Assembly: GCF_055900595.2 (NCBI RefSeq) | Contig: NZ_CM148325.1 | Length of the DNA: 64,000 nucleotides | Direction: 5' to 3' (one strand) | Shown: positions 1 through 64,000 of the stretch, in pieces | How positions within the stretch are numbered: the stretch's first letter is position 1 | Layout: each line of letters opens with the position of its first letter | Position numbers and translations under genes: made by a program | The notes under the pieces: model-generated | Told to the model about the DNA's origin: nothing | The model's input: the letters and a program-made list of their open reading frames with translations, nothing else | Database searches by the model: none

Positions 1-808
1 GTGGATCAATCTCTCCAGGCGTTATCAGCGCGGGTAAACCCAACACGATGACAATATTAAAAATGTTTGCGCCAATGATATTCCCGACAGCAATGTCGTT
101 TTCACCTTTGCGAACCCCCGCGATTGCGGTTGCCAGTTCTGGCAGACTGGTTCCGATAGCGATTGCCGTCAGACCCATCGTCAACTCGCTGATGGCAAAG
201 TAATTCGCCAGCACCGTGGCGTTATCAACCACCATCCGCGTGGCCACTGGCATGATGATCAGCGCAATGCCGAGCCATAAAAACGCGACGGGCAATCCGC
301 CTTCACGCGGCAGCTCTGCAAGCTGCTCTCTGGTCAGGCTGTCAGTCCCCTGACGTTCAGCCAGACGTGCAAGTTTAACAATGAACAGCAGCCATAGCAC
401 AGCCAGAAAGAGGAGAAAGATACCATCGCTGCGACTAAGTTGTCCGTCATAGAGTACGGAACCGGCCACCACACTGACCAACAACATTAAGGGTAATTCG
501 CGGCGCAGAACATCGGAATGGACGGTAAAAGGACGTACCAGCGCAGCCAGACCGAGGATCAGCAAAATATTGATAATGTTTGATCCGAGGGCTACACCAA
601 CGGCTAAATCGCGTTGTTCGTGCAGTGATGCGGCAAGCGAAACGATGATTTCTGGTAACGATGTGCCAATACTGACCACCGTCATGCCGATGATCAGTGG
701 CGGTATGCCAAAGGATCGGCAAAGAATGGACGCGGCAAATACCAGGCGGTCGGCACTGTAAACGACCAAAAGTAAACCAACAATTAACAGTGCCGTAGCT
801 AAAAGCAT
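1..808 (-). CDS. yrbG: Inner-membrane Ca2+/Na+ antiporter-family protein YrbG, N-terminal part (3' end lies beyond window start)
   Basis: Reverse-strand ATG at 808 gives MLLATALLIV...; open frame runs to the window edge; located upstream of mlaF as in E. coli. Confidence 0.8.
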   Translation of the reverse strand, partial: MLLATALLIVGLLLVVYSADRLVFAASILCRSFGIPPLIIGMTVVSIGTSLPEIIVSLAASLHEQRDLAVGVALGSNIINILLILGLAALVRPFTVHSDVLRRELPLMLLVSVVAGSVLYDGQLSRSDGIFLLFLAVLWLLFIVKLARLAERQGTDSLTREQLAELPREGGLPVAFLWLGIALIIMPVATRMVVDNATVLANYFAISELTMGLTAIAIGTSLPELATAIAGVRKGENDIAVGNIIGANIFNIVIVLGLPALITPGEIDP

Positions 809-1017
809 CTAACGTCCTTTCTTCAGGTATACTCGCCGGTCCGCTGAAGATTTTCAGAAAGCCGTAACGGATTCTTAATTTTGACTTTATGCGGCTAAAA
901 AGTAAAACAAATGCCAGCTTTCGCTAACCACGGCGGGTAATATTCTGTAAATATGTTGGGTTCAAGGTTAAATTGAGCGCCATGCTTAGAAAATCAACGC
1001 AAGACGAAGGGTGAATT

Positions 1018-2617
<1,600 letters not shown>

Positions 2618-2621
2618 GTTC

Positions 2622-3173
2622 ATGCAAACGAAAAAAAATGAAATTTGGGTGGGTATCTTTTTATTAGCAGCACTGCTGGCGGCGCTGTTTGTTTGCCTGA
2701 AGGCGGCGAACGTGACGTCCATACGTACTGAACCGACCTATACGCTTTATGCGACGTTCGATAACATTGGCGGCCTGAAAGCGCGCTCTCCGGTCAGCAT
2801 TGGTGGCGTTGTTGTGGGCCGGGTGGCGGATATTACGCTGGACCCGAAAACCTATCTGCCACGCGTAACGCTGGAAATTGAACAACGTTATAACCACATT
2901 CCTGATACCAGTTCGCTGAGCATCCGTACTTCCGGCCTGCTGGGGGAACAATATCTGGCATTAAACGTCGGTTTTGAAGACCCGGAACTGGGGACTGCTA
3001 TCCTGAAGGATGGCGATACAATCCAGGACACTAAGTCTGCGATGGTGCTGGAAGATCTCATTGGTCAGTTCCTTTACGGTAGTAAAGGCGATGACAATAA
3101 GAATAGTGGCGATGCGCCAGCTGCTGCGCCAGGTAATAATGAAACCACTGAACCTGTGGGTACAACGAAATAA
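2622..3173 (+). CDS. mlaD: MCE-domain periplasmic substrate-binding protein MlaD
   Basis: ATG at 2622 gives MQTKKNEIWVG..., 183 aa; ORF-track start 2607 is an upstream extension. Confidence 0.9.
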   Translation: MQTKKNEIWVGIFLLAALLAALFVCLKAANVTSIRTEPTYTLYATFDNIGGLKARSPVSIGGVVVGRVADITLDPKTYLPRVTLEIEQRYNHIPDTSSLSIRTSGLLGEQYLALNVGFEDPELGTAILKDGDTIQDTKSAMVLEDLIGQFLYGSKGDDNKNSGDAPAAAPGNNETTEPVGTTK

Positions 3174-3826
<653 letters not shown>

Positions 3827-3827
<1 letters not shown>

Positions 3828-4120
3828 TGAGCGAGTCACTGAGCTGGATGCAGACGGGTGACACGCTGGCGTTATCCGGAGAGCTGGATCAGGACGTTCT
3901 GCTACCGCTTTGGGAAATGCGTGAGGAGGCGGTGAAGGGGATTACCTGCATCGATCTTAGCCGTGTATCCCGCGTTGATACAGGTGGACTGGCGCTGCTG
4001 CTCCATCTTATCGATCTGGCGAAAAAGCAGGGCAACAATGTGACGCTTCAGGGGGTAAACGACAAAGTGTATACCCTGGCGAAATTGTATAATTTGCCTG
4101 CTGATGTTCTGCCTCGTTAA
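3827..4120 (+). CDS. mlaB: STAS-domain protein MlaB
   Basis: ATG overlaps mlaC stop (TAATG); 97 aa MSESLSWMQ...; ORF-track start 3731 is an in-frame extension inside mlaC. Confidence 0.9.
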
Positions 4121-4279
4121 ATTTTTTCAGGCCGGATAAGGCGTTAACCGCCTGTCCGGCAAACCTGCCTGCAAGTTGAGCCTTGTCTGATTTATCAGCG
4201 AGGCTTTTTGCTTATTTATGCCAGCGCAACTTTGCTCTAAGATGTTTCGCTGGTTTATTAACTGATGATTGAAGATCCC

Positions 4280-4534
4280 ATGGAAAATAATGAAATTCAG
4301 AGCGTGTTGATGAACGCTCTCTCCCTCCAGGAAGTCCACGTTTCCGGCGATGGCAGCCACTTTCAGGTTATTGCCGTGGGTGAGTTGTTTGACGGCATGA
4401 GTCGGGTTAAAAAACAGCAGACGGTCTATGGCCCGCTGATGGAATATATTGCGGATAACCGCATTCATGCTGTGTCGATCAAAGCGTATACCCCTGCGGA
4501 GTGGGCGCGCGATCGCAAACTGAACGGCTTTTGA
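4280..4534 (+). CDS. ibaG: BolA-family acid stress protein IbaG
   Basis: ATG at 4280 gives MENNEIQSV..., 84 aa. Confidence 0.85.
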
Positions 4535-4588
4535 GCTATGGGCGATTCGCCGGTAGCGGATATGAATTGTTAACTGAGAACAAACTAA

Positions 4589-5848
<1,260 letters not shown>

Positions 5849-5895
5849 TCGTCCGAGAGCTGGCAGCCCCGTTCGCGGGGCTACCGCCAGACCAC

Positions 5896-6174
5896 TCATT
5901 TTTTCGGTTTAGTGTAGCTACGCATCAACTGCGTTCTGTCGATAAACTCATGGGTCTGCGGATCATGGTAGCGTGATGGCCAGATAACCCAGGGGTCAGT
6001 TCCCAGGGCTTTCGCAATAATCATCTCTCCTTTCGGCCATGGGCGCGATAATGCGTTCGCCAGCGTTGAGGAACTCAAACCATTTCTACGAGATTCCGCC
6101 GCCATTGACGTTCCTTTCTTGCGTAAACCCGCAATGATGTCAGCGGGATGCCAGTCAATGAAATTACTTTCCAT
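5896..6174 (-). CDS. sfsB: Ner-like DNA-binding regulator SfsB (Nlp)
   Basis: 92 aa ORF convergent with murA. Confidence 0.85.
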   Translation of the reverse strand: MESNFIDWHPADIIAGLRKKGTSMAAESRRNGLSSSTLANALSRPWPKGEMIIAKALGTDPWVIWPSRYHDPQTHEFIDRTQLMRSYTKPKK

Positions 6175-6402
6175 CTTTCCTCACTCCTTAAGTTAGTCGC
6201 TTTCATTCAGAACACTTCTTCTGTCGAGCATCACTATACTCCTGATGGCCTATTGCTCTAAAAAGTTCCTGTAAAGAGTGTGAATATTCAGAATATATAA
6301 AGATACATACACTGGTTTTTCAGGCGTTATCACGCTGAATAAGTGTTTTTATGGAACTTATTGGAATCATCCCGCGCACTGCGCGGGATGAGGGGGAGGG
6401 GA

Positions 6403-7374
6403 TTAACGATCGCGTTGAACAGCGATGTGCGCGAGGCCGATGAGTGCTTCTCGCCACGGGGTGTCCGGGAGCACCTGTAACGCTGCGATGGCTTTGTCTG
6501 CTTCTTCCTCGGCACGCTGACGCGTCCATTCAAGAGAGCCACAAGCGTTCATTGCTTCCAGAACCGGTTCCAGAAGATGACGACCGTTACCCTGTTCGAT
6601 GGCGGTACGAATCATCTGTGCCTGTTCTGGTGTGCCATGATGCATTGCATGCAGCAGCGGCAGCGTCGGTTTACCTTCGTTCAGATCGTCGCCGACGTTT
6701 TTACCTAACTGTTCGCCATCGGCATTGTAATCGAGTAAATCGTCGATCAACTGGAAAGCGGTGCCGAGATAACGCCCATAATCCTGCAGGCCTTTCTCCT
6801 CCTCCGGCGTACAGCCAGCCAGAATCCCGGAACACTGCGCGGCAGCCTCAAACAGACGCGCGGTCTTGCTGTAGATAACGCGCATGTAGTTTTCTTCGGT
6901 GATGTCCGGGTCGTTAACGTTCATCAGTTGCAGAACTTCACCTTCTGCGATGACGTTTACGGCTTCAGACATCACTTCCAGCACTTTGAGCGAACCGAGG
7001 CTGGTCATCATCTGGAACGCGCGGGTATAAATAAAATCGCCTACCAGCACGCTGGCGGCATTGCCAAATGCGGCGTTGGCGGTAGCTTTACCCCTGCGCA
7101 TATCTGATTCATCCACAACGTCGTCGTGCAGCAGAGTCGCCGTGTGGATAAACTCGATCAGGGCAGCAATGGTGACATGCGCATTTCCCTCATAGCCAAC
7201 AGCTCGTGCAGCCAGTACAGCAATCATCGGACGAATACGTTTACCGCCGCCGCTGACGATGTAATAGCCTAACTGATTGATCAGTTGGACGTCTGAATTA
7301 AGCTGCTCAAGGATTGCCGCATTAACACCCGCCATATCTTGCGCGGTTAACTCATTGATTTTTTCTAAATTCAT
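6403..7374 (-). CDS. ispB: Octaprenyl diphosphate synthase
   Basis: 323 aa ORF with polyprenyl synthase DDxxD motifs (LLHDDVVDESD, FQLIDDLLDY). Confidence 0.95.
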   Translation of the reverse strand: MNLEKINELTAQDMAGVNAAILEQLNSDVQLINQLGYYIVSGGGKRIRPMIAVLAARAVGYEGNAHVTIAALIEFIHTATLLHDDVVDESDMRRGKATANAAFGNAASVLVGDFIYTRAFQMMTSLGSLKVLEVMSEAVNVIAEGEVLQLMNVNDPDITEENYMRVIYSKTARLFEAAAQCSGILAGCTPEEEKGLQDYGRYLGTAFQLIDDLLDYNADGEQLGKNVGDDLNEGKPTLPLLHAMHHGTPEQAQMIRTAIEQGNGRHLLEPVLEAMNACGSLEWTRQRAEEEADKAIAALQVLPDTPWREALIGLAHIAVQRDR

Positions 7375-7596
7375 CGCAAAAGCCGGGCTTTTCGCCCCGA
7401 TTACCTTACTGTGAACAAAGGCAACTTAGGGTTTATGGTTAGGAATATAGGGTGATTGTACTGAAAAAATGGCACAGATAAACGTTACCGTACAAGTTGT
7501 GTTTTTTTTCTTCGTGTATTGACTGTAGCACTTGTCAAAGGCGTGCGTTTTGCGTAATATTCGCGCCCTATTGTGAATATTTATAGCGCACTCTGA

Positions 7597-8222
<626 letters not shown>

Positions 8223-8248
8223 GTTTTTCGCGTCCCGGTAACGGATGA

Positions 8249-8278
8249 AAGCCCCGCAACACGTTGCGGGGCTTTTTA
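8249..8278 (+). terminator. Intrinsic terminator-like hairpin after rpmA
   Basis: GC stem gccccgcaac/gttgcggggc followed by a T-run. Confidence 0.55.
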
Positions 8279-8348
8279 CATTCGATAACCGGTAAAAATT
8301 CGCATCGTGCGGCGTTAACTCGCAAATGCGTTTTGTAGGGAATACGGT

Positions 8349-9314
8349 ATGAAGCAGCAGGCAGGCATTGGCATTCTTTTGGCGCTCACCACAGCAATTT
8401 GCTGGGGGGCGTTGCCAATTGCAATGAAGCAGGTGCTGGAGGTGATGGAACCTCCGACAATCGTGTTTTACCGTTTCTTGATGGCGAGTATTGGCCTTGG
8501 TGCCATTCTTGCGGTGAAGAAGAGGTTGCCGCCATTACGCGTGTTTCGTAAGCCACGCTGGTTGATTTTGTTAGCAGTGGCGACCGCCGGGCTGTTTGGG
8601 AACTTCATCCTGTTCAGCTCATCTTTGCAATACCTGAGTCCGACCGCTTCGCAGGTGATTGGGCAACTCTCGCCAGTTGGCATGATGGTTGCCAGCGTAT
8701 TTATCCTGAAAGAGAAAATGCGCAGCACTCAGGTTGTAGGGGCATTGATGCTCCTGAGCGGCCTGGTGATGTTTTTTAACACCAGTCTGGTCGAGATATT
8801 TACAAAGCTCACCGATTACACCTGGGGAGTTATTTTTGGGGTCGGTGCGGCGACGGTTTGGGTGAGTTATGGCGTGGCGCAAAAGGTTTTATTACGTCGG
8901 CTGGCCTCACCGCAGATCCTGTTTTTATTGTACACTTTATGTACAATTGCGCTCTTCCCTCTGGCAAATCCTGGAGTGATAGCGCAGCTTAGCCACTGGC
9001 AGCTCGCATGTTTAATTTTTTGCGGACTGAATACATTGGTAGGATATGGCGCCCTGGCGGAAGCGATGGCTCGCTGGCAGGCAGCGCAGGTGAGCGCGAT
9101 CATCACGCTCACCCCACTGTTTACGCTGTTTTTTTCAGATCTTTTATCACTGGCCTGGCCCGATTTCTTCGCCAGACCGATGTTAAACCTTTTAGGTTAT
9201 CTCGGTGCGTTTGTCGTGGTTGCGGGCGCGATGTATTCCGCCATTGGTCATCGTATTTGGGGCGGTTTACGTAAGCATACAACGGTGGTATCGCAACCCC
9301 GCGCAGGCGAATGA
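8349..9314 (+). CDS. yhbE: EamA/DMT-family inner membrane transporter YhbE
   Basis: 321 aa polytopic ORF between rpmA and obgE. Confidence 0.9.
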   Translation: MKQQAGIGILLALTTAICWGALPIAMKQVLEVMEPPTIVFYRFLMASIGLGAILAVKKRLPPLRVFRKPRWLILLAVATAGLFGNFILFSSSLQYLSPTASQVIGQLSPVGMMVASVFILKEKMRSTQVVGALMLLSGLVMFFNTSLVEIFTKLTDYTWGVIFGVGAATVWVSYGVAQKVLLRRLASPQILFLLYTLCTIALFPLANPGVIAQLSHWQLACLIFCGLNTLVGYGALAEAMARWQAAQVSAIITLTPLFTLFFSDLLSLAWPDFFARPMLNLLGYLGAFVVVAGAMYSAIGHRIWGGLRKHTTVVSQPRAGE

Positions 9315-10502
<1,188 letters not shown>

Positions 10503-10507
10503 TCAGC

Positions 10508-10540
10508 TAAACCCCGGCCATGTGCCGGGGTTTCTCTTTA
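10508..10540. terminator. Bidirectional terminator-like hairpin between convergent obgE and dacB
   Basis: aaaccccggcc-atgt-gccggggttt palindrome flanked by A-run and T-run. Confidence 0.5.
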
Positions 10541-10542
10541 GA

Positions 10543-11976
10543 CTAATTATTCTGATAAATATCTTTATACAAACGGCTTTCAAAACGCACTAACGGAATG
10601 CGGCGATTACGCTGATCCGCGGGTTCTACCGCATAGCCAGAAAGATATTGTACAAACGCCATTCGTTGCCCGCTCGCTGTGGTAATGAATCCCGCCAGGT
10701 TATATACCCCCTGCAAAGAGCCGGTTTTTGCTGAGACCTTTCCGTCCACGCCAGCCTGATGCAGGCCCGCACGGTACTGCAAAGAGCCGTCATAGCCTGC
10801 CAGCGGCAGCATAGAGATAAAGTTAAGTTCATTGTCATGTTGGGCAATGTATTGCAGCACCTGCATCATGGTGGCAGGTGCAATCAGGTTATGCCGCGAA
10901 AGCCCTGAACCATCGGCAATAATCGTGTTACCAATATCGATACCAGCTTGCTGACGCAGGATCTGACGTACGGCATCCGATCCGGCCCGCCATGTTCCGG
11001 GCACATTGAAGCGCGCATGGCCTATCATGCGGAAAACCGTATCGGCAATCATGTTGTCTGACTTTTTCAGCATAATCTTAAGCAGATCGTGCAGCGGGGC
11101 CGACTGTTTACTGGCAACTACCGTTCCGGGTTCATTAACCTGAGTCTGGCGCAGTAGTGTTCCGCTCCAGGTGATACCTGCCTGTTTTAACTCATCTTTC
11201 AGAATTGCACCGGCATAGCTGGCTCCATCCTGTATGGCAAAAGCCAACGGGAGCGGCTCAGAACGTTGTGGCAGGCATCCGGTCAGCGTAAAGCGGTTCA
11301 GGTCGCCTGGCACCACATCCAGCTCGCAATATTGCGCTTCGGCAGAACCACGGGGGAGGGTGCGTACCTGGCTGAACATCGTAACAGGGTAATAAGATGC
11401 CACGCGTATAAAGGCCATATCACCGGGTTTTTGGGCACTGTAGAGCGAGACGGAGAAACAGTTGCGGTCAACTATGGCGGCGGCAGGCGGAGCGCTAAAG
11501 CATTGTGTCATGTCATTCCACGGCCAGCCGGGGGCTTTATCGTGGCTGGCAAAAATGGAGGTGTCTATCAACACATTACCATCAATTTGGTTGACGCCAG
11601 ATTTTTTCAAAGTCGTGACCATATTGCGAATATCCTGACGTTTTAACGTCGGATCGGCACCAAATCGCGCCACTAAGTCACCCTTGAGTACGCCGTTTTC
11701 CACATTGCCTTTGGTTTCAAGCGTAGTAGTAAAACGAAAATCGGGGCCGAGTTGAATCAACGCCGCCAGCGCAGTAATCACTTTCTGCGTACTGGCGGGC
11801 AGCGCCATCTGCTGACTGTGGTAATCAATAGCGGGGGCCGATGCGCCGACTTTTTGCACCATCAGGGCAAGGTTGGCACCAGCGGGGAGTTGAGTAATGT
11901 ACTCATCAACATTCGCGGCCTGAACACTGAACGCTATACAGCTGGTCAATCCGATGATAAATCTGGAAAATCGCAT
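10543..11976 (-). CDS. dacB: D-alanyl-D-alanine carboxypeptidase/endopeptidase PBP4
   Basis: 477 aa ORF with signal peptide and STQK active-site motif. Confidence 0.95.
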   Translation of the reverse strand: MRFSRFIIGLTSCIAFSVQAANVDEYITQLPAGANLALMVQKVGASAPAIDYHSQQMALPASTQKVITALAALIQLGPDFRFTTTLETKGNVENGVLKGDLVARFGADPTLKRQDIRNMVTTLKKSGVNQIDGNVLIDTSIFASHDKAPGWPWNDMTQCFSAPPAAAIVDRNCFSVSLYSAQKPGDMAFIRVASYYPVTMFSQVRTLPRGSAEAQYCELDVVPGDLNRFTLTGCLPQRSEPLPLAFAIQDGASYAGAILKDELKQAGITWSGTLLRQTQVNEPGTVVASKQSAPLHDLLKIMLKKSDNMIADTVFRMIGHARFNVPGTWRAGSDAVRQILRQQAGIDIGNTIIADGSGLSRHNLIAPATMMQVLQYIAQHDNELNFISMLPLAGYDGSLQYRAGLHQAGVDGKVSAKTGSLQGVYNLAGFITTASGQRMAFVQYLSGYAVEPADQRNRRIPLVRFESRLYKDIYQNN

Positions 11977-12094
11977 AATCTCGCGCTAACAACCTGGAAT
12001 CGAGCCGTCATACTACGGCGCAACGCCCTATAAAGTAAACGATGACCCTGCGGGAACTTCAGGGTAAAATGACTATCAAAATGTGAATTGCAGC

Positions 12095-12128
12095 TGACCT
12101 GGGACTTGTACCCGGGTCGGTATTTTTT
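12095..12128 (+). promoter_or_regulatory. Terminator-like hairpin plus T-run inside the greA leader (candidate GraL-type attenuator)
   Basis: gacctggg...cccgggtc stem followed by ttttttt, about 100 bp upstream of greA start. Confidence 0.4.
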
Positions 12129-12223
12129 TGCTTCTGGTCCCGGTGAGGAGTTATGCCGGGCAGGCCGAACAGCCGGGGTGGGTGAAGACTTGCCCCATCA
12201 GGAATATTCAAGAGGTATAACAA

Positions 12224-12700
<477 letters not shown>

Positions 12701-12744
12701 GAATTACCCAATACTCAAGATGTTGATGTATTGTAAAGAAAGGA

Positions 12745-12769
12745 AAAAGGCCGCTATGCGGCCTTTTAT
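12745..12769. terminator. Terminator-like hairpin between convergent greA and yhbY
   Basis: aaaaaggccgc-tatg-cggccttttat. Confidence 0.5.
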
Positions 12770-12855
12770 CAACGAACAGAGCGTGGCATTTTGCTCTCCT
12801 GCCTGCGGAAAACCCCTCGTTTTACACAGCAAATGTGTGTAACTTTAGGATAATC

Positions 12856-13149
12856 TTAGCGTGGCAACGAGATTTTACGTTCTTTAGTTGGGCGATAAAG
12901 CACCAGCGTTTTACCGATGACCTGTACATTACAGGCGCCGGTTTCGCGCACGATAGCTTCCACGATCAAGGTTTTAGTTTCGCGATCTTCGGTGGCGATT
13001 TTCACCTTGATGAGTTCATGGTGCTCTAACGCTTGTTCAATCTCGGCCAGCACCCCTTCGGTCAAACCATTACTGCCAAGCAGAACAACTGGCTTGAGCG
13101 GATGTGCCAGACCTTTCAGGTGCTGTTTTTGTTTAGTACTCAGATTCAT
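12856..13149 (-). CDS. yhbY: Ribosome assembly RNA-binding protein YhbY (CRS1/YhbY domain)
   Basis: 97 aa ORF divergent from rlmE. Confidence 0.9.
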   Translation of the reverse strand: MNLSTKQKQHLKGLAHPLKPVVLLGSNGLTEGVLAEIEQALEHHELIKVKIATEDRETKTLIVEAIVRETGACNVQVIGKTLVLYRPTKERKISLPR

Positions 13150-13172
13150 CGTATTTTTTGCTTACGTTGGGA

Positions 13173-13200
13173 TTGAAAACGGGTCATTCTACCGCCATCT
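13173..13200 (+). promoter_or_regulatory. Candidate sigma-32 heat-shock promoter of rlmE-ftsH
   Basis: TTGAAA at 13173-13178 and CCGCCATCT at 13192-13200, resembling the CTTGAAA / CCCCATNT heat-shock consensus. Confidence 0.4.
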
Positions 13201-13274
13201 CCCATATATCACCAAATAGGCGCGTAAAAATTTACGCAATTGGTTACGATGAGTTATCCCCATGGGAAAGTTAA

Positions 13275-13904
13275 ATGACAGGTAAGAAGCGTTCTGCCAG
13301 CTCCAGCCGCTGGCTTCAGGAACACTTTAGCGATAAATATGTTCAACAGGCACAGAAAAAGGGGTTACGTTCCCGTGCCTGGTTTAAACTTGATGAAATA
13401 CAGCAAAGTGACAAACTCTTTAAACCGGGAATGACGGTTGTCGACCTTGGTGCTGCTCCGGGTGGTTGGTCACAATATGTGGTCACCCAAATTGGCGGCA
13501 AAGGCCGCATCATCGCTTGCGATCTTTTACCTATGGATCCTATCGTTGGTGTGGACTTTCTTCAGGGCGATTTTCGTGATGAACTGGTGATGAAAGCACT
13601 GCTGGAGCGCGTTGGCGACAGCAAAGTCCAGGTTGTCATGTCCGATATGGCACCAAACATGAGCGGAACACCGGCGGTGGATATCCCCCGTGCCATGTAT
13701 CTGGTGGAACTGGCGTTAGAAATGTGTCGTGATGTATTAGCGCCAGGTGGCAGTTTTGTAGTGAAGGTGTTCCAGGGCGAAGGTTTCGATGAGTATCTAA
13801 GGGAAATTCGCTCCCTGTTTACGAAGGTCAAAGTTCGTAAGCCGGACTCTTCTCGTGCACGTTCGCGGGAAGTGTATATTGTAGCGACCGGGCGTAAACC
13901 CTAA
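13275..13904 (+). CDS. rlmE: 23S rRNA U2552 2'-O-methyltransferase RlmE (FtsJ/RrmJ)
   Basis: 209 aa ORF with SAM-binding [13 protein letters not shown] motif. Confidence 0.95.
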
Positions 13905-14003
13905 CCGGGAGATTTCAGACGAAAGTTTGAAAGATGCTGGATATAGAGTATCCTGACGCTGTTTTTAACACAGTTGTAATAAGAGGTTAATCCCTTGAGT
14001 GAC

Positions 14004-15938
14004 ATGGCGAAAAACCTAATACTCTGGCTGGTCATTGCCGTTGTGCTGATGTCAGTATTCCAGAGCTTTGGGCCCAGCGAGTCTAATGGCCGTAAGGTGG
14101 ATTACTCTACCTTCCTACAAGAGGTCAATAACGACCAGGTTCGTGAAGCGCGTATCAACGGACGTGAAATCAACGTTACCAAGAAAGATAGTAACCGTTA
14201 TACCACTTACATTCCGGTTCAGGATCCGAAATTACTGGATAACCTGTTGACCAAGAACGTCAAGGTTGTCGGTGAACCGCCTGAAGAACCAAGCCTGCTG
14301 GCTTCTATCTTCATCTCCTGGTTCCCGATGCTGTTGCTGATTGGTGTCTGGATCTTCTTCATGCGTCAAATGCAGGGCGGCGGTGGCAAAGGTGCCATGT
14401 CGTTCGGTAAGAGCAAAGCGCGCATGCTGACGGAAGATCAGATCAAAACGACCTTTGCTGACGTTGCGGGCTGCGACGAAGCAAAAGAAGAAGTTGCTGA
14501 ACTGGTTGAGTATCTGCGCGAGCCGAGCCGCTTCCAGAAACTCGGCGGTAAGATCCCGAAAGGCGTCCTGATGGTCGGTCCTCCGGGTACCGGTAAAACG
14601 CTGCTGGCGAAAGCGATTGCAGGCGAAGCGAAAGTTCCGTTCTTTACTATCTCCGGTTCTGACTTCGTAGAAATGTTCGTCGGTGTGGGTGCATCCCGTG
14701 TTCGTGACATGTTCGAACAGGCGAAGAAAGCGGCTCCGTGCATCATCTTTATCGATGAAATCGACGCCGTAGGCCGCCAGCGTGGCGCAGGTCTGGGCGG
14801 TGGTCACGATGAACGTGAACAGACTCTGAACCAGATGCTGGTTGAGATGGATGGCTTCGAAGGTAACGAAGGTATCATCGTTATCGCTGCGACTAACCGT
14901 CCGGACGTTCTCGACCCGGCGCTGCTGCGTCCTGGCCGTTTCGACCGTCAGGTTGTGGTTGGCTTGCCAGATGTTCGCGGTCGTGAGCAGATTCTGAAAG
15001 TTCACATGCGTCGCGTACCATTGGCACCCGATATCGACGCGGCAATCATTGCCCGTGGTACTCCAGGTTTCTCCGGTGCTGACCTGGCGAACCTGGTGAA
15101 CGAAGCGGCACTGTTCGCTGCTCGTGGCAACAAACGTGTTGTGTCGATGGTTGAGTTCGAGAAAGCGAAAGACAAAATCATGATGGGTGCGGAACGTCGC
15201 TCCATGGTGATGACGGAAGCGCAGAAAGAATCGACTGCTTACCACGAAGCAGGTCACGCGATTATCGGTCGCCTGGTGCCGGAACACGATCCGGTGCACA
15301 AAGTAACGATTATCCCGCGCGGTCGTGCGCTGGGTGTGACCTTCTTCTTGCCTGAGGGCGACGCAATCAGCGCCAGCCGTCAGAAACTGGAAAGCCAGAT
15401 TTCTACGCTGTACGGCGGTCGTCTGGCAGAAGAGATCATCTACGGGCCGGAACATGTTTCTACCGGGGCGTCCAACGATATTAAAGTTGCGACCAACCTG
15501 GCGCGTAACATGGTTACCCAGTGGGGCTTCTCTGAGAAACTCGGTCCGCTGCTGTATGCGGAAGAAGAAGGTGAAGTGTTCCTCGGTCGTAGCGTAGCGA
15601 AAGCGAAACATATGTCCGATGAAACGGCACGTATCATCGACCAGGAAGTGAAAGCACTGATCGAGCGTAACTATAATCGTGCGCGTCAGCTTCTGACCGA
15701 CAATATGGATATTCTGCATGCGATGAAAGATGCTCTCATGAAATATGAGACTATCGACGCACCGCAGATTGATGACCTGATGGCACGTCGCGATGTACGT
15801 CCGCCAGCGGGCTGGGAAGAACCAGGCGCTTCTAACAATTCTGGCGACAATGGTAGTCCAAAGGCTCCGCGTCCGGTTGATGAACCGCGTACGCCGAACC
15901 CGGGTAACACCATGTCAGAGCAGTTAGGCGACAAGTAA
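14004..15938 (+). CDS. ftsH: ATP-dependent zinc metalloprotease FtsH
   Basis: ATG at 14004 gives [15 protein letters not shown]..., 644 aa; Walker A GPPGTGKT and zinc motif HEAGH; ORF-track start 13995 is a TTG extension. Confidence 0.95.
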
Positions 15939-15970
15939 GTTCCCGCATTAGATGACTGTATTTGTACCGA

Positions 15971-16000
15971 AAACCCCGGGGCGTGCTCCGGGGTTTTTTC
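15971..16000 (+). terminator. Intrinsic terminator-like hairpin after ftsH
   Basis: aaaaccccggggcgtgctccggggtttttt. Confidence 0.6.
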
Positions 16001-16027
16001 TTATCAATTCATACCAGGGATAACATC

Positions 16028-16876
16028 ATGAAACTCTTTGCCCAGGGCACTTCACTGGACCTTAGCCATCCTCACGTAATGGGGATCCTCAACGTTACGC
16101 CTGATTCCTTTTCGGATGGCGGCACGCATAACTCGCTGATAGATGCGGTGAAACATGCGAATCTGATGATTAACGCTGGTGCGACGATCATTGACGTTGG
16201 TGGCGAGTCCACGCGCCCAGGGGCGGCGGAAGTTAGCGTTGAAGAAGAGTTGCAACGTGTTATTCCTGTGGTTGAGGCAATTGCTCAACGCTTCGAAGTC
16301 TGGATCTCGGTAGATACTTCCAAACCAGAAGTCATCCGTGAGTCAGCGAAAGTTGGTGCTCACATTATTAACGATATTCGCTCTCTTTCCGAACCTGGCG
16401 CTCTGGAAGCTGCTGCAGAAACCGGTTTGCCAGTTTGCCTGATGCATATGCAGGGAAATCCAAAAACCATGCAGGAAGCCCCGAAGTATGATGATGTCTT
16501 TGCGGAAGTGAATCGCTACTTTATTGAGCAGATAGCTCGTTGTGAGCAGGCGGGTATCGCAAAAGAGAAATTGTTGCTCGACCCCGGATTCGGTTTCGGT
16601 AAAAATCTCTCCCATAACTATTCATTACTGGCGCGCCTGGCTGAATTTCACCATTTCAACCTGCCGCTGTTGGTGGGTATGTCACGAAAATCGATGATTG
16701 GGCAATTGCTGAACGTGGGGCCGTCCGAGCGCCTGAGCGGTAGTTTGGCCTGTGCGGTCATTGCCGCAATGCAAGGTGCGCACATCATTCGTGTTCATGA
16801 CGTCAAAGAAACCGTAGAAGCGATGCGGGTGGTGGAAGCCACTCTGTCTGCAAAGGAAAACAAACGCTATGAGTAA
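16028..16876 (+). CDS. folP: Dihydropteroate synthase
   Basis: ATG at 16028 gives [32 protein letters not shown]..., 282 aa; ORF-track start 15962 runs through the ftsH terminator. Confidence 0.9.
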
Positions 16877-18206
16877 TCGTAAATATTTCGGTACCGATGG
16901 GATTCGTGGTCGTGTAGGGGATGCGCCGATCACCCCTGATTTTGTACTTAAGTTGGGTTGGGCCGCCGGTAAAGTGCTGGCGCGCCACGGCTCGCGTAAG
17001 ATCATTATTGGTAAAGACACGCGTATTTCTGGCTATATGCTGGAGTCAGCACTGGAAGCGGGTCTGGCGGCTGCGGGCCTTTCCGCACTCTTTACAGGCC
17101 CGATGCCTACACCTGCCGTGGCTTATCTGACGCGTACCTTCCGCGCAGAGGCCGGGATTGTAATTTCTGCATCGCATAACCCATTCTACGATAACGGCAT
17201 TAAATTCTTTTCTATTGACGGTACTAAGCTGCCGGATGCAGTTGAAGAAGCCATCGAAGCGGAAATGGAAAAAGAGATCAGCTGTGTTGATTCGGCAGAA
17301 CTGGGTAAAGCCAGCCGTATCGTTGATGCTGCGGGTCGCTATATCGAGTTTTGCAAAGCCACGTTCCCGAACGAACTTAGCCTCAGTGAACTGAAGATTG
17401 TGGTGGATTGCGCAAATGGCGCGACTTATCACATCGCGCCGAACGTACTGCGTGAACTGGGGGCGAACGTTATCGCTATCGGTTGTGAGCCGAACGGCGT
17501 AAACATCAATGCCGAAGTGGGGGCAACTGATGTTCGTGCGTTACAGGCGCGCGTACTGGCTGAAAAAGCAGATCTTGGTATCGCCTTTGACGGTGACGGC
17601 GACCGCGTGATTATGGTTGACCATGAAGGCAATAAAGTCGATGGCGACCAGATTATGTATATCATCGCGCGCGAAGGTCTGCGTCAGGGCCAACTGCGTG
17701 GTGGCGCGGTGGGTACATTGATGAGCAACATGGGGCTGGAACTCGCCCTGAAACAGCTAGGAATTCCGTTTGCTCGTGCGAAAGTGGGCGATCGCTACGT
17801 ACTGGAAAAAATGCAGGAGAAAGGCTGGCGTATCGGTGCAGAGAACTCTGGTCATGTGATCCTGCTGGATAAAACCACAACCGGTGACGGCATCGTTGCT
17901 GGTTTGCAGGTACTGGCGGCGATGGCGCGTAACCATATGAGCCTGCACGACCTTTGCAGTGGTATGAAAATGTTCCCGCAGATTCTGGTTAACGTGCGTT
18001 ACACCGCAGGTAGTGGCGATCCGCTGGAGCATGAATCAGTCAAAGCTGTAACCGCAGAAGTTGAAGCGGCGCTGGGTAGCCGTGGACGTGTGCTGTTGCG
18101 TAAATCCGGCACCGAACCGTTAATTCGCGTGATGGTGGAAGGCGAAGACGAAGCGCAGGTGACTGAATTTGCACACCGCATCGCCGATGCAGTAAAAGCC
18201 GTTTAA
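16869..18206 (+). CDS. glmM: Phosphoglucosamine mutase
   Basis: 445 aa ORF with active-site SASHNP motif; overlaps folP stop by 8 bp. Confidence 0.95.
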
Positions 18207-18225
18207 CGCGTTATATAACTGGCTA

Positions 18226-18252
18226 AAAAGGCGGCGATTGTCGCCTTTTTTC
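18226..18252 (+). terminator. Terminator-like hairpin after glmM
   Basis: aaaaaggcggcgattgtcgcctttttt. Confidence 0.5.
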
Positions 18253-18433
18253 TCAGCGAACACATCGGTTTTGCTGTTTTTTTCCGCAGTTGATACAATG
18301 CGATAAAATTGCCCTTGCGAAGGTCATTCGCTTTGGTTAGTATTCACACCCGCTTCAGTGGGAAAGATTAGAAACTCCCGCTTTATTGGTTGAAGCATTG
18401 GTACGCGGCAACTCCGCAAGGAACAGGTTGATT

Positions 18434-18766
18434 ATGTACGAAGCTCTTTTAGTAGTTTTCCTTATTGTGGCAATTGGCCTTGTTGGTCTGATCATGCTGC
18501 AGCAAGGTAAAGGCGCTGATATGGGAGCCTCCTTCGGAGCAGGCGCTTCCGCTACGCTGTTTGGTTCAAGTGGTTCTGGTAACTTCATGACCCGCATGAC
18601 GGCGCTGCTGGCAACGTTATTCTTCATCATCAGTCTGGTGCTGGGTAACATCAATAGCAACAAAACCAATAAAGGTAGCGAATGGGAAAATCTGAGTGCA
18701 CCGGCGAAAACCGAACAAACTCAGCCAGCTGCTCCGGCTAAGCCGACCAGCGATATCCCGAACTAA
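18434..18766 (+). CDS. secG: Protein translocase subunit SecG
   Basis: ATG at 18434 gives MYEALLVVFLIVAIGLVGLIMLQQGKGADMG..., 110 aa. Confidence 0.9.
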   Translation: MYEALLVVFLIVAIGLVGLIMLQQGKGADMGASFGAGASATLFGSSGSGNFMTRMTALLATLFFIISLVLGNINSNKTNKGSEWENLSAPAKTEQTQPAAPAKPTSDIPN

Positions 18767-18780
18767 AAAGTAGTATCCGT

Positions 18781-18867
18781 GCCGAGGTGGTGGAATTGGT
18801 AGACACGCTACCTTGAGGTGGTAGTGCCCAATAGGGCTTACGGGTTCAAGTCCCGTCCTCGGTACCA
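18781..18867 (+). tRNA. leuU: tRNA-Leu (anticodon GAG)
   Basis: GCCGAGGTGGTGGAATTGGTAGACACGCTACCTTGAGGTGG...GGTACCA; cloverleaf with long variable arm; directly downstream of secG. Confidence 0.95.
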
Positions 18868-18876
18868 AATTCCAGA

Positions 18877-18906
18877 AAAGAGACGCTGAAAAGCGTCTTT
18901 TTTTGT
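18877..18906 (+). terminator. Intrinsic terminator after leuU
   Basis: agacgct-gaaa-agcgtct stem followed by a T-run. Confidence 0.6.
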
Positions 18907-19140
18907 TTTATATCCCCGCATTTTATTGGCTGGATAACGAGCCCCCTCAACTCCTCTCTCTTTGCCTCCTGACTCCGCATAAATCCTTCAAAATAAGATC
19001 TGAATCACTTTTGTTTGGTAGAGCATATAAGCTAAGTGTAAACATTTTTTCAAAATGATATAGATCAGGACTTCAGTTTTTCTAATGTATAAAATCGCAC
19101 GCCGTCGATATTTACTCTGTTCTTATCTACGGGTTTGGGG

Positions 19141-20736
19141 ATGGCTGCACATAACGTATTTCGAAAAATTAAAAATAACTGGCTTATAATTTTTTGTGTA
19201 ATTATTTTTTCTCTGATTAATATCATTGCTTCTTCAGGATCACATCTGGTTCATCGAACACTTTTCTTTGTGCTTTTTATCCTTGTTATAAAACGCACAG
19301 CGTCTTTCCCTTTACGTTTATTATTTGGTATCCCAGTTATGCTGTTGGCTGCTGCGGATCTCTGCATCAGCCTCTATGCATGGTGTACCTTCGGCACCAG
19401 TTTCAATGATGGCTTTGCGATAAGCGTTTTACAAAGTGATCCAGATGAGATTACAAAGATGCTGGGGCTTTATATTGTTTATTGCATTATTTTCCTTGCC
19501 CTGTTCGCACTCTTTTTATCCTCGGTAATAAAATATGATGTTTCGCTACCGGGAAAAAAAATCACAGTGACGTTGTTGCTGATTCTGATTGCGATAAGCT
19601 TATTTTCTTCAGTCAAGTTTGCCCTTAAAGATAAAAAAACAAAGAAAACGGTAGATCCTTATATTGTGGCATCCCGATTCGCAACATATACACCATTTTT
19701 CAACTTAAATTATTTCGCTTTAGCCGCAAAGGAATACCACAGGCTGATGGCCATTGCTGACAAAGTGCCAGGCTATCAATTAGAACTAAGCGATAATGGC
19801 ATCGATGATTATGTATTAATTGTAGGGGAGTCAGTAAGGGCCTCGAATATGTCCATCTATGGGCATAACAGATCGACAACGCCACAGCTCGAAAAACAGA
19901 AGGAGCGTATTAAGCTTTTTACTCAGGCGATAAGCGGAGCGCCTTATACTGCGTTAGCCGTTCCTCTTACTTTAACTGTGGATACTGTATTTGATCACGA
20001 TATCCAGCATTACCCTGACAACATCATTAATATGGCTAATCAGGCTGGGTTTGACACATACTGGCTTAGTGCTCAAGCTGCATTCAGACAGAACGGGACT
20101 GCTGTTGCCAGTATTGCGATGCGAGCGAAAGAAAGAGTCTATGTCAGAGGATATGACGAATTGTTGCTTCCGCATCTGGCTGAGGCATTAAATAAAAAAT
20201 CGCCAAATAAGAAACTGATTGTTCTCCATCTGGTTGGCAGTCATGAACCTGTTTGCGCCACATATCCAGAAGCCAAAGCTGTGTATTATCCATTGGATAA
20301 TCAGGATGCCTGTTATGACAACTCAATTCATTACACCGATAGCATTTTAGGGCAGGTCTTTGCGCTGCTTAAAAATAAGCGAGCCTCGGTTATGTATTTT
20401 GCTGACCATGGGCTTGAACGCGATCCAACGGCAAAACATAGCTATTTCCACGGTGGGAAGAAACCTAGTCAGGAAGCTTATCATGTACCGATGTTTATCT
20501 GGTACAGCCCAATGCTCGGTGAGAACGTTGATCGTTCGACAGTAACTGATATTTTTTCCACTGCTTATAACGACTATCTTATCAATGCGTGGATGGGAGT
20601 TACCCGACCAGAACAACCTAAAACACTTAAAGACGTGATCTCTCACTATCAGGGGGAATCGCGGGTTATTGACGGAAGCCATGAAATGTTTGATTACCGG
20701 GAACTAAGACGAAATTTTAATGCGGACAAGCAGTAA
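19141..20736 (+). CDS. yhbX: Putative phosphoethanolamine transferase-like inner membrane sulfatase-family protein YhbX
   Basis: About 531 aa ORF with hydrophobic N-terminal half and sulfatase/EptA-like C-terminal half; position between leuU and argG matches yhbX; start uncertain (ATG 19141 or TTG 19135); visibly AT-rich. Confidence 0.8.
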   Translation: MAAHNVFRKIKNNWLIIFCVIIFSLINIIASSGSHLVHRTLFFVLFILVIKRTASFPLRLLFGIPVMLLAAADLCISLYAWCTFGTSFNDGFAISVLQSDPDEITKMLGLYIVYCIIFLALFALFLSSVIKYDVSLPGKKITVTLLLILIAISLFSSVKFALKDKKTKKTVDPYIVASRFATYTPFFNLNYFALAAKEYHRLMAIADKVPGYQLELSDNGIDDYVLIVGESVRASNMSIYGHNRSTTPQLEKQKERIKLFTQAISGAPYTALAVPLTLTVDTVFDHDIQHYPDNIINMANQAGFDTYWLSAQAAFRQNGTAVASIAMRAKERVYVRGYDELLLPHLAEALNKKSPNKKLIVLHLVGSHEPVCATYPEAKAVYYPLDNQDACYDNSIHYTDSILGQVFALLKNKRASVMYFADHGLERDPTAKHSYFHGGKKPSQEAYHVPMFIWYSPMLGENVDRSTVTDIFSTAYNDYLINAWMGVTRPEQPKTLKDVISHYQGESRVIDGSHEMFDYRELRRNFNADKQ

Positions 20737-20741
20737 CTGAA

Positions 20742-20767
20742 TGACCCTGCCCATAAAAGGGCAGGGA
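20742..20767. terminator. Terminator-like hairpin between convergent yhbX and argG
   Basis: ccctgccc-ataaaa-gggcaggg. Confidence 0.5.
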
Positions 20768-20779
20768 AAAATTGAGGTT

Positions 20780-22138
<1,359 letters not shown>

Positions 22139-22173
22139 TTAATTAACTGATGATGAGCCTGGATTTCCGCTCT

Positions 22174-22213
22174 CACTGAATTTTTATGCAAAATAAATGA
22201 GTTTTAATTTAAT
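22174..22213 (-). promoter_or_regulatory. Candidate tandem ArgR (ARG box) operators upstream of argG
   Basis: cacTGAATttttATgCAaa and following AT-rich TGAAT/ATTCA-like motif, 50-90 bp upstream of argG start. Confidence 0.4.
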
Positions 22214-22348
22214 CATCTTTTATCGATGACAGGAAGAGTTTAGTGTGTTTTTTGTAAAATAATGCGCTTAAGGAGGAGCAGTAGAGGGCAAAAGTATTCG
22301 ACAAACGAAAGTGAACTGGATATTCATTCACGCGATTAGCAATAAATG

Positions 22349-22378
22349 TTGACAAAATGTGGCGTGGATCACTATAAT
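22349..22378 (+). promoter_or_regulatory. Near-consensus sigma-70 promoter upstream of metY
   Basis: TTGACA at 22349-22354, 18 bp spacer, TATAAT at 22373-22378; about 95 bp upstream of tRNA. Confidence 0.5.
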
Positions 22379-22470
22379 GACTGCAGATTTTACGTCCCGT
22401 CTCGGTACACCAAATCCCAGCAGTATTTGCATTTTTTACCCAAAACGAGTAGAATTTGCCACGTTTCAGG

Positions 22471-22547
<77 letters not shown>

Positions 22548-22669
22548 CTTTCCCTTAGAGTCCTTTTTCAAATATACTGTGAAGACTTCGGCCTTCGTAG
22601 TGGGATTTGAAAAAATCCTTCTGGAAAGTGCTCCAGACCGCAGTTGCGGTTATAGGGTTCAGTTATATA

Positions 22670-22694
22670 AAGCCCCGATTTATCGGGGTTTTTT
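22670..22694 (+). terminator. Terminator/attenuator-like hairpin between metY and rimP
   Basis: aaagccccgatt-tatcggggtttttt. Confidence 0.5.
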
Positions 22695-22753
22695 GTTATC
22701 TGACTACAGAATAACTGGGCTTTAGGCCCTTTTTTTATGTCTTGGGGGTGGGC

Positions 22754-23206
22754 TTGTCCACATTAGAGCAAAAATTAACAGAGATGATTACTGCGCCAGT
22801 TGAGGCCCTGGGTTTTGAACTGGTTGGCATCGAGTTTATTCGCGGTCGCACATCCACACTGCGCATCTATATTGATAGTGAAGATGGCATCAATGTTGAT
22901 GATTGTGCTGATGTGAGCCACCAGGTAAGTGCTGTGCTGGATGTCGAAGATCCCATCACCGTTGCTTATAACCTGGAAGTCTCCTCACCGGGTCTCGATC
23001 GCCCACTGTTCACGGCTGAACACTACGCCCGTTTCGTCGGAGAAGAGGTGACTCTGGTTCTCCGTATGGCGGTACAAAACCGTCGTAAATGGCAGGGCGT
23101 TATCAAAGCGGTAGACGGTGAAATGATCACAGTTACCGTCGAAGGTAAAGATGAAGTGTTCGCGCTGAGTAATATCCAGAAGGCGAACCTGGTTCCCCAC
23201 TTTTAA
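22754..23206 (+). CDS. rimP: Ribosome maturation factor RimP
   Basis: 150 aa from TTG at 22754 ([15 protein letters not shown]...); start codon choice uncertain (GTG 22748 also possible). Confidence 0.8.
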
Positions 23207-23233
23207 TAGTCTGGATGAGGTGAAAAGCCCGCG

Positions 23234-24721
<1,488 letters not shown>

Positions 24722-24745
24722 TAAACTGTAGCAGGAAGGAACAGC

Positions 24746-27418
24746 ATGACAGATGTAACGATTAAAACGCTGGCCGCAGAGCGACAGACCTCCGTGGAAC
24801 GCCTGGTACAGCAATTTGCTGATGCAGGTATCCGGAAGTCTGCTGACGACTCTGTGTCCGCACAAGAGAAACAGACTTTAATTGACCACCTGAATCAGAA
24901 AAATTCAGGCCCGGACAAATTAACGCTGCAACGTAAAACCCGCAGCACCCTTAACATTCCTGGTACCGGTGGAAAAAGCAAATCGGTACAAATCGAAGTC
25001 CGCAAGAAACGCACCTTTGTGAAACGCGATCCGCAAGAGGCTGAACGCCTTGCTGCGGAAGAGCAGGCGCAGCGTGAAGCGGAAGAGCAAGCCCGTCGTG
25101 AGGCAGAAGAATCGGCCAAACGCGAGGCGCAACAAAAAGCTGAACGTGAGGCCGCAGAACAAGCTAAGCGTGAAGCCGCTGAACAAGCGAAACGTGAAGC
25201 TGCGGAAAAAGACAAAGTGAGCAATCAACAAGACGATATGACTAAAAACGCCCAGGCTGAAAAAGCCCGCCGTGAGCAGGAAGCTGCAGAGCTCAAGCGT
25301 AAAGCTGAAGAAGAAGCGCGTCGTAAACTCGAAGAAGAAGCACGTCGCGTTGCTGAAGAAGCACGTCGTATGGCGGAAGAAAACAAATGGACTGATAACG
25401 CGGAACCGACTGAAGATTCCAGCGATTATCACGTTACTACTTCTCAACATGCTCGCCAGGCAGAAGACGAAAGCGATCGTGAAGTCGAAGGCGGCCGTGG
25501 CCGTGGTCGTAACGCGAAAGCAGCGCGTCCGAAGAAAGGCAACAAACACTCTGAATCAAAAGCTGATCGTGAAGAAGCACGCGCAGCAGTACGTGGCGGT
25601 AAAGGCGGGAAACGTAAAGGTTCTTCGCTGCAGCAAGGCTTCCAGAAGCCAGCTCAGGCCGTTAACCGTGACGTTGTGATTGGCGAAACCATCACCGTTG
25701 GCGAACTGGCGAACAAGATGGCGGTTAAAGGTTCTCAGGTCATCAAAGCGATGATGAAACTGGGCGCAATGGCAACCATCAACCAGGTTATCGATCAGGA
25801 AACCGCACAGCTGGTTGCTGAAGAGATGGGCCACAAAGTTATCCTGCGTCGTGAAAACGAGCTGGAAGAAGCGGTAATGAGCGACCGTGACACGGGTGCT
25901 GCGGCTGAACCGCGCGCGCCGGTTGTGACCATCATGGGTCACGTTGACCACGGTAAAACCTCTTTGCTGGACTACATTCGTTCAACGAAAGTGGCCTCTG
26001 GCGAAGCGGGCGGCATTACCCAGCACATTGGTGCATACCACGTTGAAACTGAAAACGGCATGATCACCTTCCTGGACACCCCGGGGCACGCCGCGTTTAC
26101 TTCAATGCGTGCACGTGGTGCGCAGGCAACGGACATCGTAGTCCTGGTTGTTGCTGCCGACGACGGCGTAATGCCGCAGACCATCGAAGCAATTCAGCAC
26201 GCGAAAGCGGCAGGCGTGCCGGTTGTGGTTGCAGTGAACAAGATCGACAAACCAGAAGCCGATCCAGATCGCGTTAAGAACGAACTCTCTCAGTACGGCA
26301 TCCTGCCGGAAGAGTGGGGCGGTGAAAGCCAGTTCGTACACGTGTCTGCGAAAGCAGGTACCGGTATCGATGAACTGCTGGACGCTATCCTGTTGCAGGC
26401 AGAAGTTCTGGAACTGAAAGCGGTACGTAAAGGTATGGCGAGCGGTGCGGTTATCGAATCCTTCCTCGATAAAGGTCGTGGTCCGGTTGCTACTGTTCTG
26501 GTACGTGAAGGTACTCTGCACAAGGGCGACATCGTTCTGTGTGGTTTCGAATACGGTCGTGTTCGCGCAATGCGTAACGAAATGGGTCAGGAAGTGCTGG
26601 AAGCAGGTCCGTCCATTCCAGTTGAAATCCTTGGCTTGTCCGGTGTTCCGGCAGCGGGTGACGAAGTTACCGTAGTGCGTGACGAGAAGAAAGCACGTGA
26701 AGTTGCACTGTATCGTCAGGGCAAATTCCGTGAAGTTAAACTGGCACGTCAGCAGAAATCGAAACTCGAGAACATGTTCGCCAACATGACCGAAGGCGAA
26801 GTTCACGAAGTGAACATCGTTCTGAAGGCAGACGTTCAGGGTTCCGTGGAAGCGATCTCCGACTCCTTGCTGAAACTGTCTACTGACGAAGTTAAAGTGA
26901 AGATTATCGGTTCTGGCGTAGGTGGTATCACCGAAACCGACGCTACCCTGGCTGCGGCGTCCAACGCCATCCTGGTTGGCTTCAACGTACGTGCTGATGC
27001 CTCTGCACGTAAAGTGATTGAAGCGGAAAGCCTGGATCTGCGTTACTACTCCGTCATCTATAACCTGATCGACGAAGTGAAAGCGGCGATGAGCGGTATG
27101 CTGTCTCCGGAACTGAAACAGCAGATTATCGGTCTGGCGGAAGTTCGTGATGTGTTCAAATCACCGAAATTTGGTGCCATCGCAGGTTGTATGGTTACTG
27201 AAGGTGTGGTTAAACGTCACAACCCGATCCGCGTTCTGCGCGACAACGTGGTTATCTACGAAGGCGAGCTGGAGTCCCTGCGCCGCTTCAAAGATGACGT
27301 TAACGAAGTCCGTAACGGTATGGAATGTGGTATCGGCGTTAAGAACTACAACGACGTCCGCACTGGCGATGTGATCGAAGTATTCGAAATCATCGAGATC
27401 CAACGTACCATCGCTTAA
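24746..27418 (+). CDS. infB: Translation initiation factor IF-2
   Basis: 890 aa ORF with E/A/R/K-rich N-terminal region and GTPase motifs ([18 protein letters not shown]). Confidence 0.95.
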
Positions 27419-27435
27419 GGTTTTTAGGGTTCTAT

Positions 27436-27510
27436 GCGGGATAAGGCGTTTACGCCGCATCCGGCATGGATTGCCTGATGCGACGCTGGCGCATCTTATC
27501 AGGCTACGTG
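27436..27510. repeat. REP (repetitive extragenic palindrome) elements between infB and rbfA
   Basis: gcgggataaggcgtttacgccgcatccggc... and ...gcctgatgcgacgctggcgcatcttatcaggc, typical REP sequence. Confidence 0.55.
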
Positions 27511-27580
27511 AACAGCCCTTCCACCTGAAATTAATTTTAAAAAGGGGCTAACAGCCCCTTTTTTGTCAGGAGAATTTATT

Positions 27581-27982
27581 ATGGCGAAAGAATTTGGTCG
27601 CCCGCAGCGCGTAGCGCAGGAAATGCAAAAAGAGATCGCTCTCATCCTGCAACGCGAAATTAAAGATCCTCGTCTGGGCATGATGACCACCGTTTCCGGT
27701 GTCGAAATGTCTCGTGACCTGGCGTATGCAAAAGTATATGTGACGTTCCTTAACGACAAAGATGAAGATGCGGTTAAAGCGGGCATCAAAGCGTTACAAG
27801 AAGCCTCTGGTTTCATCCGCAGCCTGCTGGGGAAAGCGATGCGCCTGCGTATCGTGCCGGAACTGACCTTCTTCTACGACAACTCGCTGGTTGAAGGGAT
27901 GCGTATGTCAAACCTGGTGACCAGCGTGGTCAAACATGACGAAGAACGTCGTGTTAATCCGGACGACAGCAAGGAGGACTAA
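27581..27982 (+). CDS. rbfA: Ribosome-binding factor A
   Basis: ATG at 27581 gives [20 protein letters not shown]..., 133 aa. Confidence 0.9.
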
Positions 27983-28926
27983 TGAGTCGTCCTCGTCGTC
28001 GCGGTCGCGACATTAACGGCGTTTTGTTGCTGGATAAACCACAGGGTATGTCCAGCAACGATGCGCTGCAAAAAGTGAAACGGATTTATAACGCCAACCG
28101 TGCCGGACACACTGGCGCGCTGGATCCGCTGGCGACCGGCATGCTGCCGATTTGCCTCGGGGAAGCCACCAAGTTTTCCCAGTATCTGCTGGACTCCGAC
28201 AAACGCTATCGGGTGATTGCGCGTCTTGGACAGCGTACCGATACTTCTGATGCCGACGGACAAATCGTTGAAGAACGTCCGGTAACCTTTAGTGCAGAGC
28301 AACTGGCGGCGGCACTGGATACTTTCCGTGGTGATATCGAACAGATCCCATCGATGTATTCAGCACTGAAATACCAGGGCAAAAAACTGTACGAATATGC
28401 GCGTCAGGGAATTGAAGTCCCGCGTGAAGCACGCCCGATTACCGTTTATGAATTGCTGTTTATTCGCCACGAAGGCAATGAACTGGAGCTGGAAATTCAC
28501 TGCTCAAAAGGCACCTATATCCGCACTATCATTGACGATCTCGGCGAAAAACTCGGCTGTGGCGCGCATGTTATTTACCTGCGTCGCCTGGCTGTAAGTA
28601 AATATCCGGTTGAACGGATGGTGACTCTGGAACATCTGCGTGAACTGGTTGAGCAAGCCGAGCAGCAGGATATTCCGGCAGCGAAGTTACTTGATCCATT
28701 ACTGATGCCAATGGACAGTCCAGCTTCGGACTATCCGGTGGTGAATCTTCCGTTAACGTCTTCTGTTTACTTCAAAAATGGTAACCCGGTTCGTACATCC
28801 GGTGCGCCGCTGGAAGGACTGGTTCGCGTTACAGAAGGTGAGAATGGCAAGTTTATCGGTATGGGCGAAATTGACGATGAAGGCCGCGTTGCGCCTCGTC
28901 GCCTGGTGGTTGAATACCCGGCGTAA
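27982..28926 (+). CDS. truB: tRNA pseudouridine-55 synthase
   Basis: 314 aa ORF with catalytic [12 protein letters not shown] motif. Confidence 0.95.
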
Positions 28927-28978
28927 TGTTAACCGTCTTGCGATAACAAGTCGCTACGAGTAGAATACTGCCGCTTAA

Positions 28979-29344
<366 letters not shown>

Positions 29345-29360
29345 TTCTTGCGAGTTTCAG

Positions 29361-29387
29361 AAAAGGGGCCTGAGTGGCCCCTTTTTT
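29361..29387 (+). terminator. rpsO intrinsic terminator hairpin
   Basis: aaaaggggcc-tgag-tggcccctttttt. Confidence 0.65.
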
Positions 29388-29589
29388 CAAACTGACGGCA
29401 GCAATTCACTGGAAACTAATGTATTGTTGCTATGAATGATCTTCCGTTGCAGAGGTTCGCGCGGCTAATGAGAGGCTTTACCCACATTGGGCTGGGTTAG
29501 GGTTGTCATTAGTCGCGAGGATGCGCAGAAGATCGGGTATTAACACCAGTGCCGTAAGGTGCTGTCTAAGAAAGAGAAAGGATATTACA

Positions 29590-31725
29590 TTGCTTAATCC
29601 GATCGTTCGTAAATTCCAGTACGGCCAACACACCGTGACTCTGGAAACCGGCATGATGGCTCGTCAGGCTACTGCCGCTGTTATGGTTAGCATGGATGAC
29701 ACCGCGGTATTCGTTACCGTTGTTGGTCAGAAAAAAGCCAAACCAGGTCAGGACTTCTTCCCGCTGACCGTTAACTATCAGGAGCGTACCTACGCTGCTG
29801 GTCGTATCCCGGGTAGCTTCTTCCGTCGTGAAGGCCGCCCAAGCGAAGGCGAAACGCTGATCGCGCGTCTGATTGACCGCCCGATTCGCCCGCTGTTCCC
29901 GGAAGGTTTCGTCAACGAAGTTCAGGTTATCGCCACCGTGGTTTCTGTTAACCCGCAGGTTAACCCGGATATCGTCGCGATGATTGGTGCTTCTGCTGCG
30001 CTGTCTCTGTCTGGTATTCCGTTCAATGGTCCGATTGGTGCTGCCCGCGTAGGTTACATCAATGACCAGTACGTACTGAACCCGACTCAGGACGAGCTGA
30101 AAGAGAGCAAACTGGACCTGGTTGTTGCCGGTACAGAAGCTGCCGTGCTGATGGTTGAATCTGAAGCTGAACTGCTGAGCGAAGACCAGATGCTGGGCGC
30201 AGTGGTGTTCGGTCATGAACAACAGCAGGTTGTTATTCAGAACATCAATGAACTGGTGAAAGAAGCCGGTAAACCGCGTTGGGATTGGCAGCCGGAGCCG
30301 GTAAACGAAGCGCTGAACGCGCGCGTTGCTGCGCTGGCTGAAGCTCGTCTGAGCGATGCTTATCGCATTACCGACAAACAAGAGCGTTATGCGCAGGTTG
30401 ATGTCATCAAATCTGAAACCATCGCGACGCTGCTTGCTGAAGACGAAACCCTGGACGAAAACGAACTGGGTGAAATTCTGCACGCTATCGAGAAAAATGT
30501 TGTTCGTAGCCGCGTACTGGCAGGTGAACCGCGTATCGACGGTCGTGAAAAAGATATGATCCGTGGTCTGGATGTGCGTACTGGCGTGCTGCCGCGTACT
30601 CACGGTTCTGCGTTGTTCACCCGTGGTGAAACGCAGGCACTGGTTACCGCAACGCTGGGTACTGCACGTGACGCACAGGTTCTTGATGAACTGATGGGCG
30701 AACGTACTGACACCTTCCTGTTCCACTACAACTTCCCTCCGTATTCCGTAGGTGAAACTGGCATGGTCGGTTCTCCGAAGCGTCGTGAAATTGGTCACGG
30801 TCGTCTGGCGAAGCGCGGCGTGCTGGCAGTAATGCCGGATATGGACAAATTCCCGTACACCGTACGTGTAGTGTCTGAAATTACCGAATCCAACGGTTCT
30901 TCTTCTATGGCTTCCGTGTGCGGTGCGTCTCTGGCGCTGATGGACGCAGGTGTGCCAATCAAAGCTGCTGTTGCGGGTATCGCAATGGGTCTGGTGAAAG
31001 AAGGCGACAACTACGTTGTACTGTCTGACATTTTGGGCGACGAAGATCACCTGGGCGATATGGACTTCAAAGTTGCGGGGTCCCGCGACGGTATCTCTGC
31101 ACTGCAGATGGATATCAAAATTGAAGGTATCACCAAAGAGATCATGCAGGTTGCGCTGAATCAAGCTAAAGGTGCGCGTCTGCATATCCTGGGCGTCATG
31201 GAGCAGGCGATCAACGCGCCGCGTGGTGATATCTCTGAGTTTGCACCGCGTATCCATACCATCAAGATCAATCCGGACAAGATCAAAGACGTTATCGGTA
31301 AAGGCGGTTCTGTTATCCGTGCCCTGACCGAAGAAACTGGCACTACCATCGAAATCGAAGATGACGGTACTGTGAAGATCGCAGCGACCGACGGCGAGAA
31401 GGCGAAAAACGCTATTCGTCGTATCGAAGAGATCACTGCAGAAATCGAAGTGGGTCGCGTCTACAATGGTAAAGTGACCCGTATCGTTGACTTTGGCGCG
31501 TTTGTTGCCATCGGCGGCGGTAAAGAAGGTCTGGTCCACATCTCTCAAATCGCCGACAAGCGTGTTGAGAAAGTGACCGACTACCTGCAGATGGGTCAGG
31601 AAGTACCGGTGAAAGTTCTGGAAGTCGATCGCCAGGGCCGTATCCGTCTGAGCATTAAAGAAGCGACTGAGCAGTCTCAACCTGCTGCAGCACCGGAAGC
31701 TCCGGCTGCTGAACAGGGCGAGTAA
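29590..31725 (+). CDS. pnp: Polyribonucleotide nucleotidyltransferase (PNPase)
   Basis: 711 aa from TTG at 29590 ([16 protein letters not shown]...); ORF-track start 29503 is an upstream in-frame extension into the leader. Confidence 0.9.
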
Positions 31726-31736
31726 GGTTGCCATTT

Positions 31737-31763
31737 GCCCTCCGCTGCGGCGGGGGGCTTTTA
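31737..31763 (+). terminator. Terminator-like hairpin after pnp
   Basis: gccctccgctgcggcggggggctttt. Confidence 0.5.
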
Positions 31764-31833
31764 ACCGGGCAGGACGCCTTGTTAGCAACCGGGAACAGGA
31801 CGTTCATTCAACCGTGGTCTTCGGGAGTGGGAA

Positions 31834-32718
31834 ATGAAGCCTTTTTTGCGCTGGTGTTTCGTTGCGACAGCACTTACGCTTGCAGGATGCAGTAATACTT
31901 CCTGGCGTAAAAGTGAAGTCCTCGCGGTACCATTGCAACCGACTTTGCAGCAGGAAGTGATTCTGGCACGTATGGAACAAATCCTTGCCAGTCGGGCTTT
32001 AACCGATGACGAACGCGCACAGCTTTTATATGAGCGCGGAGTGTTGTATGATAGTCTCGGTCTGAGGGCATTAGCGCGTAACGATTTTTCGCAAGCGCTG
32101 GCAATCCGACCGGATATGCCTGAAGTATTCAATTACTTAGGCATATATTTAACGCAGGCAGGCAATTTTGATGCTGCCTATGAAGCGTTTGATTCTGTAC
32201 TTGAGCTTGATCCAACTTACAACTACGCGCACTTGAATCGCGGGATCGCATTATATTACGGCGGTCGTGACAAGTTAGCGCAAGATGATCTGCTGGCGTT
32301 TTATCAAGACGATCCCAATGATCCTTTCCGTAGTCTGTGGCTTTATCTCGCCGAGCAGAAGCTCGATGAGAAGCAGGCTAAAGAAGTGTTAAAACAGCAC
32401 TTCGAAAAATCGGATAAGGAGCAGTGGGGATGGAACATTGTCGAGTTCTACCTGGGCAACATTAGCGAACAAACGTTAATGGAAAGGCTCAAGGCGGACG
32501 CAACGGATAACACCTCGCTCGCTGAGCATCTCAGTGAAACCAACTTCTATTTAGGTAAGTACTACCTAAGTCTGGGGGATTTGGACAGCGCCACGGCACT
32601 GTTCAAACTGGCGGTTGCCAACAACGTTCATAACTTTGTTGAGCACCGATACGCATTGTTGGAATTATCGCTCCTGGGCCAGGACCAAGATGACCTGGCA
32701 GAATCGGACCAGCAATAG
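31834..32718 (+). CDS. nlpI: TPR-repeat outer membrane lipoprotein NlpI
   Basis: 294 aa ORF with lipobox LTLAGCS. Confidence 0.95.
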
Positions 32719-32824
32719 CTGACGTACACATCAGCCCGTAATCTTTTTTGATTGCCATCACCTTAACGGGTGAGGGCGTTGTTGTTCGTTAATACACCTA
32801 CTTTGAGCCGGTTCACACTTTTCA

Positions 32825-32905
32825 ATGAAAATTGCTGATCAATTTCATGATGAGTTATGTAGACTGGCCGCCATTAATTTTGAGGCACACGTACTACATG
32901 GCTGA
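32825..32905 (+). CDS. yrbN: Small protein YrbN (26 aa) overlapping the deaD start
   Basis: ATG at 32825 gives [26 protein letters not shown], stop TGA at 32903-32905; recalled as the annotated small ORF upstream of deaD. Confidence 0.5.
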
Positions 32906-34787
32906 ATTCGAAACCACTTTTGCAGATCTGGGCCTGAAGGCTCCTATCCTTGAAGCCCTTAACGATCTGGGTTACGAAAAACCATCTCCAATTCAGGCAG
33001 AGTGTATTCCACATCTGCTGAATGGCCGCGACGTTCTGGGTATGGCCCAGACGGGGAGCGGAAAAACGGCAGCATTCTCTTTACCTCTGCTGCAAAATCT
33101 TGATCCTGAGCTGAAAGCACCACAGATTCTGGTGCTGGCACCGACCCGCGAACTGGCGGTACAGGTTGCTGAGGCAATGACGGATTTCTCTAAACACATG
33201 CGCGGCGTAAACGTGGTTGCCCTGTACGGCGGCCAGCGTTATGACGTGCAATTACGCGCCCTGCGTCAGGGGCCGCAGATCGTTGTCGGTACTCCAGGCC
33301 GTCTGCTGGACCACCTGAAACGTGGCACTCTGGACCTCTCTAAACTGAGCGGTCTGGTTCTGGATGAAGCTGACGAAATGCTGCGCATGGGCTTCATCGA
33401 AGACGTTGAAACCATTATGGCGCAGATCCCGGAAGGTCATCAGACCGCTCTGTTCTCTGCAACTATGCCGGAAGCGATTCGTCGCATTACCCGCCGCTTT
33501 ATGAAAGAGCCGCAGGAAGTACGCATTCAGTCCAGCGTGACTACCCGTCCTGACATCAGCCAGAGCTACTGGACTGTGTGGGGGATGCGTAAAAACGAAG
33601 CGCTGGTACGTTTCCTGGAAGCGGAAGATTTTGATGCGGCGATTATCTTCGTTCGTACTAAAAACGCGACTTTGGAAGTGGCAGAAGCTCTTGAGCGTAA
33701 CGGCTACAACAGCGCTGCACTGAACGGTGACATGAACCAGGCGCTGCGTGAGCAGACTCTGGAACGCCTGAAAGATGGTCGTCTGGATATCCTGATTGCG
33801 ACCGACGTTGCGGCCCGTGGCCTGGACGTTGAGCGTATCAGCCTGGTAGTTAACTACGATATCCCGATGGATTCCGAGTCTTACGTTCACCGTATTGGTC
33901 GTACAGGCCGTGCGGGGCGTGCTGGTCGTGCGCTGCTGTTCGTTGAGAACCGCGAGCGTCGTCTGCTGCGCAACATTGAACGCACTATGAAGCTGACCAT
34001 TCCGGAAGTAGAACTGCCGAACGCAGAGCTGCTGGGCAAACGCCGTCTGGAAAAATTCGCCGCTAAAGTACAGCAGCAGCTGGAAAGCAGCGATCTGGAT
34101 CAATACCGTGCACTGCTGAGCAAAATTCAGCCGACTGCAGAAGGTGAAGAGCTGGATCTCGAAACTCTGGCAGCCGCACTGCTGAAAATGGCACAGGGTG
34201 AACGTACTCTGATCGTGCCGCCAGATGCGCCGATGCGTCCGAAACGTGAATTCCGTGACCGTGATGACCGTGGTCCGCGCGATCGTAACGACCGTGGCCC
34301 GCGTGGCGACCGTGAAGATCGTCCACGTCGTGAACGTCGTGATGTTGGCGATATGCAGCTGTACCGTATTGAAGTGGGCCGCGATGATGGTGTTGAAGTT
34401 CGTCATATCGTTGGCGCGATTGCTAACGAAGGTGACATCAGCAGCCGTTACATCGGTAACATCAAGCTGTTTGCTTCTCACTCCACCATCGAACTGCCGA
34501 AAGGTATGCCGGGTGAAGTGCTGCAACACTTTACGCGTACTCGCATTCTCAACAAGCCGATGAACATGCAGTTACTGGGCGATGCACAGCCGCATACTGG
34601 CGGTGAGCGTCGTGGCGGTGGTCGTGGTTTCGGTGGCGAACGTCGTGAAGGCGGTCGTAACTTCAGCGGTGAACGCCGTGAAGGTGGTCGTGGTGATGGT
34701 CGTCGTTTCAGCGGCGAACGTCGTGAAGGCCGCGCGCCGCGTCGTGATGACTCTACTGGTCGTCGTCGTTTCGGTGGTGATGCGTAA
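32898..34787 (+). CDS. deaD: Cold-shock DEAD-box ATP-dependent RNA helicase DeaD (CsdA)
   Basis: ATG at 32898 gives [16 protein letters not shown]..., 629 aa; motifs [25 protein letters not shown]; RGG-rich C-terminus. Confidence 0.9.
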
Positions 34788-34826
34788 TTCGCTGACCCGC
34801 AGAACTCTGCCGTAAAGTAAAATATA

Positions 34827-34858
34827 CAGCCCCGATTTTAACAATCGGGGCTTTTTTT
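34827..34858 (+). terminator. deaD intrinsic terminator
   Basis: cagccccgatt-ttaacaa-tcggggcttttttt. Confidence 0.65.
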
Positions 34859-34867
34859 CTGTCTTTT

Positions 34868-34888
34868 GTACTCGTGTACTGGTACAGT
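34868..34888 (+). promoter_or_regulatory. Candidate TrpR operator in the mtr promoter
   Basis: gtactcgtgtactggtacagt contains repeated ACTNGT/GTAC half-sites like trp operators; about 50 bp upstream of mtr. Confidence 0.4.
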
Positions 34889-34938
34889 GCAATGCATAAC
34901 AACGCAGTCGCACTATTTTTCACTGGAGAGAAGCCCTC

Positions 34939-36183
34939 ATGGCAACACTAACCACCACCCAAACGTCACCGTCGCTGCTTGGCGGCGTGGTGATTATCGG
35001 CGGCACCATTATTGGCGCAGGGATGTTTTCTCTGCCAGTGGTCATGTCCGGGGCGTGGTTCTTCTGGTCAATGGCGGCGCTGATCTTTACCTGGTTCTGT
35101 ATGCTGCATTCCGGCTTGATGATTCTGGAAGCTAACCTGAATTATCGAATCGGTTCGAGTTTTGACACCATAACCAAAGATTTGCTAGGCAAAGGCTGGA
35201 ACGTGGTCAACGGCATTTCCATTGCCTTTGTGCTCTACATCCTGACTTACGCCTATATTTCTGCCAGCGGTTCGATTCTGTATCACACCTTCGCGGAGAT
35301 GTCGCTGAATGTTCCGGCACGAGCTGCAGGTTTTGGTTTTGCGCTACTGGTGGCGTTTGTGGTGTGGTTGAGCACCAAAGCCGTCAGCCGGATGACGGCG
35401 ATTGTGCTTGGGGCGAAAGTTATTACCTTCTTCCTCACTTTCGGCAGTTTGCTGGGGCATGTGCAGCCTGCGACATTGTTTAACGTCGCGGAAAGCAATG
35501 CGTCTTATGCACCGTATCTGTTGATGACCCTACCGTTCTGTCTGGCCTCATTTGGTTATCACGGTAACGTGCCGAGCCTGATGAAGTATTACGGCAAAGA
35601 TCCGAAAACTATCGTGAAATGCCTGGTCTACGGTACGCTGATGGCGCTGGCGCTGTATACCATCTGGTTGCTGGCGACGATGGGCAACATCCCTCGTCCG
35701 GAGTTTATCGGCATCGCCGAGAAGGGCGGTAATATTGATGTGCTGGTACAGGCGTTAAGCGGCGTGCTGAACAGCCGTAGTCTGGATCTGCTGCTGGTCG
35801 TGTTCTCAAACTTTGCGGTAGCGAGTTCGTTCCTCGGTGTTACGCTGGGTTTGTTTGACTATCTGGCAGATCTGTTTGGTTTCGATGACTCGGCTATGGG
35901 CCGCTTGAAAACGGCACTGTTGACCTTCGCACCGCCTGTTGTGGGTGGTTTGCTGTTCCCGAACGGATTCCTGTACGCCATTGGTTATGCTGGCTTAGCG
36001 GCTACCATCTGGGCGGCAATCGTTCCGGCGCTGCTGGCCCGCGCATCGCGTAAACGCTTTGGCAGCCCTAAATTCCGTGTCTGGGGCGGCAAGCCGATGA
36101 TTGCACTGATTCTGGTGTTTGGTGTTGGCAACGCACTGGTGCATATTTTATCGAGCTTTAATTTGCTGCCGGTGTATCAGTAA
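34939..36183 (+). CDS. mtr: Tryptophan-specific permease Mtr
   Basis: 414 aa polytopic [36 protein letters not shown]... Confidence 0.95.
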
Positions 36184-36189
36184 TTAGCG

Positions 36190-36300
36190 GTGCCTTATCC
36201 GACATTTCTGCTGCCTACACAATGCCTGATGTGCTTCGCTTATCAGGCCTACGTAGGACAGCGTTGCCAGCTCGGATAAGGCTTCCCACGTTAAAACACA
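36190..36300. repeat. REP elements between mtr and yhbW
   Basis: gccttatccgacatttctgctgcctac...gcttatcaggcctacgtagg...gctcggataaggc REP-type palindromes. Confidence 0.5.
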
Positions 36301-37308
36301 CTATCCCAGTAACTCTTCCTTAACATCCATCGCCAGCTCAAACGAATGCAGGCGCGCCTGGTGATCGAAAATCTGCCCGTTAACCATAATCTCATCCGCG
36401 TCGGTTTCGCGCAGGATCGACTGCAAACCATGACGCACTTTCGCTTTATCACCCACCAGCGACATACTCAGCGCCTGCTGCACGCCATACTGCTCAGACG
36501 GTGACCAGAACTGATCCATATTTTGAATCGGTGGCGGCAGTTGCCCGGTTTCACCGCGGCGCAGCTTCACAAAGGCTTGCTGCATCGAGGTAAACAGGAA
36601 TTCGGCGTCGCGGTTGCTGTCGGCGGCGATAATATTGATGCACACCATCGCGTACGGTTTCTCCAGCCGCGCCGACGGTTTGAAGTTACTGCGATAAAGA
36701 TGCAGTGCCTGGAATAGCATATCCGGTGCGAAGTGTGAGGCAAACGCGAACGGCAGACCAAGCTGCGCCGCCAGTTGTGCACTGTAAAGGCTGGAGCCTA
36801 ATAACCACACGGGGATTTTCTCGCCATAGCCCGGTACAGGGCGCACATGCGGATTGGGATCACGGGCGTCAAACCAGTCCACCAGCTCCGCGACATCGCG
36901 GGGGAAATTATCAATATCGCCGCTCATATGGCGACGTAGTGCCATCATGGTTCGCTGGTCACTACCCGGAGCACGGCCCAGCCCCAAATCGATTCGCCCC
37001 GGATAGAGCGTATTGAGCGTACCGAACTGTTCGGCAATCACCAACGGTGAGTGGTTTGGTAACATCACGCCGCCAGACCCCAGATGCAGCGTGGTGGTAT
37101 TTGCCGCCAGATAGCCAATCAATACTGATGTTGCAGCACTGGCAATGCCGGTCATATTGTGGTGTTCCGCCAGCCAGTAGCGATGATAGCCGCGCTTTTC
37201 AGCCAGACGGGCGAGATCGAGAGAGTGGGAGAACGCTTCTCGCGCTGAAGAGCCTTCGGGGATGGGGGCCAGATCGAGTAGCGAAAACGCAATGGTTTTA
37301 TCAGTCAT
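36301..37308 (-). CDS. yhbW: Luciferase-like (LLM-class) flavin-dependent monooxygenase YhbW
   Basis: 335 aa [29 protein letters not shown]... Confidence 0.9.
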
Positions 37309-37388
37309 AACAGCTCACTTTGTTACCGATTAATCTTTAATACTGCATTAAAGAGTAGTTAAAGTTGTTAACAAAGTGAGCTATTTGC

Positions 37389-38267
37389 TTAGGCTTGCAG
37401 TTCCAGCCCAGCCAGCCGTCTCCAGTAGCCGTTACAGTCGCTGTTTGCCGTCAACGGGAGTGGTGCAGCGCCATTTTCATTAGCGCGGAAGGCGTCGAGC
37501 ATAGCGAAAGTGTCAGTACCCTGCGGTGACAGGCGGACCACATCAACCAGCCCCTGCATGGATGCCAGCTCGTTACCGAGGTTGTACACGTAGCCGCTCA
37601 TGGTCTGAATGCCATTGAGCACAAACACTTGTTGGTTTTCCTGCGACAGCACGTTGCGCCCGTTCGGATACTTAATGCAGCAGGTTTCACACTCATCTTT
37701 TGGGCGGTCTTCCGAACGCGCGGTAAAGCAGCGGGCGGAGTAGGCCAGCGGCAGATGACCGTAGCTCAAGACTTCCACTTCAAACTGGTTGCGAATGCCC
37801 AGCTCATCGCACTGATTAAGCAGATTCACCAGCCAGTCGCGGGAAAGTTCCACCGGCATACACCAGCGCATCATGCCCTGTTTGAGTAATATTTTCAGCG
37901 TCACCGCGTTGTAGCAGTTCAGCGCGTGTCCGGCGACGAACGGCAGTTTGCGCTCAGCGCACATATTCACCACGCCAAGATCGCTGGCTTCAATCAGAAA
38001 CTCACCGTTCTCAACATAGCGTTTCAGTTCGCCCAGTTCGGAGGATGCCTGCACCAGCGCCAGCGTGGAGAGCACAATCTGCTTGCCACTTCCGGCGAGC
38101 GATTTTGCCATCTCCAGCCAGTCGCCAACTTTGGTTGCCCGGCGTTTGCTACAGACCGCTTCACCGAGATAAATCACGTCTGCGCTGCTGGCGGCGGCCT
38201 GCTGATAAAAATCTTCCAGCGTCTCTTTTGGCCAGTACCACAGCACCGGCCCTAAGGAATATTTCAT
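37389..38267 (-). CDS. ubiV: U32-peptidase-family protein UbiV (YhbV), O2-independent ubiquinone biosynthesis
   Basis: ATG at 38267 gives MKYSLGPVLWYWPKETLEDFY..., 292 aa. Confidence 0.85.
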   Translation of the reverse strand: MKYSLGPVLWYWPKETLEDFYQQAAASSADVIYLGEAVCSKRRATKVGDWLEMAKSLAGSGKQIVLSTLALVQASSELGELKRYVENGEFLIEASDLGVVNMCAERKLPFVAGHALNCYNAVTLKILLKQGMMRWCMPVELSRDWLVNLLNQCDELGIRNQFEVEVLSYGHLPLAYSARCFTARSEDRPKDECETCCIKYPNGRNVLSQENQQVFVLNGIQTMSGYVYNLGNELASMQGLVDVVRLSPQGTDTFAMLDAFRANENGAAPLPLTANSDCNGYWRRLAGLELQA

Positions 38268-38275
38268 TGCTCTTC

Positions 38276-39271
38276 TCACTGCCATTTACGGTGATACGCG
38301 CCAAGAGTGGTTTGCGTGCCTTCGGACATCGACCCGAGCGTCTCCATCCACGCGCTTTGTGGTACGAAGTTTTGCGGATCGGCCTTACAACGGTCGATAG
38401 CCTGACGCCAGACTTTTGCCACCTGGCTGACATACGCCGGGCTACGCTGGCGGCCTTCAATTTTCACCGAAGCGATATTCGCCGCCATTAACTCCGGCAG
38501 TAGCTCAAGGGTATTGAGACTGGTTGGTTCTTCCAGCGCGTGATAGCGCTCGCCGTCCACCAGATAACGCCCTTTACACAGTGTCGGATAACCTGCGTTT
38601 TCGCCGTCCTGATAACGGTCGATCAGCACTTCGTTCAGGCGAGATTCCAGCCCCTGCGGCGTTTGCTGCCAGCGCACGAAACGGGCCGGAGAACATGCCC
38701 CCACGGTGTTGGGCGACTCACCCGTCAGATACGACGACAGATAGCAACGACCTTCCGACATAATGCACAGACTGCCGAAAGCGAACACTTCCAGCGGTAC
38801 AGGCGTGACCCGCGCCAGTTGTTTCACCTGATGAATCGACAACACGCGCGGCAGCACCACGCGGGCAACGTCAAAATGGCGATGATAAAAGTGAATCGCC
38901 TCTTCATTGGTTGCTGAAGCCTGCACTGACACATGACGTTCAATATGCGGGTATCGCTGGGCGGCGTACTCCAGCATGGCGAGGTCGGCGAGAATCAGCG
39001 CATCGGCACCCAACTGCGCCGCCATATCCACGGCGCGCTGCCAGCGGGCGTAACCGTCCGGATGCGCAAAAGTGTTAATCGCGATGTGAAGTTTGCGGCG
39101 ATGTTGATGGACAAAACTCACCGCTTCCTGCAATTTTTTCTCGGTAAAGTTAAGGCCGGCGAAGTGACGGGCATTGGTATCATCTTTTAGCCCGATATAA
39201 ACAGCATCTGCGCCGTTTTCGATGGCCGCCTTAAGCGCCGGGAGATTTCCGGCAGGGCAGAGCAGCTCCAT
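38276..39271 (-). CDS. ubiU: U32-peptidase-family protein UbiU (YhbU), O2-independent ubiquinone biosynthesis
   Basis: ATG at 39271 gives MELLCPAGNLPALKAAIENGADAVY..., 331 aa. Confidence 0.85.
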   Translation of the reverse strand: MELLCPAGNLPALKAAIENGADAVYIGLKDDTNARHFAGLNFTEKKLQEAVSFVHQHRRKLHIAINTFAHPDGYARWQRAVDMAAQLGADALILADLAMLEYAAQRYPHIERHVSVQASATNEEAIHFYHRHFDVARVVLPRVLSIHQVKQLARVTPVPLEVFAFGSLCIMSEGRCYLSSYLTGESPNTVGACSPARFVRWQQTPQGLESRLNEVLIDRYQDGENAGYPTLCKGRYLVDGERYHALEEPTSLNTLELLPELMAANIASVKIEGRQRSPAYVSQVAKVWRQAIDRCKADPQNFVPQSAWMETLGSMSEGTQTTLGAYHRKWQ

Positions 39272-39479
39272 AATTTTTCCTGAAGGGTGCGCTATCAAAA
39301 CGCAAAAATGTTAACGAACTGGGATTTTAGTTAACCTTGCAGCGACAATTTTTGATTTAAGGCAGTTAAAGTTGTATTGGTGGTAGCAGCAATTTCATAT
39401 GGAATTGTTGATTTATACCGCTATGTTATTTTTCTGATATGGCAAAATAGGATGATTGTTGAAACAGGGAGTAAAACTC

Positions 39480-40004
39480 GTGTTGGATAAACTGCGTTCC
39501 CGTATTGTGCATTTGGGGCCATCTCTGTTGAGTGTACCGGTAAAACTGACGCCATTTGCGCTAAAACGCCAGGTTCTTGAGCAGGTCTTAAGCTGGCAAT
39601 TCCGCCAGGCGCTGGATGATGGCGAGCTGGAGTTTCTTGAAGGGCGCCGGTTAAGTATTCATGTGCGTGATATTGACCTGCAATGGTTTACCTCGGTGGT
39701 GAATGGCAAACTGGTCGTTAGCCAGAACGCGCAAGCTGATGTGAGTTTTAGTGCCGACGCCAGCGATCTGCTGATGATTGCGGCGCGTAAACAAGATCCG
39801 GACACGCTCTTCTTCCAGCGTCGGCTGGTGATTGAAGGCGATACGGAGCTGGGGCTGTATGTGAAAAACCTGATGGACGCCATTGAACTGGAGCAAATGC
39901 CGAAAGCCTTACGCATGATGCTGCTGCAACTGGCGGATTTTGTTGAGGCGGGAATGAAAACCGCGCCTGAAACCAAACAGACATCGGTAGGTGAACCATG
40001 CTAA
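39480..40004 (+). CDS. ubiT: SCP2-domain protein UbiT (YhbT)
   Basis: GTG at 39480 gives MLDKLRSRIVHLGPSLL..., 174 aa; divergent from ubiUV; start codon choice uncertain. Confidence 0.8.
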   Translation: MLDKLRSRIVHLGPSLLSVPVKLTPFALKRQVLEQVLSWQFRQALDDGELEFLEGRRLSIHVRDIDLQWFTSVVNGKLVVSQNAQADVSFSADASDLLMIAARKQDPDTLFFQRRLVIEGDTELGLYVKNLMDAIELEQMPKALRMMLLQLADFVEAGMKTAPETKQTSVGEPC

Positions 40005-40501
40005 TTCGAGTAGAAATTCCCATTGATGCGCCGGGTATTGATGCCCTGCTGCGTCGTTCATTCGAAAGTGATGCGGAAGCGAAGCTGGTTCACGATCTGC
40101 GTGAAGATGGCTTTCTGACGCTGGGGCTGGTGGCGACAGATGACGAAGGTCAGGTCATTGGCTATGTGGCATTCAGTCCGGTTGATGTGCAGGGCGAAGA
40201 CCTGCAATGGGTCGGCATGGCACCGCTGGCGGTAGATGAAAAATACCGTGGACAGGGGCTGGCACGCCAACTGGTCTATGAAGGACTCGATTCGCTTAAT
40301 GAGTTCGGCTATGCCGCAGTGGTGACGCTGGGCGATCCGGCGCTGTACAGTCGTTTCGGCTTTGAGCTGGCGGCGCATCACGATCTGCGTTGCCGCTGGC
40401 CGGGCACTGAAAGCGCCTTCCAGGTACATCGTTTAGCGGATGACGCGCTGAACGGCGTAACCGGTCTGGTTGAGTATCACGAGCACTTCAATCGCTTTTA
40501 A
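39998..40501 (+). CDS. yhbS: GNAT-family N-acetyltransferase YhbS
   Basis: 167 aa ORF overlapping ubiT stop. Confidence 0.9.
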
Positions 40502-40790
40502 TCTTTGGGGTTTGCAGGCTGCTTATCAGCTCTGCAAACCCTGAGCCTTCCGCTACCAGACGTTCTTTTTGCCGTTTGGTCAGTTGTTTAACGCGATATT
40601 CCGCCCGTAGTGCCAGCGAACGGTCGCCCACTGGCGCGGAAAATGCCAGCGTCAGTTCACCTTTCCCACGCAGTGCTTTTGCGCCTTTGCCGCTTTGATG
40701 TTGCTGATAGCGGCGTTCGACATCCGTGGTGATCCCGGTATAAAGCTTATTGTCGGCGGTACGGATCAAGTAAAGAAACCAGGGTGTCAT
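40488..40790 (-). CDS. yhbQ: GIY-YIG nuclease superfamily protein YhbQ
   Basis: ATG at 40790 gives [27 protein letters not shown]..., 100 aa. Confidence 0.85.
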
Positions 40791-40840
40791 CGTCTGCGTC
40801 ACATGTTAAGGTCAGGCCCACAGTATAAAAGAGAACAGCT

Positions 40841-41263
40841 ATGGAAACACTCACCGCCATCAGCCGTTGGCTGGCAAAACAACATGTTGTCACTTGGTGT
40901 GTGCAGCAGGAAGGGGAATTGTGGTGCGCCAATGCCTTTTATCTTTTTGATGCACAGAAAGTTGCCTTCTACATTTTGACGGAGGAAAAAACGCGTCACG
41001 CGCAGATGAGTGGGCCGCAGGCGGCAGTTGCTGGAACGGTAAACGGTCAGCCGAAAACGGTAGCGTTAATTCGCGGCGTGCAGTTTAAAGGTGAGATCCG
41101 CAGACTGGAAGGTGAGGAAAGCGACTTTGCGCGCAAGGCGTATAATCGTCGCTTTCCGGTTGCCAGAATGCTGTCGGCGCCGGTGTGGGAAATCCGGCTT
41201 GATGAAATCAAATTCACTGACAACACGCTGGGCTTTGGTAAAAAAATGATTTGGCTACGTAGC

Positions 41264-41284
<21 letters not shown>
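40841..41284 (+). CDS. yhbP: UPF0306 protein YhbP
   Basis: 147 aa ORF; 3' end overlaps yhbO 3' end by 21 bp. Confidence 0.85.
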
Positions 41285-41820
<536 letters not shown>

Positions 41821-41821
41821 T

Positions 41822-41872
<51 letters not shown>

Positions 41873-41899
41873 GGGAGCGCAAGGCAGACAATTCTGTAA

Positions 41900-42545
<646 letters not shown>

Positions 42546-42617
42546 TTATTCCCAAGAATTGATAGTGAGCGTAATATTCACGCGCTTAATTATCATAATT
42601 TATTCCTGGGGAATGCT

Positions 42618-43658
42618 ATGACTGGTCAGTCTTCATCTCAGGCGGCAACGCCCATTCAGTGGTGGAAACCCGCGCTTTTCTTTCTCGTTGTCATTGCCGG
42701 ACTTTGGTATGTGAAATGGCAACCTTACTACGGTAAAGCCTTTACTGCCGCCGAAACTCACAGTATCGGTAAATCTATCCTTGCGCAGGCGGATGCTAAT
42801 CCGTGGCAAGCTGCGTGGGACTACGCGATGGTCTATTTCCTCGCGGTATGGAAAGCGGCGGTACTGGGGGTGATCCTCGGGTCGTTGATTCAGGTGCTGA
42901 TCCCTCGTGACTGGCTGCTACGCACGCTGGGGCAATCGCGCTTTCGCGGCACGCTGCTGGGAACGCTGTTTTCGCTGCCGGGCATGATGTGTACTTGCTG
43001 TGCGGCACCGGTCGCGGCGGGGATGCGTCGCCAACAGGTGTCGATGGGCGGGGCGCTGGCATTCTGGATGGGCAATCCGTTGTTAAACCCGGCGACGCTG
43101 GTGTTTATGGGTTTTGTCCTCGGCTGGGGCTTTGCGGCGATTCGTCTGGTGGCGGGACTGGTGATGGTGTTGCTGATTGCGACCCTGGTGCAAAAATGGG
43201 TGCGTGAAACACCGCAAACACAGGCACCGGTCGAAATTGACATGCCGGAAGTGCAGGGCGGATTCTTTAGCCGCTGGGGTAGGGCGCTATGGACGCTTTT
43301 CTGGAGTACGATCCCGGTATATATCCTTGCCGTACTGGCGTTGGGTGCCGCTCGCGTCTGGTTATTCCCCCATGCCGATGGTGCTGTCGATAACAGCCTG
43401 ATGTGGGTGATTGCGATGGCGGTAGCGGGATGCTTGTTTGTCATTCCCACGGCAGCAGAAATTCCGATTGTACAAACGATGATGCTGGCAGGTATGGGAA
43501 CCGCTCCGGCGCTGGCATTGTTGATGACGCTTCCTGCTGTAAGTTTGCCGTCGCTGATAATGTTGCGTAAAGCGTTCCCGGCGAAAGCCTTATGGCTGAC
43601 GGGTGCGATGGTGGCGGTGTCTGGTGTGATTGTCGGCGGGCTGGCGCTGTTGTTCTGA
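42618..43658 (+). CDS. yraQ: Permease-family inner membrane protein YraQ
   Basis: 346 aa polytopic ORF. Confidence 0.9.
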   Translation: MTGQSSSQAATPIQWWKPALFFLVVIAGLWYVKWQPYYGKAFTAAETHSIGKSILAQADANPWQAAWDYAMVYFLAVWKAAVLGVILGSLIQVLIPRDWLLRTLGQSRFRGTLLGTLFSLPGMMCTCCAAPVAAGMRRQQVSMGGALAFWMGNPLLNPATLVFMGFVLGWGFAAIRLVAGLVMVLLIATLVQKWVRETPQTQAPVEIDMPEVQGGFFSRWGRALWTLFWSTIPVYILAVLALGAARVWLFPHADGAVDNSLMWVIAMAVAGCLFVIPTAAEIPIVQTMMLAGMGTAPALALLMTLPAVSLPSLIMLRKAFPAKALWLTGAMVAVSGVIVGGLALLF

Positions 43659-43673
43659 TTTGAGGGAAAACAT

Positions 43674-43848
43674 GTCGGATGCGGCGTAAACGCCTTATCC
43701 GACCTACGGTTTGCATCGTTGTAGGCCTGATAAGACGCGGCAAGCGTCGCATCAGGCAACGGCAGTCGGATGCGGCGCAGGCGCCTTATCCGACCTACGG
43801 TTTGCATCGTTGCAGGCCTGATAAGACGCGGCAAGCGTCGCATCAGGC
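43674..43848. repeat. Tandem BIME: two near-identical 84-bp REP-pair units at 91-bp period
   Basis: Unit 1 43674-43757 and unit 2 43765-43848, each gtcggatgcggcg...gccttatccgacctacggtttgcatcgttg.aggcctgataagacgcggcaagcgtcgcatcaggc. Confidence 0.7.
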
Positions 43849-43862
43849 ATTACAAGGCGTTG

Positions 43863-44438
43863 TTATTTAATGAACGTAAACGCCGTGGTTACCCGCTTCA
43901 CGCCGCTTACCCGGCTGGCAATATCTGCCGCCGCTTTCGCTTCACGTTCAGTCACCAGCCCCATCAGGAACACTTCACCGTTTTCGGTGGTCACTTTCAC
44001 GTTGGACGATTTCACCAGGTCGCTGGTTAAGAGCTGCGAACGCACTTTGGTGGTGATCCACGTATCGTTAGACGCTTCGCCCAGACCAATCGGCTGGCCC
44101 TGACGAATCTCGTTATACACTTCGTTGGCACCGTCTACGCCCATAGCAATCTGTTTGGCGCGAGCCGAAAGTTCAGCGTTTGGTGACTGCCCAACCAGCA
44201 GCACTTTGCCCTGATAGGCCGTTACATTAATGCGAGCTTCTTTCTTGATTTGTTCGTCTTTCGACAATGCGCTGTTCACGCGCACTTCCAGGGTTCCATC
44301 ATCCACCTGGGTGCCGACACTGCGTGGGTCAGTTGCGGCTTTTGTACCCACAGCCGCGGTGCCCACTACGGCGGCAGCAACGCAACCTTGCAACAGCAGT
44401 GCGGAAATAAGGACTGCGATTGGCGATAATGCCTTCAT
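43863..44438 (-). CDS. dolP: BON-domain outer membrane lipoprotein DolP (YraP)
   Basis: 191 aa ORF with lipobox LLLQGCVAAA. Confidence 0.9.
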   Translation of the reverse strand: MKALSPIAVLISALLLQGCVAAAVVGTAAVGTKAATDPRSVGTQVDDGTLEVRVNSALSKDEQIKKEARINVTAYQGKVLLVGQSPNAELSARAKQIAMGVDGANEVYNEIRQGQPIGLGEASNDTWITTKVRSQLLTSDLVKSSNVKVTTENGEVFLMGLVTEREAKAAADIASRVSGVKRVTTAFTFIK

Positions 44439-44447
44439 GTATTCTCC

Positions 44448-45038
44448 TTAAACATCCTGGTGAGGGAAAAGCGTGTTATCGATCAGATCGCACAAGCAAT
44501 TTACCGTCAGCATATGCATTTCCTGAATGCGAGCACTACGATGCGAAGGAATGCGGATCTCCACATCCTGTGGCCCTAACAACCCTGCAAGTTCACCGCC
44601 GTCATAGCCAGTCAATGCCACAATGGTCATATCACGCGTAACAGCAGCTTCTACTGCTTTTACGATATCGCGGCTGTTGCCACGGGTGGAAATGGCTAAC
44701 AACACATCTCCCGCATGCCCCAGCGCCCGCACCTGTTTTGCATACACTTCATCATGTAAGCGATCGTTGGCAATCGCCGTTAAGACAACATTATCAGTAT
44801 TTAGTGCAATGGCAGGTAAGCTGGGCCGCTCCGTTTCGAAACGGTTGATCATGCTGGCAGCAAAATGCTGTGCATTGGCAGCGGAAGTTCCATTACCACA
44901 ACAGAGGATTTTGTTGCCATTGAGCAGAGACTGAACCAGCGTCATGGCTGCACGGGAGATGGCATCCGGAAGCGCCTCTGCTGCCGCAATTTGAGTTTGA
45001 ATGCTTTCAGTGAAGCAAGCTTTAATTCGTTCTTGCAC
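44448..45038 (-). CDS. diaA: DnaA initiator-associating protein DiaA (SIS domain)
   Basis: 196 aa [27 protein letters not shown]... Confidence 0.9.
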
Positions 45039-45057
45039 GCTAATCCTTAAACCTTAA

Positions 45058-45453
45058 TTATGAGTGGTCATTAAAGGCATCCTTAATCCACTCAACTTCA
45101 TTCCCGGTGAAGGCTACCACATCGAACCGGCAATCCACAGTATCAAAACTCCCATTATGACGCGCGAGCCACAAGCGGGCAGTCTGTAATAATTTGTGTT
45201 GTTTGCTGCGGGTCACACTGGCTGCCGCACCACCGTAAAGGGCTGAGCGGCGGTAACGCACCTCGACAAAAACGGTGGTCCTGCCTTCACGCATTATCAG
45301 ATCGATCTCGCCGCCACGCTCGTTCACGTTAGCGGCGACAAACCGCAGTCCTTTGCTCTCCAGCCAGCGACGCGCTTGTGCTTCCCACGCATCGCCGGTC
45401 TGTTTAGTGGTTAACTGGCGGGGACTACCTGACCTTGTTGGTACTGTAGCCAT
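45058..45453 (-). CDS. yraN: UPF0102 protein YraN
   Basis: 131 aa ORF; its 5' end overlaps the 3' end of lpoA. Confidence 0.85.
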
Positions 45454-47447
45454 GATAACTTCCTGTTAATTACGCAATCCGGGTTAGCCGTCAGACTTCC
45501 GGTATTACCGTTGATTTCGAAACCCTGAACCTGGCGCATCTGTGAGAAATGATTTGCCAACGACCAGGCATCAACGCCCATCGCATACATGCGAGCCAGC
45601 GAATAATCGTTATTCACCGCACTGAGCGCCTGCTGCATTAATGGCAGATTACCGCCTGCCAGCATCGGGATTTCGCTATATTGCAAACCTTCCATTTCCA
45701 GACGGAAATCCGGACCCGCGGTGCCTTGTGCGCTGCGGGAACTGGCGTACAGCGTTGCACCACTCTGGCTACCGTTACGCATGGCGATCATCGGTTTGAT
45801 AAAAGCGATTTCACCCGGCGTTGCCACAATGTACACCGCATCGACACGACCGCCATTATTGGTGAACTGGTCATCGGTTGGCGTGGTTTGCAGCATTGGA
45901 TTGTTGGTCGTTATGCCTGAATCGGTTGTCGCTCTGGGAGTAATCGGGCTACCGGTTAAAGCGATACCAGAACCACCGTTAACTCCCGCGCGTAATTCGC
46001 TGGTGGAACCAAATTTTTGTTGCAAAACGGTGCCGCCGCCCAGCTTCTGCCACTCTTGCGCAAACGCATTGGCTACGCGATCGCCCAGCGAACTGCGAGG
46101 GATCAGCACCAGTGGCGCTTGTTTACCCTGGTCACGAATATGACGCGCTGCATCGCGCGCTTCGTCTTCCGGTGAAAGCGCGAAGTAACAAATATTGACG
46201 CGGTTTTCGATATTTTCCGGCTGGTTCAGTGCCAGCACGTTCAGCGGGGTGTTGCTTTTCAGTAACTCTTCAACGTTATTTTTCAGCAACGGACCGACCA
46301 CAATACTCGCGCCATCCTGCTGAACCTGGCTTAATATCTGGCTAAGCGGTTGTGATGAGGTATCATAAATTTTCAGCTCTGCGGATGGATTCGCGGGGGC
46401 GCTTACCGCCGCAGTGCTTGCCGCCGGGGCGCTTACAGGCACTGGTTGAGCCGCGGTTTCTTCGCCTGTCAGATCGCTAACCGAGGCTTGTGCCGGGCTG
46501 GCAACGCCGTCAACAGTTTGCTGCAGGGGTTGTTCTGCAACGTCTGCGATTGGTGCGGCAGTTGCCTGTGCCGCCACTGGCTGAGTGCCGATATTTTTCG
46601 CCGCTTCAAAGCCTTGCTGAATAGTGCGACCAAATACCGCTGCCTGGCCATTCAGTGGCAACAGCAGGGCGATTTTGTTGGTTGACGCTGGTTTAAATGC
46701 TTTTACGTTTACCAACTGCGTAGGCAGCATTTTCGCGCCCGGGTTGTTCGGATAACGTTTCTGCCAGTCGGCGATCCCAGCTTTCATCATGCCGGGATCG
46801 TTACGGTTATCAAACCAGACGCGCTGCAGATCAAGCCAGCCTTGCAGAATATTTTCGTCGGCGTTGATCACCAGCGTATTCGCCTGGTCCTGAGTCATGG
46901 AGGAGAGTGCCTGCCATGTAGCATCAATATTCTGTTGCTTTTCTTTCGCGCCGAGCAGGGGTTCCTGAGCAATTAAGGCGCGCAGTAAATCAATGGAAGG
47001 ACGCCCCTGACTGGCATCGATTTTTGCCTGCCAGTAACGCGCCTGCTGGTTTTGATCTAAATCGGCAGGTGTGATTTTCGCCAGCAGGGTTTGTGCGCCA
47101 GCAAAATCTTTCTGCGCCAGCTTAATTTCTACTGCCAGAAGAGTTTTCTCGCGACGCTGGTAATCGTTCAGTTCCTGCGGCAGTTGGTTAAACAGCTCCA
47201 CCGCCTGCCCGGTTTTACCTTCTTTCACCAGTGCACGAATGGCGAGTAATTGCCAGTTGATCCTGGTATCATCAGCGCTTTGCTGCATCTGCTGAAGATA
47301 AAAGGCAGAATCAGCCTGCGCCGTGCCCTGCATATAGGCAGTGGACTGATCGGGAGTATGGGTGCCACAACCGGCGAAAATCAGGGCTGCCAGAACAACA
47401 GGCAGACAACGCGCGGCTTTCAAACGAGAAAATGTTGAGGGTACCAT
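45411..47447 (-). CDS. lpoA: Outer membrane lipoprotein activator of PBP1A, LpoA
   Basis: ATG at 47447 gives [28 protein letters not shown]..., 678 aa. Confidence 0.9.
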
Positions 47448-47511
47448 AATGTATCCAGTGATATTTTTTTTACGCAATGCTCAATATTAAATCGGCAATA
47501 CGGACGACACA

Positions 47512-48375
47512 ATGAAACAACACCAATCGGCGGATAATTCTCAGGGCCAGCTTTACATTGTACCGACGCCAATCGGCAATCTGGCAGATATCACCCAGCG
47601 TGCGTTGGAGGTTTTACAGGCCGTTGATCTGATTGCCGCCGAGGATACGCGTCATACCGGTTTACTGCTGCAACATTTTGGAATTAACGCCAGGTTGTTC
47701 GCCTTGCACGACCATAACGAACAACAGAAAGCCGAAACGTTACTGGCGAAGCTGCAGGAAGGGCAAAACATTGCGCTGGTGTCCGATGCCGGAACGCCAC
47801 TGATTAACGATCCCGGCTATCATCTGGTGCGTACCTGCCGAGAAGCGGGGATTCGCGTGGTGCCACTACCGGGGCCGTGTGCTGCTATCACTGCATTAAG
47901 TGCTGCGGGTTTACCATCCGATCGTTTTTGTTATGAAGGTTTCCTGCCTGCCAAATCAAAAGGCCGTCGTGATGCGCTAAAAGCCATTGAAGCGGAGCCG
48001 CGTACGCTGATTTTTTATGAATCCACCCACCGTCTGTTAGATAGCCTGGAAGATATCGTTGCTGTGCTGGGTGAGTCCCGTTACGTGGTGCTGGCGCGTG
48101 AGCTCACCAAAACCTGGGAAACCATTCACGGCGCGCCCGTTGGCGAGCTGCTGGCGTGGGTCAAAGAAGATGAAAACCGTCGCAAAGGTGAAATGGTGCT
48201 GATTGTTGAAGGCCATAAAGCACAGGAAGAAGACTTACCTGCCGATGCCCTGCGCACGCTGGCGTTGTTACAGGCTGAGCTTCCGCTGAAGAAAGCGGCG
48301 GCGCTGGCAGCAGAGATTCACGGCGTGAAAAAAAACGCGCTGTATAAGTATGCGCTGGAACAGCAGGGGGAGTGA
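47512..48375 (+). CDS. rsmI: 16S rRNA C1402 2'-O-methyltransferase RsmI
   Basis: 287 aa ORF divergent from lpoA. Confidence 0.9.
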
Positions 48376-48379
48376 TTAC

Positions 48380-48412
48380 AGGCGTCGCAGCAAGAATAGA
48401 GCTGCAACGCCT
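48380..48412. terminator. Palindrome between convergent rsmI and agaI (candidate bidirectional terminator)
   Basis: ggcgtcgcagc-aagaataga-gctgcaacgcc imperfect inverted repeat filling the 49-bp gap. Confidence 0.4.
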
Positions 48413-48424
48413 ACACCGGGCGAT

Positions 48425-49192
48425 TTAACGACGACACATCTCATCAATCATGCATGTGAAATAGTTATGCAGCCATAAAAACGAAGCCGGGATAGCGGTA
48501 GAGACTTTAGCCGTGAGAAAACGTTCTGTCGCATCCTGCTTTCCTTCGCCAGTTATCAGTAACAAAACTTCGCGGGCATTGAGAATATCCTTCAGGCCTA
48601 AAGTGATCCCACGAGTCACGGGGCGACCCGCGGTTTTTAACATCTCATGTTGTTGCGTTCTGGTATCAAGCTGGCTGATATGGCTTGCTGGTTGCAGACT
48701 TTCTCCCGGTTCGTTCAGCCCAAGATGGCCGTTTTTTCCCAATCCGAGAACGCATAAATCCAGACCGCCTTTGCGCGCAATCAGGTTCGTTACCCGTTCG
48801 CACTCTGTCTCATTTATCTCTTCAGAGCGAAAGCTGATGAGCTGGTCTTCACGTAGCCCCAGCGGCTGCACGATATGCTGTTGAAGGAAAGTTTCGCAGG
48901 TGCCAGGCATCGTTAATGGCAGATCCACCCATTCGTCGAGCTTCACGAAGGTCAGTTGGCTGACATCAACCTGCTGCTGGTGGATTTTTTCTACCAGATA
49001 ATGATACGTCAGTAATGGCGTGGCTCCGGTCGCCAGGCAAATCACGGCATCCGGTTTGCTACGGATCACGGCCAATAAATATTCGCTGGCACGTTCACTT
49101 AACGCCGTATAGTTTTCAACTTGTTGAAGGGTTTGCACAGGATGAAATTCCTTTAGTAAAGAGGCACCACCAGACGCAGTGCCTCGTTCCAT
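48425..49192 (-). CDS. agaI: Galactosamine-6-phosphate deaminase/isomerase AgaI (NagB family)
   Basis: 255 aa ORF; last gene of the agaS-kbaY-agaBCDI block; ATG directly follows agaD stop. Confidence 0.85.
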   Translation of the reverse strand: MERGTASGGASLLKEFHPVQTLQQVENYTALSERASEYLLAVIRSKPDAVICLATGATPLLTYHYLVEKIHQQQVDVSQLTFVKLDEWVDLPLTMPGTCETFLQQHIVQPLGLREDQLISFRSEEINETECERVTNLIARKGGLDLCVLGLGKNGHLGLNEPGESLQPASHISQLDTRTQQHEMLKTAGRPVTRGITLGLKDILNAREVLLLITGEGKQDATERFLTAKVSTAIPASFLWLHNYFTCMIDEMCRR

Positions 49193-49984
49193 TTACAAAA
49201 TGCCGAATGCGGAACAAACAATAGAGAGCACAAAAGTCACGCCGATTAACAGCACCGGATGCGCTTTTTTCACCCGCAGGAAGTAATACATCAGCAGGGT
49301 GTAGGCCATCGGTAAAATGTTCGGGAAGACTTTATCGAAGAAATCCTGCTGCAGCGCGACGCTGTGGGTACTGTCGATGGCAAACGATGTCACCACGTTA
49401 ATATGCACATACGAAGCGATCAGCCCGCCGATTACCGTGATCCCGAGGATGGTTGCCGAACGAGCAATCATCTGCGAGTTCTCTCGCACTTTATCGATCG
49501 CCTTCACGCCGACTGAATAACCGACGTGGGTCCAGCCGACGCGCAGGAAGAAGATAAGCAGGTAAACGGCGAAAAATAGAATCGGCCCCAGCAAGTTTCC
49601 CTGGCTGGCAAATGATGAGCAAATTCCCGCCATAATCGGCAATAAGGTAAACCAGAAAATCGCATCGCCAATCCCGGCGATTGGGCCAAACAGTGCCACT
49701 TTGAGGCCTTTAATGGTGTCGCGGTTTTCTCCTTTTTCTTCCATCGAAATTAATAACCCCATCAGGAATCCGACCAGATTCGGGTGGGTATTAATAAATT
49801 CGAGATTATCTTTCATCGCCGCGCTTAGGCCCGGTTTGTCGTCCTTATAAATCTTTTTCAGGATCGGCAACATCGCCCAGGTAAAACCTCCCGCCTGCAT
49901 CCTTTCGTAGTTAAAGCTCGCTTGCAGGAGTGACGAACGAAAGCCCAGACGGGTGATATCTTTTTTACTGATTTCAGATCCCAT
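49193..49984 (-). CDS. agaD: PTS galactosamine-specific EIID component AgaD
   Basis: ATG at 49984 gives MGSEISKKDITRLGFRSSLLQASFNYERMQ..., 263 aa; ORF-track start 50131 is an extension inside agaC. Confidence 0.85.
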   Translation of the reverse strand: MGSEISKKDITRLGFRSSLLQASFNYERMQAGGFTWAMLPILKKIYKDDKPGLSAAMKDNLEFINTHPNLVGFLMGLLISMEEKGENRDTIKGLKVALFGPIAGIGDAIFWFTLLPIMAGICSSFASQGNLLGPILFFAVYLLIFFLRVGWTHVGYSVGVKAIDKVRENSQMIARSATILGITVIGGLIASYVHINVVTSFAIDSTHSVALQQDFFDKVFPNILPMAYTLLMYYFLRVKKAHPVLLIGVTFVLSIVCSAFGIL

Positions 49985-50777
49985 TGCTGTAGTCCTCTTC
50001 TTCATTTTTACTGGCAACGGGCTGCGGTTGCGCTTGCTGCCGGGATTTCGCATTGAAAAACTCATACACCGCAAAGCCTGCACCCAGTACGGCAACTGGC
50101 AACAGGTTGCTGACCTGGATGTAGCAAACAAACAAGAAACCGGCGATCAGGTAAGGGATATATTGCGCTTTGAACATCACGCGCAGCAGCAGGCCAAAAC
50201 CAACGGCAGGCAGAATGCCGCCAGCCACTTCAAAGCCGTGGGTCAGCCAGGCGGGCATCGCTTTCACCAGCGCCTGCATCGCCCCTTGCGCCAGGTAAGT
50301 ACAGAGGAAAGCAATCACCGCATACGCTGAAGCGACGATGAGCATCGTTGTCCAGTTAAGTCGGGAAAACGCTGCTGTATCCGCCTCTTTCGCACATTTA
50401 TCGGCTTTGGTCATAAATAATGAGAATGCCGAATAGAAGAACAGAATGACGTACTGCATTAACAAACTAAACGGCAGACCAAGGCCAATTGCCGTTTTGG
50501 CATCGACGCCAGTAGACCACGCAATGACGGTAGTCATCAGACCCGCCATAATTGGGTTGGGCGGCTGTACACCACCTGCGGGGGTTAATCCGGCGAAAGC
50601 CAGTTCTGTTAGGCCACCGGTAATTAAGCCAGTCTGAATATCACCGAGAATAGCACCTGTAAGGGTACAAACGATTATCGGGCGGAATAAAAATAAGGCT
50701 TCCAGCCAAAAATCAATCCCCAGAACGAAAACTAACGCCGCCAGGGATAATCCCTGAATTAGGGTTATTTCATGCAT
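49974..50777 (-). CDS. agaC: PTS galactosamine-specific EIIC component AgaC
   Basis: 267 aa mannose-family EIIC. Confidence 0.9.
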   Translation of the reverse strand: MHEITLIQGLSLAALVFVLGIDFWLEALFLFRPIIVCTLTGAILGDIQTGLITGGLTELAFAGLTPAGGVQPPNPIMAGLMTTVIAWSTGVDAKTAIGLGLPFSLLMQYVILFFYSAFSLFMTKADKCAKEADTAAFSRLNWTTMLIVASAYAVIAFLCTYLAQGAMQALVKAMPAWLTHGFEVAGGILPAVGFGLLLRVMFKAQYIPYLIAGFLFVCYIQVSNLLPVAVLGAGFAVYEFFNAKSRQQAQPQPVASKNEEEDYSNGI

Positions 50778-50816
50778 TTTTATTACCTCAAACCAGTATT
50801 AAGGCGATTTTTGAAT

Positions 50817-51293
50817 TTAGTCAGGGATTTGTTCTTTTTGATCGCCGGGGACGTCCTGAATAAAAATATTCACACCGCGTTGTTTAATAAAGCGTAAGTC
50901 CGCGAGATCTTGATCGTCGATATAAACTTTACTGCTGATTTGCTTTTTACCTTCCGAGAAATGCATATTGCCGACGTTGACATCTTTCAGGTCAATGCCA
51001 CCTTCTATCAATTTACGTACCGTTTGCGGCGTACGGCAAATCAAGAAGATTTTCTGATGCGGTGCAGCTTTGCCGATGACGTTAATGGTTTTTTCGATAG
51101 TAAAGAAACGAATGCCAAAGCCGTAGGTTTCCGCGGTAATACCCATTAATTTTTGTTGAATATCATCGTTAGCGACAACATCATCCACGACTACCAGCAG
51201 ATTTGCACCGATGGTAGATGTCCAGGTCACACCAACCTGACCGTGAACCAGACGGTTATCAATACGGGTTAAGAGAATATTTGGACTGCTCAT
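50817..51293 (-). CDS. agaB: PTS galactosamine-specific EIIB component AgaB
   Basis: 158 aa mannose-family EIIB. Confidence 0.9.
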   Translation of the reverse strand: MSSPNILLTRIDNRLVHGQVGVTWTSTIGANLLVVVDDVVANDDIQQKLMGITAETYGFGIRFFTIEKTINVIGKAAPHQKIFLICRTPQTVRKLIEGGIDLKDVNVGNMHFSEGKKQISSKVYIDDQDLADLRFIKQRGVNIFIQDVPGDQKEQIPD

Positions 51294-51459
51294 TGTGTAA
51301 TCCTCACCATAAAGTTGAATAATATAATTTTTTTAAATATATTATTGTTGCGATATTTTACTGATGTATTTATTAAGGTTTAGTTATCTCCTTTACCATT
51401 AAGGCACTCCCCGATATTAATCGGGAAGTACATTGGGATAAATCATAAAAAACTAATGA

Positions 51460-52332
<873 letters not shown>

Positions 52333-53487
52333 TTATGCCTGCCACGGATGAATGATTACGCCTTGCACCACACGGTTAACGGTGCCGCTGGCTGATGGGG
52401 TATCCGGCGTATTGCCCATGTGCAGCGACTGCATCAGTGCAAACGTCTGGGCGTACATCAGGAAGCAAAATGCCTGCTCAACGTCGATAAAGTGACGTGA
52501 CGGCGGCAGGATGATATGTGGACCGGCGGTAATAACGTCGTTGCCTTCCGCGGCGATGGCGATTACGCGCATTGCCTGGTTGTCACGGCGGAGTTCTGCC
52601 AGCAGATCAAGATCATACTGACGCGTATAGGGGTGGCTGGAGACAAACACCACCACCAGCGTTTCGTCATCGACCAGTGATTTAGGCCCATGACGGAATC
52701 CGGTCGGGGAATCATAAAAGGCCGCCAGTTTACCCGCCGTCAGTTCCAGTACTTTCAGCGCCGACTCGCGTGCTGCGCCCTGTAAGCCACCGCTGCCGAG
52801 ATAAACGATCCGTTTCCACGGTGCGTAACCAAACACACCTTCGCTGAAATCGCCCAGTGAGGTCAGGATCGCCTGGCAACGATCCGCTACGTCGCGGAAG
52901 GTCTGGCTATTGATTGTCTCAGGTGCGAAAACCGCGAGGCAGCTGGCCATCATAGTGGTAATGCTGCTTGTCATCGCAAAGCCGCGATCGTGCGTTTCTG
53001 CGGGCATCAGCAGGGCAAACGCGTTGTCGCTGTTGATCGCGTTTTGGTAAAGAGCGCCCGCTTCGTTGCAGGTGATCGGCAGGTGATAGCATTCCGGTAC
53101 AAACTGATTCGCCAGTTCCACGGCGGCGACGCTTTCCGGGCTGTTGCCAGATCGACCGAAGGAGATCAACAGCAGTGGATGCGCTGGGTTCAGGTATTCC
53201 ATTGGATTGGTGACCAGATCGGTGGTCGGTACGGCGCTGACGTTTTTGCCGGTATGGCTGGCAAGCCACGGCGCGATGATGTCACCGATAAATGCCGAGG
53301 TTCCGGCTCCGGTCAGAATGATCCGCAGATTCTCTTTGCGCAGTAACGGTTCAAGGAAGTTATTGAGAGCTGTACGTAACGCGTCGATGTTGGTGAGTGA
53401 ACGGATCCATGCGCGAGGCTGATGGCGGATCTCTTCTTCAGTCCATGTGCCGGTGGTGGCGGCCGCTGGGGTGTAATTTTCTGGCAT
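52333..53487 (-). CDS. agaS: SIS-domain sugar-phosphate isomerase/deaminase AgaS
   Basis: 384 aa ORF. Confidence 0.9.
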   Translation of the reverse strand: MPENYTPAAATTGTWTEEEIRHQPRAWIRSLTNIDALRTALNNFLEPLLRKENLRIILTGAGTSAFIGDIIAPWLASHTGKNVSAVPTTDLVTNPMEYLNPAHPLLLISFGRSGNSPESVAAVELANQFVPECYHLPITCNEAGALYQNAINSDNAFALLMPAETHDRGFAMTSSITTMMASCLAVFAPETINSQTFRDVADRCQAILTSLGDFSEGVFGYAPWKRIVYLGSGGLQGAARESALKVLELTAGKLAAFYDSPTGFRHGPKSLVDDETLVVVFVSSHPYTRQYDLDLLAELRRDNQAMRVIAIAAEGNDVITAGPHIILPPSRHFIDVEQAFCFLMYAQTFALMQSLHMGNTPDTPSASGTVNRVVQGVIIHPWQA

Positions 53488-53539
53488 AACTCAATCCTTA
53501 GTCTGATGAACTTGACTTCCGGCATTGCAGGTTTCGCTT

Positions 53540-53660
53540 GCCTTTCGTTTCATTTCACTTGGTGATTCGTTTCGTTGATTAAAATCTATAGAAAAGAAAT
53601 CGAAAGTTCAATGGAGAAAAAAGAAATAAAACGAAATTTGTGATCGTTGAAAGAAAAGAC
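53540..53660 (-). promoter_or_regulatory. agaS promoter region with iterated AgaR operator-like motifs
   Basis: Repeated CTTTCGTTTCATTTC / TTCGTTTCGTT / AAAGAAATCGAAAG / AAAACGAAAT motifs just upstream of agaS. Confidence 0.4.
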
Positions 53661-53837
53661 AAGGGAAGATTAAAGGATTGCGTGATGACGTCGCTATGTG
53701 TACCGATTGCTGGAAGCGGCGTACCGTAGAGCGGATAAGACGCGCCAGCGTCGCATTCGACACCACTGCACAGATTAAAACGAAAGAAAAAGAAAGGCCT
53801 TACGGGGGAAGTGAAGGCCCAATAAAGGAGCAAACCA

Positions 53838-54971
53838 TCAAAACGAAGCTAATTGACCCTGAATCCAGATTTGTTGCACATACAGTCCGCTATTCAGCGC
53901 AACGACGCTGGCGCGTTTGCCCGGTTTAAGTGATCCCAGAACACCATCAACACCCAGCATTCGCGCCGGATGCAGCGATGCCATATGGATGGCTTCCGCA
54001 GGCGTTACGCCCGTCAACTCGACCATGTTGCGCACTGCCGCATCGACAGACAGCGTACTGCCCGCCAGCCCACCGGACGCGGTACGGACAACGCCACCGC
54101 GCATCTGCACTTCTTCACCACATAACGTATATTGACCATCCGGCATCCCGGCTGCCTGCATCGCATCAGTTATCAGCACTATTCTCTCTTTCGCACAGCA
54201 ACAACACAGCGACATCGCCGCCGGATGTACATGATGCCCATCGGCTATCAATTCCAGCCAGGCGCGCTTGTCCGTTAAACCCGCGCCAACCATTCCCGGT
54301 TCGCGGTGATGTAATCCTGTCATCCCGTTATAGCAATGCACCAGGCCGTCTGCGCCAGCATCAAATACGGCGCGGGTTTGTTGCCAGGTTGCTGCGCTAT
54401 GTCCCAGCATTACCCGCACGTTCTGCTGTTTAAGATGACGAATGGCTTGTAACGCGCCCGTTTTTTCCGGTGCCAGCGCCACCACGCGCAAGGTATGCCG
54501 TGAAACAGCAATCAATTGATCCAGCTCGGCAATTTCCAGCTCGCGAAACAGCTCCGGCGGATGTGCGCCTTTATTCTGCGGCGTGAAGTACGGTCCTTCG
54601 AGATAACTCCCCAGCACTTGCGCACCAGGTCCACCGCGCTGGCAGCGTAGAGCAATACGTTCCAGCGCCGCATGAATGGTATTAAGCGGCGCGGTTACGG
54701 TAGTCGGCAACCAACTGCCGACACCTTCCCGTGCCTTGTGCATTGCCAGCTTGTCGAGCACATCCGGCGCGTCATCCATAACATCAACGCCCGCACCACC
54801 GTGTACATGGGTATCGATATAAGCGGGGCAGAGCAGTTCCGCATCGCGTTCAGTCACGCCCACTGGAATCGGTTCGATTGCTGCAATTACACCGTCAGCA
54901 ATATGCAACTGATGATCATCAAGCCAGCCCTCCTCAGTCAGCAGTCTTCTGGCGCGCAGAACGTGTGTCAT
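53838..54971 (-). CDS. agaA: N-acetylgalactosamine-6-phosphate deacetylase AgaA (full length)
   Basis: ATG at 54971 gives MTHVLRARRLLTEEGWLDD..., about 377 aa NagA-like amidohydrolase; uninterrupted. Confidence 0.85.
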   Translation of the reverse strand: MTHVLRARRLLTEEGWLDDHQLHIADGVIAAIEPIPVGVTERDAELLCPAYIDTHVHGGAGVDVMDDAPDVLDKLAMHKAREGVGSWLPTTVTAPLNTIHAALERIALRCQRGGPGAQVLGSYLEGPYFTPQNKGAHPPELFRELEIAELDQLIAVSRHTLRVVALAPEKTGALQAIRHLKQQNVRVMLGHSAATWQQTRAVFDAGADGLVHCYNGMTGLHHREPGMVGAGLTDKRAWLELIADGHHVHPAAMSLCCCCAKERIVLITDAMQAAGMPDGQYTLCGEEVQMRGGVVRTASGGLAGSTLSVDAAVRNMVELTGVTPAEAIHMASLHPARMLGVDGVLGSLKPGKRASVVALNSGLYVQQIWIQGQLASF

Positions 54972-55402
54972 ATTCCTTCCTCGACCGGACATTCTTCATG
55001 GCAGCGGCCTAACTCGTCTACCAGACTGGTCAGCCCACGGTGTCCACACTCCAGCGCCTGCACACGGAATTCTTCACCGCTTAACCCTTCGCGCTCCAGC
55101 ACCATTTCCAGTAACAGTTGCAAATTGGTGCCGGTGATCACTTCATAGCCCGGTTTTTGCATCGCCAGCGTTGAAGCCACGCGAAACGGTGTGCCGCCCA
55201 GCAAATCTGTCAGAAAAACAATGCCGTCTTCACAATCCAGTTGGGCGATGGCTTCTTCAAGCTGCGATGTAAGCAGCGCAGTGCTTGAGGTTTCCGGAAA
55301 ATCAATGGCGATAAACTGCGACTGCTCGCCGAGGATTTGCTTCATTGCTTTTTCCATGCCGCTGGCAAATCCGCCATGCCCTGTCAAAATAATACTTAAC
55401 AT
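54968..55402 (-). CDS. agaF: PTS N-acetylgalactosamine/galactosamine EIIA component AgaF
   Basis: 144 aa mannose-family EIIA. Confidence 0.85.
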   Translation of the reverse strand: MLSIILTGHGGFASGMEKAMKQILGEQSQFIAIDFPETSSTALLTSQLEEAIAQLDCEDGIVFLTDLLGGTPFRVASTLAMQKPGYEVITGTNLQLLLEMVLEREGLSGEEFRVQALECGHRGLTSLVDELGRCHEECPVEEGI

Positions 55403-55419
55403 CTAATACCTCATTGTAT

Positions 55420-56298
55420 TTAAAGGAAATGACAGAATTTACCGACGATGCCAAGAACCACGGTAACCGCAATCAGGCGCAGCGGACTCCAGCCGCGGCG
55501 TACCAGCCAGAACATGGTCAGGGTGTAGACCAGCGGTAAGAAGGCAGGCATCAGTTTGTCGATAACGTCAGCCTGCAGCTTAACCACTGCGTCGCCCGCC
55601 GTGATTTCCAGCGTGGTGCTTAAACGAACATAGGTTGCCACCAGCGCGCCGATTACCGTCATCCCAACGATTGACGCAGCATGGCCGACTTTTTTGGTAT
55701 TCGCTTTAATGAGTGGAATCGCCGCCACGCCCATGCGGTAAGCATAATGCGCCAGACCAAAACGCAGCCCCAGGTGTACCACGTTGAACAGCACAATAAA
55801 GACGACTGCGCCAAGAATAGAGCCTTGCAATGCCAGACTGGCTCCAATCCCGCCACAAATCGGCAGTAACGTTAGCCAGAACATGGCATCGCCAATCCCG
55901 CCGAGCGGCGCACCGACGGCAATTTTGGTGCTCTGAATACTGTTAACGTCCTGCTTAGAACGCTCCATCGCAAGGATAATGCCGATAACAAACGTCACCA
56001 GAAACGGATGGGTATTGAAGAAACCCATATGTCCCTTCATGGCGCGCGCCAGGTCGCGTTTATTAGTGTGGATCTTTTTCAGAGCAGGCAGCAGACCGTA
56101 CAACCAGCCGGAAGCCTGCATACGTTCGTAGTTAAAAGACGCTTGTAACAGCATGGAACGCCAGGCGACGCGGTTGATATCTTTTTTCGTCAGCTCTGCG
56201 CCAATGCTCTGATCTTCATACACGTTTTCATTGACGCCTGTCAGCAGTGTCTCTTCATTTTCGCTGACGTTCGGCAGGGTGGTTTGATTAGATGCCAT
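55420..56298 (-). CDS. agaE: PTS N-acetylgalactosamine-specific EIID component AgaE
   Basis: ATG at 56298 gives MASNQTTLPNV..., about 292 aa; 11-bp overlap with agaW like the agaC/agaD junction. Confidence 0.85.
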   Translation of the reverse strand: MASNQTTLPNVSENEETLLTGVNENVYEDQSIGAELTKKDINRVAWRSMLLQASFNYERMQASGWLYGLLPALKKIHTNKRDLARAMKGHMGFFNTHPFLVTFVIGIILAMERSKQDVNSIQSTKIAVGAPLGGIGDAMFWLTLLPICGGIGASLALQGSILGAVVFIVLFNVVHLGLRFGLAHYAYRMGVAAIPLIKANTKKVGHAASIVGMTVIGALVATYVRLSTTLEITAGDAVVKLQADVIDKLMPAFLPLVYTLTMFWLVRRGWSPLRLIAVTVVLGIVGKFCHFL

Positions 56299-57067
56299 CT
56301 TCAAATTCCTCTTTCTGTGCCGCAGGTTGAGTCGGTTCAGGAGATTTACGCAGCAAGTCGATCAGCGCCATCGCCAGCGCGGCGGCAGCAATAGCCAGCA
56401 CCGGTAACTTGAGCCAGGCTGCGGCAACAAAGCCCAGGATGAAGTAGGGGATGTAGACGTTTTTCATCATGATTTTCAGCAGCACGGCAAAACCGATTGC
56501 TGGCATGATGCCACCCGCGACGCCGAGGCCGTCGATTAATCGTTGCGGCAGGACATCAATGATGGTTTTGGCATGTTCTGCGCCGAAGTAGATAGGCAGG
56601 AAAGCGCAGAGAAAATAGAACGTGCCGAGTGCCAACAGTGCCAGATAGTTCACGCGTTCAATGCCGCGTGTATCGGCGTTCTCCGCCATCCGGTCGCAGC
56701 GGGACATTACGCCAGACATCACCGAGAACAGGAAGGTAATCCCCATCTGTACTGCGACAGCGAAAGGTACGGCGACACCGACCGCGACATCCGGTTTCAC
56801 GCCAGTAGTAATGGCAAACGCCGTGCCGACGATAGTTCCGATAATCACGTTAGGCGGCTGTGCGCCCGCCAGTGGTGCCAGCCCCATCCACACCAGTTCC
56901 AGCGTACCGCCGGTTAAAATACCGGTATGCAGATCGCCAAGCACCAACCCAACTAACGGGCCGAGGACCACCGGGCGGTGCATATGGGTCAAGCCGTTAA
57001 ACATATCCAGGCCAGCGATAAAGGCGATAATGCCCAACGCAAATGCCTGCAACAGACTGATTTCCAT
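56288..57067 (-). CDS. agaW: PTS N-acetylgalactosamine-specific EIIC component AgaW (full length)
   Basis: 259 aa mannose-family EIIC, paralogous to AgaC; uninterrupted. Confidence 0.85.
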   Translation of the reverse strand: MEISLLQAFALGIIAFIAGLDMFNGLTHMHRPVVLGPLVGLVLGDLHTGILTGGTLELVWMGLAPLAGAQPPNVIIGTIVGTAFAITTGVKPDVAVGVAVPFAVAVQMGITFLFSVMSGVMSRCDRMAENADTRGIERVNYLALLALGTFYFLCAFLPIYFGAEHAKTIIDVLPQRLIDGLGVAGGIMPAIGFAVLLKIMMKNVYIPYFILGFVAAAWLKLPVLAIAAAALAMALIDLLRKSPEPTQPAAQKEEFEDGI

Positions 57068-57077
57068 AATGAATCCC

Positions 57078-57551
57078 TCAAAGTAATTTAAAGAGGTCCA
57101 CAGCAGGTTCTGTCGGAACGCCCTGAACGAAGCATTCCACCCCAGCGGCTTTCAGGTCGTTAAATGCCGCGATATCGCTCGCATCCACAGAAACCGTTTT
57201 GGCAATTTGCTGCTTGCCATTGGCATAGTGCATGTTGCCAACGTTAATGCGACTCACCGGGACCCCACCTTTAACCAGCATCAGGAAATCGGCAGGTGTT
57301 TTACAAACCAGCAGAATTTTCTGCCGATCGGCGGCGCGGTGGATGTTGTCGATCACTTTTTGCAGCGTCCAGAAACGTACGGCGATCCCTTCAGCCAGTA
57401 CCATTTCCATCAGGTTTTGTTGTACCGGATCTTCGGCAACCTCATCATTGGCTACCAGCACCAGATTTGCCCCCGCAAATCCGACCCACTGAACGCCGAC
57501 CTGACCGTGAATCAAGCGTTCATCAATCCGGCTTAAAACAATATTTGGCAT
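57078..57551 (-). CDS. agaV: PTS N-acetylgalactosamine-specific EIIB component AgaV
   Basis: ATG at 57551 gives MPNIVLSRIDERLIHGQVG..., 157 aa. Confidence 0.85.
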   Translation of the reverse strand: MPNIVLSRIDERLIHGQVGVQWVGFAGANLVLVANDEVAEDPVQQNLMEMVLAEGIAVRFWTLQKVIDNIHRAADRQKILLVCKTPADFLMLVKGGVPVSRINVGNMHYANGKQQIAKTVSVDASDIAAFNDLKAAGVECFVQGVPTEPAVDLFKLL

Positions 57552-57573
57552 AGCGTGTTCCTCTTTGTTTTGC

Positions 57574-58854
57574 TTATTGGCCTTCACAGGCTGTGTGGTA
57601 CTGCGCCAGGATGTCCTGAATATGGTTGATAATGAGTTCCCGTGGCGTTGGCTGCAGCTCGCCGGAGCGAACTTTCACGTATTGCAGCGGCAGGTACTGA
57701 CTGATGAGCGGCAGCGGAATTGGTGCATCCGCCAGGTTACGAACCAGATGGGCGAAAGCGTCATCAATCTGGCTGTCCGGCCAGTAATAGCGCACGCGAT
57801 CCGAGTAGCTATAACCACGCGCCAGACGACGCGCGTTGCCATCACCGTGGTAGTGGCTTTGCCAGTATTCCGGGCGGTCGAGCATCACGTTTTCCAGCAC
57901 CTGACGCAGACCGGAACAGGCTTTTGCTGGCACCAGTTCTTCTTCAATCGCCGCCAGAGAGAACAGAGCTTCACGCAGGGCGAAGGTGAGCGCCGGACCA
58001 ACTTTCAGAATGGCAAAGTGGTCAATCACCAGCTGGCGCAGCGATTGCGGCGTTTGGTAATCGGTAGAGTGCGCTTCGAAAATCAGCGTTTCGTAGTTTT
58101 CGACCATCTGGCTTAAGGCGGTCGCTTTAGCTGGCTGATAATCAATAACGTTGGTGTGATCGAATTCGACGCCGGGTTGTACCACCAGAGCAATGATGCG
58201 TGGCCAGATGGCATTCAGACCTTGCTTTTCAAAGGCGTGACGATGGGCTTCCAGCGTGGCGCGGGCGGCATCCGGCGTAGTGACCGCCAGCTCGCTTAAG
58301 GTTTCATGCGCGCCGCCAGGTACCGGCACTTCGGTACCAATGACATACACCAGATCGGCTTCGCCAAAGTGTTCACGGCAGGTTTCTTCCGCGACTTTAG
58401 CCAGTCGGGCGGCGCGTTCAGCCACGATGTCATCGGTTAAGGGAACCGGATCGTCCTGACAGGACATGCTGCAATCAAGGTGAATTTTTTTGAATCCTGC
58501 CGCCACGTAGCTTTTAATCAAATCATCGGCATTTGCCATCGCCTGAGCTGCAGGCAGGTTTTGCCAGCGGTTTGGCCCCAGATGATCGCCACCCAGAATC
58601 AACGCGTCTTGTGGGAAATTCAATGAGTCGGCGAGCTGACAAACAAAGCCGCGAAAATCGGCGGGTGTCATTCCGGTATAACCACCGAACTGGTCCACCT
58701 GATTGGATGTCGCTTCAATCAGTAACGGTGTTTGGTTTACACTGGCGTAGCGGATTGCAGCTTCCAGCACCAGCGGGTGTGCGGAACAAACGGCATAAAT
58801 CCCATTTGTTTTGCCCTCTTTGTGCTGCCTCACCATTTCTGTCAGATGTTTCAC
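57574..58854 (-). CDS. kbaZ: Tagatose-bisphosphate aldolase non-catalytic subunit KbaZ (AgaZ)
   Basis: 426 aa from GTG at 58854 ([22 protein letters not shown]...); start uncertain, ORF-track start is 58920. Confidence 0.8.
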
Positions 58855-58929
58855 TTTCCTCTCCAGTTCAGATTGCTGCGATATTAATCTTTCGTTTTGT
58901 TTCAGTTGATACTGCGTCATGGTGAGATA

Positions 58930-59095
58930 AAAATAAAACGAAAGATAATAGTTTTCTGATCTGATTCACAAAAGAAACATAATGAAAGTCACTGAAACGA
59001 GAGTAGCTTGCGTCAATGGGCAAGGTGGGCTTGCATTTGCTCAATAGAAAGGCGTTAATAGGCAAAACGAAATGAAACGAAAGTTTTACGAAAGG
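58930..59095. promoter_or_regulatory. Divergent kbaZ / agaR promoter region with AgaR operator-like repeats
   Basis: Iterated AAACGAAAG, AAAGAAACATAATGAAAG and AAAACGAAATGAAACGAAAGTTTTACGAAAGG motifs. Confidence 0.4.
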
Positions 59096-59102
59096 ACTTA
59101 CT

Positions 59103-59912
59103 ATGAGTAATACCGACGCTTCAGGCGAGAAGCGAGTGACAGGCACCAGCGAGCGACGAGAACAAATCATTCAGCGCCTGCGACAGCAAGGGAGTGTGCA
59201 GGTTAACGATCTGTCGGCATTGTATGGCGTATCTACTGTGACGATCCGCAACGATCTGGCGTTTCTGGAAAAGCAGGGGATCGCTGTGCGGGCCTATGGC
59301 GGCGCGTTGATCTGCGATAGCACGACGCCGTCAGTCGAGCCATCAGTGGAAGATAAAAGCGCGCTGAACACTGCGATGAAACGCAGCGTTGCGAAAGCTG
59401 CCGTTGAGTTGATTCAGCCAGGTCATCGGGTGATCCTCGATTCCGGGACCACCACGTTTGAGATTGCTCGTCTGATGCGCAAGCACACTGACGTAATTGC
59501 GATGACCAATGGTATGAACGTAGCCAATGCACTGCTGGAAGCAGAAGGCGTTGAACTTCTTATGACCGGCGGGCATCTGCGGCGTCAGTCGCAATCTTTT
59601 TACGGCGATCAGGCTGAACAATCGCTACAAAATTACCACTTCGATATGCTGTTTCTTGGCGTAGATGCTATTGATCTGGAGCGCGGCGTCAGCACGCATA
59701 ATGAAGATGAAGCCCGTTTAAACCGTCGGATGTGCGAAGTTGCGGAACGGATCATCGTGGTCACCGATTCCAGTAAGTTCAACCGTTCCAGTTTACATAA
59801 GATCATTGATACTCAACGTATCGACATGATCATTGTTGATGAAGGCATTCCTGCGGATAGTCTGGAAGGACTGCGAAAGGCTGGGGTTGAAGTGATTCTG
59901 GTCGGGGAGTGA
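59103..59912 (+). CDS. agaR: DeoR-family transcriptional repressor AgaR
   Basis: 269 aa ORF with N-terminal HTH and DeoR C-terminal domain. Confidence 0.9.
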
Positions 59913-59966
59913 GAAATGGTGCCCGCTGGTCAACACCAATGCGTTCGGCGGGCATTGTGAACACCA

Positions 59967-60431
59967 TCAATGGTTTTCTTCTGTCTCTTGGGTGAGGCTT
60001 TCCCAGTCGGCAGGAGGATGTCCTCTTTTTAACATTTTACTGAATACGGTATAGGCATCTGTTTTTTTACCGTAGGTGCGCAGCGTGTTTTCATCGTTCA
60101 TCCATCCCAGAATGATGACTTTCTCTTTTTCACTGTAACGAAAGAAGAGACGATAGCGACCAGCACCAAATTTTACCCGTGACCAGTCTTTATTTTTCCC
60201 AGAGCCTAACGACTTGCCATGACGGAATGCCGGTGATGATGGATTGACCGTGATATGCTCCTCAATCACTTTATGGACCACCGCCAATAACTTTGTGGCA
60301 GCTTTTCTCTGATAATTTTCAGGATCTTTTCCCTTTAATGCCTCGACTTCGGCAACTAAAGCATCGTAGGTTTCCTGAAAACAGGGATGAGCATATAGCG
60401 CCCAACCATTAACCCTTTGTGGAAAATCCAT
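59967..60431 (-). CDS. yhaV: Toxin YhaV (ribosome-dependent mRNA interferase)
   Basis: 154 aa ORF MDFPQRVNGWALYAHPCFQETYDALVAEVE...; start overlaps prlF stop. Confidence 0.85.
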   Translation of the reverse strand: MDFPQRVNGWALYAHPCFQETYDALVAEVEALKGKDPENYQRKAATKLLAVVHKVIEEHITVNPSSPAFRHGKSLGSGKNKDWSRVKFGAGRYRLFFRYSEKEKVIILGWMNDENTLRTYGKKTDAYTVFSKMLKRGHPPADWESLTQETEENH

Positions 60432-60766
60432 TATTCGTCGTCGCCAATCTCATCGTCAATGTTGACGTCCATGCCAGCGACAAGTTTCTTTCCTTGTTGA
60501 ATGTCGAATGGACGAGTTTTTTGCGGGTTGTTCTGGATATCTGCATCCAGAAAACGCAAAAATGCATTCATAGTATGATCCTCCTGTTCATCTCCCAGTC
60601 GGCACATAAATACTTGCCCACCAGGCAGAATTTCGTAATGAATGCTGTCCAGGCCTGGCTTCAGTTTTAAGGCCTCACGCACTGGCGCGGGGATAGTTGT
60701 TTGTCCGCGTATCGTGACCTTTGATTCAGTGGTCAGTACAGCGTTAGAGCGAGCATTAGCGGGCAT
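60431..60766 (-). CDS. prlF: Antitoxin PrlF (SohA), AbrB/SpoVT-type
   Basis: 111 aa ORF with acidic C-terminus; immediately upstream of yhaV. Confidence 0.85.
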   Translation of the reverse strand: MPANARSNAVLTTESKVTIRGQTTIPAPVREALKLKPGLDSIHYEILPGGQVFMCRLGDEQEDHTMNAFLRFLDADIQNNPQKTRPFDIQQGKKLVAGMDVNIDDEIGDDE

Positions 60767-60914
60767 TATTTACTGTCCTTTTACAGCCTGTTTTCTGCTC
60801 AAATTATAAGCTTGAACTAAGGTAATGCAAATGCATTATTAATGGATGTGTGGACTTTAAACAATAAAAACATGGCACTAAGGCCATGTTTTGCGAGGGA
60901 CGTTCCAAAAGAAA

Positions 60915-62486
60915 TCAGGTCACCGGTGCCGGGTTAAACACCGCCAGCTGGTTATGCAGTCCCCATTGATCTGAGAAGGTTTTCTTCTTCCCGCTGGCGA
61001 CGTCGAGAATAAAGTGGAACAGCTTCCAGCCCACTTCTTCTATGGTTTCTTCGCCGGTGGCGATGGTGCCTGCGTTGATATCCATTAAGTCAAACCAACG
61101 GTTTGCCAGTTCGGTGCGGGTCGCCATTTTAATGACGGGTACTACCATCAGGCCATATGGCGTGCCGCGACCGGTCGTAAACACTTGCACGGTAATCCCT
61201 GATGCCACCTGTTGCGTGCCACAGACAAAATCGCTGGCTGGCGTCGCGGCGTAAATTAATCCGCGTTTAGTCGGGCGTTGACCGGGCGATAGCACTTCAA
61301 CAATTGCGCTTTTACCCGATTTAGCAATGGAGCCGAGAGCCTTCTCCACTACGTTTGCCAGACCGCCTTTCTTGTTGCCCGGAGAAGGGTTGGCGCTGCG
61401 GTCGGTTTTTCCCATATTCAGATAGTTATCGTACCACTCCATCTCTTCCAGCAGACGCTTGCCGACCTCTTCGTTCACTGCGCGCGGCGTCAGCAGATGG
61501 ATCGCGTCACGCACTTCTGTGACTTCCGAGAACATCACTGTTGCACCGCAGCGCACCAGTAGATCAGACGCATACCCAACCGCTGGATTTGCCGTTACGC
61601 CAGAAAACGCATCGCTGCCACCGCACTGCATGCCGACAACCAGTTCTGAAGCCGGACAGGTTTCTCGCTGACGTTGATTCAGTTTTTGTATATGGCGTTC
61701 GGCGACCTGCAAAATATCCTCGACCATGGACTGAAAACCGACATGCTTTTCATCCTGCAAACTGACAATGCTGGCGCTTTCTACTGGAATAGCTTGCACA
61801 TCATCCGTTCCAGTCAGCAGGCGCTCAGGCTGCAACTTTTCACAACCCAGACCAATCACCATTACTTCGCCGCCAAAGTTAGGGTTCAGCGAAATATTGT
61901 GAATGGTACGGATAGGCACAACTGCCGCCGGTGCGTTAATCGCCACGCCACAACCGTACAAATGATTCAGCCCCACCACGCCATCGACGTTCGGGTATTT
62001 CGGTAGCAGATCGCGTTCAATGATTTTTACTACGTAGTCCACCACGCCTGCCACACAGTGGACGCTGGTGGTGATGCCGAGCAGGTTTTTGGTGCCCACG
62101 CTGCCATCAGCATTGCGATAGCCCTCAAAGGTGTATCCTTCCAGCGGCGGTAAGGGTTCCGGGACTTTGGTTGCCAGTGGCAGTGTGTGTAACGGCGGCG
62201 CTTCCGGTAGTACAACCATTGATTCGTCGATCCAGCTTCCGCGTGGGATTGCGCGCACGGCGTAACCAATCACTTCACCATAACGAATAATTTCACCATT
62301 AGCCGGAATGTCCAGCAATGCGACTTTATGCCCCTGGGGAATATGTTCAATTAATTCCAGCCCATCCGGAAAACGCGTTCCTGCTTTCAGGCCATTATCA
62401 TTAACAATAATTGCCACATTATCTGTGTCATGAACTTTTATATAAAACGCAGTTGGCGTTTCTTGTCTGATTTCGATGTTGGCCAT
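60915..62486 (-). CDS. garD: Galactarate dehydratase
   Basis: 523 aa [31 protein letters not shown]... Confidence 0.9.
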
Positions 62487-62861
62487 TGTGCAATATTCTC
62501 CAGCCAGGGGTTATTAAAATGAGGATCTGGTCTCATTTAAAAAATAAATGACTTCATTGGGTGAAATAAGAATGTCAGGAGTTTAAACGCAGAAATGTGA
62601 TCAATGTCAATCATTTCAGGGATTGCAGTGCCGCCCGGCAGGGTAAAGCGCAAATCTGTGCTTTAGCGCGCAACCTTATGTGCATATGCTCAAAATAATA
62701 TTTAAATAGTAATAATAAAATTAGCATTTGCACAATGATTATTATTCTCTCGCTGCTTATACTAATTCCTGAGTTCATTGTCGTAACGGCATAAATAAAA
62801 CTCATAAATAACACATTCCCCATAATAATAAAAATCAGCATAAGTACCCGAGGTAAATAAA

Positions 62862-64000
62862 ATGATTCTGGACACCGTTGACGTAAAAAAGAAAGGCGTG
62901 CATACCCGCTATTTAATATTACTGATTATTTTTATTGTTACCGCCGTTAACTACGCCGATCGTGCAACGCTGTCTATTGCTGGTACCGAAGTGGCAAAAG
63001 AGTTGCAGTTAAGTGCGGTTTCGATGGGTTACATCTTTTCTGCTTTTGGCTGGGCCTACTTGCTGATGCAAATCCCCGGCGGCTGGCTGCTTGATAAGTT
63101 TGGCTCGAAAAAAGTTTACACCTACAGCCTCTTTTTCTGGTCGCTATTCACCTTCCTGCAAGGCTTTGTTGATATGTTCCCGCTGGCCTGGGCAGGGATC
63201 TCCATGTTCTTTATGCGCTTTATGCTCGGCTTCTCGGAAGCGCCATCATTCCCGGCGAACGCCCGTATTGTCGCCGCCTGGTTCCCGACGAAAGAACGTG
63301 GTACTGCCTCCGCCATCTTTAACTCGGCGCAATATTTCTCGCTGGCGCTCTTTTCGCCTCTGCTTGGCTGGCTGACTTTCGCCTGGGGATGGGAGCACGT
63401 CTTTACCGTTATGGGGGTGATTGGTTTTGTGCTGACGGCGCTGTGGATCAAGTTGATTCATAACCCGACAGATCACCCACGTATGTCTGCGGAAGAGCTG
63501 AAGTTTATATCTGAAAATGGCGCGGTGGTCGATATGGACCACAAAAAGCCGGGCAGCGCGGCAGCAAGCGGTCCCAAACTGCATTACATCAAGCAATTGC
63601 TCTCTAACCGCATGATGCTGGGTGTATTTTTCGGGCAATATTTTATCAACACCATCACCTGGTTCTTCCTTACCTGGTTCCCGATTTATCTGGTGCAGGA
63701 AAAAGGCATGTCGATTCTGAAAGTGGGTCTGGTCGCCTCGATTCCGGCACTGTGTGGTTTTGCGGGCGGCGTGCTCGGTGGTGTCTTCTCGGATTATCTG
63801 ATCAAACGCGGTTTGTCCCTGACCCTGGCACGTAAGTTACCGATTGTGCTGGGAATGTTGCTGGCTTCCACCATCATCTTATGTAACTACACCAACAACA
63901 CCACGCTGGTGGTCACGCTGATGGCGCTGGCTTTTTTTGGCAAAGGATTTGGTGCTCTGGGCTGGCCGGTGATTTCTGACACCGCGCCGAAAGAGATTGT
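62862..64000 (+). CDS. garP: MFS galactarate/glucarate transporter GarP, N-terminal part (continues beyond window end)
   Basis: ATG at 62862 gives MILDTVDVKKKGVHTRYLILLIIFIVTAVNYADRATLSIAG...; open to window end; divergent from garD. Confidence 0.85.
   Translation, partial: MILDTVDVKKKGVHTRYLILLIIFIVTAVNYADRATLSIAGTEVAKELQLSAVSMGYIFSAFGWAYLLMQIPGGWLLDKFGSKKVYTYSLFFWSLFTFLQGFVDMFPLAWAGISMFFMRFMLGFSEAPSFPANARIVAAWFPTKERGTASAIFNSAQYFSLALFSPLLGWLTFAWGWEHVFTVMGVIGFVLTALWIKLIHNPTDHPRMSAEELKFISENGAVVDMDHKKPGSAAASGPKLHYIKQLLSNRMMLGVFFGQYFINTITWFFLTWFPIYLVQEKGMSILKVGLVASIPALCGFAGGVLGGVFSDYLIKRGLSLTLARKLPIVLGMLLASTIILCNYTNNTTLVVTLMALAFFGKGFGALGWPVISDTAPKEI

Follow-up and report, generated by a model that had tools for sequence, protein, structure and literature searches.

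A hairpin in the greA leader of Escherichia coli that very probably corresponds to the known GraL terminator

The 5' leader of greA in the Escherichia coli chromosome analyzed here carries a G+C-rich hairpin followed by a run of seven T. We conclude that this element is GraL, i.e., the intrinsic (Rho-independent) terminator of the greA leader, together with the short RNAs that it releases, and we put the probability of this reading at about 0.96. No feature of the sequence contradicts it. The element is already known. Indeed, a reading of the raw sequence recovered a leader terminator that had been characterized experimentally (PMC2836576, PMC6829880) and curated in Rfam (RF01769). The anatomy of the element, its identity to the K-12 sequence, the Rfam match, the covariation and the absence of an antiterminator come from the present analysis, while termination efficiency, heterogeneity of the 3' ends, promoter specificity, feedback by GreA and effects in trans are taken from published experiments. 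GraL is of biological importance because it sets the amount of GreA and subjects it to feedback, GreA being the main factor of transcript cleavage and fidelity. As an intrinsic terminator, it is also unusual in that its 3' ends are scattered. Positions are those of the window, i.e., the whole stretch of 64,000 nucleotides that was analyzed (contig NZ_CM148325.1, RefSeq assembly GCF_055900595.2), and the features discussed are collected in Table 1.

Table 1. Features of the greA leader and of its surroundings in the window.
Feature	Position	Strand	Details and basis
obgE/cgtA	9330-10502	+	
dacB	10543-11976	-	divergent from greA
greA P1 promoter (sigma-70)	12042-12070	+	-35 ATGACC 12042-12047, 17-bp spacer, -10 TAAAAT 12065-12070; consensus scan, 9/12 matches
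greA P2 promoter (sigma-E)	12053-12080	+	GGAACTT 12053-12059, 16-bp spacer, TCAAA 12076-12080; read from sequence
P1 transcription start	12075	+	A then U; published +150 anchor; fits ApU priming (PMC2836576)
GraL 5' single-stranded segment (+1 to +18)	12075-12092	+	AUCAAAAUGUGAAUUGCA; C at +17 (12091); stem begins 12093
P2 transcription start	12086	+	A then A (12086-12087); 11 bp downstream of P1; ApA priming
GraL terminator hairpin	12093-12121	+	11-bp stem 12093-12103 with 12111-12121, 7-nt loop 12104-12110; scan, folding, covariation
U-rich tract	12122-12133	+	A-T7-G-C-TT; seven T at 12123-12129; sequence
Remaining greA 5' UTR, read-through mRNA only	12134-12223	+	poorly conserved save CAGGAA 12199-12204 and Shine-Dalgarno AGAGGT 12211-12216
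greA CDS (158 aa), controlled by leader terminator	12224-12700	+	ATG at 12224
yhbY	12856-13149	-	convergent with greA
rlmE	13275-13904	+	
ftsH	13995-15938	+	

The greA leader lies among the chromosomal genes obgE/cgtA, dacB, greA, yhbY, rlmE and ftsH. The original prediction had pointed to a stem gacctggg...cccgggtc with seven T behind it, and these elements are found exactly there (12096-12103, 12111-12118 and 12123-12129), the eight base pairs being the core of a longer stem of 11 bp. In a consensus terminator scan of positions 11000-13500, this hairpin came out as the strongest terminator-like site, with 11 pairs, 7 of which are G-C. The 61-nt segment folds at -21.4 kcal/mol, compared with -11.9 ± 2.6 kcal/mol for dinucleotide shuffles (z = -3.74), and none of the 200 shuffles folds as well; the hairpin alone accounts for a structure of -18.6 kcal/mol. 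It persists when the 59-nt RNA or the whole 166-nt leader is folded, and the minimum free energy structure pairs the A-rich 5' segment of GraL with the U-tract. A stable G+C-rich hairpin is thus followed by 7 consecutive U on the transcribed strand, which is the signature of an intrinsic terminator. The element was also correctly said to lie about 100 bp upstream of greA (the T-run ends 95 nt before the ATG), in the sense orientation and away from the end of any gene. Indeed, the hairpin is on the sense strand of greA and is not at the 3' end of a gene because the neighboring dacB is divergent. For the same reason, a terminator of dacB was considered and rejected, since it is the 5' end of this gene, and not its 3' end, that faces the hairpin. 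A terminator acting on the minus strand was rejected as well, no T-tract following the hairpin on that strand.

The identity of the element was established by comparison with Rfam and with K-12. The Rfam model RF01769 (Enterobacteria greA leader) aligns from end to end (model positions 1-124 of 124) with positions 12007-12128 of the plus strand. The score is 124.9 bits (E = 7e-24), the gathering score being 60, and the match was found again when the whole window was scanned. It ends in the U-tract, 96 nt before the greA ATG, on the sense strand. The 247-bp intergenic region differs from that of K-12 MG1655 at four aligned positions (12050, 12091, 12145 and 12196), none of which falls in the GraL stem, loop or U-tract. 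Hence, the 11-bp stem and the AU7GCU2 tract that follows it in the greA leader are identical to those of K-12, and the name GraL, given in the original prediction, proved to be right.

The sequence is also widespread in the species. Several E. coli chromosomes match the 281 bases across the dacB-greA intergenic region with 100% identity. At megablast sensitivity, the region is present in 5425 of the 5426 complete E. coli genomes and missing from a single one. One genome has two copies of it, and one copy is on a plasmid record. Within GraL itself, 58 of the 59 nucleotides are those of K-12; the sole difference is at +17 (12091), which is C here and U (T in the DNA) in K-12. Only 11 of the 5426 complete genomes carry the exact 59-nt GraL with C at +17, while 5204 genomes fall in the band of 95-99% identity to the GraL of the window; among those listed, the full-length matches are 98.3% identical, i.e., they carry one mismatch. 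The +17 C allele of the present strain is therefore rare. In silico folding predicts the same structure for both alleles, and position +17 belongs to the segment from +1 to +18 that is needed for full autoregulation by GreA. No GraL feature is annotated in the 12 RefSeq records listed among the matches, nor at the loci of K-12 (NC_000913.3) and of the PGAP-annotated strain Z0117EC0005. Consequently, the identification rests on Rfam and on the literature, and annotation alone would miss GraL in the RefSeq records examined.

The published coordinates can be laid on the window without conflict, whether one takes the position of the AUG, the segment from +1 to +18, the 11-bp stem, the AU7GCU2 tract, the start dinucleotides or the offset between P1 and P2. 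In K-12, the AUG of greA is at +150 relative to P1 (PMC6829880, Figure 1); given the ATG of the window, this sets +1 of P1 (Table 1). P1 and P2 initiate 11 bp apart, P1 being primed by ApU and P2 by ApA with the sigma-E holoenzyme (PMC2836576). Our placement of the P2 start is good to ±1, since the published chain lengths of 37-47 nt (PMC6829880) would give 12087. The position of the predicted P1 promoter agrees with the published P1 start, and its -10 block, GGTAAAAT, hardly varies among 97 distinct relatives although it lies outside the pattern used to search for them. The P2 motif follows the sigma-E consensus GGAACTT N16 TCNAA (PMC2836576, Figure 1 legend), and its TCAAA is at least 90% conserved in the alignment of relatives (A2). 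At the level of motifs, the overlapping sigma-70 and sigma-E promoters and their two starts 11 bp apart would thus be those of GraL; the activity of P1 and P2 is known from experiments in K-12 (PMC2836576).

From these starts, the RNA ahead of the stem measures 18 nt (P1) or 7 nt (P2). The P1 segment, +1 to +18, is the one that was scrambled in PMC6829880 (Figure 6) and found to be required for full autoregulation by GreA; its mean conservation is 0.70. The chain lengths published for GraL, 49-59 nt from P1 and 37-47 nt from P2 (PMC6829880), can also be placed: counted from P1, 49-59 nt bring the 3' ends to 12123-12133, i.e., to the U7-G-C-UU tract, so that GraL itself covers 12075-12133. The 3' end forecast at about 12128 falls inside this range. 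On the other hand, the interval first delimited (12061-12223), which runs from the -10 box of P1 to the start of greA, was wider than the element.

Two short motifs of the leader deserve mention in their own right. Some 20 nt before the greA ATG, the CAGGAA block (12199-12204) stands out by its strong conservation amid a drifting leader. It could be linked to the P3 and P4 5' ends, which were published as processing products rather than promoters (PMC2836576), or to translation initiation. An AUG-UGA start-stop pair occurs in GraL at 12081-12086, without a Shine-Dalgarno sequence. Relatives do not preserve it, UUG AAA or AUG CAA standing in its place, and it is probably meaningless.

The conservation of the element was studied in metagenome contigs, using a search pattern restricted to the promoter (AAAGTAAACGATGNCCNNNNNNGAACT, 12032-12058) so that the terminator was free to vary; the resulting set is biased toward genomes that keep the promoter block. 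This search yielded 120 metagenome loci with 85 distinct versions of the GraL segment. In an alignment of 86 sequences, 93.3% of the cells of the stem are paired, against 21-56% (at most 55.6%) once the 3' side has been shifted by 1-3 columns. The doubly changed cells number 63, compared with 25.4 ± 6.7 in shuffles, of which none in 500 reaches 63, and compensatory changes affect 6 of the 11 stem pairs. RNAalifold, to which the structure was not supplied, recovered 10 of these 11 pairs. All 86 variants have a T-rich tract, with 6 or more T among the 10 nt that follow the stem (counted in alignment columns). The structure is thus kept in 86 relatives with compensatory changes, far beyond what chance would give. 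The conservation profile is as expected for a terminator: 0.80-0.82 for the arms, 0.79 for the U-tract, 0.34 for the loop and 0.33-0.43 for the downstream leader, with a new rise at the ribosome-binding zone. Of 96 distinct loci, 89 have a GreA open reading frame behind the element, starting 130-224 nt (median 150) past the position equivalent to P1; in the other 7, the contig ends early or the ungapped identity measure failed. The uninterrupted tract of 7-8 T, however, is found only in 13 of the 86 variants, which are E. coli-like, most relatives having TTTTCTTTT (alignment A2, columns 53-62). The "imprecise" termination of E. coli may therefore not be general and is perhaps particular to the E. 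coli clade.

The function of this terminator has been described in K-12. Potrykus et al. (2010, PMC2836576) reported that the greA leader contains an intrinsic terminator, made of an 11-bp stem and of AU7GCU2 behind it, which gives arrays of short transcripts that they named GraL. In vitro, these transcripts are freed from immobilized templates without any factor, and they are not chased by Gre factors (PMC2836576). Termination was measured at about 60% in vitro and about 66% in vivo, and it is constant through growth (PMC2836576). In vivo, RNAs of 40-60 nt were detected, and on Northern blots the terminator must be present for the two clusters, of about 45 and 55 nt, to appear (PMC2836576). 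Removal of the terminator raises reporter output about 3-fold (PMC2836576, PMC6829880). GreA itself acts on the element: in a greA deletion, the leader fusion is derepressed about 3-fold and GraL levels are about 4-fold lower (PMC2836576, PMC6829880), and the catalytically dead GreA D41A is unable to repress the leader fusion (PMC6829880). This feedback is independent of the promoter and requires the GraL sequence in cis (PMC6829880). It could not be reproduced in vitro, hence the suspicion that an accessory factor takes part or that the effect is indirect (PMC2836576, PMC6829880). In published K-12 work, overproduction of GraL improved fitness and altered the expression of more than 100 genes, effects that a scrambled version did not have, and nudE is cited by Dylewski et al. 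(2019, PMC6829880) as a likely target in trans. Our literature searches for genome-wide mapping of GraL 3' ends and for work on GraL after 2016 returned nothing beyond the 2019 paper; an RNA-seq paper (mBio 2014) has GraL in its reference list only.

Taken with the anatomy described above, these experiments suggest the following sequence of events in the present strain. Transcription would begin at the overlapping P1 and P2 promoters and produce, after a short unstructured RNA, the 11-bp hairpin and the A-U7-G-C-UU tract. About two-thirds of the polymerases would then release their RNA over some 11 nt, giving the two size classes of GraL, while the remaining third would read through into the greA mRNA. 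By this way, the terminator would fix the output of greA as a constant fraction of the strong activity of P1 and P2. A negative feedback would be superimposed in vivo, by which catalytically active GreA increases GraL and decreases read-through via an additional factor or step. Once released, GraL may have a secondary role in trans, with nudE as proposed target.

A more specific version of the feedback would be that the terminator is a direct sensor of the state of RNA polymerase as regards backtracking or cleavage. The cleavage stimulated by GreA at the U-tract would commit complexes to release, possibly with the help of a factor binding the segment from +1 to +18. We hold this to be rather unlikely. 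Two of our observations bear on it only weakly, namely the moderate conservation of the +1 to +18 segment, which is confounded by the overlapping sigma-E promoter, and the confinement of the uninterrupted U7 to E. coli-like sequences. If such sensing does take place, the rare U-to-C change at +17 would shift the set-point.

The leader might instead house a classical attenuator or a riboswitch-like device, in which terminator and antiterminator are in competition and the outcome depends on a signal. We consider this very improbable. The original prediction had spoken of a "leader-encoded attenuator or short leader RNA", of which the terminator and the short RNA stand and the classical attenuator does not, for want of any possible antiterminator. 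The survey of Naville and Gautheret (2010, PMC2965389) did list the enterobacterial greA leader among its attenuator candidates, with "a clear antiterminator structure", and RF01769 contains further helices on the 5' side of the terminator. However, the candidates of this survey were drawn from the end of the upstream gene, start sites being disregarded (PMC2965389), and the mapped transcripts leave no room for the antiterminator that it claimed: only the short A/U-rich RNA of either start precedes the stem, and, until the 3' arm has been transcribed, the nascent RNA can form nothing more stable than -2.0 kcal/mol, against -18.6 kcal/mol for the hairpin. As to the extra helices of the model (12007-12077), they lie almost wholly upstream of +1. 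Model positions 1-68 correspond to 12007-12074, upstream of the P1 start, and a third small helix straddles +1. In the first helix, substitutions on the free 5' side break pairs in 22, 36, 19 and 16 of the 97 distinct loci (at four positions, respectively); its 3' side is the -35 region of P1, fixed by the search pattern, so that compensatory changes there could not show. Rather than RNA structure, these helices seem to reflect conserved promoter DNA, which possibly also takes part in the control of the divergent dacB. Within the model, the last hairpin alone corresponds to the structure of GraL, and it is a modestly useful point that the 5' two-thirds of RF01769 are promoter DNA upstream of the mapped start.

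Two further arguments come from the literature. Termination efficiency is reported to stay constant through growth (PMC2836576), and the authors of PMC6829880 themselves state that GraL is neither an attenuator nor a riboswitch, since its effector raises termination. The attenuator controlled by a leader peptide fares no better: no conserved leader open reading frame was found among the relatives. The reading frames that overlap the leader are only mechanical ones starting with TTG (12088-12258 and 12128-12220), and the conservation profile shows 12134-12190 to be poorly conserved, with indels; the leader peptide was thus rejected. Since no antiterminator is possible in the mapped transcripts and since efficiency is constant, GraL is a partial leader terminator modulated by GreA, and not a classical switchable attenuator.

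Another reading would make the hairpin chiefly the 3' end of an independent small RNA gene acting in trans, its effect on greA being incidental. The effects of GraL overproduction on fitness and gene expression, lost with the scrambled version, and the citation of nudE as likely target would speak in its favor. Nevertheless, we give it almost no credit. In the relatives that can be checked, the element is always directly upstream of greA and in the sense orientation; removing the terminator raises the reporter about 3-fold, and the feedback by GreA needs GraL in cis. The conserved AUCAAA at the 5' end of the RNA coincides with the -10 box of the sigma-E promoter and with the starts, hence its conservation may be explained without a seed for base pairing. 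A role in trans is better seen as an addition to the leader terminator than as an alternative to it.

Finally, the idea of a functionless inverted repeat next to a T-run by chance is refuted, even though terminator-like patterns are not rare here (7 in 2.5 kb versus 3.0 ± 1.7 in shuffles), by conservation and covariation over 86 variants, by the shuffled folds, by an Rfam score twice the threshold, and by the biochemical and in vivo evidence published in K-12 for an identical terminator sequence.

Several other elements were observed in the window. In the dacB-greA intergenic region, two more blocks are nearly invariant, AATCTCGCGCTAAC (11977-11990), which adjoins the start of dacB, and ATACTACGG (12010-12019), in the dacB-proximal half; they are probably the ribosome-binding site, the 5' UTR or the promoter of dacB, on the minus strand. 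Between the convergent greA and yhbY, a perfect 10-bp hairpin, AAAAGGCCGC-TAT-GCGGCCTTTT (12745-12767), is flanked by A- and T-runs on both sides and is a typical bidirectional terminator. The Rfam hits STnc420 and STnc540 (12729-12774, on both strands) are below threshold and were discarded, as they reflect only this generic greA/yhbY terminator hairpin. At gathering thresholds, the Rfam scan of the whole window also returned two tRNAs, the rimP leader (RF01770), two naRNA4 on opposite strands, the ribosomal S15 leader and the SraG sRNA (the matches being at 18781-18864, 22471-22544, 22636-22736, 27435-27505, 29017-29131, 29360-29531 and 43724-43795), all of which are known elements of the present E. 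coli region.

Compared with known systems, the closest is GraL of K-12 (PMC2836576, PMC6829880), with which the element shares the dacB-greA locus, the promoters, the 11-bp stem, the 7-nt loop, the AU7GCU2 tract and the AUG at +150. It differs at +17, just before the stem, and by the three other SNPs (12050, 12145 and 12196). With canonical intrinsic terminators such as lambda tR2, it has in common a G+C-rich hairpin, a U-tract behind it and release without any factor. GraL departs from them on several points (PMC2836576): it is located in a 5' leader and not at the end of a gene, its stem of 11 bp is longer than usual, the U-tract is interrupted by an A at its start, its efficiency is only about 60-66%, and the positions of its 3' ends vary over about 10-11 nt instead of 1-2. 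Lastly, leader attenuators and riboswitches whose terminated product acts in trans, such as SreA of Listeria (cited in PMC6829880), provide a third comparison. Unlike these leaders, GraL has neither aptamer nor antiterminator, and its effector, GreA, raises termination, which is the opposite of an antiterminating signal.

Follow-up and report, generated by a model that had tools for sequence, protein, structure and literature searches.

The 8-nt overlap of folP with glmM raises the question of whether the short gene overlaps in this region of Escherichia coli DNA tie the translation of the downstream gene to that of the upstream one. The window (the whole stretch of 64,000 nt analysed) contains yrbG, mlaFEDCB, ibaG, and murA, later ftsH, folP, glmM, and secG, and then a complete aga/kba cluster, agaR, yhaV, prlF, garD, and garP. 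We take mlaFEDCB, ftsH-folP-glmM, the aga operons, and prlF-yhaV to be established operons. The window differs from E. coli NZ_CM128600.1 (579084-643083) at 17 of 64,000 positions, so the RefSeq (PGAP) coordinates of the latter were carried over one to one; all annotated CDSs were rechecked and are intact ORFs. A 2.4-kb probe around the folP/glmM overlap was matched in 5425 of 5426 complete E. coli genomes.

Six overlaps had been listed in an earlier note, and all were present exactly as described, with lengths of 8, 1, 11, 11, 4, and 1 nt that match the RefSeq/PGAP coordinates. The folP gene (16028-16876, plus strand) and glmM (16869-18206, plus strand), both PGAP-annotated and intact, share the 8 nt ATGAGTAA at 16869-16876, in which the glmM ATG occupies 16869-16871 and the folP stop codon TAA 16874-16876. 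A Shine-Dalgarno (SD)-like AAGGA of glmM lies within folP at 16853-16857 (plus strand), at a long spacing of 11 nt 5' of the ATG. The mlaC/mlaB pair meets in TAATG (3825-3829, plus strand) with a 1-nt overlap at 3827, and prlF/yhaV likewise in TAATG (60429-60433, minus strand) with a 1-nt overlap at 60431. For agaF/agaA (agaA is annotated as nagA), the "few nt" noted earlier are the 4 nt of ATGA at 54968-54971 (minus strand), served by the strong SD GAGGAAGGA. The two 11-nt overlaps, agaC/agaD (ATGGGATCTGA, 49974-49984, minus strand) and agaW/agaE (ATGGCATCTAA, 56288-56298, minus strand), have the same length and share 9 of their 11 bases; in both, the IIC protein ends in Gly-Ile-stop, and the IID proteins start with Met-Gly-Ser (AgaD) and Met-Ala-Ser (AgaE). 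Each is preceded by an SD AGAGGA inside the IIC gene, at 49993-49998 within agaC and 56307-56312 within agaW (both minus strand), at the same offset of -14 to -9 relative to the ATG.

The list was correct but incomplete, as it left out four further co-directional overlaps. These are the 1-nt TAATG overlap of rbfA/truB (at 27982, plus strand) with a very strong SD AAGGAGG (-11.4 kcal/mol), the 8-nt overlap of yrbN/deaD (32898-32905, plus strand), in which yrbN is a 26-codon upstream ORF ending in the deaD start region, the 7-nt overlap of ubiT/yhbS (39998-40004, plus strand; SD -7.0 kcal/mol), and the 43-nt overlap of lpoA/yraN (45411-45453, minus strand; SD -4.4 kcal/mol). Convergent overlaps are present in the window as well (yhbS/yhbQ, 14 nt; yhbP/yhbO, 21 nt). 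Altogether, 10 of the 45 co-directional adjacent pairs of the window overlap according to the PGAP annotation, and 9 of the 45 (20%) have a stop-start distance of -8 to +6 nt. The genome-wide share of E. coli pairs in this range is 24% (PMC10666635); the overlap frequency in the window is thus normal for E. coli and not raised. The coordinates are already in RefSeq, and overlaps and their link to coupling are textbook knowledge.

SD strength was scored as the best duplex of the 16S rRNA 3' end with positions -20 to -4 of each start. The values were -5.6 kcal/mol for glmM, -5.8 for agaD, -6.0 for agaE, -7.4 for agaA, -3.3 for mlaB, and -2.7 for yhaV (the weakest of the set), compared with medians of -5.8 kcal/mol for the 66 annotated starts and -2.4 kcal/mol for 958 internal ATGs. 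The ten starts downstream of an overlap had a mean of -5.9 kcal/mol versus -5.4 kcal/mol at non-overlapping annotated starts (p = 0.90), and their SDs were far stronger than those of the 958 internal ATGs (average -2.3 kcal/mol, p = 1.6e-5). An SD near the end of the upstream gene, a feature that contributes to termination-reinitiation without being obligatory for it, is thus present for glmM, agaD, agaE, and agaA (-5.6 to -7.4 kcal/mol) and weak for mlaB and yhaV, the values of which lie within the internal-ATG range. Accessibility was estimated by thermodynamic prediction as the cost of opening positions -18 to +10, with a median of 7.8 kcal/mol for all starts and an average of 12.8 kcal/mol for random coding positions as benchmarks. 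The predicted costs were 7.1 kcal/mol for glmM, 8.1 for agaD, 8.4 for agaE, 7.8 for agaA, 14.6 for mlaB, 10.2 for yhaV, 17.2 for truB, and 15.7 for deaD. An inhibitory structure over the ribosome-binding site was thus predicted for mlaB, with yhaV as a borderline case, and not for glmM, agaD, agaE, or agaA; a search for Rfam RNA families gave no hit at any junction.

The two measures divide the pairs. Because of their weak SDs and costly-to-open start regions, mlaB and yhaV are probably the best candidates for obligatory coupling, whereas glmM, agaD, agaE, and agaA, with normal SDs in mRNA predicted to be open, can probably initiate alone too, which would make coupling there facultative or additive. 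From the coordinates, start codons, and SD strengths, the predicted accessibility, and the cross-species conservation described below, we infer translational coupling, and its strength, at these pairs. We consider these junctions to be ordinary short operon overlaps and coupling by termination-reinitiation to be their likeliest consequence, with a probability of roughly 75%. The proposal that the overlaps are consistent with coupling is reasonable and has partial support: the geometry, the start codons, and most of the SDs fit it, but two of the six pairs have poor SDs, and four pairs look capable of independent initiation.

In the proposed mechanism, the upstream gene contains, in its last stretch, both the start codon of the next gene and the ribosome-binding site that serves it, and a ribosome ending the upstream protein would halt 1-11 nt from the next start. 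Once released there, the ribosome, as a 30S or 70S particle, would remain on the mRNA, held by SD/anti-SD pairing where an SD is present, move back by 1-11 nt, and begin translating the downstream gene; how far the second gene depends on the first probably varies between pairs. At prlF/yhaV, dependence of yhaV on prlF translation would keep the toxin below the antitoxin, and at the IIC/IID junctions an ancestral overlap may couple the production of two membrane proteins that work together in one complex. Reinitiation becomes steeply less efficient as the distance grows (PMC10666635). Within the stop-start window of about -8 to +10 nt used by Huber 2023 (PMC10666635) lie the two 1-nt overlaps and those of 4 and 8 nt, with the two 11-nt overlaps just outside; the latter share their phase with the 8-nt class. 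The overlap classes enriched in E. coli and across prokaryotes are 4, 1, and 8 nt, and longer ones are rare (PMC10666635, PMC12548453). Overlaps of 8 nt are reported to reinitiate less efficiently, and subunits of heteromeric complexes are 4.5-fold enriched among closely spaced E. coli pairs (PMC10666635).

Coupling does not follow from an overlap as such. Among native E. coli 4-nt pairs, four of five were coupled and bioBF was uncoupled (PMC6728339). PrlF-YhaV is encoded on a single transcript with an antitoxin:toxin mRNA ratio of 1.11, and the synthesis rate of PrlF exceeds that of YhaV (PMC5535158), which fits the weak SD of yhaV. Because bioBF overlaps without coupling and because PrlF and YhaV are made unequally, an overlap is not proof of coupling and should not be taken as proof of equal output. 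A literature search returned no published coupling experiment on any of the ten pairs. The experimentally tested E. coli pairs are all 4-nt overlaps, a set outside which the 8- and 11-nt class falls. The folP and glmM products are unrelated enzymes without a stoichiometric need, a point that counts against coupling of this pair.

As an alternative mechanism, RNA structure might lock the downstream ribosome-binding site until upstream ribosomes melt it, after which fresh ribosomes initiate. We regard this as possible, if doubtful, for the set of pairs. Established examples of it are rpmI-rplT and MS2 coat-lysis (PMC12548453), and the predicted opening costs of mlaB, truB, and deaD reach or exceed that of random coding sequence. 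The start regions of glmM, agaD, agaE, and agaA, however, are predicted to be as open as typical starts, and 75 IIC/IID junctions gave an empty alifold consensus and folding-energy z-scores near 0, so no conserved RNA structure was detected at them. Unfolding and ribosome reinitiation or scanning, as reviewed, are not mutually exclusive (PMC12548453).

Rather improbable in our view is that the overlaps are neutral by-products of genome compaction or stop-codon drift, with each downstream gene initiating independently from its own SD. The typical SDs and open start regions of glmM, agaD, agaE, and agaA would allow this, and the uncoupled bioBF overlap provides a precedent. In addition, shortening to 4 or 1 nt is closed to overlaps in the 8/11/14-nt phase, 8 nt being the minimum of that phase (PMC10666635), and they may for that reason simply persist. 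The folP/glmM junction speaks to both sides. Metagenome contigs probed with the N-terminal motif of GlmM yielded 77 distinct GlmM loci, of which 46 had folP directly upstream; the two genes overlapped by 4 nt in 11 of these 46 loci, by 1 nt in nine, by 8 nt in two, and by 11 nt in one, and were separated by 0-10 nt in seven and by 20-210 nt in 16. The ATGAGTAA overlap was retained in an enterobacterial folP/glmM locus. Thus, the geometry of this junction is evolutionarily labile, close apposition is common, and the 8-nt form is lineage-specific. The free variation among the 46 loci is what neutrality predicts, but half of the loci overlap and a further seven lie within 10 nt. Against neutrality also stand mlaB and yhaV, which lack a good SD of their own, and the Aga-type IIC/IID junctions, at which synonymous sites are frozen across phyla.

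Both IIC/IID pairs of the window, named agaC/D and agaW/E by PGAP, matched Pfam EII-Sor PF03609 (E = 1e-68 and 2e-74) and EIID-AGA PF03613 (E = 1e-92 and 1e-91). For the survey, one genome per species was scanned with an AgaD and AgaE alignment, giving 80 loci with 49-98% identity to AgaD from Enterobacteriaceae, Clostridia, Bacilli, Erysipelotrichia, Negativicutes, Fusobacteria, Actinobacteria, and Tenericutes. Because the patterns used for the search sit within IID and distant from the junction, the junction itself is free of ascertainment bias. Start calls were settled by inspection and a motif-anchored recount. Apparent overlaps of 98-101 nt in three Enterobacteriaceae loci, produced by picking the start with the strongest SD, turned out on inspection to be standard junctions, and two gap cases and three loci seemingly devoid of an upstream ORF under a long-ORF rule were false, all of them carrying the standard junction.

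In 76 of the 78 loci with upstream sequence, the IIC gene ended in an in-frame GGN-ATH-TRR; the remaining two had the motif plus an indel. The best-supported IID start gave an overlap of 11 nt in 52, 14 nt in 20, and 17-23 nt in four of the 76 loci, with ATG (60) or GTG (16) as start codon and an SD in every case (median -10.6 kcal/mol). Both window junctions show the signature of GGN-ATC-TRA at the end of IIC and an IID start that precedes the stop codon by 8 or 11 nt. Five loci nearer to AgaE than to AgaD had 11 nt as well. Independent PGAP annotation places the same overlap in Klebsiella agaW/agaE (95% identical to AgaE) and in Lacticaseibacillus agaC/agaD, and the Klebsiella agaW/E and L. 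paracasei agaC/D plasmid copies carry the junction signature. Among 70 distinct junctions, positions -6, -5, -3, -2, and 0 relative to the stop codon were invariant and position -1 was C in 69, with about 0.1-0.7 bits of information on both flanks of the motif. The IIC tail residues differ (EEE, EED, GGD, GGE, REV, KES), yet GGAGG or GAGGA always stands 5-9 nt before the start; the variable amino acids next to an unchanging motif indicate that the SD is kept at the RNA level. The IID tail, from the start to the conserved KKDI core, differs by >20 codons while the overlap stays fixed.

The two window junctions agree in length and in most of their bases; the positions at which they fall in the IID proteins are not equivalent, because AgaE has 31 additional N-terminal residues compared with AgaD, and the Pfam EIID-AGA domain starts at residue 5 in AgaD and at residue 36 in AgaE. 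This extension was compared with that of Klebsiella. There were no indels, 14 of the 22 differences were at third codon positions, and the codon changes comprised 12 synonymous and 6 non-synonymous ones. The sole alternative in-frame agaE start in the extension, a GTG at codon 26, lies 3' of residues conserved through synonymous changes. The AgaE N-terminal extension is thus real coding sequence. Together with the 76 of 78 Aga-type loci, it strongly backs the view that the paired 11-nt overlaps support the agaE start. The two E. coli 11-nt overlaps are inherited from an ancient arrangement, which in turn supports this start. For the Aga family, this provides a rule by which IID starts are called 8 or 11 nt ahead of the stop codon of IIC, whatever the length of the N-terminal tail.

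The nucleotides at this junction are more constrained than the IIC protein demands. The terminal IIC Ile codon was ATC in 68 of 69 loci, whereas the codon usage of the individual loci predicts 20.3, and GGT was never used as the terminal Gly codon versus 23.4 expected, at locus GC contents of 27-61%. One locus has ATT, which gives Phe in IID. In the IID frame the junction bases specify Ser and exclude Val; the distance of this Ser is fixed neither from the IID N-terminus (position 3 or 4) nor from the conserved core (4 to about 36 residues). Selection on the IIC protein alone cannot produce this pattern. Three explanations are candidates for this pattern: both protein ends may be under purifying selection simultaneously, the sequence may be an RNA-level optimum for termination-reinitiation, or a phase trap may operate, which would account for the persistence of the overlap but not for the invariant nucleotides. 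We dismissed pairing between a GAUC of the motif and the 16S rRNA 3' end, since the middle base N varies (A 33, C 27, G 10) and GAUC is therefore not conserved.

A bolder reading, which we put forward as an unlikely one, sees more than two conserved protein ends in the near-invariant junction that Aga-type operons share with related mannose-family PTS operons. The junction would be a selected cis-acting element that fixes the geometry and kinetics of termination-reinitiation, with the SD maintained by RNA-level selection in a hypervariable IIC tail, and it would serve one-for-one synthesis and co-translational assembly of IIC and IID. In terms of this element, the last IIC codon NTC and the stop codon TRA read as Ser TCT and RAN in the IID frame. 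We regard the invariant Aga-type junction as a modest, unexplained curiosity. It is a compact, dual-coded overlap with frozen synonymous sites that is conserved across phyla, and it offers a natural case for studying what besides distance sets reinitiation efficiency in the 8/11/14-nt phase. Literature searches found no published description of IIC/IID coupling or of the aga junction; their coverage was incomplete, and novelty is not implied.

Mis-annotation of any of the downstream starts, which would turn overlaps into artefacts of start choice, is highly improbable. PGAP is itself a predictor rather than an experiment, and longer ORFs are possible for agaD (TTG 50131), agaE (TTG 56304), agaA (ATG 54992), and mlaB (GTG 3731), and also for folP. 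In each of these five cases, however, the annotated start beat the alternative in anti-SD pairing; for agaA, the ATG at 54992 had an SD of only -2.4 kcal/mol versus -7.4 kcal/mol at the annotated start. The downstream start codon was ATG in all listed pairs, and glmM (16869) and yhaV already use the first start codon of their ORFs. Structurally solved GlmM homologues start two residues ahead of the KYFGTDG motif, a spacing that leaves the ATG at 16869 as the sole glmM start. Six cryo-EM entries contain an MlaB chain identical to the 97-residue protein and beginning at Met1. The family-wide start position fixes agaD and agaE, and the N-terminal tail of AgaE evolves like coding sequence. A search for a solved structure of YhaV found none, and glmM, mlaB, yhaV, truB, yhbS, and deaD were all absent from the TRAINSPOTTER N-terminomics supplements. 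The starts agreed with the independent PGAP annotation and were supported by the SD comparison, solved structures, and cross-species data; those chosen in the earlier note, agaE included, can thus be trusted.

At the prfB frameshift site, the SD lies 3 nt from the P-site codon. That NTC-TRA is a programmed +1 frameshift site yielding some IIC-IID fusion is barely conceivable, and we rejected it: the IID frame is indeed +1 relative to IIC, the stop codon has an upstream SD-like element, and synonymous sites are frozen, but IID expression is fully explained by a start codon that has a strong SD at good spacing in all 76 loci, a P-site AUC cannot re-pair with the +1 codon UCU, some 13 nt instead of 3 nt separate the SD from the P-site codon, and positions -9 to -7 are not conserved.

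With termination-reinitiation as the preferred reading, the pairs of the window can be set beside known systems. They resemble hyfHI, astDB, ydbH/ynbE, and menDH (Huber et al. 2019, 2023) in being co-directional operon genes with stop and start codons a few nt apart, in having an SD inside the upstream gene the role of which depends on the gene, and in the enrichment for complex subunits, represented here by IIC/IID and PrlF/YhaV. They differ in that the pairs of Huber et al. are all 4-nt overlaps, a length shared here by agaF/agaA alone, the others being 1, 8, or 11 nt, and in that folP/glmM and agaF/agaA encode no complex partners. The predicted closed starts of mlaB, truB, and deaD are reminiscent of rpmI-rplT, MS2 coat-lysis, and atpHA, which rely on RNA unfolding, whereas most pairs here are open and no defined inhibitory hairpin was identified in them. 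Like relBE, mazEF, and yefM-yoeB, the prlF/yhaV pair places the antitoxin gene ahead of the toxin gene, overlaps by 1 nt, is carried on one transcript, and yields the toxin more slowly than the antitoxin; it is a listed member of the type II toxin-antitoxin class (PMC5535158) with nothing distinctive.

With prfB (RF2), the IIC/IID junction shares a stop codon, the +1 frame relation, and an upstream SD-like element; it lacks a slippery P-site codon, has the wrong SD spacing, and possesses a genuine start codon, and is therefore not a member of that class. With manY/manZ and other ManYZ-type pairs, the Aga-type pairs share the Pfam combination of EII-Sor and EIID-AGA, the gene order, and products that work together. 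The K-12 manY/manZ genes, however, are separated by a 12-nt gap instead of overlapping, and four other ManYZ-type pairs have gaps of 10-18 nt with the SD in the spacer and an acidic IIC end, in contrast to the 11/14-nt overlap and Gly-Ile-stop of the Aga type. Other mannose-PTS subfamilies have overlaps of 1, 8, 11, 20, or 23 nt or gaps of 2 or 13 nt, and several of them show a looser core, in which IIC ends in a hydrophobic NTC codon (Ile, Phe, Leu) plus TRA and IID reads TCT-RAN (Ser-x). The GGN-ATC-TRA overlap junction is thus specific to the Aga-type subfamily and absent from ManYZ-type pairs.

The six short coding overlaps listed in the earlier note, among them folP/glmM, agaC/agaD, agaW/agaE, and agaF/agaA, were all confirmed, but the list itself was incomplete because four further co-directional pairs overlap in the window. 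The rbfA and truB genes share 1 nt (27982), with a very strong Shine-Dalgarno interaction (−11.4 kcal/mol for the duplex with the 16S 3′ end) located within closed mRNA, i.e. at a high predicted opening cost of the start region. The 26-codon upstream ORF yrbN overlaps deaD by 8 nt (32898-32905) and ends within the deaD start region, and overlaps of 7 nt and 43 nt were found for ubiT/yhbS (39998-40004) and lpoA/yraN (45411-45453), respectively. Two additional overlaps, yhbS/yhbQ (14 nt, 40488-40501) and yhbP/yhbO (21 nt, 41264-41284), are convergent, and translational coupling is impossible for such tail-to-tail pairs.

Rfam matches scoring above the gathering score comprised the leaders of greA (12007-12128), rimP (22636-22736), and S15 (29017-29131), all on the plus strand, the sRNA SraG, antisense between rpsO and pnp (29360-29531, minus strand), and two copies of the REP-like element naRNA4, one after infB (27435-27505, plus strand) and one between yraQ and dolP (43724-43795, minus strand). 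Across 5425 E. coli genomes, identity to the segment covering ftsH, folP, and glmM (15900-18300) reached at least 99% in just 15, compared with 95-99% in 4552 and 90-95% in 858. Therefore, either the lineage from which the window derives is uncommon or the segment represents a divergent allele. Identical matches included human stool isolates (one Kenyan) and one dog isolate.

Among the Aga-type IIC/IID pairs from other species, the only natural variant found of the otherwise invariant junction (IIC end GGN-ATC-TRA, IID start 8 or 11 nt upstream of the IIC stop) was GGAATTTAA from Aneurinibacillus terranovensis (locus L026, 2461-2469). Here, the Ile codon is ATT instead of ATC, which converts the IID residue from Ser to Phe. 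Since the overlap is still present, the Ser of IID is not absolutely required. Standard junctions followed by an IID frameshift just downstream were observed in Citrobacter amalonaticus (L013, 98% identical to AgaD; about 2484-2520, with the shift in a run of A's) and in Paenibacillus sp. D2_2 (L025, about 2471-2530); these frameshifts represent either assembly errors or recent pseudogenes.

In comparison with AgaD, AgaE (55420-56298) carries 31 extra N-terminal residues, within the first 35 codons and outside the Pfam EIID-AGA domain; this extension is acidic and Asn/Thr-rich. Non-synonymous changes accounted for 6 of 18 changed codons in the extension versus 8 of 120 in the domain; the extension is thus under weaker constraint than the domain, yet clearly coding.

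The aga cluster (53838-58854) is complete, with full-length kbaZ, agaV, agaW, agaE, agaF, and agaA. For kbaZ (57574-58920), the PGAP start is a GTG at 58854, and the same frame also contains an ATG, 22 codons further upstream (58920). The cluster is tightly packed except for a 350-nt noncoding gap between agaA (annotated as nagA) and agaS (53488-53837). This gap gave no Rfam family match and is presumably a promoter or regulatory region internal to the cluster. In E. coli K-12, a deletion has truncated agaW and agaA and removed agaE and agaF; the agaW/agaE and agaF/agaA junctions would accordingly be absent from K-12.

Follow-up and report, generated by a model that had tools for sequence, protein, structure and literature searches.

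A rare form of yhbX as a probable exchangeable cassette between leuU and argG in Escherichia cryptic clade I

How did an AT-rich gene come to lie between leuU and argG, and is it the yhbX gene known from E. coli K-12? We addressed these questions in a stretch of 64,000 nucleotides (the window), which differs from E. coli Z0117EC0005 at 18 of its 64,000 bases. The gene order is folP, glmM, secG, tRNA-Leu(GAG), a 273-bp spacer, yhbX, argG (convergent) and tRNA-Met; the features of the locus are collected in Table 1. The leuU gene is 100% conserved with K-12, and an Rfam search gave no match except the tRNA. The terminator hairpin of leuU is also found in K-12, E. albertii, E. marmotae and E. coli strain FWSEC0008, and it is the last sequence common to all the alternative contents of the interval described below. 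Besides yhbX, the leuU-argG interval holds only short overlapping mechanical ORFs of 60-111 aa. RefSeq labels the gene product 'phosphoethanolamine transferase', matching the 531-codon ORF. We call the gene of the window type B and the K-12 gene type A.

Table 1. Features of the leuU-argG interval, in window coordinates
Feature	Position	Strand	Basis or remark
leuU, tRNA-Leu(GAG)	18781-18867	+	Left anchor of the slot; ARAGORN; Rfam tRNA, 52.8 bits
leuU intrinsic terminator, hairpin and T-run	18875-18904	+	Terminator scan; fold -16.4 kcal/mol
Left breakpoint of the cassette	18905-18910		K-12 BLAST alignment stops at 18909
Cassette-specific 5' non-coding region	18910-19140	+	GC 0.38
yhbX type B, 531-aa YhbX-family phosphoethanolamine transferase, WP_077757013.1	19141-20736	+	
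N-terminal membrane domain, five hydrophobic segments	19141-19635	+	Kyte-Doolittle scan
Periplasmic sulfatase-fold catalytic domain (predicted), aa 220-475	19798-20565	+	Pfam, PDB alignments
ACT codon of Thr270, predicted catalytic nucleophile	19948-19950	+	HMMER alignment to 5fgn; equivalent to NmEptA Thr280
GC-rich hairpin CCCTGCCC-ATAAAA-GGGCAGGG	20745-20766	.	Between the convergent yhbX and argG stops; fold -20.4 kcal/mol
Right breakpoint	20779-20788	.	Within the last two argG codons
argG	20780-22123	-	Conserved right anchor, convergent with yhbX

A preliminary description of the locus had pointed to an atypical, AT-rich segment, and its composition is indeed exceptional. Sliding-window GC is 0.34-0.44 over 18900-20750, against 0.50-0.57 in the flanks. 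Of the 64 genes annotated in the window, this one ranks lowest for GC (0.412 against a mean of 0.522, sd 0.029; z=-3.85), for GC3 (0.391 against 0.550; z=-2.82) and for CAI (0.346 against 0.532; z=-1.73), the last calculated with the translation genes of the window itself as reference set. GC is 0.381 in the 273-bp region upstream of the gene and 0.516 in the window overall. The AT-rich run quoted in that description is real, but its position, 19189-19229, falls within the ORF, in the part coding for the first transmembrane helix, and not in the upstream region. K-12 yhbX is AT-rich too (GC 0.43, against 0.41 for the gene of the window).

The gene had been taken for K-12 yhbX. This identification did not hold: the type B protein is 69% identical to K-12 YhbX (b3173; WP_001333576.1), with about 68% identity at the nucleotide level, synonymous sites between the two are saturated, and type B occurs in 8 of the 5,426 complete E. 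coli genomes that formed our population sample. Both genes have the same slot and orientation (leuU > yhbX > < argG) and the same architecture of five helices and a sulfatase fold. Their 5' regions, in contrast, are unrelated (273 bp in the window, 458 bp in K-12); blastn gave no similarity of the type B region to the upstream regions of the MAG, plasmid and Leminorella homologues described below either. The type B protein is shorter by 10 residues at its C-terminus, the spacer between yhbX and argG measures 43 bp with a hairpin against 7 bp in K-12, and the final two codons of argG are not the same. Up to 18909, ten bases beyond the T-run of the leuU terminator, the window matches K-12 at 96-100% nucleotide identity; the value is about 55-79% across the divergent segment, and 94-99% again from the argG stop codon. 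Between types A and B, pS is 0.76 (saturated) and dN 0.21, while the flanking genes (ftsH, folP, glmM, secG, nusA and infB) differ from K-12 by dS 0.01-0.33 and encode proteins at least 99.6% identical. Saturated synonymous sites are not attainable by faster protein evolution, which suggests that A and B are ancient xenologs at one site. Type B would thus be a deeply diverged xenolog of the K-12 gene rather than a fast-evolving ortholog, and the split between the two types would be far older than the split of the host lineages.

The interval between leuU and argG holds one of three cassettes in the population sample. K-12-type yhbX is present in 5,167 genomes at 97.5% identity or more (5,179 with any match), type B in the eight genomes mentioned above, at 99.9-100% identity, and an unrelated 317-aa helix-turn-helix (HTH) gene in 237. 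As the three counts total 5,412-5,424 of 5,426, the cassettes appear to be mutually exclusive. There is no yhbX in the slot of 4.4% of E. coli genomes, and the K-12-type gene is sometimes broken by IS elements in other E. coli. The O91:H21 strain FWSEC0008 carries the HTH gene in the leuU-argG slot with identical breakpoints (its left break falls at the equivalent K-12 position, L001:4042), between flanks that are 99.8% and 98.8% identical to those of K-12.

Which bacteria carry type B? At two unlinked control loci the same 8 genomes alone are at least 99% identical to the lineage of the window, and all remaining E. coli reach at most 95.5% and 96.6%. Among the 8, the GEMS isolates 100117, E200086, E400634, E500002 and E600003 have been described in a genome announcement as 'Cryptic' or 'Cryptic I', ST485 (PMC13064198), and we assign the 8 type B carriers to cryptic clade I ST485. 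The possibility that the window comes from a mislabelled E. fergusonii, or from an E. coli with a large introgression, was rejected, given the divergence of its genome from other E. coli at both control loci (96.6% at most). Lineage-exact proteins were found on about 190-400 contigs each (one of them on 19), and a single haplotype was seen in all 24 contigs examined. The 90% protein cluster of type B also includes several proteins labelled E. fergusonii, 98-99% identical. Three assemblies with this label match the window at about 99% identity across 17.6-21.6 kb, with patches of 96-97% in argG and in the glmM-secG spacer. The near-identity of clade I and E. fergusonii (about 99%) thus extends over most of the 21.6-kb region and not over the cassette alone. 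At one control locus clade I, K-12 and E. fergusonii are roughly equidistant, at 96.7-97.8%.

The left flank of the window is matched at 99.2-99.5% by seven mainstream E. coli genomes, one of which, R32_14_1F, was examined. Over 9.5-18.9 kb this genome agrees with the window at 98.4-100% identity, and over 21.0-24.5 kb at 98.8-100%. Despite these window-like flanks on both sides, its cassette is of the K-12 type. Differences between R32_14_1F and the window cease at 18904, the last SNP at the left breakpoint, and restart at 20783-20787, where the SNPs of the right breakpoint are followed by near-identity. The argG gene of the window is 99.0-99.6% identical to that of R32_14_1F, against 96-98.6% to E. 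fergusonii. The last two residues of ArgG co-vary with the cassette: GQ before the stop with the K-12 type (K-12 and R32_14_1F), AK before the stop with the window type (the window and E. fergusonii), VK or GR with the HTH cassette, and TK where the slot is empty.

We propose that 18905-20787 would constitute an exchangeable cassette of about 1.9 kb, in a slot that is polymorphic and bounded by the leuU terminator on one side and the 3' end of argG on the other. The cassette would bring its own 5' region and one gene, yhbX type B. Types A and B and the unrelated HTH cassette would alternate by homologous recombination in the conserved flanks, a pattern suggested by near-identical flanks around opposite cassettes together with the lack of repeats and of an integrase. 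We regard this explanation as a whole, including the xenolog status of type B, recombination through the flanks and a functional phosphoethanolamine (PEtN) transferase, as probable.

Could A and B instead be true orthologs, derived from a single ancient acquisition at leuU-argG and diverged in place as a fast-evolving AT-rich gene? Their common slot, orientation and architecture would fit such a history. Moreover, the two types, at 69%, are slightly closer to each other than either is to other homologues (61-66%), and a hairpin motif related to GGGCAGGG, present at the 3' end of K-12 yhbX, adjoins argG in both. However, fast protein evolution raises dN and not dS, and the pS of 0.76 contrasts with the low dS of the flanks. 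Divergence in place is also at odds with 5' regions devoid of similarity, with a shift in identity that is stepwise at the breakpoints and not gradual, and with the opposite cassettes of R32_14_1F and the window inside near-identical flanks. Intermediates of 75-95% identity, finally, are absent from the protein-cluster search, and this history is strongly disfavoured; we judge it very unlikely. Among 5.8 billion protein clusters, none was found between 70% and 98% identity to type B. The ultimate donor of type B is therefore unsampled.

That the segment is of horizontal origin, as the preliminary description had held, is supported by the alternative cassettes in one slot, by the empty slot of E. 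albertii and by homologues in mobile contexts. Presence varies among related genomes, with three cassette types and an empty state across Escherichia. A homologue 66% identical to type B directly adjoins an intact P4-like integrase and tRNA-Phe in a metagenome-assembled genome (MAG) of Enterobacteriaceae, and the 62-kb E. coli plasmid pRHB40-C01_2 (CP057032.1) carries a copy 94% identical to this MAG homologue. Of the five high-identity 'plasmid' matches in PLSDB, four are records of chromosome size or very large ones (354 kb). In Leminorella grimontii a homologue of 64-65% identity lies beside genes that resemble dndB/C/D from their sequence and other island-type genes. Genes named yhbX occur with intA/intS in a published analysis of islands (PMC12054123). 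The five YhbX lineages are 61-69% identical to each other, with GC of 0.41-0.48. A scan of GTDB representatives with a YhbX alignment returned 2 loci, those of Leminorella and the MAG; as the representatives of E. coli and E. fergusonii were not recovered, it is no survey of distribution.

The position next to a tRNA had been read as the signature of acquisition. Adjacency and atypical composition are both real, but the breakpoints lie after the tRNA terminator and in the last argG codons, an arrangement that fits homologous exchange and not tRNA-targeted integration. The tRNA is thus probably incidental. We agree that the segment is not an intact island: no integrase ORF is present between leuU and argG, and the best match to a direct repeat of the tRNA 3' end is an unconvincing 14 nt at 86% identity, inside the coding sequence at 19519-19532. 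P4-integrase islands at tRNA genes share tRNA adjacency and atypical composition with the cassette of the window, but they carry an integrase and att repeats. The cassette has neither, and it joins the left flank only past the tRNA terminator. It could still be the remnant of a tRNA-targeted island at leuU, with integrase and att sites lost and yhbX as the sole remaining cargo. Besides the adjacency and composition of the segment, the MAG homologue lends some credit to this idea, being the first cargo gene beside its P4-like integrase at tRNA-Phe. Nevertheless, we consider a decayed island unlikely. The repeat of the tRNA 3' end is missing; the left breakpoint is 3' of the terminator, so that the tRNA itself was not the target; the right breakpoint is in argG codons that co-vary with the cassette type; and the unrelated HTH cassette shares both breakpoints.

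The other Escherichia species bear on the age of the cassettes. In E. albertii the slot is empty: leuU and argG are separated by about 180 bp that contain no gene. E. marmotae carries the HTH gene and is collinear with FWSEC0008, at 92.7% identity overall and about 91% within the cassette, so the HTH cassette may be as old as the split between E. marmotae and E. coli. Over a 9.5-kb flank, E. coli, clade I and E. fergusonii are 96.7-99.2% identical to one another, while Escherichia sp. E14V7 reaches 94.7-95.3% identity to these three and is the outgroup in the identity matrix. E14V7 has the type A upstream region, at 86% identity. Since type A is also found in this more distant lineage, it appears to be the older type in the E. 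coli group, and type B a later replacement, by parsimony on 265 nt of E14V7 and the matrix of the 9.5-kb flank.

It is tempting to go further and suppose that the slot is maintained in Escherichia as a long-lived trans-species polymorphism, with YhbX-A, YhbX-B or the HTH gene kept by balancing or frequency-dependent selection. We consider this a rather remote prospect. If it were so, a plausible driver would be that phages or host immunity recognise a surface glycan which YhbX decorates. The split between A and B would then reflect different acceptor specificities, and the cassette type would track the LPS core or O-antigen type. In phage records we found only family-level relatives of YhbX, with at most 32% identity. 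PADLOC gave no defence-system match for YhbX and only HTH-level matches for the protein of the alternative cassette.

What would the product of type B do? The preliminary description had likened it to EptA/OpgE-type phosphoethanolamine transferases, and both the polytopic N-terminus and the sulfatase domain on which this rested were found by Pfam, PDB and Kyte-Doolittle analyses. Pfam Sulfatase (PF00884) matches residues 223-474 with an E value of 1e-51 and a score of 176.5 bits (cut-off 25); Pfam EptA_B_N gave no match at E≤0.001. Matches in the PDB include the catalytic domains of EptC, EptA and MCR-1. The nearest solved relatives are E. coli EptC 5zzu (E 6.9e-24) and full-length Neisseria EptA 5fgn (NmEptA; E 3.6e-21), residues 48-489 of which align with residues 36-459 of the window protein. 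The hydrophobic segments lie at about residues 14-33, 40-52, 57-80, 108-130 and 141-160, all within residues 10-164, and NmEptA likewise has five transmembrane helices. The membrane domain is 62% identical to that of K-12 YhbX and the sulfatase-fold domain 75%.

The threonine nucleophile and the Zn ligands are intact in the alignment to 5fgn. Residues E240, T280, H383, D452, H453 and H465 of NmEptA correspond to E230, T270, H368, D422, H423 and H437 of type B, all of them present; H448 is conserved as well, and the catalytic residues are invariant between type B and K-12 YhbX. EptA/PmrC, EptB, EptC/CptA, OpgE, NmEptA and MCR-1 are homologous to type B YhbX across both domains, and the Glu/Thr/Asp-His Zn site of these characterised PEtN transferases (family COG2194), with its extra His residues, is retained. 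If the protein works as EptA and MCR-1 do, its five transmembrane helices would anchor a Zn-dependent domain in the periplasm, in which Thr270 would accept PEtN from phosphatidylethanolamine and then pass it to an envelope acceptor. Most likely, type B encodes a functional enzyme of the inner membrane.

Membership in the family does not extend to any of the named subfamilies. For type B the highest NCBIfam score is 150.8 bits (CptA subfamily; cut-off 404), followed by EptA (107 against 561), EptB (106 against 493) and the MCR models (no more than 68 against at least 1075). K-12 YhbX likewise stays far below every NCBIfam equivalog cut-off. With all scores so far under the cut-offs, type B was rejected as an equivalog of EptA, EptB, CptA/EptC or MCR-1 to MCR-13. 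For the YhbX subfamily as a whole, a substrate has yet to be demonstrated (PMC4013655). Present evidence gives no basis for calling type B YhbX a resistance determinant, or a lipid A or colistin-resistance enzyme.

The AT-richness of the segment (GC 0.38-0.41 against 0.516 for the window) is consistent with H-NS-silenced DNA. An H-NS motif scan gave one match to TCGATAAATT with 1 mismatch, at 19161, and matches across the window were barely above those of shuffled sequences; a search of the searchable papers for ChIP data on yhbX found none. Is the gene then a functionless relic under H-NS repression? Its very low GC and CAI are compatible with such a state, as is a promoter scan upstream of yhbX type B that gave no sigma-70-like site above shuffle expectation, and in other E. 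coli the interruptions of type A by IS elements and the genomes that lack yhbX point the same way. Against this, the ORF of 531 codons is intact in about 400 assemblies, where a single haplotype is conserved, and all catalytic residues are present. Furthermore, dN between the types is far below the saturated dS, and dN/dS within a type is 0.16-0.72, below 1 although based on few substitutions. K-12 argG-yhbX also figures in a published list of convergent gene pairs whose transcripts overlap (PMC12288877), which implies some transcription. We consider a relic highly improbable. Taken as an intact gene with conserved catalytic residues, dN well below saturation and such dN/dS values, yhbX type B looks functional.

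As a horizontally derived gene for an envelope enzyme, yhbX type B is ordinary in kind; the twist lies in a rare xenologous allele, a slot with three cassettes and precise junctions. YhbX is one of the last PEtN-transferase paralogs of E. coli without a known substrate. Two forms at 69% identity, together with strains that lack yhbX, in matched contexts, offer a comparative panel for an acceptor search by mass spectrometry, and the A and B forms could be used to ask which residues determine specificity. For annotation, genes in the leuU-argG slot should not all be equated with K-12 yhbX. For population genomics, the locus would be a compact case of xenologous replacement through conserved flanks, and it points to gene flow among E. 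coli, cryptic clade I and E. fergusonii.

A search of the searchable literature found no description of the leuU-argG slot. Polymorphic cassette regions between conserved genes are familiar in enterobacteria from the mutS-rpoS region and from the O-antigen cluster between galF and gnd. Like these, the slot holds unrelated or deeply diverged alternatives at one site; the junctions within the conserved flanks are sharp, mobility genes are absent, and the alternatives are shared across species. The leuU-argG slot is, however, far smaller than either, with one gene, about 1-2 kb and three cassette types seen.

The leuU-argG slot also receives a third cassette, which is unrelated to yhbX. A survey of the 5,426 complete genomes of E. 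coli shows this HTH cassette in the slot of 237; E. marmotae likewise carries it there. Its product (WP_001012978.1, 317 aa) has a helix-turn-helix at the N-terminus, and matches in Pfam, PHROGs and PADLOC are confined to the level of that domain. The cassette has a GC content of 0.38, and its breakpoints are those of the yhbX cassettes. The C-terminal dipeptide of ArgG varies with the adjoining cassette (GQ, AK, VK, GR or TK), which places the recombination junction inside the last codons of argG.

The ftsH-leuU flank of the window is 99.2-99.5% identical in seven mainstream E. coli genomes. E. coli R32_14_1F, the one of these seven that was inspected, has a clade-I-like haplotype over about 15 kb, despite an identity to clade I of at most 96.6% at the two unlinked control loci. 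This local resemblance points to gene flow in the region among clade I, E. fergusonii and E. coli. Compared with K-12, some 100-bp windows of glmM are only 85-94% identical and its dS is 0.33, against 0.07-0.15 for the adjoining genes, although the GlmM protein is 99.8% identical. Taken together, these values suggest a mosaic or recombinant tract within glmM. One assembly labelled E. fergusonii has putative argA, amiC and mltA (named from Pfam domain content) after yafL, at the place where E. coli and clade I have rayT and the lateral-flagellar remnant. This neighbourhood is a rearrangement relative to both.

YhbX homologues were also observed in mobile contexts. In an Enterobacteriaceae MAG, a homologue with 66% identity directly adjoins an intact P4-like integrase and tRNA-Phe, and a near-identical copy of it (94% aa) is present in the E. 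coli plasmid pRHB40-C01_2. The homologue of Leminorella grimontii adjoins putative dndB-, dndC- and dndD-like genes, recognized by eye in the sequence; dnd genes are those of DNA phosphorothioation.

Coordinates of the features described
Feature	Locus	Position	Remark
HTH cassette	L028	2978-4146	strand opposite to yhbX; slot equivalent to window 18905-20787
HTH cassette	L014	12840-14040	as in L028
ArgG C-terminal dipeptide	window	20780-20788	
Clade-I-like haplotype (compared with R32_14_1F, L027)	window	9500-24500	
glmM	window	17000-18100	
yafL neighbourhood, E. fergusonii-labelled assembly	L019	8001-11629	
YhbX homologue with P4-like integrase and tRNA-Phe, MAG	L008	9899-13204	
YhbX homologue, pRHB40-C01_2	L021	438-2099	
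YhbX homologue with putative dnd-like genes, L. grimontii	L009	4704-11593	
yraHIJK absence	window	48370-48467	
aga cluster	window	54397-56691	
cgtA-dacB intergenic region	window	10505-10509	

The window differs from K-12 at three further places. Where K-12 has the 5.5-kb fimbrial operon yraHIJK in its agaI-rsmI interval, the window lacks the operon and has about 98 bp instead. The aga cluster is whole (agaW, agaE, agaF and agaA/nagA are all present), while K-12 has a 2.3-kb deletion at the matching site. Finally, the cgtA-dacB intergenic region is about 149 bp longer in K-12, and this extra segment may be a REP-type element.

Follow-up and report, generated by a model that had tools for sequence, protein, structure and literature searches.

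The repetitive N-terminal region of Escherichia coli IF2 probably comprises two old 24-nt repeat arrays that encode charged helices and undergo rare whole-unit indels

The window analysed here is a stretch of 64,000 nt from contig NZ_CM148325.1 (RefSeq assembly GCF_055900595.2), and the repeats described below lie in its infB gene. The 890-aa product matches the IF-2 equivalog TIGR00487 with an E-value of 2.5e-297 (987.5 bits against a cut-off of 424.4), and Pfam matches to IF2_N, IF2_assoc, GTP_EFTU and IF-2 were found in the same ORF. IF2_N occurs in two stretches, the best of which, the second copy, covers aa 314-364, while IF2_assoc covers aa 56-94. In the 100%-identical record NZ_CP027579.1, the gene is annotated as infB, with the product WP_000133051.1. 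The ORFs, the Rfam matches and the RefSeq annotation of this identical record place infB in the nusA-infB-rbfA operon, within the normal E. coli order metY-rimP-nusA-infB-rbfA-truB-rpsO-pnp. The neighbourhood reads argG (on the opposite strand), tRNA-Met, rimP leader, rimP, nusA, infB, rbfA, truB, S15 leader, rpsO, SraG and pnp. An earlier note on this DNA had named the gene infB, an identification that both the protein profiles and the operon context bear out.

Known RNA elements were found at their expected places in the window, namely the greA leader (12007-12128, +), the rimP leader (22636-22736, +), the S15 leader (29017-29131, +) and the SraG sRNA (29360-29531, -). The Rfam family naRNA4 (RF02564) gave two matches, one within the infB-rbfA spacer (27435-27505, +) and one at 43724-43795 (-). 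Over its first 955 nt, infB is 100% identical to that of E. coli strain 2013C-4282 and approximately 98.5% identical to that of K-12. This haplotype (24746-25700) is uncommon, with 18 of 5,425 E. coli genomes being at least 99% identical over these 955 nt and most genomes being approximately 98.1-98.5% identical.

The earlier note had described imperfect tandem repeats at 25030-25400, which correspond to codons 95-219 of the 890-codon ORF, and had proposed a repeat finder as the check. Tandem Repeats Finder (TRF) detected three period-24 arrays (25055-25110, 25137-25211 and 25298-25361) and one period-21 array (25334-25381), so the periodicity is there. The 27-mer quoted in that note, gctgaacaagcgaaacgtgaagctgcg, is present once, at 25178, and the peptide motifs that it listed are also present: AEEQA (aa 104 and 112), REAEE (aa 110 and 118) and AKREAAEQ (aa 140). 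The features of the region are collected in Table 1.

Table 1. Coordinates, in the window, of infB and of the features of its repeat region
Feature	Position	Strand	Evidence
infB CDS (IF2 alpha, 890 aa + stop)	24746..27418	+	ORF, TIGR00487, Pfam, RefSeq annotation
Helix A, predicted continuous alpha-helix (codons 96-159, 64 residues, ~96 A)	25031..25222	+	AlphaFold2, literature, charge pairs
Block A, seven 24-nt (8-aa) units U1-U7 (aa 99-154)	25040..25207	+	Register, lag identity, TRF period 24
U5-U7, units most alike in DNA (18-20/24 nt identical)	25136..25207	+	Unit identity matrix
Initiation region of internal GTG158 (U7 + AAAGACAAA), overlapping the last unit	25184..25216	+	Synonymous constraint, conservation, literature
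GTG codon 158, start of IF2 beta (IF2-2)	25217..25219	+	Matches g474c, conservation
ATG codon 165, start of IF2 gamma (IF2-3)	25238..25240	+	Matches t494c, conservation
Helix B, predicted alpha-helix (codons 166-217, 52 residues, ~78 A)	25241..25396	+	AlphaFold2 pLDDT 77-85, charge pairs
Block B, E/A/R/K repeats of mixed period (aa 171-212)	25256..25381	+	TRF arrays, lag statistics

The repeats form two blocks. Block A consists of octads in perfect register with the consensus QAKREAAE, and its identity reaches 0.67 at an amino-acid lag of 8 and 0.68 at a nucleotide lag of 24, values attained by none of 5000 codon shuffles. At an amino-acid lag of 7, identity is just 0.10, below that of 4981 of the 5000 shuffles. 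Block B, which is common to all three IF2 isoforms, mixes 24- and 21-nt units, with identities of 0.46 (lag 7) and 0.38 (lag 8), and this mixed signal arises because two 8-residue units are followed by a single 7-residue unit (AEEARRM). The repeat finder thus returned head-to-tail copies, and the lag statistics exceed a composition-preserving null; the comparison with codon shuffles therefore establishes that the periodicity is real, that it lies far above chance and that the repeat unit is an octad, not a heptad. Exact repetition is short: no exact direct repeat anywhere in the region exceeds 14 nt, the length of GAAGAAGCACGTCG, which occurs at 25334 and 25355 in block B.

AlphaFold2, run on a 30-species alignment, predicted two helices that correspond one-to-one with the two repeat blocks. 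For helix A, the pLDDT is 86-93 over residues 101-150. A break at residues 159-164 (pLDDT <50) separates it from helix B and accommodates the internal starts, and disorder is predicted at residues 217-261 and 285-305 (pLDDT <50). Among the 64 residues of helix A, 33 are charged, 18 are alanine and 2 are hydrophobic; helix B has 5 hydrophobic residues out of 52. Opposite-charge pairs spaced i/i+4 number 17 in helix A (7.9 +/- 2.2 in shuffles) and 20 in helix B (8.1 +/- 2.2), counts that none of 5000 shuffles reached in either case, and no same-charge i/i+4 pair occurs in either helix. The few hydrophobic residues show no enrichment at two heptad positions, and no hydrophobic a/d seam was found in either helix. 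Consequently, the designation of the repeats as 'heptad-like' in the earlier note has to be replaced, given the period of eight residues, the very low lag-7 identity of block A and the missing seam. Of the features of a heptad coiled coil, seven-residue periodicity is absent from block A, and hydrophobic a/d positions are absent from both helices.

In the review by Gualerzi and Pon (2015, PMC4611024), which refers to the NMR work of Laursen et al. (2004), residues 98-157 of IF2 are a helix with a repetitive sequence, and this region is more mobile than the N1 subdomain; the title of the NMR paper, as given there, speaks of a 'flexible linker'. Charge content with dense i/i+4 pairing and a long uninterrupted helix, the latter indicated by AlphaFold2 and by the NMR literature, are the properties of ER/K single alpha-helix (SAH) domains, which the blocks resemble more than they resemble a coiled coil, and the helices may be stable as monomers. 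The NMR construct of IF2 Domain I reportedly ended at residue 157, and hence lacked helix B. Given the pTM of 0.27, the AlphaFold2 model itself leaves room for antiparallel packing of helix A on helix B. A Foldseek search against the PDB gave no match with an E-value of 0.001 or lower, which is unsurprising for a model that is extended and non-globular, and a sequence search of the PDB returned solely the full-length E. coli IF2 entries 3jcj, 3jcn, 5me0, 5me1 and 9h9h. Upstream of the repeats, AlphaFold2 placed a fairly confident beta-hairpin at 24917-25021 (aa 58-92, within IF2_assoc, PF08364), with strands at 58-71 and 79-92 and a pLDDT of approximately 81-87, whereas residues 51-97 are described as lacking regular structure in the NMR-based account (PMC4611024).

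Besides full-length IF2 alpha, infB gives rise to the isoforms IF2 beta and gamma from internal in-frame starts (PMC12297416, PMC3334882), and an internal start in infB was observed by Ribo-RET, according to a preprint. The earlier note had mentioned such starts, and in the window they are GTG158 and ATG165, whose positions match the start-codon mutations g474c and t494c (Madison et al. 2012, PMC3334882). Our species comparison comprised 79 Enterobacteriaceae species, with GTG158 being GTG in 79/79 and ATG165 being ATG in 70/79. Synonymous codon diversity (H), calculated over the first 397 infB codons of these species in 10-codon windows, averaged 0.31. The lowest value, 0.04, was obtained for the window starting at codon 152, and values of 0.04-0.10 were obtained for those starting at codons 148-156, so that the minimum spans codons 148-162, from the 3' half of U7 through GTG158. 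Units U1-U6 are average in this respect (0.308 vs 0.306 overall). The 24 nt upstream of GTG158 are nearly identical in the 11 species listed.

IF2-2 can still be expressed after a deletion whose endpoint lies 32 nt before its start (PMC3334882), and these 32 nt correspond to U7 plus nine bases. Given this deletion endpoint and the synonymous constraint, the last repeat unit thus also serves, in the mRNA, as the region where ribosomes load for GTG158, a role for which the constraint was computed here and the function is taken from the literature. Both starts are conserved and the RNA upstream is constrained, as in an internal initiation site; that initiation takes place there is known from published work. 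No special RNA structure was detected at 25040-25300 (z = -0.42 vs shuffles), and in the minimum free energy (MFE) fold the bases immediately 5' of GTG158 are unpaired.

The divergence between units and the correspondence of units between species bear on the age of the array. Codon positions 1 and 2 have a between-unit identity of 0.75 and 0.70, respectively, and position 3 one of only 0.36. When the units of the window were compared with those of the 67 other seven-unit species, identity was 0.89 for the orthologous unit and 0.60 for non-orthologous units, and each window unit had its orthologue as best match in 56 to 67 (varying with the unit) of these 67 species. Unit orthology and third-position divergence together indicate that the array predates the family and is maintained by selection at the protein level, without concerted evolution.

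Block A has seven units in 68 of the 79 species and exactly eight in the remaining 11, which belong to Phytobacter, Kosakonia, Franconibacter, Siccibacter and Mangrovibacter and include an isolate labelled Enterobacter sp. kpr-6. Besides this 8-aa unit, the sole change in block A is a single-residue deletion at A103 in 3 species, and gaps in helix B are confined to position 169 and the C-terminal end. Gap columns fall mostly in linkers, that is, in the loop 160-165 (3 columns) and in the disordered segment 218-305 (15 columns), both of which coincide with AlphaFold low-confidence segments.

Within E. coli, we ranked 5,425 complete genomes and sampled 99 records at even steps down the rankings. 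All of them had the canonical infB span except N68 and one record cut by its origin. Variants were searched for with two synthetic alleles as queries, the first shortened and the second lengthened by one unit in each block; in a local test beforehand, any one-unit variant outranked the wild type with these queries. The resulting census gives minimum numbers, because an indel in U1 or U2 would fail to outrank the wild type if it lay on a K-12-like background. A concatenated query of 48 synthetic deletion and duplication junctions was dropped, because the units are so similar that alignments bridged the spacers and the wild type scored as high as 191 bits, with true alleles at 200-222. In the flank-difference matrix, the rows of the block B alleles and of N68 were left out (offset misalignment).

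Indels were found in approximately 50 of the 5,425 records (~0.9%), representing approximately 21 strains (~0.4% of strains), with sizes of -96, -24, -21, +21, +24 and +48 nt, all of them whole-unit and in frame. In block A, 24 nt were lost in 6 strains and gained in 8, 48 nt were gained in one (OkiPb01695) and 96 nt were lost in one (N68). In the candidate allele of N68, exactly four units are missing, and the junction lies in AGCGTGAAGC, which is common to U2 and U6. Block B lacks 24 nt in 29 records, apparently of one clone (28 Esc isolates and CNR20191027), lacks 21 nt in 4 records from 3 strains and has gained 21 nt in one strain (CMZE046), the -21/+21 indels mapping to the 14-nt exact repeat. 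U5-U7 are the hot spot of the natural +/-24 and +48 nt indels, and in most block A events QAKREAAE goes from 2 copies to 1, 3 or 4. The 3' end of U7 and GTG158 are retained in all the indel alleles found.

DNA junctions differ among strains with the same variant protein, which implies at least 12 independent events: WP_040062784.1 has different junctions in RMDEC364 and in bR_120_Kylling/EC130, and WP_000133053.1 arose via three DNA junction types. In a large protein collection, the exact variant proteins of 898, 882, 882 and 883 aa occur on 398, 353, 88 and 64 contigs, respectively, while each canonical 890-aa allele occurs on at least 1000, and since the variants recur on so many contigs, they are real and not assembly errors, the N68 allele being unique. 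The expectation in the earlier note of a length-variable site of strain-to-strain indels therefore stands in so far as whole-unit, in-frame indels recur; such indels are rare, however, and length is otherwise conserved, as the 99 sampled records illustrate. In E. coli Nissle 1917 (NZ_CP007799.1, 5112464-5113199), five places match the infB N-terminal region; the gene is annotated there as a truncated pseudogene with scrambled units, an arrangement that suggests a faulty assembly more than a natural allele.

Considering all of this, we regard it as highly probable that the segment is the known repetitive part of the E. coli IF2 N-terminal region, composed of two old 24-nt arrays that encode charged helices and undergo rare whole-unit indels. 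The two imperfect arrays would encode long, charged, alanine-rich helices at residues ~96-159 and 166-217. Helix A, exclusive to IF2 alpha, would join the N1 subdomain, which binds NusA according to the literature, to the rest of the factor; the most likely role of this helix is that of a semi-rigid spacer roughly 9 nm in length. The rare whole-unit, in-frame indels may stem from slippage or from unequal recombination, in either case between those adjacent units that are most alike; with 68% identity and no exact repeat longer than 14 nt, the units are too diverged for instability. Over 99% of E. coli genomes have the seven-unit length, as do 68 of the 79 related species, and this conservation is consistent with selection on length. 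On the other hand, the length is not strictly essential, since alleles of 3, 6, 8 and 9 units occur naturally and are apparently viable. That helix A is calibrated in length, with its seven octads setting the reach between the NusA-binding N1 and ribosome-bound IF2 alpha, is a tentative and rather unlikely proposal. If it were true, the 3-, 6-, 8- and 9-unit alleles would be expected to shift early transcription-translation coupling, growth in the cold or the IF2 alpha:beta ratio.

Two other structural readings of the encoded segment can be weighed against a pair of single helices. Two long predicted helices joined by a short loop, together with the partial 7-residue signal of block B, are what would be expected if heptad-like repeats formed a coiled coil, either as a dimer or as an intramolecular hairpin of helices A and B. 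We find this highly improbable, as block A has a clean 8-residue period with a lag-7 identity below nearly all shuffles, the 2 and 5 hydrophobic residues are not gathered in two heptad positions, and the lag-7 signal of block B is owed to its single 7-residue unit after two octads. Eight residues turn approximately 800 degrees, so that a stripe would drift by approximately 80 degrees per unit, and helix geometry therefore argues that a straight packing seam is impossible; moreover, the helix 98-157 was seen by NMR in Domain I, the N-terminal domain, according to PMC4611024. It is also distinctly unlikely that the segment is a low-complexity disordered linker, with a periodicity that follows from its composition and without a set structure or any constraint on length. 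The literature term 'flexible linker', the mobility of the region relative to N1 in that same account, a 2026 preprint in which IF2 extensions are enriched in disorder-promoting residues and the low pLDDT of the adjoining segments 217-261 and 285-305 agree with such a linker, but the periodicity survives the composition-preserving codon-shuffle null (0/5000), the helix is predicted with high confidence and, in PMC4611024, reported by NMR for 98-157, and unit number is kept in 68 of 79 species while between-species indels occur mostly in the truly disordered linkers.

The remaining two readings concern the nucleic acid. The repeats might mainly serve the mRNA, their A/G-rich, weakly structured sequence with Shine-Dalgarno-like motifs enabling internal initiation of IF2 beta and gamma, and the strong synonymous constraint from U7 through codon 162, the unpaired stretch before GTG158 and the published work on the 32 nt upstream of the IF2-2 start (PMC3334882) point in this direction. 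As a reading of the whole array it is nevertheless very unlikely, with the constraint being limited to the last unit while U1-U6 are average, folding being the same as in shuffles and block B, downstream of the starts, repeating equally. The least plausible reading is a hypervariable, contingency-type repeat that changes copy number often and adaptively between strains, to which we attach an extremely low probability despite the at least 12 distinct junction types and the origin of the same variant proteins (WP_040062784.1, WP_000133053.1) from different junctions. Variants make up ~0.9% of records and ~0.4% of strains, the units are 68% identical with no exact repeat above 14 nt and are orthologous between genera, giving no indication of concerted evolution, and every change preserves the frame, which precludes on/off switching. 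The near-identical units, frequent copy-number changes and frameshift or promoter effects of a phase-variable locus were not found here.

The reading as two old, helix-encoding arrays agrees with previous descriptions. Domain I of E. coli K-12 IF2 (residues 98-157, PMC4611024) is the same segment, K-12 being identical to the window over aa 86-225, and nothing substantive differs. Domain I is exclusive to IF2 alpha and binds NusA (PMC12297416). By its description, the 'Type 5' IF2 architecture of Fer et al. also matches the layout predicted here, with the N1 fold followed by long helices and then by the second IF2_N at aa 314-364. The repetitive helix and the internal starts of infB have been described before in all essentials, and since both are textbook material, the region carries little weight as a discovery. 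What is added to prior IF2 work is the 8-residue period, the orthology of the units, the map of synonymous constraint and the census of natural copy-number alleles.

ER/K single alpha-helices are known from myosin VI and X, caldesmon and the synthetic (E4K4)n, the last of which has a period of 8 residues. Like these domains, the IF2 segment is more than 50% charged, is dense in i/i+4 E-R/K pairs, lacks a hydrophobic seam and is predicted to form a long, uninterrupted helix. It is richer in alanine and glutamine than classic SAHs, and its rigid, monomeric state is putative. In a literature search, we found no paper joining CSAH with IF-2 and none linking a single alpha-helix to bacterial IF2. 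The recognition of the repeat as an octad with single-alpha-helix character, in correction of a heptad coiled coil, is worth keeping. The catalogue of rare natural alleles, with 3-9 units in block A and one unit more or fewer in block B, could provide a ready series for the question of linker length between N1 and the core.

With regard to internal initiation, GTG158 and ATG165 (IF2-2 and IF2-3) stand at the published positions, with no difference. The addition made here, also worth keeping, is the overlap of the initiation region with U7, which is under strong synonymous constraint and forms part of the stretch where this constraint is strongest within the first 397 codons. A second patch of low synonymous diversity was observed in U2/U3, at 25067-25099 (codons 108-118), where H is approximately 0.10 vs the mean of 0.31; among the 79 species, A112 is encoded by GCG in 79, E114 by GAG in 68 and A116 by GCC in 71.

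Follow-up and report, generated by a model that had tools for sequence, protein, structure and literature searches.

The window, that is, the whole 64,000-nucleotide stretch of DNA analysed here, derives from E. coli, and its interval 29345–29589 is the rpsO–pnp intergenic region, near-identical to that of strain K-12. The genes rbfA, truB, rpsO, pnp, nlpI, and deaD follow one another in this order on the + strand throughout, and the RefSeq and K-12 annotations give the same genes. With a 901-nt query (28900–29800), matches were obtained in 5425 of 5426 complete E. coli genomes at 95–99.9% identity; the top matches over this stretch reached 99.9%, and none reached 100%. The products of the two flanking genes differ slightly from those of K-12: ribosomal protein S15 has Ser instead of Ala at residue 44 (A44S; codon 29204–29206), and PNPase carries three substitutions (Q194E, H607N, and T626N). 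Between the genes, five differences from K-12 MG1655 were found, none of them at a paired position of the long hairpin described below. The stem of the terminator T1 is one G shorter, position 29391 is A here and G in K-12, two further differences concern apical-loop bases of the long hairpin (29489 and 29491), and position 29561 is G here and A in K-12, with the pair kept (U·G vs. U–A). Judged from the sequence, these five differences are not expected to change the function of the region. The coordinates of all the elements are collected in Table 1.

Table 1. Elements of the rpsO–pnp region in window coordinates, with the basis on which each was delimited.
Element	Coordinates	Strand	Basis
rpsO (ribosomal protein S15, 89 aa)	29075..29344	+	ORF list, RefSeq/K-12 annotation, translation comparison
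Conserved single-stranded block GAGUUUCAG, directly 5′ of the terminator	29351..29359	+	Near-invariant columns in the 46-sequence alignment A2
Bidirectional intrinsic terminator: T1 of rpsO (+), T of SraG (−)	29360..29388	both	Folds and PMC5029454
SraG antisense small RNA, primary transcript	29361..29575	−	RF00082 match; K-12 b4449 mapped via alignment A1
Conserved block GCAGCAAU...UAAUGUAUUGUUGC, pnp P2 promoter region	29397..29431	+	Alignment A2; P2 location from PMC5029454
P2 transcription start, monocistronic pnp mRNA (putative, to ~2 nt)	29432..29434	+	Published P2–RIII distances and hairpin geometry
RNase III processing hairpin of the pnp leader (97 nt)	29438..29534	+	Fold, covariance model R1, covariation
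5′ arm of the order-wide invariant core (UUCGCGCGGCUAAUGAG)	29457..29473	+	Invariant or >=90% conserved columns
3′ arm of the invariant core (UUGUCAUUAGUCGCGAGGAUG)	29504..29523	+	Invariant columns
Second small hairpin, CAGUGCC-GUAA-GGUGCUG, 7 bp	29547..29564	+	Fold; 3′ of the RNase III hairpin and 5′ of the ribosome-binding site
Shine-Dalgarno sequence AAAGGA	29577..29582	+	GG[AG] 6–11 nt upstream of TTG in 46/46 species
SraG promoter −10 box TAATAT	29582..29587	−	Read from the sequence; hexamer assigned from spacing
pnp CDS, UUG start, 711 aa	29590..31725	+	ORF list, RefSeq/K-12 annotation, conservation

Several other regulatory RNA elements were recognized in the window. The Rfam S15 leader (RF00114) matches at 29017–29131 (+) with 117.6 bits, over the rpsO 5′ UTR and first codons; this is the known element of S15 translational autoregulation, and the operon therefore has two consecutive autoregulatory leaders. 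A promoter-like site at 28938–28966 (TTGCGA-17-TAGAAT), the sole match of a consensus promoter/terminator scan, fits rpsO P1. Elsewhere, Rfam naRNA4 (RF02564) was found twice at ~70 bits each, at 27435–27505 (+) and 43724–43795 (−), one of the two lying just 5′ of rbfA, and a greA leader (RF01769) and a rimP leader (RF01770) occupy 12007–12128 (+) and 22636–22736 (+), respectively. There are two tRNA genes, at 18781–18864 (+) and 22471–22544 (+); the latter precedes the rimP leader, as expected for metY of the metY-nusA-infB operon.

The conserved block GAGUUUCAG between the rpsO stop codon and the terminator is probably the RNase E site that initiates decay of the rpsO mRNA, a site reportedly described by Regnier and Hajnsdorf (1991). 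RNase E cleavage has been located upstream of T1 (PMC5029454). The terminator itself is a GGGGCC/GGCCCC stem (GGGGCC-UGAGU-GGCCCC) with an A-tract and a T-tract on its flanks, so that UUUUUU comes after the stem on the + strand and UUUUC on the − strand, the layout of a bidirectional intrinsic terminator. Its folds reached −18.7 kcal/mol (+) and −17.4 kcal/mol (−), with z about −4 on both strands. It was not listed by the consensus scan, presumably because its U-tract pairs with the upstream A-tract. The pnp promoter P2 sits downstream of T1 (PMC5029454), and in read-through transcripts its region (29397–29431) folds into a small hairpin (−11.3 kcal/mol, z −3.0). The same scan found neither the P2 hexamers nor the SraG promoter, and the positions of both therefore rest on the literature.

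The original prediction placed about 200 nt of leader before the start codon, and 201 nt were indeed counted from the end of the T-run at 29388 to the TTG at 29590. In read-through transcripts from the rpsO promoter the leader would be roughly 200 nt long, and in transcripts from P2 roughly 157 nt, given the putative P2 start. The leader had also been described as rich in potential pairing, which agrees with its predicted energy: the segment 29389–29600 folds at −72.8 kcal/mol, vs. −55.8 ± 4.5 for 200 dinucleotide shuffles (z −3.76, 0/200 as good). This signal comes mainly from one stable long hairpin at 29438–29534 (−46.1 kcal/mol, z −5.54, 0/200 shuffles as good), composed of a basal stem, an internal loop, an invariant 12-bp helix, and a variable apical stem-loop. 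The hairpin is long and imperfect, and it lies 3′ of T1 and P2 and 5′ of the Shine-Dalgarno sequence. Its stem is identical to that of the experimentally characterised K-12 hairpin, from which only two apical-loop bases differ. The opposite (−) strand of the hairpin folds at −33.4 kcal/mol (z −4.6), and the 66 nt leading up to and just past the start codon (29535–29600) have shuffle-like structure (z −0.39).

RNase III is known to cleave the leader hairpin at P2+39 (RIII1) and P2+77 (RIII2), 38 nt apart (PMC5029454). In the window, the pair positions of the 12-bp helix sum to 58977; with a 38-nt excised piece and an assumed 2-nt 3′ overhang, this geometry would place RIII1 between 29470 and 29471 and RIII2 between 29508 and 29509, with a precision of ~2 nt. 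Gordon et al. (2017; PMC5371410), in an RNA-seq study of K-12, reported an rnc-dependent site at 3311286, annotated as psrO and affecting pnp, for which the rnc−/WT read ratio was 3,782. This site maps to window position 29472, inside the hairpin and 1–2 nt from the predicted RIII1. With RIII1 at 29470/71, the P2+39 spacing would put the P2 start at about 29432. A 37-nt 5′ fragment, RNA37, was reportedly described by Jarrige in 2001; if this is the 5′ fragment of the processed leader, the P2 start would be 29434.

For the comparative analysis, loci were sampled by an exact-pattern scan, one genome per species, with the back-translated PNPase N-terminus FQYGQHTVT, which yielded 120 loci. Together with the window, 51 Enterobacterales loci formed a set of 52 sequences, and the 45 loci with a full intergenic region formed a set of 46. 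In plain MAFFT alignments (A2–A4), indels misaligned the basal and apical stems, and RNAalifold recovered the invariant core only; these alignments were replaced by a covariance-model alignment (A6) and by alignment-free folding. The covariance model, R1, was built on the E. coli hairpin structure. On the pnp strand, it recognized the hairpin in every one of the 52 Enterobacterales sequences (window and 51 loci), with 50–101 bits; it gave weak mirror matches of 22–40 bits on the opposite strand and had no match in the 69 loci from other orders.

The hairpin structure is accompanied by compensatory changes in the relatives. In A6, 92.7% of the cells are standard pairs, compared with 38–48% when the partners are slid by 1–3 columns; 20 of the 36 pairs have changed on both sides (155 cells), and none of 500 shuffles attained any of the five covariation measures. 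The fit of A6 to the R1 structure biases it toward pairing; this is offset by the slid controls and by the folds made without an alignment, which agree with it. When the sequences were folded individually, the same single long hairpin was obtained in 46 of 46, at −37 to −64 kcal/mol. Two near-invariant arms stand out in alignment A2, UUCGCGCGGCUAAUGAGAG and UUGUCAUUAGUCGCGAGGAUG, and both the apical part between them and the flanks are variable. The apical stem by itself is weakly better than shuffles (median z −1.75; 20/46 below −2), but such short stems give little power, and for this part of the hairpin the covariation counts are the better evidence. The RNase III hairpin that the original prediction had named for this leader is therefore present, as judged from its near-identity to the K-12 hairpin, the covariation in the 52 Enterobacterales sequences, and the RNA-seq site that maps inside it. 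In a Δrnc mutant of Yersinia pseudotuberculosis, pnp mRNA was raised about 4-fold (PMC11361751), in line with the order-wide conservation of the hairpin.

Some lineages have enlarged the region in their own ways. In Dickeya oryzae (L122:1530-1676), which also forms the single long hairpin, an insertion of ~50 nt in the apical loop pairs with itself and lengthens the stem. Insertions of ~100 nt between T1 and the P2 block were seen in Enterobacter sp. BIGb0383, Kluyvera, and Pseudocitrobacter (L024, L043, and L075), and insertions of ~60 nt between the rpsO stop codon and T1 in Erwiniaceae (L036, L119, L054, L027, L090, L026, and L042). The invariant core is intact despite every one of these lineage-specific spacer insertions. 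Outside the Enterobacterales, many rpsO–pnp spacers consist of a terminator-like hairpin followed by a structured domain of ~100 nt that is more stable on the pnp strand; loci of this type belong to Idiomarinaceae (L012, L066, and L092), Burkholderiales (L014, L016, L048, and L080), and Aeromonas. In L092, for example, the pnp strand is the more stable, with −30.6 vs. −8.2 kcal/mol. These predictions, a single global fold per locus without controls, suggest that a similar rpsO–pnp architecture may recur with unrelated sequence beyond the Enterobacterales; a sliding-window hairpin scan of the non-enterobacterial leaders had an outcome that is suggestive at most.

As originally predicted, a TTG codon opens the 711-aa PNPase, which runs from 29590 to the stop at 31725 and has the same start in the K-12 and RefSeq annotations. 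TTG stands at the homologous position in all 45 other Enterobacterales with a full intergenic region; other start codons were seen farther away, with GTG in Aeromonas and Idiomarina and mostly ATG in Burkholderiales. A 30S toe-print has been obtained at +15 from the pnp UUG (PMC5029454). According to the account of Park (2015) given in PMC5029454, the processed 5′ UTR has two CsrA sites, one of which overlaps the Shine-Dalgarno sequence. In the window, the Shine-Dalgarno GGA lies at 29580–29582, in a motif conserved in 46 of 46 species. Another GGA, at 29519–29521, lies in the 3′ arm of the core, and the surrounding GAGGAUG is present in 38 of 46 species; this GGA is a candidate for the upstream CsrA site, which would become exposed after processing. 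A hairpin occupies the position of 29547–29564 in nearly all 46 species, with differing sequences (median z −2.05; 32/46 below −1.5).

The antisense small RNA SraG had likewise been predicted for this interval without being delimited. Rfam model RF00082 matches at 29531..29360 (−) with 160.8 bits (gathering score 50) over model positions 1–177 of 177, and K-12 sraG (b4449, 3311183–3311398) maps through alignment A1 to 29575..29361. The RNA thus occupies the rpsO–pnp spacer on the strand opposite to the pnp leader and ends at the rpsO terminator, which acts in reverse to form the SraG 3′ end (PMC5029454). Both the hairpin (29438–29534, +) and SraG (29575..29361, −) now have boundaries, and one detail of the original prediction is corrected: SraG spans nearly the entire interval, not a small part of it. 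Its length is 215 nt here and 216 nt in K-12, because of the 1-nt deletion in the terminator. By cRT-PCR, the SraG start was placed 42 nt upstream of the older 5′ end, with a 216-nt primary transcript (Fontaine et al., 2016; PMC5029454). The Rfam model begins at the older 5′ end (29531), and the annotated transcript therefore reaches further upstream, to 29575. A second match of RF00082, on the + strand (20.2 bits, E 0.98), was rejected as a palindromic echo of the hairpin.

The −10 box of SraG, TAATAT, lies between the pnp Shine-Dalgarno sequence and the UUG, 7 nt upstream of the SraG start (T, 29575). A −10 mutation abolishes SraG, and the box is near the Shine-Dalgarno sequence without overlapping it (PMC5029454). 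The promoter region (29576–29640) is identical to that of K-12, and SraG is therefore expected to be made from the window sequence and produced in this strain. Residual SraG signal has been ascribed to a predicted longer antisense RNA whose start lies 339 nt upstream of the SraG promoter (PMC5029454); in the window this start would fall at about 29914 (−), inside pnp.

The position of SraG opposite the leader raises the question of which strand has been under selection. It might be argued that the hairpin is conserved mainly as a structure of SraG and that the hairpin of the pnp strand is its mirror image: the Rfam consensus structure of SraG includes the hairpin (within the 160.8-bit match), the SraG strand also beats its shuffles (−33.4 kcal/mol, z −4.6), and SraG is itself cut by RNase III in vitro, at mirror sites (PMC5029454). 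However, in each of the 46 species the pnp-strand hairpin was more stable than the SraG-strand version, with a mean difference of 16 kcal/mol. Two wobble pairs, conserved as G·U in 50 and as U·G in 47 of the 52 sequences, both become A·C mismatches on the SraG strand and so make the pnp strand the more stable one, and R1 scored 50–101 bits in the sense and 22–40 bits in the antisense direction. Moreover, the hairpin is universal, yet only 13 of 46 species have the exact E. coli −10 box of SraG, and 20 of 46 retain the key A2 and T6 positions of the box. TAATAT is retained in, e.g., Citrobacter, Photorhabdus, Yersinia, and Pectobacterium, and the box is degenerate in, e.g., Enterobacter cloacae, Erwinia, and Pantoea. 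We therefore regard conservation through SraG as very improbable. RF00082 matched in all 16 other Enterobacterales tested (70–161 bits). From the sequences compared, we conclude that the conserved object is the sense-strand leader with the shared terminator, so that an RF00082 match shows homology of the locus, not antisense expression; the matches across the order may mostly reflect this leader rather than an expressed small RNA.

Two other explanations bear on the sense strand. The leader could chiefly be a temperature sensor or a ligand-independent switch of ribosome access, with RNase III in a secondary role. Cold induces PNPase and relieves its autoregulation, according to the summary of Zangrossi (2000), Beran and Simons (2001), and Mathy (2001) in PMC5029454, and an RNase III-independent translational autoregulation exists, according to the citation of Carzaniga (2015) in the same paper. 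The predicted fold nevertheless leaves the Shine-Dalgarno sequence free, with the end of the hairpin 46 nt 5′ of it; the segment 29535–29600 is no better than shuffles (z −0.39); a hairpin of −46 kcal/mol is too stable for melting in the physiological range; and the literature credits cold induction to weaker autocontrol together with a modest rise of P2. As a replacement for RNase III-dependent control, such a switch seems to us slightly less probable even than conservation through SraG; a thermosensor role is an addition to the main explanation. The mechanical ORF list, for its part, contains a 740-aa ORF that would start PNPase at TTG 29503 and a 58-aa antisense ORF (29654..29478), and the interval would be partly coding if either were real. 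The start is, however, annotated at 29590 in both K-12 and RefSeq, and the UUG toe-print is published (PMC5029454). An in-frame stop stands directly 5′ of the TTG in several Enterobacterales, e.g., two Serratia and Tatumella, and the upstream region varies by frame-breaking indels. In 29 of 45 species only 9 codons of the antisense ORF are left, and 19 of 45 have lost its ATG. Both ORFs were rejected as lacking conservation, and a coding role of the interval has a next to negligible probability.

Based on these results, we read the interval as the E. coli rpsO–pnp control region, in which several post-transcriptional controls on PNPase synthesis are stacked, with a probability of roughly 95%. 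The elements are present at the coordinates given and fold as described, the hairpin covaries and is biased toward the pnp strand, and the region is identical to K-12 apart from the differences listed.

In the scheme that would follow for this locus, transcripts arising either by read-through of T1 (29360–29388) or from P2 (start ~29432–29434) would both form the 97-nt hairpin at 29438–29534. A staggered RNase III cut in the invariant helix, at ~29470/71 and ~29508/09, would remove the top 38 nt and leave a short duplex of the 5′ fragment with the pnp mRNA's new 5′ end. PNPase would degrade the small upstream strand, which would leave the processed mRNA open to RNase E and CsrA. CsrA would bind the GGA motifs at 29519–21 and in the Shine-Dalgarno sequence (29580–82), and attack by RNase E would inactivate the message, such that an excess of PNPase would result in lower PNPase synthesis. 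The weak UUG start and the second hairpin (29547–64) belong to the same leader. SraG would run antisense through the leader from 29575 and stop at the reversed T1, and its pairing with pnp would block the 30S subunit, make extra RNase III sites, and trim PNPase by ~30%.

What this scheme says of cleavage, of autoregulation, and of the actions of CsrA and SraG comes from the literature and would apply to the window by analogy. Published work describes the RNase III cut, the removal of the small strand by PNPase, and the RNase E-mediated decay of pnp mRNA (PMC5029454; PMC8708148). Both CsrA and SraG contribute further repression at the level of translation. [quoted passage not shown] The pairing of SraG reaches to 5 nt from the Shine-Dalgarno sequence, blocks the 30S subunit in vitro, and creates new RNase III sites, and PNPase is ~30% lower (PMC5029454).

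The degree of conservation leaves some room for a further function. In 52 of 52 Enterobacterales, the sequence of the central 12-bp helix and of its flanks does not vary, the two conserved G·U wobbles included, whereas the adjoining stems covary freely. This invariance exceeds the requirement of RNase III for double-stranded RNA and would fit a sequence-specific recognition element; its reader might be, e.g., PNPase, S1, CsrA, or RNase E through its 5′ sensor. A tentative extension of the main reading, which we consider possible although rather doubtful, is that the cleavage helix (29457–29473/29504–29523) would be a sequence-specific element that is read after cleavage and that SraG would be a lineage-restricted passenger.

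The pnp leader hairpin and SraG are already known in detail; work on this locus, a textbook example of how a ribonuclease regulates itself, goes back to the 1980s, and the antisense RNA was characterised in 2016. The practical gain of the present analysis is the exact coordinates of each element and the finding that the locus is intact in the window strain, which may be of use to specialists in the design of mutants and in judging Rfam SraG annotations in other genera. Small additions are the order-wide invariant core, the bias of the hairpin toward the sense strand, the universal UUG start, and the patchy SraG promoter. Of these, the invariance of the cleavage helix and the patchiness of the SraG promoter would go beyond the textbook, both modestly and as read from the sequences.

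Among the known systems, the junction of rpsO and pnp is a site of regulation in distant bacteria as well. An antisense RNA, RliD, lies at the same junction in Listeria (PMC5029454), and an RNase III site lies there in Streptomyces coelicolor, as PMC8708148 reports from Gatewood (2011); regulation in these species is little studied. Neither has sequence homology to the window, and R1 matched in none of the 69 loci from other orders. The closest counterpart is the K-12 rpsO–pnp region, which shares with the window the locus, the gene order, the hairpin stem, the Shine-Dalgarno sequence, the UUG, and the SraG promoter, and differs from it by the five small changes (T1 stem, 29391, 29489, 29491, and 29561). 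Compared with SraG/PsrO (RF00082, b4449), the window has the same position, the same strand relative to pnp, the same terminator, and a full-length match, although the signal of the Rfam model is largely a mirror of the sense hairpin together with the shared terminator. The leader of the E. coli rnc gene, rncO, has no sequence similarity to the pnp hairpin and no antisense RNA, but, like pnp, it carries a 5′-UTR hairpin in which an RNase III cut destabilises the mRNA of a ribonuclease (PMC8708148; PMC5371410). In rncO the cutting enzyme is itself the regulated enzyme, whereas in pnp RNase III opens the leader and PNPase feeds back by degrading the small strand of the duplex.

What the first reader, a model, noticed from the sequence alone, without database searches (positions are those of the whole stretch)
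29566..31788. Gene-length antisense open frames mirroring pnp, nusA, ftsH, argG and deaD
The track shows reverse-strand ORFs of 740 aa over pnp, 626 aa over nusA, 495 aa over ftsH, 412 aa over argG and 425 aa over deaD. For pnp I checked that the antisense frame is codon-aligned with the sense frame, so antisense stops correspond only to sense TTA, CTA and TCA codons. Those codons are strongly avoided in highly expressed E. coli genes, so a stop-free mirror frame is the expected by-product of codon bias. I read these as expression-level indicators, not genes.
Basis: inference. Interest (0 to 1): 0.2.

Follow-up and report, generated by a model that had tools for sequence, protein, structure and literature searches.

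The report
Codon-bias mirror ORFs, not genes
The gene-length open frames on the strand opposite pnp, nusA, ftsH, argG and deaD are real in the sequence, but they are a long-known side effect of the real genes avoiding three rare codons; they are broken in many other E. coli strains and are not genes.

Summary
The window is an E. coli chromosome segment (yrbG to garP). All five mirror ORFs exist at the stated sizes, and all are codon-aligned with the annotated gene, so their stops can arise only from sense TTA, CTA or TCA codons. The counts of those codons are pnp 0/711, nusA 0/495, argG 1/447, deaD 3/629 and ftsH 6/644 (all six at the gene ends). Stop-free runs this long are essentially impossible under average codon usage (P about 1e-6 for pnp). 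They are unremarkable under high-expression usage (P = 0.10 to 0.29).

Nothing supports coding:
- E. coli K-12 has a CTA at pnp codon 242, which makes an antisense TAG. About 30% of 5,417 complete E. coli genomes share that allele.
- Across 80 gammaproteobacterial pnp loci, openness tracks GC3 (Spearman rho -0.88 with TTA+CTA+TCA frequency), not relatedness.
- Of the sense-synonymous differences from K-12, 94% change the mirror "protein".
- The mirror products match no Pfam family. Only 24 sporadic database clusters resemble the pnp mirror product.
- No promoter was found. The only known antisense transcript, SraG, runs away from the ORF.

The phenomenon is already known (Silke 1997; Mir 2012). 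Interest is very low.

The parts
29566..31788 (-). 740-codon mirror ORF (TTG to TAA). It covers all of pnp, 22 nt of the pnp leader and 63 nt downstream of the pnp stop. It is codon-aligned with pnp.
   Evidence: frame alignment from coordinates mod 3; 0 TTA/CTA/TCA in pnp
29590..31725 (+). pnp (polynucleotide phosphorylase, 711 codons, TTG start), CAI 0.655. This is the real gene whose codon usage creates the mirror ORF.
30313..30315 (+). pnp codon 242. It is CTG here and CTA in K-12 and in about 30% of complete E. coli genomes, where it reads as TAG in the mirror frame and splits it.
22985..24865 (-). 626-codon mirror ORF over nusA. It extends into the 3' end of rimP and the 5' end of infB, because all three genes share one reading frame.
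   Evidence: coordinates mod 3
23234..24721 (+). nusA, 495 codons, 0 TTA/CTA/TCA, CAI 0.538
14232..15719 (-). 495-codon mirror ORF inside ftsH. The stop-free run is 560 codons, corresponding to ftsH codons 78 to 637.
14004..15938 (+). ftsH, 644 codons. Its six TTA/CTA/TCA codons all lie at codons 5, 17, 38, 77, 638 and 641.
20912..22150 (+). 412-codon mirror ORF of argG. It is on the + strand because argG is on the - strand.
20780..22123 (-). argG, 447 codons, with a single TCA at codon 434
33252..34529 (-). 425-codon mirror ORF inside deaD. The stop-free run is 439 codons, between the TTA codons at positions 119 and 559.
32898..34787 (+). deaD, 629 codons, three TTA codons, CAI 0.615
9267..10058 (-). 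263-codon mirror ORF of cgtA/obgE (one TTA in 390 codons).
29360..29575 (-). SraG sRNA, the only documented antisense transcript at pnp. It starts about 10 nt inside the 3' end of the mirror ORF and runs away from it towards rpsO.
   Evidence: Rfam RF00082, 160.8 bits at 29360..29531; K-12 sraG annotation mapped to the window; PMC5029454
31732..31762 (.). pnp terminator hairpin (31737..31758, followed by UUUU). Its mirror image supplies the GGAGGG that lies 4 nt upstream of the first ATG (31734..31732) of the mirror ORF. The Shine-Dalgarno look-alike is therefore a mirrored terminator stem and would be base-paired in an antisense RNA.

Best explanation
These are non-coding 'shadow' or mirror reading frames. 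In the antisense frame that is codon-aligned with a gene (frame -1), a stop codon can arise only opposite a sense TTA, CTA or TCA codon. In E. coli these are disfavoured Leu and Ser codons, and translational selection removes them almost completely from well-expressed genes such as pnp, nusA, ftsH, deaD, infB and obgE, and here also argG. The mirror frame therefore stays open over hundreds of codons as a passive by-product. Nothing reads it as a gene. Its 'protein' changes whenever the real gene takes a synonymous change, and it is cut whenever a neutral CTG-to-CTA-type change arises.

Shown here: frame alignment, codon counts, the null models, the within-species polymorphism, the cross-species dependence on GC3, and the lack of antisense constraint.

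Inferred: absence of translation. No expression data could be examined directly.
For: - All five ORFs are codon-aligned with the sense gene (coordinates).
- Their mother genes have 0, 0, 1, 3 and 6 TTA/CTA/TCA codons, against 12.6 to 14.4 expected for pnp, deaD and ftsH from the lower-CAI genes of the window (9.1 and 10.3 for the shorter nusA and argG).
- Under Sharp-Li high-expression usage, P(longest run >= observed) is 0.10, 0.21, 0.18, 0.29 and 0.19.
- Across 58 genes, CAI against the frequency of these codons gives rho = -0.74.
- There is no avoidance beyond general codon bias. In the 10 genes with CAI above 0.5, TTA+CTA make up 12 of 71 minor Leu codons (21% expected, P = 0.22), and TCA makes up 10 of 28 minor Ser codons (43% expected, P = 0.28).
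- K-12 carries mirror-frame stops in pnp (1), nusA (2), argG (3) and deaD (4).
- The pnp CTA allele is found in 1612 complete E. coli genomes and the CTG allele in 3771.
- Across 80 pnp orthologs, stop-generating codon frequency against GC3 gives rho = -0.88. Aeromonas (76% protein identity, GC3 0.68 to 0.80) is open again, while AT-rich relatives have 45 to 56 stops.
- PNPase identity of 95 to 99.6% corresponds to mirror-frame identity of only 72 to 91%.
- Of 287 sense-synonymous codon differences from K-12, 270 change the mirror amino acid. That leaves 5.9% antisense-synonymous, against 7.5 to 9.4% expected without constraint.
- Mirror products have no Pfam family above threshold. Their composition is un-protein-like: Phe 8 to 13%, Lys about 1 to 3%, Met 0.2 to 1.7%.
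- Only 24 sporadic clusters among 5.8 billion proteins resemble the pnp mirror product.
- No sigma-70-like promoter was found on the - strand between 29000 and 32600.
- The literature states exactly this explanation for E. coli frame -1 ORFs: Mir et al. 2012, PMC3454372, citing Silke 1997, and Moshensky & Alexeevski, 10.1101/724807.
Against: - A fully stop-free pnp is only a 10% event even under the strongest codon bias, so the completeness in this strain is partly luck.
- The Sharp-Li weights were entered from my memory of the published table, not from a file.
- nusA taken alone shows fewer TTA/CTA than its other minor Leu codons predict (0 of 13, P about 0.04 by hand calculation). However, nusA was selected for having none, and K-12 has two.
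- The first ATG of the pnp mirror ORF has a GGAGGG 4 nt upstream. That motif is the mirrored terminator stem.
- Gene callers have occasionally called the frame (24 clusters, one with 164 members).
- No ribosome-profiling or proteomic data were examined directly.
Confidence: 0.95

Rival explanations
1. One or more of the mirror ORFs is a genuine antisense overlapping gene (OLG), translated from its own antisense mRNA, like the EHEC and Pseudomonas OLGs reported by the Neuhaus, Scherer and Ardern groups.
For: The ORFs are very long (412 to 740 codons). The pnp mirror ORF has an ATG with an upstream GGAGGG. Bacterial genomes are reported to hold more long alternative-frame ORFs than codon usage predicts, and a few antisense OLGs have experimental support (PMC3454372; PMC9927249 and PMC8850804 listed). 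Some databases hold predicted proteins from this frame.
Against: - The frame is interrupted in K-12 and in about 30% of complete E. coli genomes, and in 16 of 20 close orthologs.
- There is no antisense constraint.
- No domain or family matches, and the composition is aberrant.
- No promoter-like site was found.
- The Shine-Dalgarno look-alike is a mirrored terminator stem.
- None of the five mother genes appears in the held supplementary candidate lists of the ribosome-profiling survey of E. coli antisense OLGs.
- Mir et al. themselves exempt frame -1 ORFs opposite highly expressed genes from their excess.
Confidence: 0.02
2. The open frames reflect base composition or mutational bias (G+C-rich third positions, TA-dinucleotide avoidance) rather than expression-linked translational selection. 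On this view they say nothing about expression level.
For: All three stop-generating codons end in A, and two of them contain TA. Between species, GC3 predicts openness very well (rho +0.83 to +0.86 with open fraction). Aeromonas genes with GC3 of 0.68 to 0.80 are open. argG has only a middling CAI (0.47) yet is almost fully open.
Against: Within this one genome, neighbouring genes under the same mutational regime differ about tenfold in TTA/CTA/TCA frequency, and that frequency follows CAI (rho -0.74). The 5' ends of ftsH, infB and deaD, where local CAI drops to 0.31 to 0.41, are exactly where their TTA/CTA/TCA codons sit. This explanation is therefore valid between species but not for the within-genome contrast. 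It complements the main explanation rather than replacing it.
Confidence: 0.1
3. Selection acts directly against antisense stops for a non-coding reason, for example to let ribosomes that start spuriously on antisense RNA run through, or to keep a reservoir for de novo genes. TTA, CTA and TCA would then be depleted more than codon bias alone predicts.
For: Moshensky & Alexeevski report 2,898 antiparallel ORFs with significant stop avoidance and slight resistance to synonymous change in some, such as those opposite dnaK. The six ftsH codons are strongly clustered at the gene ends (permutation P below 1/5000).
Against: Relative to other equally disfavoured Leu and Ser codons, the stop-generating ones are not specifically depleted in the high-CAI genes of the window (P = 0.22 and 0.28). 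The ftsH clustering coincides with the low-CAI 5' segment. Stops are common polymorphisms.
Confidence: 0.02

Closest known systems
Long non-stop frames on the antisense strand caused by biased codon usage (Merino et al. 1994; Silke 1997, Gene 194:143; re-examined for E. coli by Mir et al. 2012, PMC3454372)
   Same: [quoted passage not shown] The conclusion that such ORFs are statistical by-products is also the same.
   Different: Nothing of substance. This is a local instance, with the added demonstration that the pnp frame is polymorphic for a stop within E. coli.
Antisense ORFs opposite dnaK/hsp70, annotated as 'NAD-specific glutamate dehydrogenase' (Pfam PF10712)
   Same: These are also very long frame -1 ORFs opposite a conserved, well-expressed gene. 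They have been miscalled as proteins in databases and show no negative selection on the antisense product (10.1101/724807). One database relative of the pnp mirror product even carries that name (P0012).
   Different: The mother gene differs. The dnaK case acquired a Pfam family and a claimed enzyme activity, whereas the pnp, nusA, ftsH, argG and deaD frames match no family.
Experimentally supported antisense overlapping genes in bacteria (for example laoB in EHEC and the other EHEC candidates, and olg1/olg2 in Pseudomonas aeruginosa)
   Same: These are also ORFs embedded antisense in an annotated gene (PMC5810103, PMC9927249, PMC8850804).
   Different: Those cases rest on Ribo-seq, promoter or phenotype evidence and reported purifying selection. 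Here frame conservation and purifying selection were tested and not met, and no expression evidence was found.
SraG antisense sRNA of the rpsO-pnp intergenic region
   Same: It is a real transcript from the strand opposite pnp, at 29360..29575 (-).
   Different: It is non-coding, covers only the pnp leader, starts at the extreme 3' end of the mirror ORF and runs away from it. It therefore cannot serve as mRNA for the mirror ORF.

Membership tests
Codon-bias-generated frame -1 shadow ORF (Silke-type) | The ORF lies in the antisense frame that is codon-aligned with the annotated gene, so stops arise only from sense TTA/CTA/TCA | tested here: met
   Coordinates mod 3 for all five pairs. Stop counts in the aligned frame equal the TTA+CTA+TCA counts.
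Codon-bias-generated frame -1 shadow ORF (Silke-type) | The mother gene has strong codon bias and a deficit of TTA/CTA/TCA relative to other genes of the genome | tested here: met
   CAI is 0.47 to 0.66. The genes carry 0 to 6 such codons against 9 to 14 expected from lower-CAI window genes. Rho = -0.74 across 58 genes.
Codon-bias-generated frame -1 shadow ORF (Silke-type) | The observed length is compatible with a null that keeps the protein and uses high-expression codon usage | tested here: met
   P(longest run >= observed) = 0.10 to 0.29. There is no specific depletion relative to other minor codons.
Codon-bias-generated frame -1 shadow ORF (Silke-type) | Openness follows codon usage or GC3, not phylogeny | tested here: met
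   80 loci. Rho of GC3 against bad-codon frequency is -0.88 to -0.91. Close relatives are interrupted and distant Aeromonas is open.
Functional antisense overlapping gene (OLG) | The reading frame is kept intact across strains and related species | tested here: not met
   K-12 has stops in pnp, nusA, argG and deaD. 1612 of 5417 E. coli genomes carry the pnp stop allele. Only 4 of 20 orthologs with at least 90% identity are fully open.
Functional antisense overlapping gene (OLG) | Purifying selection acts on the antisense product | tested here: not met
   94% of sense-synonymous differences are antisense-nonsynonymous, as expected or slightly more than expected under no constraint. Mirror identity is 72 to 91% where PNPase identity is 95 to 99.6%.
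Functional antisense overlapping gene (OLG) | It has its own promoter or antisense mRNA covering the ORF | tested here: inconclusive
   The consensus scan finds no - strand promoter between 29000 and 32600. The known antisense transcript SraG does not cover the ORF. A consensus scan cannot exclude weak promoters.
Functional antisense overlapping gene (OLG) | It has a start codon with a usable ribosome-binding site | tested here: inconclusive
   An ATG at 31734 has a GGAGGG 4 nt upstream, but the motif is the mirrored pnp terminator stem and is paired in the predicted antisense fold.
Functional antisense overlapping gene (OLG) | Direct evidence of translation (Ribo-seq periodicity, mass spectrometry) | not testable with these tools
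   There is only an indirect check: the five mother genes are absent from the main text and held supplementary lists of a Ribo-seq survey of E. coli antisense OLGs.
Functional antisense overlapping gene (OLG) | The product has a recognisable protein family or a protein-like composition | tested here: not met
   No Pfam hit reaches threshold; the best is zf-UBP at 16.3 bits against a cut-off of 22.7. Composition is Phe 8 to 13%, Lys about 1 to 3%, Met 0.2 to 1.7%.

The most novel reading that the evidence does not exclude
A sub-segment of one of these mirror frames, for example downstream of the ATG at 31734 opposite the pnp 3' end, is translated at a low level from pervasive antisense transcription in strains where the frame is intact. 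This would yield a young, strain-specific, de novo polypeptide that selection has not yet shaped.
Probability: 0.03. Interest if true: 0.4.

Novelty: already known. Interest (0 to 1): 0.05.

Why it matters
The finding matters mainly as a caution. ORF length alone is not evidence of a gene. Frame -1 opposite well-expressed genes is the classic trap, and it has already put spurious proteins into databases: the pnp mirror frame appears there as 'Spidroin 1', 'NAD-specific glutamate dehydrogenase' and 'Uncharacterised protein'. The practical value is to keep these five ORFs, and the similar one opposite obgE, out of any list of candidate novel genes. If one of them were translated after all, it would be an unusually long antisense overlapping gene inside an essential-process gene, but the evidence here is strongly against that.

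Tried and rejected
- **Shine-Dalgarno look-alike.** The GGAGGG plus ATG at 31743..31732 was considered as a genuine ribosome-binding site. It was rejected because it is the reverse complement of the pnp terminator stem (31737..31758 followed by UUUU) and is paired in the predicted fold.
- **ftsH codon clustering.** The extreme clustering of the six ftsH TTA/CTA/TCA codons (permutation P below 1/5000) was considered as a sign of selection to keep the mirror frame open. It was rejected because four of the codons sit in the low-CAI first 77 codons (bin CAI 0.31) and two in the last seven codons. infB and deaD show the same 5' pattern.
- **Promoter scan.** Scanning the - strand around pnp found nothing.
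- **Pfam scan.** Scanning the five mirror products gave only one sub-threshold zf-UBP hit.
- **Homology search.** Searching with the pnp mirror product found only 24 clusters, all explicable as miscalled antisense ORFs. Their identity falls as fast as synonymous sites diverge, for example 73% in Salmonella.
- **Ribo-seq preprint.** The text and held supplements of the E. coli antisense-OLG preprint were searched for the five mother genes by gene and product name. There were no hits; the 'DEAD' matches were to an unrelated helicase.
- **SraG as mRNA.** SraG was considered as a possible mRNA for the ORF. It was rejected on orientation and extent.
Full report
**What the window is.** The rpsO-pnp part of the window (29000..32000) matches 5,425 of 5,426 complete E. 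coli genomes. The whole window is colinear with NZ_CM128605.1 positions 605284 to 669283, differing at 18 of 64,000 bases. The RefSeq annotation of that record therefore transfers coordinate for coordinate. The window runs from yrbG to garP. It contains ftsH, argG (on the - strand), the metY-rimP-nusA-infB-rbfA-truB-rpsO-pnp cluster, nlpI and deaD.

| Mirror ORF | Strand | Length | Annotated gene opposite |
|---|---|---|---|
| 29566..31788 | - | 740 aa | pnp (29590..31725 +) |
| 22985..24865 | - | 626 aa | nusA (23234..24721 +) |
| 14232..15719 | - | 495 aa | ftsH (14004..15938 +) |
| 20912..22150 | + | 412 aa | argG (20780..22123 -) |
| 33252..34529 | - | 425 aa | deaD (32898..34787 +) |

- The only factual slip is that the argG mirror ORF lies on the + strand, because argG itself is on the - strand.
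- Coordinates modulo 3 show that all five ORFs are codon-aligned with the gene opposite, not only the pnp one. Their stops can therefore come only from sense TTA, CTA or TCA codons.
- The nusA mirror ORF overruns nusA on both sides because rimP, nusA and infB all share one reading frame.

**Is it more than chance?** The TTA+CTA+TCA counts are pnp 0 of 711 codons, nusA 0/495, argG 1/447, deaD 3/629 and ftsH 6/644. For comparison, infB has 7/890 and cgtA 1/390. The other two antisense frames of pnp hold 24 and 39 stops.

I kept each protein sequence fixed and redrew its synonymous codons under three usage models:
- With uniform synonymous usage, a stop-free pnp mirror has probability 2e-12.
- With the usage of the 53 lower-CAI genes of the same window, where 16.5% of Leu codons are TTA or CTA and 13.1% of Ser codons are TCA, the probability is 1e-6.
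- With the Sharp-Li high-expression usage (2.4% and 3.3%; weights entered from my memory of the 1987 table), the probability is 0.10 for pnp and 0.21 for nusA. The probability of the observed longest run is 0.18 for argG, 0.29 for deaD and 0.19 for ftsH.

Across the 58 window genes of at least 100 codons, CAI correlates with TTA+CTA+TCA frequency (Spearman -0.74, p = 4e-11) and with the open fraction of the mirror frame (+0.61).

**Is there avoidance beyond codon bias?** In the ten window genes with CAI above 0.5, TTA+CTA make up 12 of 71 minor Leu codons (21% expected, P = 0.22). TCA makes up 10 of 28 minor Ser codons (43% expected, P = 0.28). The stop-generating codons are therefore no rarer than other equally disfavoured codons.

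The one oddity is ftsH. Its six such codons are all at codons 5, 17, 38, 77, 638 and 641 (codon-permutation P below 1/5000). This coincides with a low-optimality 5' segment: the first 60-codon bin has CAI 0.31, against 0.5 to 0.79 further in. infB (codons 45, 54, 59) and deaD (62, 119) show the same pattern. This is the familiar weaker codon bias at gene starts, not protection of an antisense frame.

**Conservation within E. coli.** K-12 MG1655 (locus L083) was compared gene by gene with the window.
- K-12 pnp has CTA at codon 242, which is TAG in the mirror frame and cuts the longest run to 469 codons.
- K-12 nusA has two stop-generating codons, argG three and deaD four.
- A 47-nt probe carrying the CTA allele matches exactly in 1,612 complete E. 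coli genomes. The CTG allele of the window matches exactly in 3,771.
- The 740-codon frame is therefore split in roughly 30% of complete E. coli genomes by this one site alone.

**Selection on the antisense frame.**
- Between K-12 and the window, the six genes differ at 287 codons that are synonymous in the sense frame. Of these, 270 change the mirror amino acid.
- The antisense-synonymous fraction is 5.9%. Without any antisense constraint, 7.5 to 9.4% would be expected.
- PNPase is 99.6% identical between the two strains, while the mirror product is 91% identical.
- In Citrobacter, Pseudescherichia and Escherichia sp. ESNIH1, where the frame is still open, PNPase identity is 95 to 97.5% and mirror identity is 72 to 74%.
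- This is the signature of selection on the sense frame only.

**Conservation across species.** One scan of species-representative genomes returned 80 gammaproteobacterial pnp loci with flanks. The orthologous pnp, nusA, infB and deaD were extracted by tblastn.
- The frequency of stop-generating codons follows GC3, with Spearman rho of -0.88 for pnp and -0.89 to -0.91 for the other three genes.
- Only 4 of 20 pnp orthologs with at least 90% protein identity are fully open, and 14 have an open fraction below 0.7.
- AT-rich relatives (Gilliamella, Candidatus Pantoea symbionts, Haemophilus) have 34 to 56 stops.
- Distant but GC3-rich Aeromonas (76% identity, GC3 0.68 to 0.80) is open again: pnp has 1 stop with a run of 706 or 707 codons, nusA has 0 stops in one species, and infB has a run of 892 codons.
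- Openness is therefore a property of codon usage, not an inherited feature.

**Signs of a gene.**
- None of the five mirror products matches a Pfam family at threshold. The best hit is zf-UBP at 16.3 bits against a cut-off of 22.7.
- Their composition is the mirror image of optimal codons: Phe 8 to 13% (3.3% in annotated proteins), Lys 0.8 to 2.9% (4.5%), Met 0.2 to 1.7% (2.8%), Pro 0.7 to 2.2% (4.5%) and His about 5% (1.8%).
- A search of 5.8 billion protein clusters with the pnp mirror product found only 24 clusters, with no Pfam domains. Names include 'Uncharacterised protein', 'Spidroin 1' and 'NAD-specific glutamate dehydrogenase'. These are sporadic miscalls. The last name is the label of the notorious dnaK antisense family PF10712.
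- No sigma-70-like site was found on the - strand between 29000 and 32600.
- The first ATG of the pnp mirror ORF (31734) is preceded by GGAGGG. That motif is the reverse complement of the pnp terminator stem (31737..31758, followed by UUUU) and is paired in the predicted antisense fold.
- The only documented antisense transcript here is SraG (Rfam 160.8 bits at 29360..29531; K-12 annotation maps to 29575..29360). It begins at the very 3' end of the mirror ORF and runs towards rpsO (PMC5029454).
- A Ribo-seq-based preprint listing embedded antisense candidates in several E. coli strains does not mention any of the five mother genes in its text or held supplements. This is weak negative evidence.

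**Comparison with what is known.** This is the textbook case described by Merino et al. (1994) and Silke (1997). Mir et al. 2012 re-examined it for E. coli and found that the codon usage of the most highly expressed genes statistically generates long ORFs in frame -1 and in no other alternative frame (PMC3454372). Moshensky and Alexeevski (10.1101/724807) reached the same conclusion from Ka/Ks across 929 genomes, with the dnaK antisense 'glutamate dehydrogenase' as their showcase. The five ORFs meet every feature tested for that class. They fail the tested features of a functional antisense overlapping gene: frame conservation, purifying selection and protein-likeness.

**Verdict.** 'Expression-level indicator' should be read loosely:
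- The signal is noisy. infB, with CAI 0.60, reaches only 352 of 890 codons, while argG, with CAI 0.47, is almost fully open.
- It differs between strains.
- Between species it reports GC3 rather than expression.

The phenomenon is already known, and interest is very low. The residual novel possibility is low-level translation of part of a mirror frame as a strain-specific de novo peptide. I put this at about 3%.

Noticed in passing
window 14016-14234 and 15915-15926 (ftsH); 24878-24922 (infB); 33081-33254 (deaD): TTA/CTA/TCA codons are confined to the first 60 to 120 codons, and in ftsH also to the last 7 codons. Local CAI there drops to 0.31 to 0.41. In ftsH the clustering has a permutation P below 1/5000, and the same six codons are present in K-12. 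This looks like the 5' low-optimality codon 'ramp'.
   Followed up: partly
window 22754-27418: rimP, nusA and infB all start at positions equal to 2 mod 3, so the three consecutive genes share one reading frame. This is why the nusA mirror ORF runs uninterrupted across both gene junctions (22985..24865).
   Followed up: partly
window 42890-43843 (-): A 317-aa unannotated ORF lies antisense to the low-CAI permease gene yraQ (42618..43658 +), in the antisense frame where third codon positions face each other. TTA/CTA/TCA avoidance therefore does not explain it. The open run inside yraQ is 255 codons (codon-permutation P = 0.017). yraQ has only 6 Tyr and 2 His, the residues that mostly create stops in that frame.
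   Followed up: partly
window 9267-10058 (-): A 263-aa codon-aligned mirror ORF lies opposite cgtA/obgE (one TTA in 390 codons) and extends into the 3' end of yhbE.
   Followed up: yes
window 29360-29575 (-): The SraG small RNA is antisense to the pnp leader and Shine-Dalgarno region. Its promoter must lie inside the first codons of pnp. It overlaps the last ~10 nt of the pnp mirror ORF.
   Followed up: partly
window 29503-31725 (+) and 29566-31788 (-): The maximal + strand ORF containing pnp and the mirror ORF are both exactly 740 codons, offset by 63 nt at each end. This is a coincidence of flanking stops. The real pnp start is the TTG at 29590 (711 codons).
   Followed up: yes
proteins P0002, P0004, P0012 (relatives of the translation of window 29569-31788 -): Public databases hold miscalled proteins from the pnp mirror frame. 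They are named 'Uncharacterised protein' (Salmonella), 'Spidroin 1' (Cronobacter sakazakii 701) and 'NAD-specific glutamate dehydrogenase' (assigned to a nematode, presumably bacterial contamination). One ENA cluster (P0001, 563 aa) has 164 member sequences.
   Followed up: no
window 29000-32000: The rpsO-pnp allele of this window is at least 99% identical in only 17 of 5,425 complete E. coli genomes; the rest fall in the 95 to 99% band. pnp differs from K-12 at 3.1% of bases (66 of 2136), almost all synonymous. The window therefore comes from a less commonly sequenced lineage.
   Followed up: no
window 27435-27505 (+), 43724-43795 (-), 12007-12128 (+), 22636-22736 (+), 29017-29131 (+): Rfam matches at gathering score: two naRNA4 (REP-type) elements, the greA leader, the rimP leader and the S15 leader. 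All are expected features of this E. coli region.
   Followed up: no

Follow-up and report, generated by a model that had tools for sequence, protein, structure and literature searches.

The main RNA helicase of the E. coli cold-shock response is DeaD (CsdA), whose expression is tightly controlled via an unusually long mRNA leader. Just where this leader gives way to the helicase gene lies a very small open reading frame, yrbN, whose stop codon falls inside deaD itself. Does this frame encode a protein that works in its own right, does its translation govern the gene that it runs into, or is it a by-product of an RNA conserved for other reasons? We address this question here with a window of 64,000 nt (the whole stretch of DNA that was analysed, from contig NZ_CM148325.1 of RefSeq assembly GCF_055900595.2), whose positions are used throughout.

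yrbN and its overlap with deaD

Read directly from the window, the yrbN ORF opens with the ATG at 32825–32827 and continues for 26 codons to a TGA at 32903–32905 (CDS 32825..32905, + strand). Its coordinates and translation in the ORF list agree with the 26-aa frame that an earlier note had proposed from this ATG. The deaD (csdA) CDS occupies 32898..34787 on the same strand: the frame is open to 34787, the RefSeq start is equivalent to 32898, and DeaD relatives align from residue 1. With the deaD ATG at 32898–32900 and the yrbN TGA extending to 32905, the final 8 nt of yrbN (ATGGCTGA) are therefore shared with deaD as its first 8 nt. The stop ends 5 nt beyond the G of the deaD ATG and the two frames differ, just as the earlier note had described; the deaD frame is shifted downstream by one base relative to that of yrbN, such that position 1 of each deaD codon corresponds to position 2 of a yrbN codon. 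We counted 65 ORFs of at least 20 aa within 4 kb around yrbN, and a small ORF of 26 codons is by itself not special; it is conservation that raises yrbN above chance.

The gene order in the E. coli window is pnp, nlpI, yrbN, deaD, mtr, and RefSeq gives precisely this CDS the label 'protein YrbN' in all but one of 5426 complete E. coli genomes (5425). At the NZ_AP018784.2 locus (L001), for instance, the yrbN CDS WP_010723222.1 has coordinates equivalent to 32825–32905 and deaD begins 8 nt before its end; the ORF there translates to the same 26 residues. The DNA of the window at yrbN is 100% identical to that of annotated genomes. The 301 nt around yrbN are at least 99% identical in 5424 of the 5426 complete RefSeq E. 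coli genomes, with nlpI, yrbN and deaD as the features under the match, and the element is single-copy and at least 99% identical across 5425 E. coli genomes. One of the 5426 complete genomes lacks a match to the yrbN region, one genome carries two copies, and one copy is found on a plasmid record. Against the NCBIfam equivalog NF033440 (small_YrbN), the peptide scores 76.3 bits (cut-off 33, E = 9.4e-22), with residues 1–26 aligned to profile positions 1–26 of 26. Its score over the full model, its position between nlpI and deaD, and its identity to the annotated E. coli protein all place it in this family. The earlier note had named the small ORF as the annotated YrbN, and this proved accurate: locus, position, length and peptide are identical to those of YrbN of E. 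coli K-12 (NF033440; UniProt C1P618; WP_010723222.1), with no difference between them, and the two are the same gene. A Pfam search with the YrbN peptide gave no family, an Rfam 15 scan of 31600–33100 with E up to 1 gave zero matches, and no paralogue of yrbN was found at the DNA level elsewhere in E. coli. A tagged YrbN product has reportedly been detected.

As an annotated gene with a curated family and a published overlap, yrbN is already known, and its identification here is correct but ordinary. Both the 26-aa gene and its 8-nt overlap with deaD appear in a 2021 preprint on the csdA/deaD leader (10.1101/2021.03.08.434349), which credits Hemm et al. 2008 with naming yrbN a small-protein gene. 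The Figure 2 legend of VanOrsdel et al. 2018 (PMC6001520) labels a cold-shock-induced small protein 'yrbN_PAIR_0', and the main text of that paper apparently names this protein YnfR, a neighbour of a cold-shock gene. What is new here is the distribution of yrbN, its modest coding signal, and the predicted RNA pairing of codons 11–17 with the Shine-Dalgarno sequence and AUG of deaD. A structural account of why codons 11–17 are conserved would be a small addition to a known gene.

Conservation of the frame across Enterobacterales

To survey relatives, one scan of species-representative genomes was made with the DeaD N-terminus and yielded 80 loci. A yrbN ORF of 18–26 codons with an ATG at the equivalent place is kept in 30 of 30 Enterobacterales species (31 of 31 sequences). 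These include, among others, Escherichia albertii, Citrobacter, Kluyvera, Hafnia, Edwardsiella, Serratia, Yersinia, Erwinia, Tatumella, Brenneria and Budvicia, as well as Photorhabdus, Morganella, Arsenophonus and Proteus. Among the scanned loci, no yrbN-like uORF was found upstream of deaD in Pasteurellales, Orbales, Alteromonadales or more distant Gammaproteobacteria. In reduced symbionts yrbN is degenerate.

The place at which yrbN ends is less uniform than the place at which it begins. Counted from the deaD start (n = 31), the last base of the stop is +8 in 19 taxa, +11 in six and −1 in one, such that in 26 of the 31 the stop lies within a few nucleotides of the downstream start, as in coupled gene pairs. 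The remaining five taxa (Erwinia psidii, E. persicina, Tatumella ptyseos, Rosenbergiella gaditana and Acerihabitans arboris) terminate just before or inside the deaD Shine-Dalgarno sequence, within 16 nt upstream; their ORFs encode 18–19 aa, lack the last 7–8 residues and do not overlap deaD. At four of these loci (L016, L019, L024 and L027) the stop is about 16 nt before the deaD ATG, and at the fifth (L025) the stop TGA overlaps the GAGG. Since these five taxa stop before the deaD start, the yrbN-deaD overlap is not universal. A single base (TAC vs TAA) separates Rosenbergiella epipactidis from R. gaditana, and R. epipactidis reads on to the usual stop.

Two further uORFs were seen at deaD starts. 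An uncultured Enterobacterales MAG carries a divergent 22-codon uORF (MKIVSCFLDNKYQRIDVNCGGM; L032, 1430–1499) that ends 2 nt before the deaD ATG, and Candidatus Pantoea edessiphila carries an unrelated-looking 17-codon uORF (L040, about 1451–1504) that overlaps the start by ATGA. A uORF at the deaD start thus seems to be retained even in lineages whose YrbN sequence has degenerated.

How strongly does selection act on the encoded peptide? The yrbN frame is without a stop for at least 18 codons in 31 of 31 sequences, whereas the other two frames contain 39 (the deaD frame) and 49 stops in the same 48-nt block of 25 unique sequences. Within the yrbN frame, pN/pS is 0.59 over codons 2–10 and 0.32 over codons 11–16, against 0.89–0.94 and 0.58–0.75 in the other two frames. 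Length differences between conserved anchors in the 3' part are nearly all multiples of three, and the core shows synonymous third-position changes (CAT/CAC, GAT/GAC, TGT/TGC, GCC/GCT, AGA/AGG). Codon-position entropy over yrbN is weakly periodic, and a non-coding block right upstream of the ATG, at about 32802–32824, is as invariant as the best coding part. The coding signal of yrbN is modest. In Morganella and Proteus, residues 3–10 are unrecognisable, and Erwinia, Tatumella and R. gaditana have lost the C-terminal 8 residues; in both cases the frame and the pairing segment are nonetheless kept. Such loss or divergence of the peptide with retention of the frame is typical of a uORF whose translation, and not its product, matters. 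Given the conserved YrbN core and its synonymous changes, the peptide itself may still have a function.

The same region could have been read as an N-terminal extension of DeaD, as the deaD frame is open back to a TTG at 32832 in E. coli. We rejected this candidate: with its 39 stops among the 25 unique sequences and its higher pN/pS, the deaD frame shows that the region is not a DeaD N-terminal extension.

Predicted pairing between yrbN codons and the deaD start

The best-conserved codons of yrbN are 11–17 (UUA UGU AGA CUG GCC GCC AUU; LCRLAAI), for which two pairings, H1 and H2, are possible. Downstream of them, the heptamer GAGGCAC (32882..32888, +) is invariant in all aligned sequences; its GAGG (32882–32885) is the likely deaD Shine-Dalgarno sequence, and the heptamer also encodes yrbN codons 20–21 (Glu, Ala) and the first base of codon 22. 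The spacer from this GAGG to the deaD AUG is 12 nt in 18 taxa, E. coli included, and 9 nt in 13. Before the yrbN ATG itself, no Shine-Dalgarno sequence is recognisable.

In the predicted hairpin H2, the 5' arm UAUGUAG (32856..32862, +), which belongs to yrbN codons 11–13, pairs with the 3' arm CUACAUG (32894..32900, +), which is made up of the 4 nt preceding the deaD start codon plus that codon itself. Both arms are called from pairs in the alignment, from the minimum free energy (MFE) fold and from pair probabilities. The apical part of H2 (32870..32886, +), found in the consensus and single-sequence folds, joins GCC at 32870–72 to GGC at 32884–86 and covers two G of the Shine-Dalgarno sequence; its three pairs are invariant, so they are uninformative on covariation. 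In each of the 28 taxa that were folded, H2 is the MFE structure (−10 to −16 kcal/mol); its z-scores, −1 to −3, are modest, as is the energy z-score of the 111-nt region, −1.7. For E. coli, the pairs of H2 have a probability of about 0.9 at 37 C, which rises to 0.99 at 15 C.

All seven basal pairs of H2 can form in 23 of the 31 sequences, and six of the seven in the other eight. Proteus has UAUGUCA/UGACAUG, a compensatory double change from A-U to C-G, with a G-C / G-U / A-U series at the next pair, and metagenomic Proteus-, Morganella- and Providencia-like sequences agree with these changes. A pattern scan of metagenomes for Morganellaceae-type sequences returned 22 matches with three distinct genuine types and zero new covariation. 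Covariation in H2 comes down to virtually a single double change, confined to one lineage; the majority of its pairs are invariant and are therefore mute for or against the structure. With that reservation, the predicted RNA pairing would explain the conserved core LCRLAA.

The candidate long-range helix H1 was suggested by the RNAalifold consensus. Its 5' arm, GCCGGUU.ACA (32807..32817, +), is upstream of the yrbN ATG in the conserved block at about 32802–32824; its 3' arm, UGU.GACUGGC (32858..32868, +), which also draws on the alignment and pair probabilities, lies in yrbN codons 12–15 and overlaps the 5' arm of H2. The helix would enclose the yrbN start in a 40-nt A/U-rich loop. Across the alignment, 99% of its cells are paired, and four pairs vary on one side yet stay paired; there are zero double changes. 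We rejected H1 as the dominant fold, as its probability in E. coli is about 0.08, it is 3 kcal/mol worse than H2, and it shows no double compensatory changes. Since H1 and H2 share 32858–32862, they must be alternatives or, for the lower 6 bp of H1, could form a pseudoknot, and we keep H1 as a candidate alternative to, or pseudoknot partner of, H2.

The near-invariant non-coding block TTTGAGCCGGTTCACACTTTTCA (32802–32831 region) adjoins the yrbN ATG upstream, and H1 accounts for its first half. The yrbN start codon is centred in a perfect inverted repeat, TTTTCA-A-TGAAAA (32819–32831), a palindrome that H1 does not account for.

Possible roles of yrbN in deaD expression

The setting in which yrbN would act is well described. 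Ojha & Jain 2020 (PMC7430678) found that deaD transcription starts mainly 838 nt upstream of its ATG, at window position 32060 inside nlpI, and mutation of the −10 element TATGAT cost ~90% of deaD expression. In our promoter scan, TTTATA-16-TATGAT is the only sigma-70-like site in 31950–32950; its −10 ends at 32052, which fits the published promoter (32025..32060, +, with the published start at −838). Because deaD transcription starts within nlpI, ~660 nt of the 'untranslated' deaD leader is the coding 3' part of nlpI. With the start 838 nt upstream, yrbN is inside the leader and fills its last 73 nt, which bears out the placement of the small ORF in a long deaD 5' leader by the earlier note. 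DeaD regulates its own expression through the stability of its mRNA and through Rho-dependent termination in this leader, at multiple termination sites; the Rho sites were mapped coarsely, and a 720-nt leader deletion that abolished regulation kept the last 100 nt, that is, the whole yrbN element (PMC7430678). A 2025 review (PMC12360218) calls the mechanism of cold antitermination at deaD undetermined. Our consensus scan found no intrinsic terminator in 31950–32950, the nlpI-deaD spacer included. The reporters of the 2021 preprint could not tell whether yrbN influences expression: the complete leader represses the reporter, and constructs with and without yrbN are equally repressed (10.1101/2021.03.08.434349). 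In an RNA-seq table from Erwinia amylovora (diguanylate cyclase comparison; PMC9371280), yrbN and a DEAD/DEAH helicase gene are both up, 3.6-fold and 3.8-fold respectively, a joint rise consistent with co-transcription.

The observed identity, position, conservation and base-pairing potential of the ORF suggest a role in cis. The reading that we favour, and to which we would give about an even chance, is that yrbN is an Enterobacterales-specific small ORF acting as a translational coupling device for deaD. The deaD start would be poor alone, as its GAGG is 12 nt from the AUG, and the AUG and two G of the Shine-Dalgarno sequence would be locked in the predicted H2 with yrbN codons 11–17. Ribosomes would initiate at the yrbN AUG, in an A/U-rich stretch and without a Shine-Dalgarno sequence; translation through codons 11–17 would melt H2; and termination at the UGA 3 nt after the deaD AUG would allow the same or a newly bound ribosome to initiate deaD. 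We favour coupling by unmasking and termination-reinitiation because of the distribution of yrbN, its coding signal, and the predicted pairing of codons 11–17 with the deaD start. Such coupling would also agree with a stop that is always in the deaD initiation region, with lineages in which the peptide sequence but not the frame is lost, and with conserved codons that serve twice. The coupling may also depend on temperature. Should yrbN open the deaD start, it would supply a missing translational layer of deaD control, for which one start-codon mutation is a simple handle.

A different reading takes the conserved peptide at face value: YrbN would be a trans-acting small protein, perhaps one that partners DeaD, the ribosome or the degradosome in cold adaptation, and the overlap would be operon compaction that ensures co-expression. 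The curated family NF033440 fits this, as do a core kept in Enterobacteriaceae, Erwiniaceae, Yersiniaceae, Hafniaceae and Budviciaceae with synonymous third-position changes and a pN/pS that is lowest in the yrbN frame. However, the top-conserved codons are exactly those of the RNA pairing segments, an equally invariant stretch before the ATG does not code, and the unpaired part has a pN/pS of 0.6, which for a functional protein would be weak constraint. The C-terminal third is cut by an early stop in five taxa, residues 3–10 have become unrecognisable in Morganella and Proteus, and the peptide has neither a Pfam domain nor an E. coli paralogue. On balance we consider a trans-acting role unlikely. 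At the opposite extreme, the frame might be incidental, with the region kept purely as RNA (H1/H2 and the deaD ribosome binding site) and yrbN not meaningfully translated. Invariant blocks that show no clear three-base periodicity, among them 25 nt before the ATG, speak for this, and the lack of a Shine-Dalgarno sequence before yrbN and the weak overall codon-position signal point the same way. Yet the ATG is present in 31 of 31 sequences, the frame has zero stops vs 39 and 49 in the others, length changes keep the frame, and of the three frames that of yrbN has the lowest pN/pS, also where it is unpaired; the small-protein gene report of Hemm et al. 2008, as relayed in the preprint (10.1101/2021.03.08.434349), also speaks against it. 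An incidental frame is therefore, in our judgement, extremely improbable.

Two other readings accept translation of yrbN and assign it a different consequence. If ribosomes on yrbN occluded the deaD Shine-Dalgarno sequence and AUG, yrbN would be a repressive, competing uORF, with relief when yrbN initiation drops. Both deaD elements do lie within the yrbN coding region; but the predicted default fold, H2, already masks the deaD start, so a translating ribosome would more likely open than close it. In overlapping bacterial genes, stops on or beside a start codon usually promote re-initiation, which is a further point against competition. Repression of the reporter by the complete leader would agree with a competing uORF, whereas equal repression of leaders with and without yrbN would not (10.1101/2021.03.08.434349). 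The earlier note had raised coupling and competition alike, as possibilities. Overall, the sequence evidence favours coupling over competition, which we regard as highly unlikely. Alternatively, yrbN translation might mainly set the fate of the transcript, the uORF being the sole ribosome-loaded stretch at the end of an otherwise untranslated leader and shielding the leader-CDS junction from Rho and RNase E, in the manner of tnaC, mgtL and similar uORFs. Rho-dependent termination and mRNA decay both control deaD via the 5' UTR, and the regulation-abolishing deletion retained the entire yrbN element; these points are compatible with shielding, as is the view of cold antitermination in the review (PMC7430678; PMC12360218). 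However, the determinants of autoregulation map upstream of the last 100 nt (PMC7430678), yrbN itself shows no terminator and no C-rich, G-poor tract resembling a rut site, and the peptide conserves neither a regulatory codon run nor an arrest motif. We find shielding distinctly unlikely; if it were true, the deaD mRNA level would be tied to translation capacity in the cold.

The last ~100 nt of the leader might form a three-segment RNA switch (32807–32817, 32856–32872 and 32884–32900, pairing as H1, H2 or a pseudoknot) that is read by the uORF, such that yrbN translation decides both the unmasking of deaD and its escape from Rho and RNase E. We rate this as a rather long shot; if true, it would provide a mechanism for DeaD autoregulation and for cold-induced antitermination at deaD.

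How does the locus compare with known systems? In translationally coupled overlapping pairs, such as the RNA phage coat and replicase genes or those of ribosomal-protein operons, the upstream stop overlaps or adjoins the downstream start, which is masked by structure with the upstream ORF. The arrangement here is similar in that the yrbN stop falls 3 nt after the deaD AUG and the deaD Shine-Dalgarno sequence is poorly spaced, at 12 nt; the predicted hairpin over the deaD Shine-Dalgarno sequence and AUG would likewise use upstream codons. Unlike the upstream member of such pairs, yrbN is no full-size gene but an ORF of 26 codons that closes an 838-nt leader, and its overlap is 8 or 11 nt vs the common 1 or 4 nt. 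Leader-peptide uORFs such as tnaC, mgtL and pheL (listed in PMC12360218) are also short, in long leaders under Rho-dependent control, and the predicted alternative pairings H1/H2 recall them. In contrast, yrbN is without a sensor codon run, arrest motif or terminator, its C-terminus is variable or truncated, and it ends inside deaD and not upstream of an attenuator; among the 31 aligned taxa, neither sensor codons nor an arrest motif is found at a fixed distance from the stop. A third comparison is with cspA-type cold-shock leaders, which serve as RNA thermosensors. The deaD leader presumably shares with them a cold-box-like motif, further upstream at 32720–32730. It also shares their length and a predicted structure over the Shine-Dalgarno sequence and AUG (Giuliodori et al. 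2010, as cited in 10.1101/2021.03.08.434349). Unlike cspA, the predicted masking hairpin of deaD gets more stable in the cold in the thermodynamic model, and the deaD element includes a probably translated uORF that is absent from cspA.

Two small elements lie further upstream in the leader. In the nlpI-yrbN spacer, a hairpin with UCACC/GGUGA arms and a 6-nt loop (32758–32773), followed by a conserved GGGC(U/G)UUnUUGUUCGUU, is kept across Enterobacterales with covariation: three of its five pairs change on both sides (CACC/GGUG, CAUC/GAUG, CGCC/GGCG), and of 500 shuffles just 2 attained its covariation score. The consensus scan gives no terminator call at this hairpin. Directly 3' of the nlpI stop, GCUGACGUACACAUCAGC (32718–32735) forms a GCUGA/UCAGC stem. 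Its loop region, TGACGTACACA (32720–32730), matches 10 of 11 bases of what we take to be the cspA 'cold box' (UGACGUACAGA). CTGACGA/TACA in the 32718–32735 region is conserved in other Enterobacterales. The primer-extension 5' end at −173 of Toone 1991, as cited in PMC7430678, corresponds to 32725 and falls within the cold-box-like motif.
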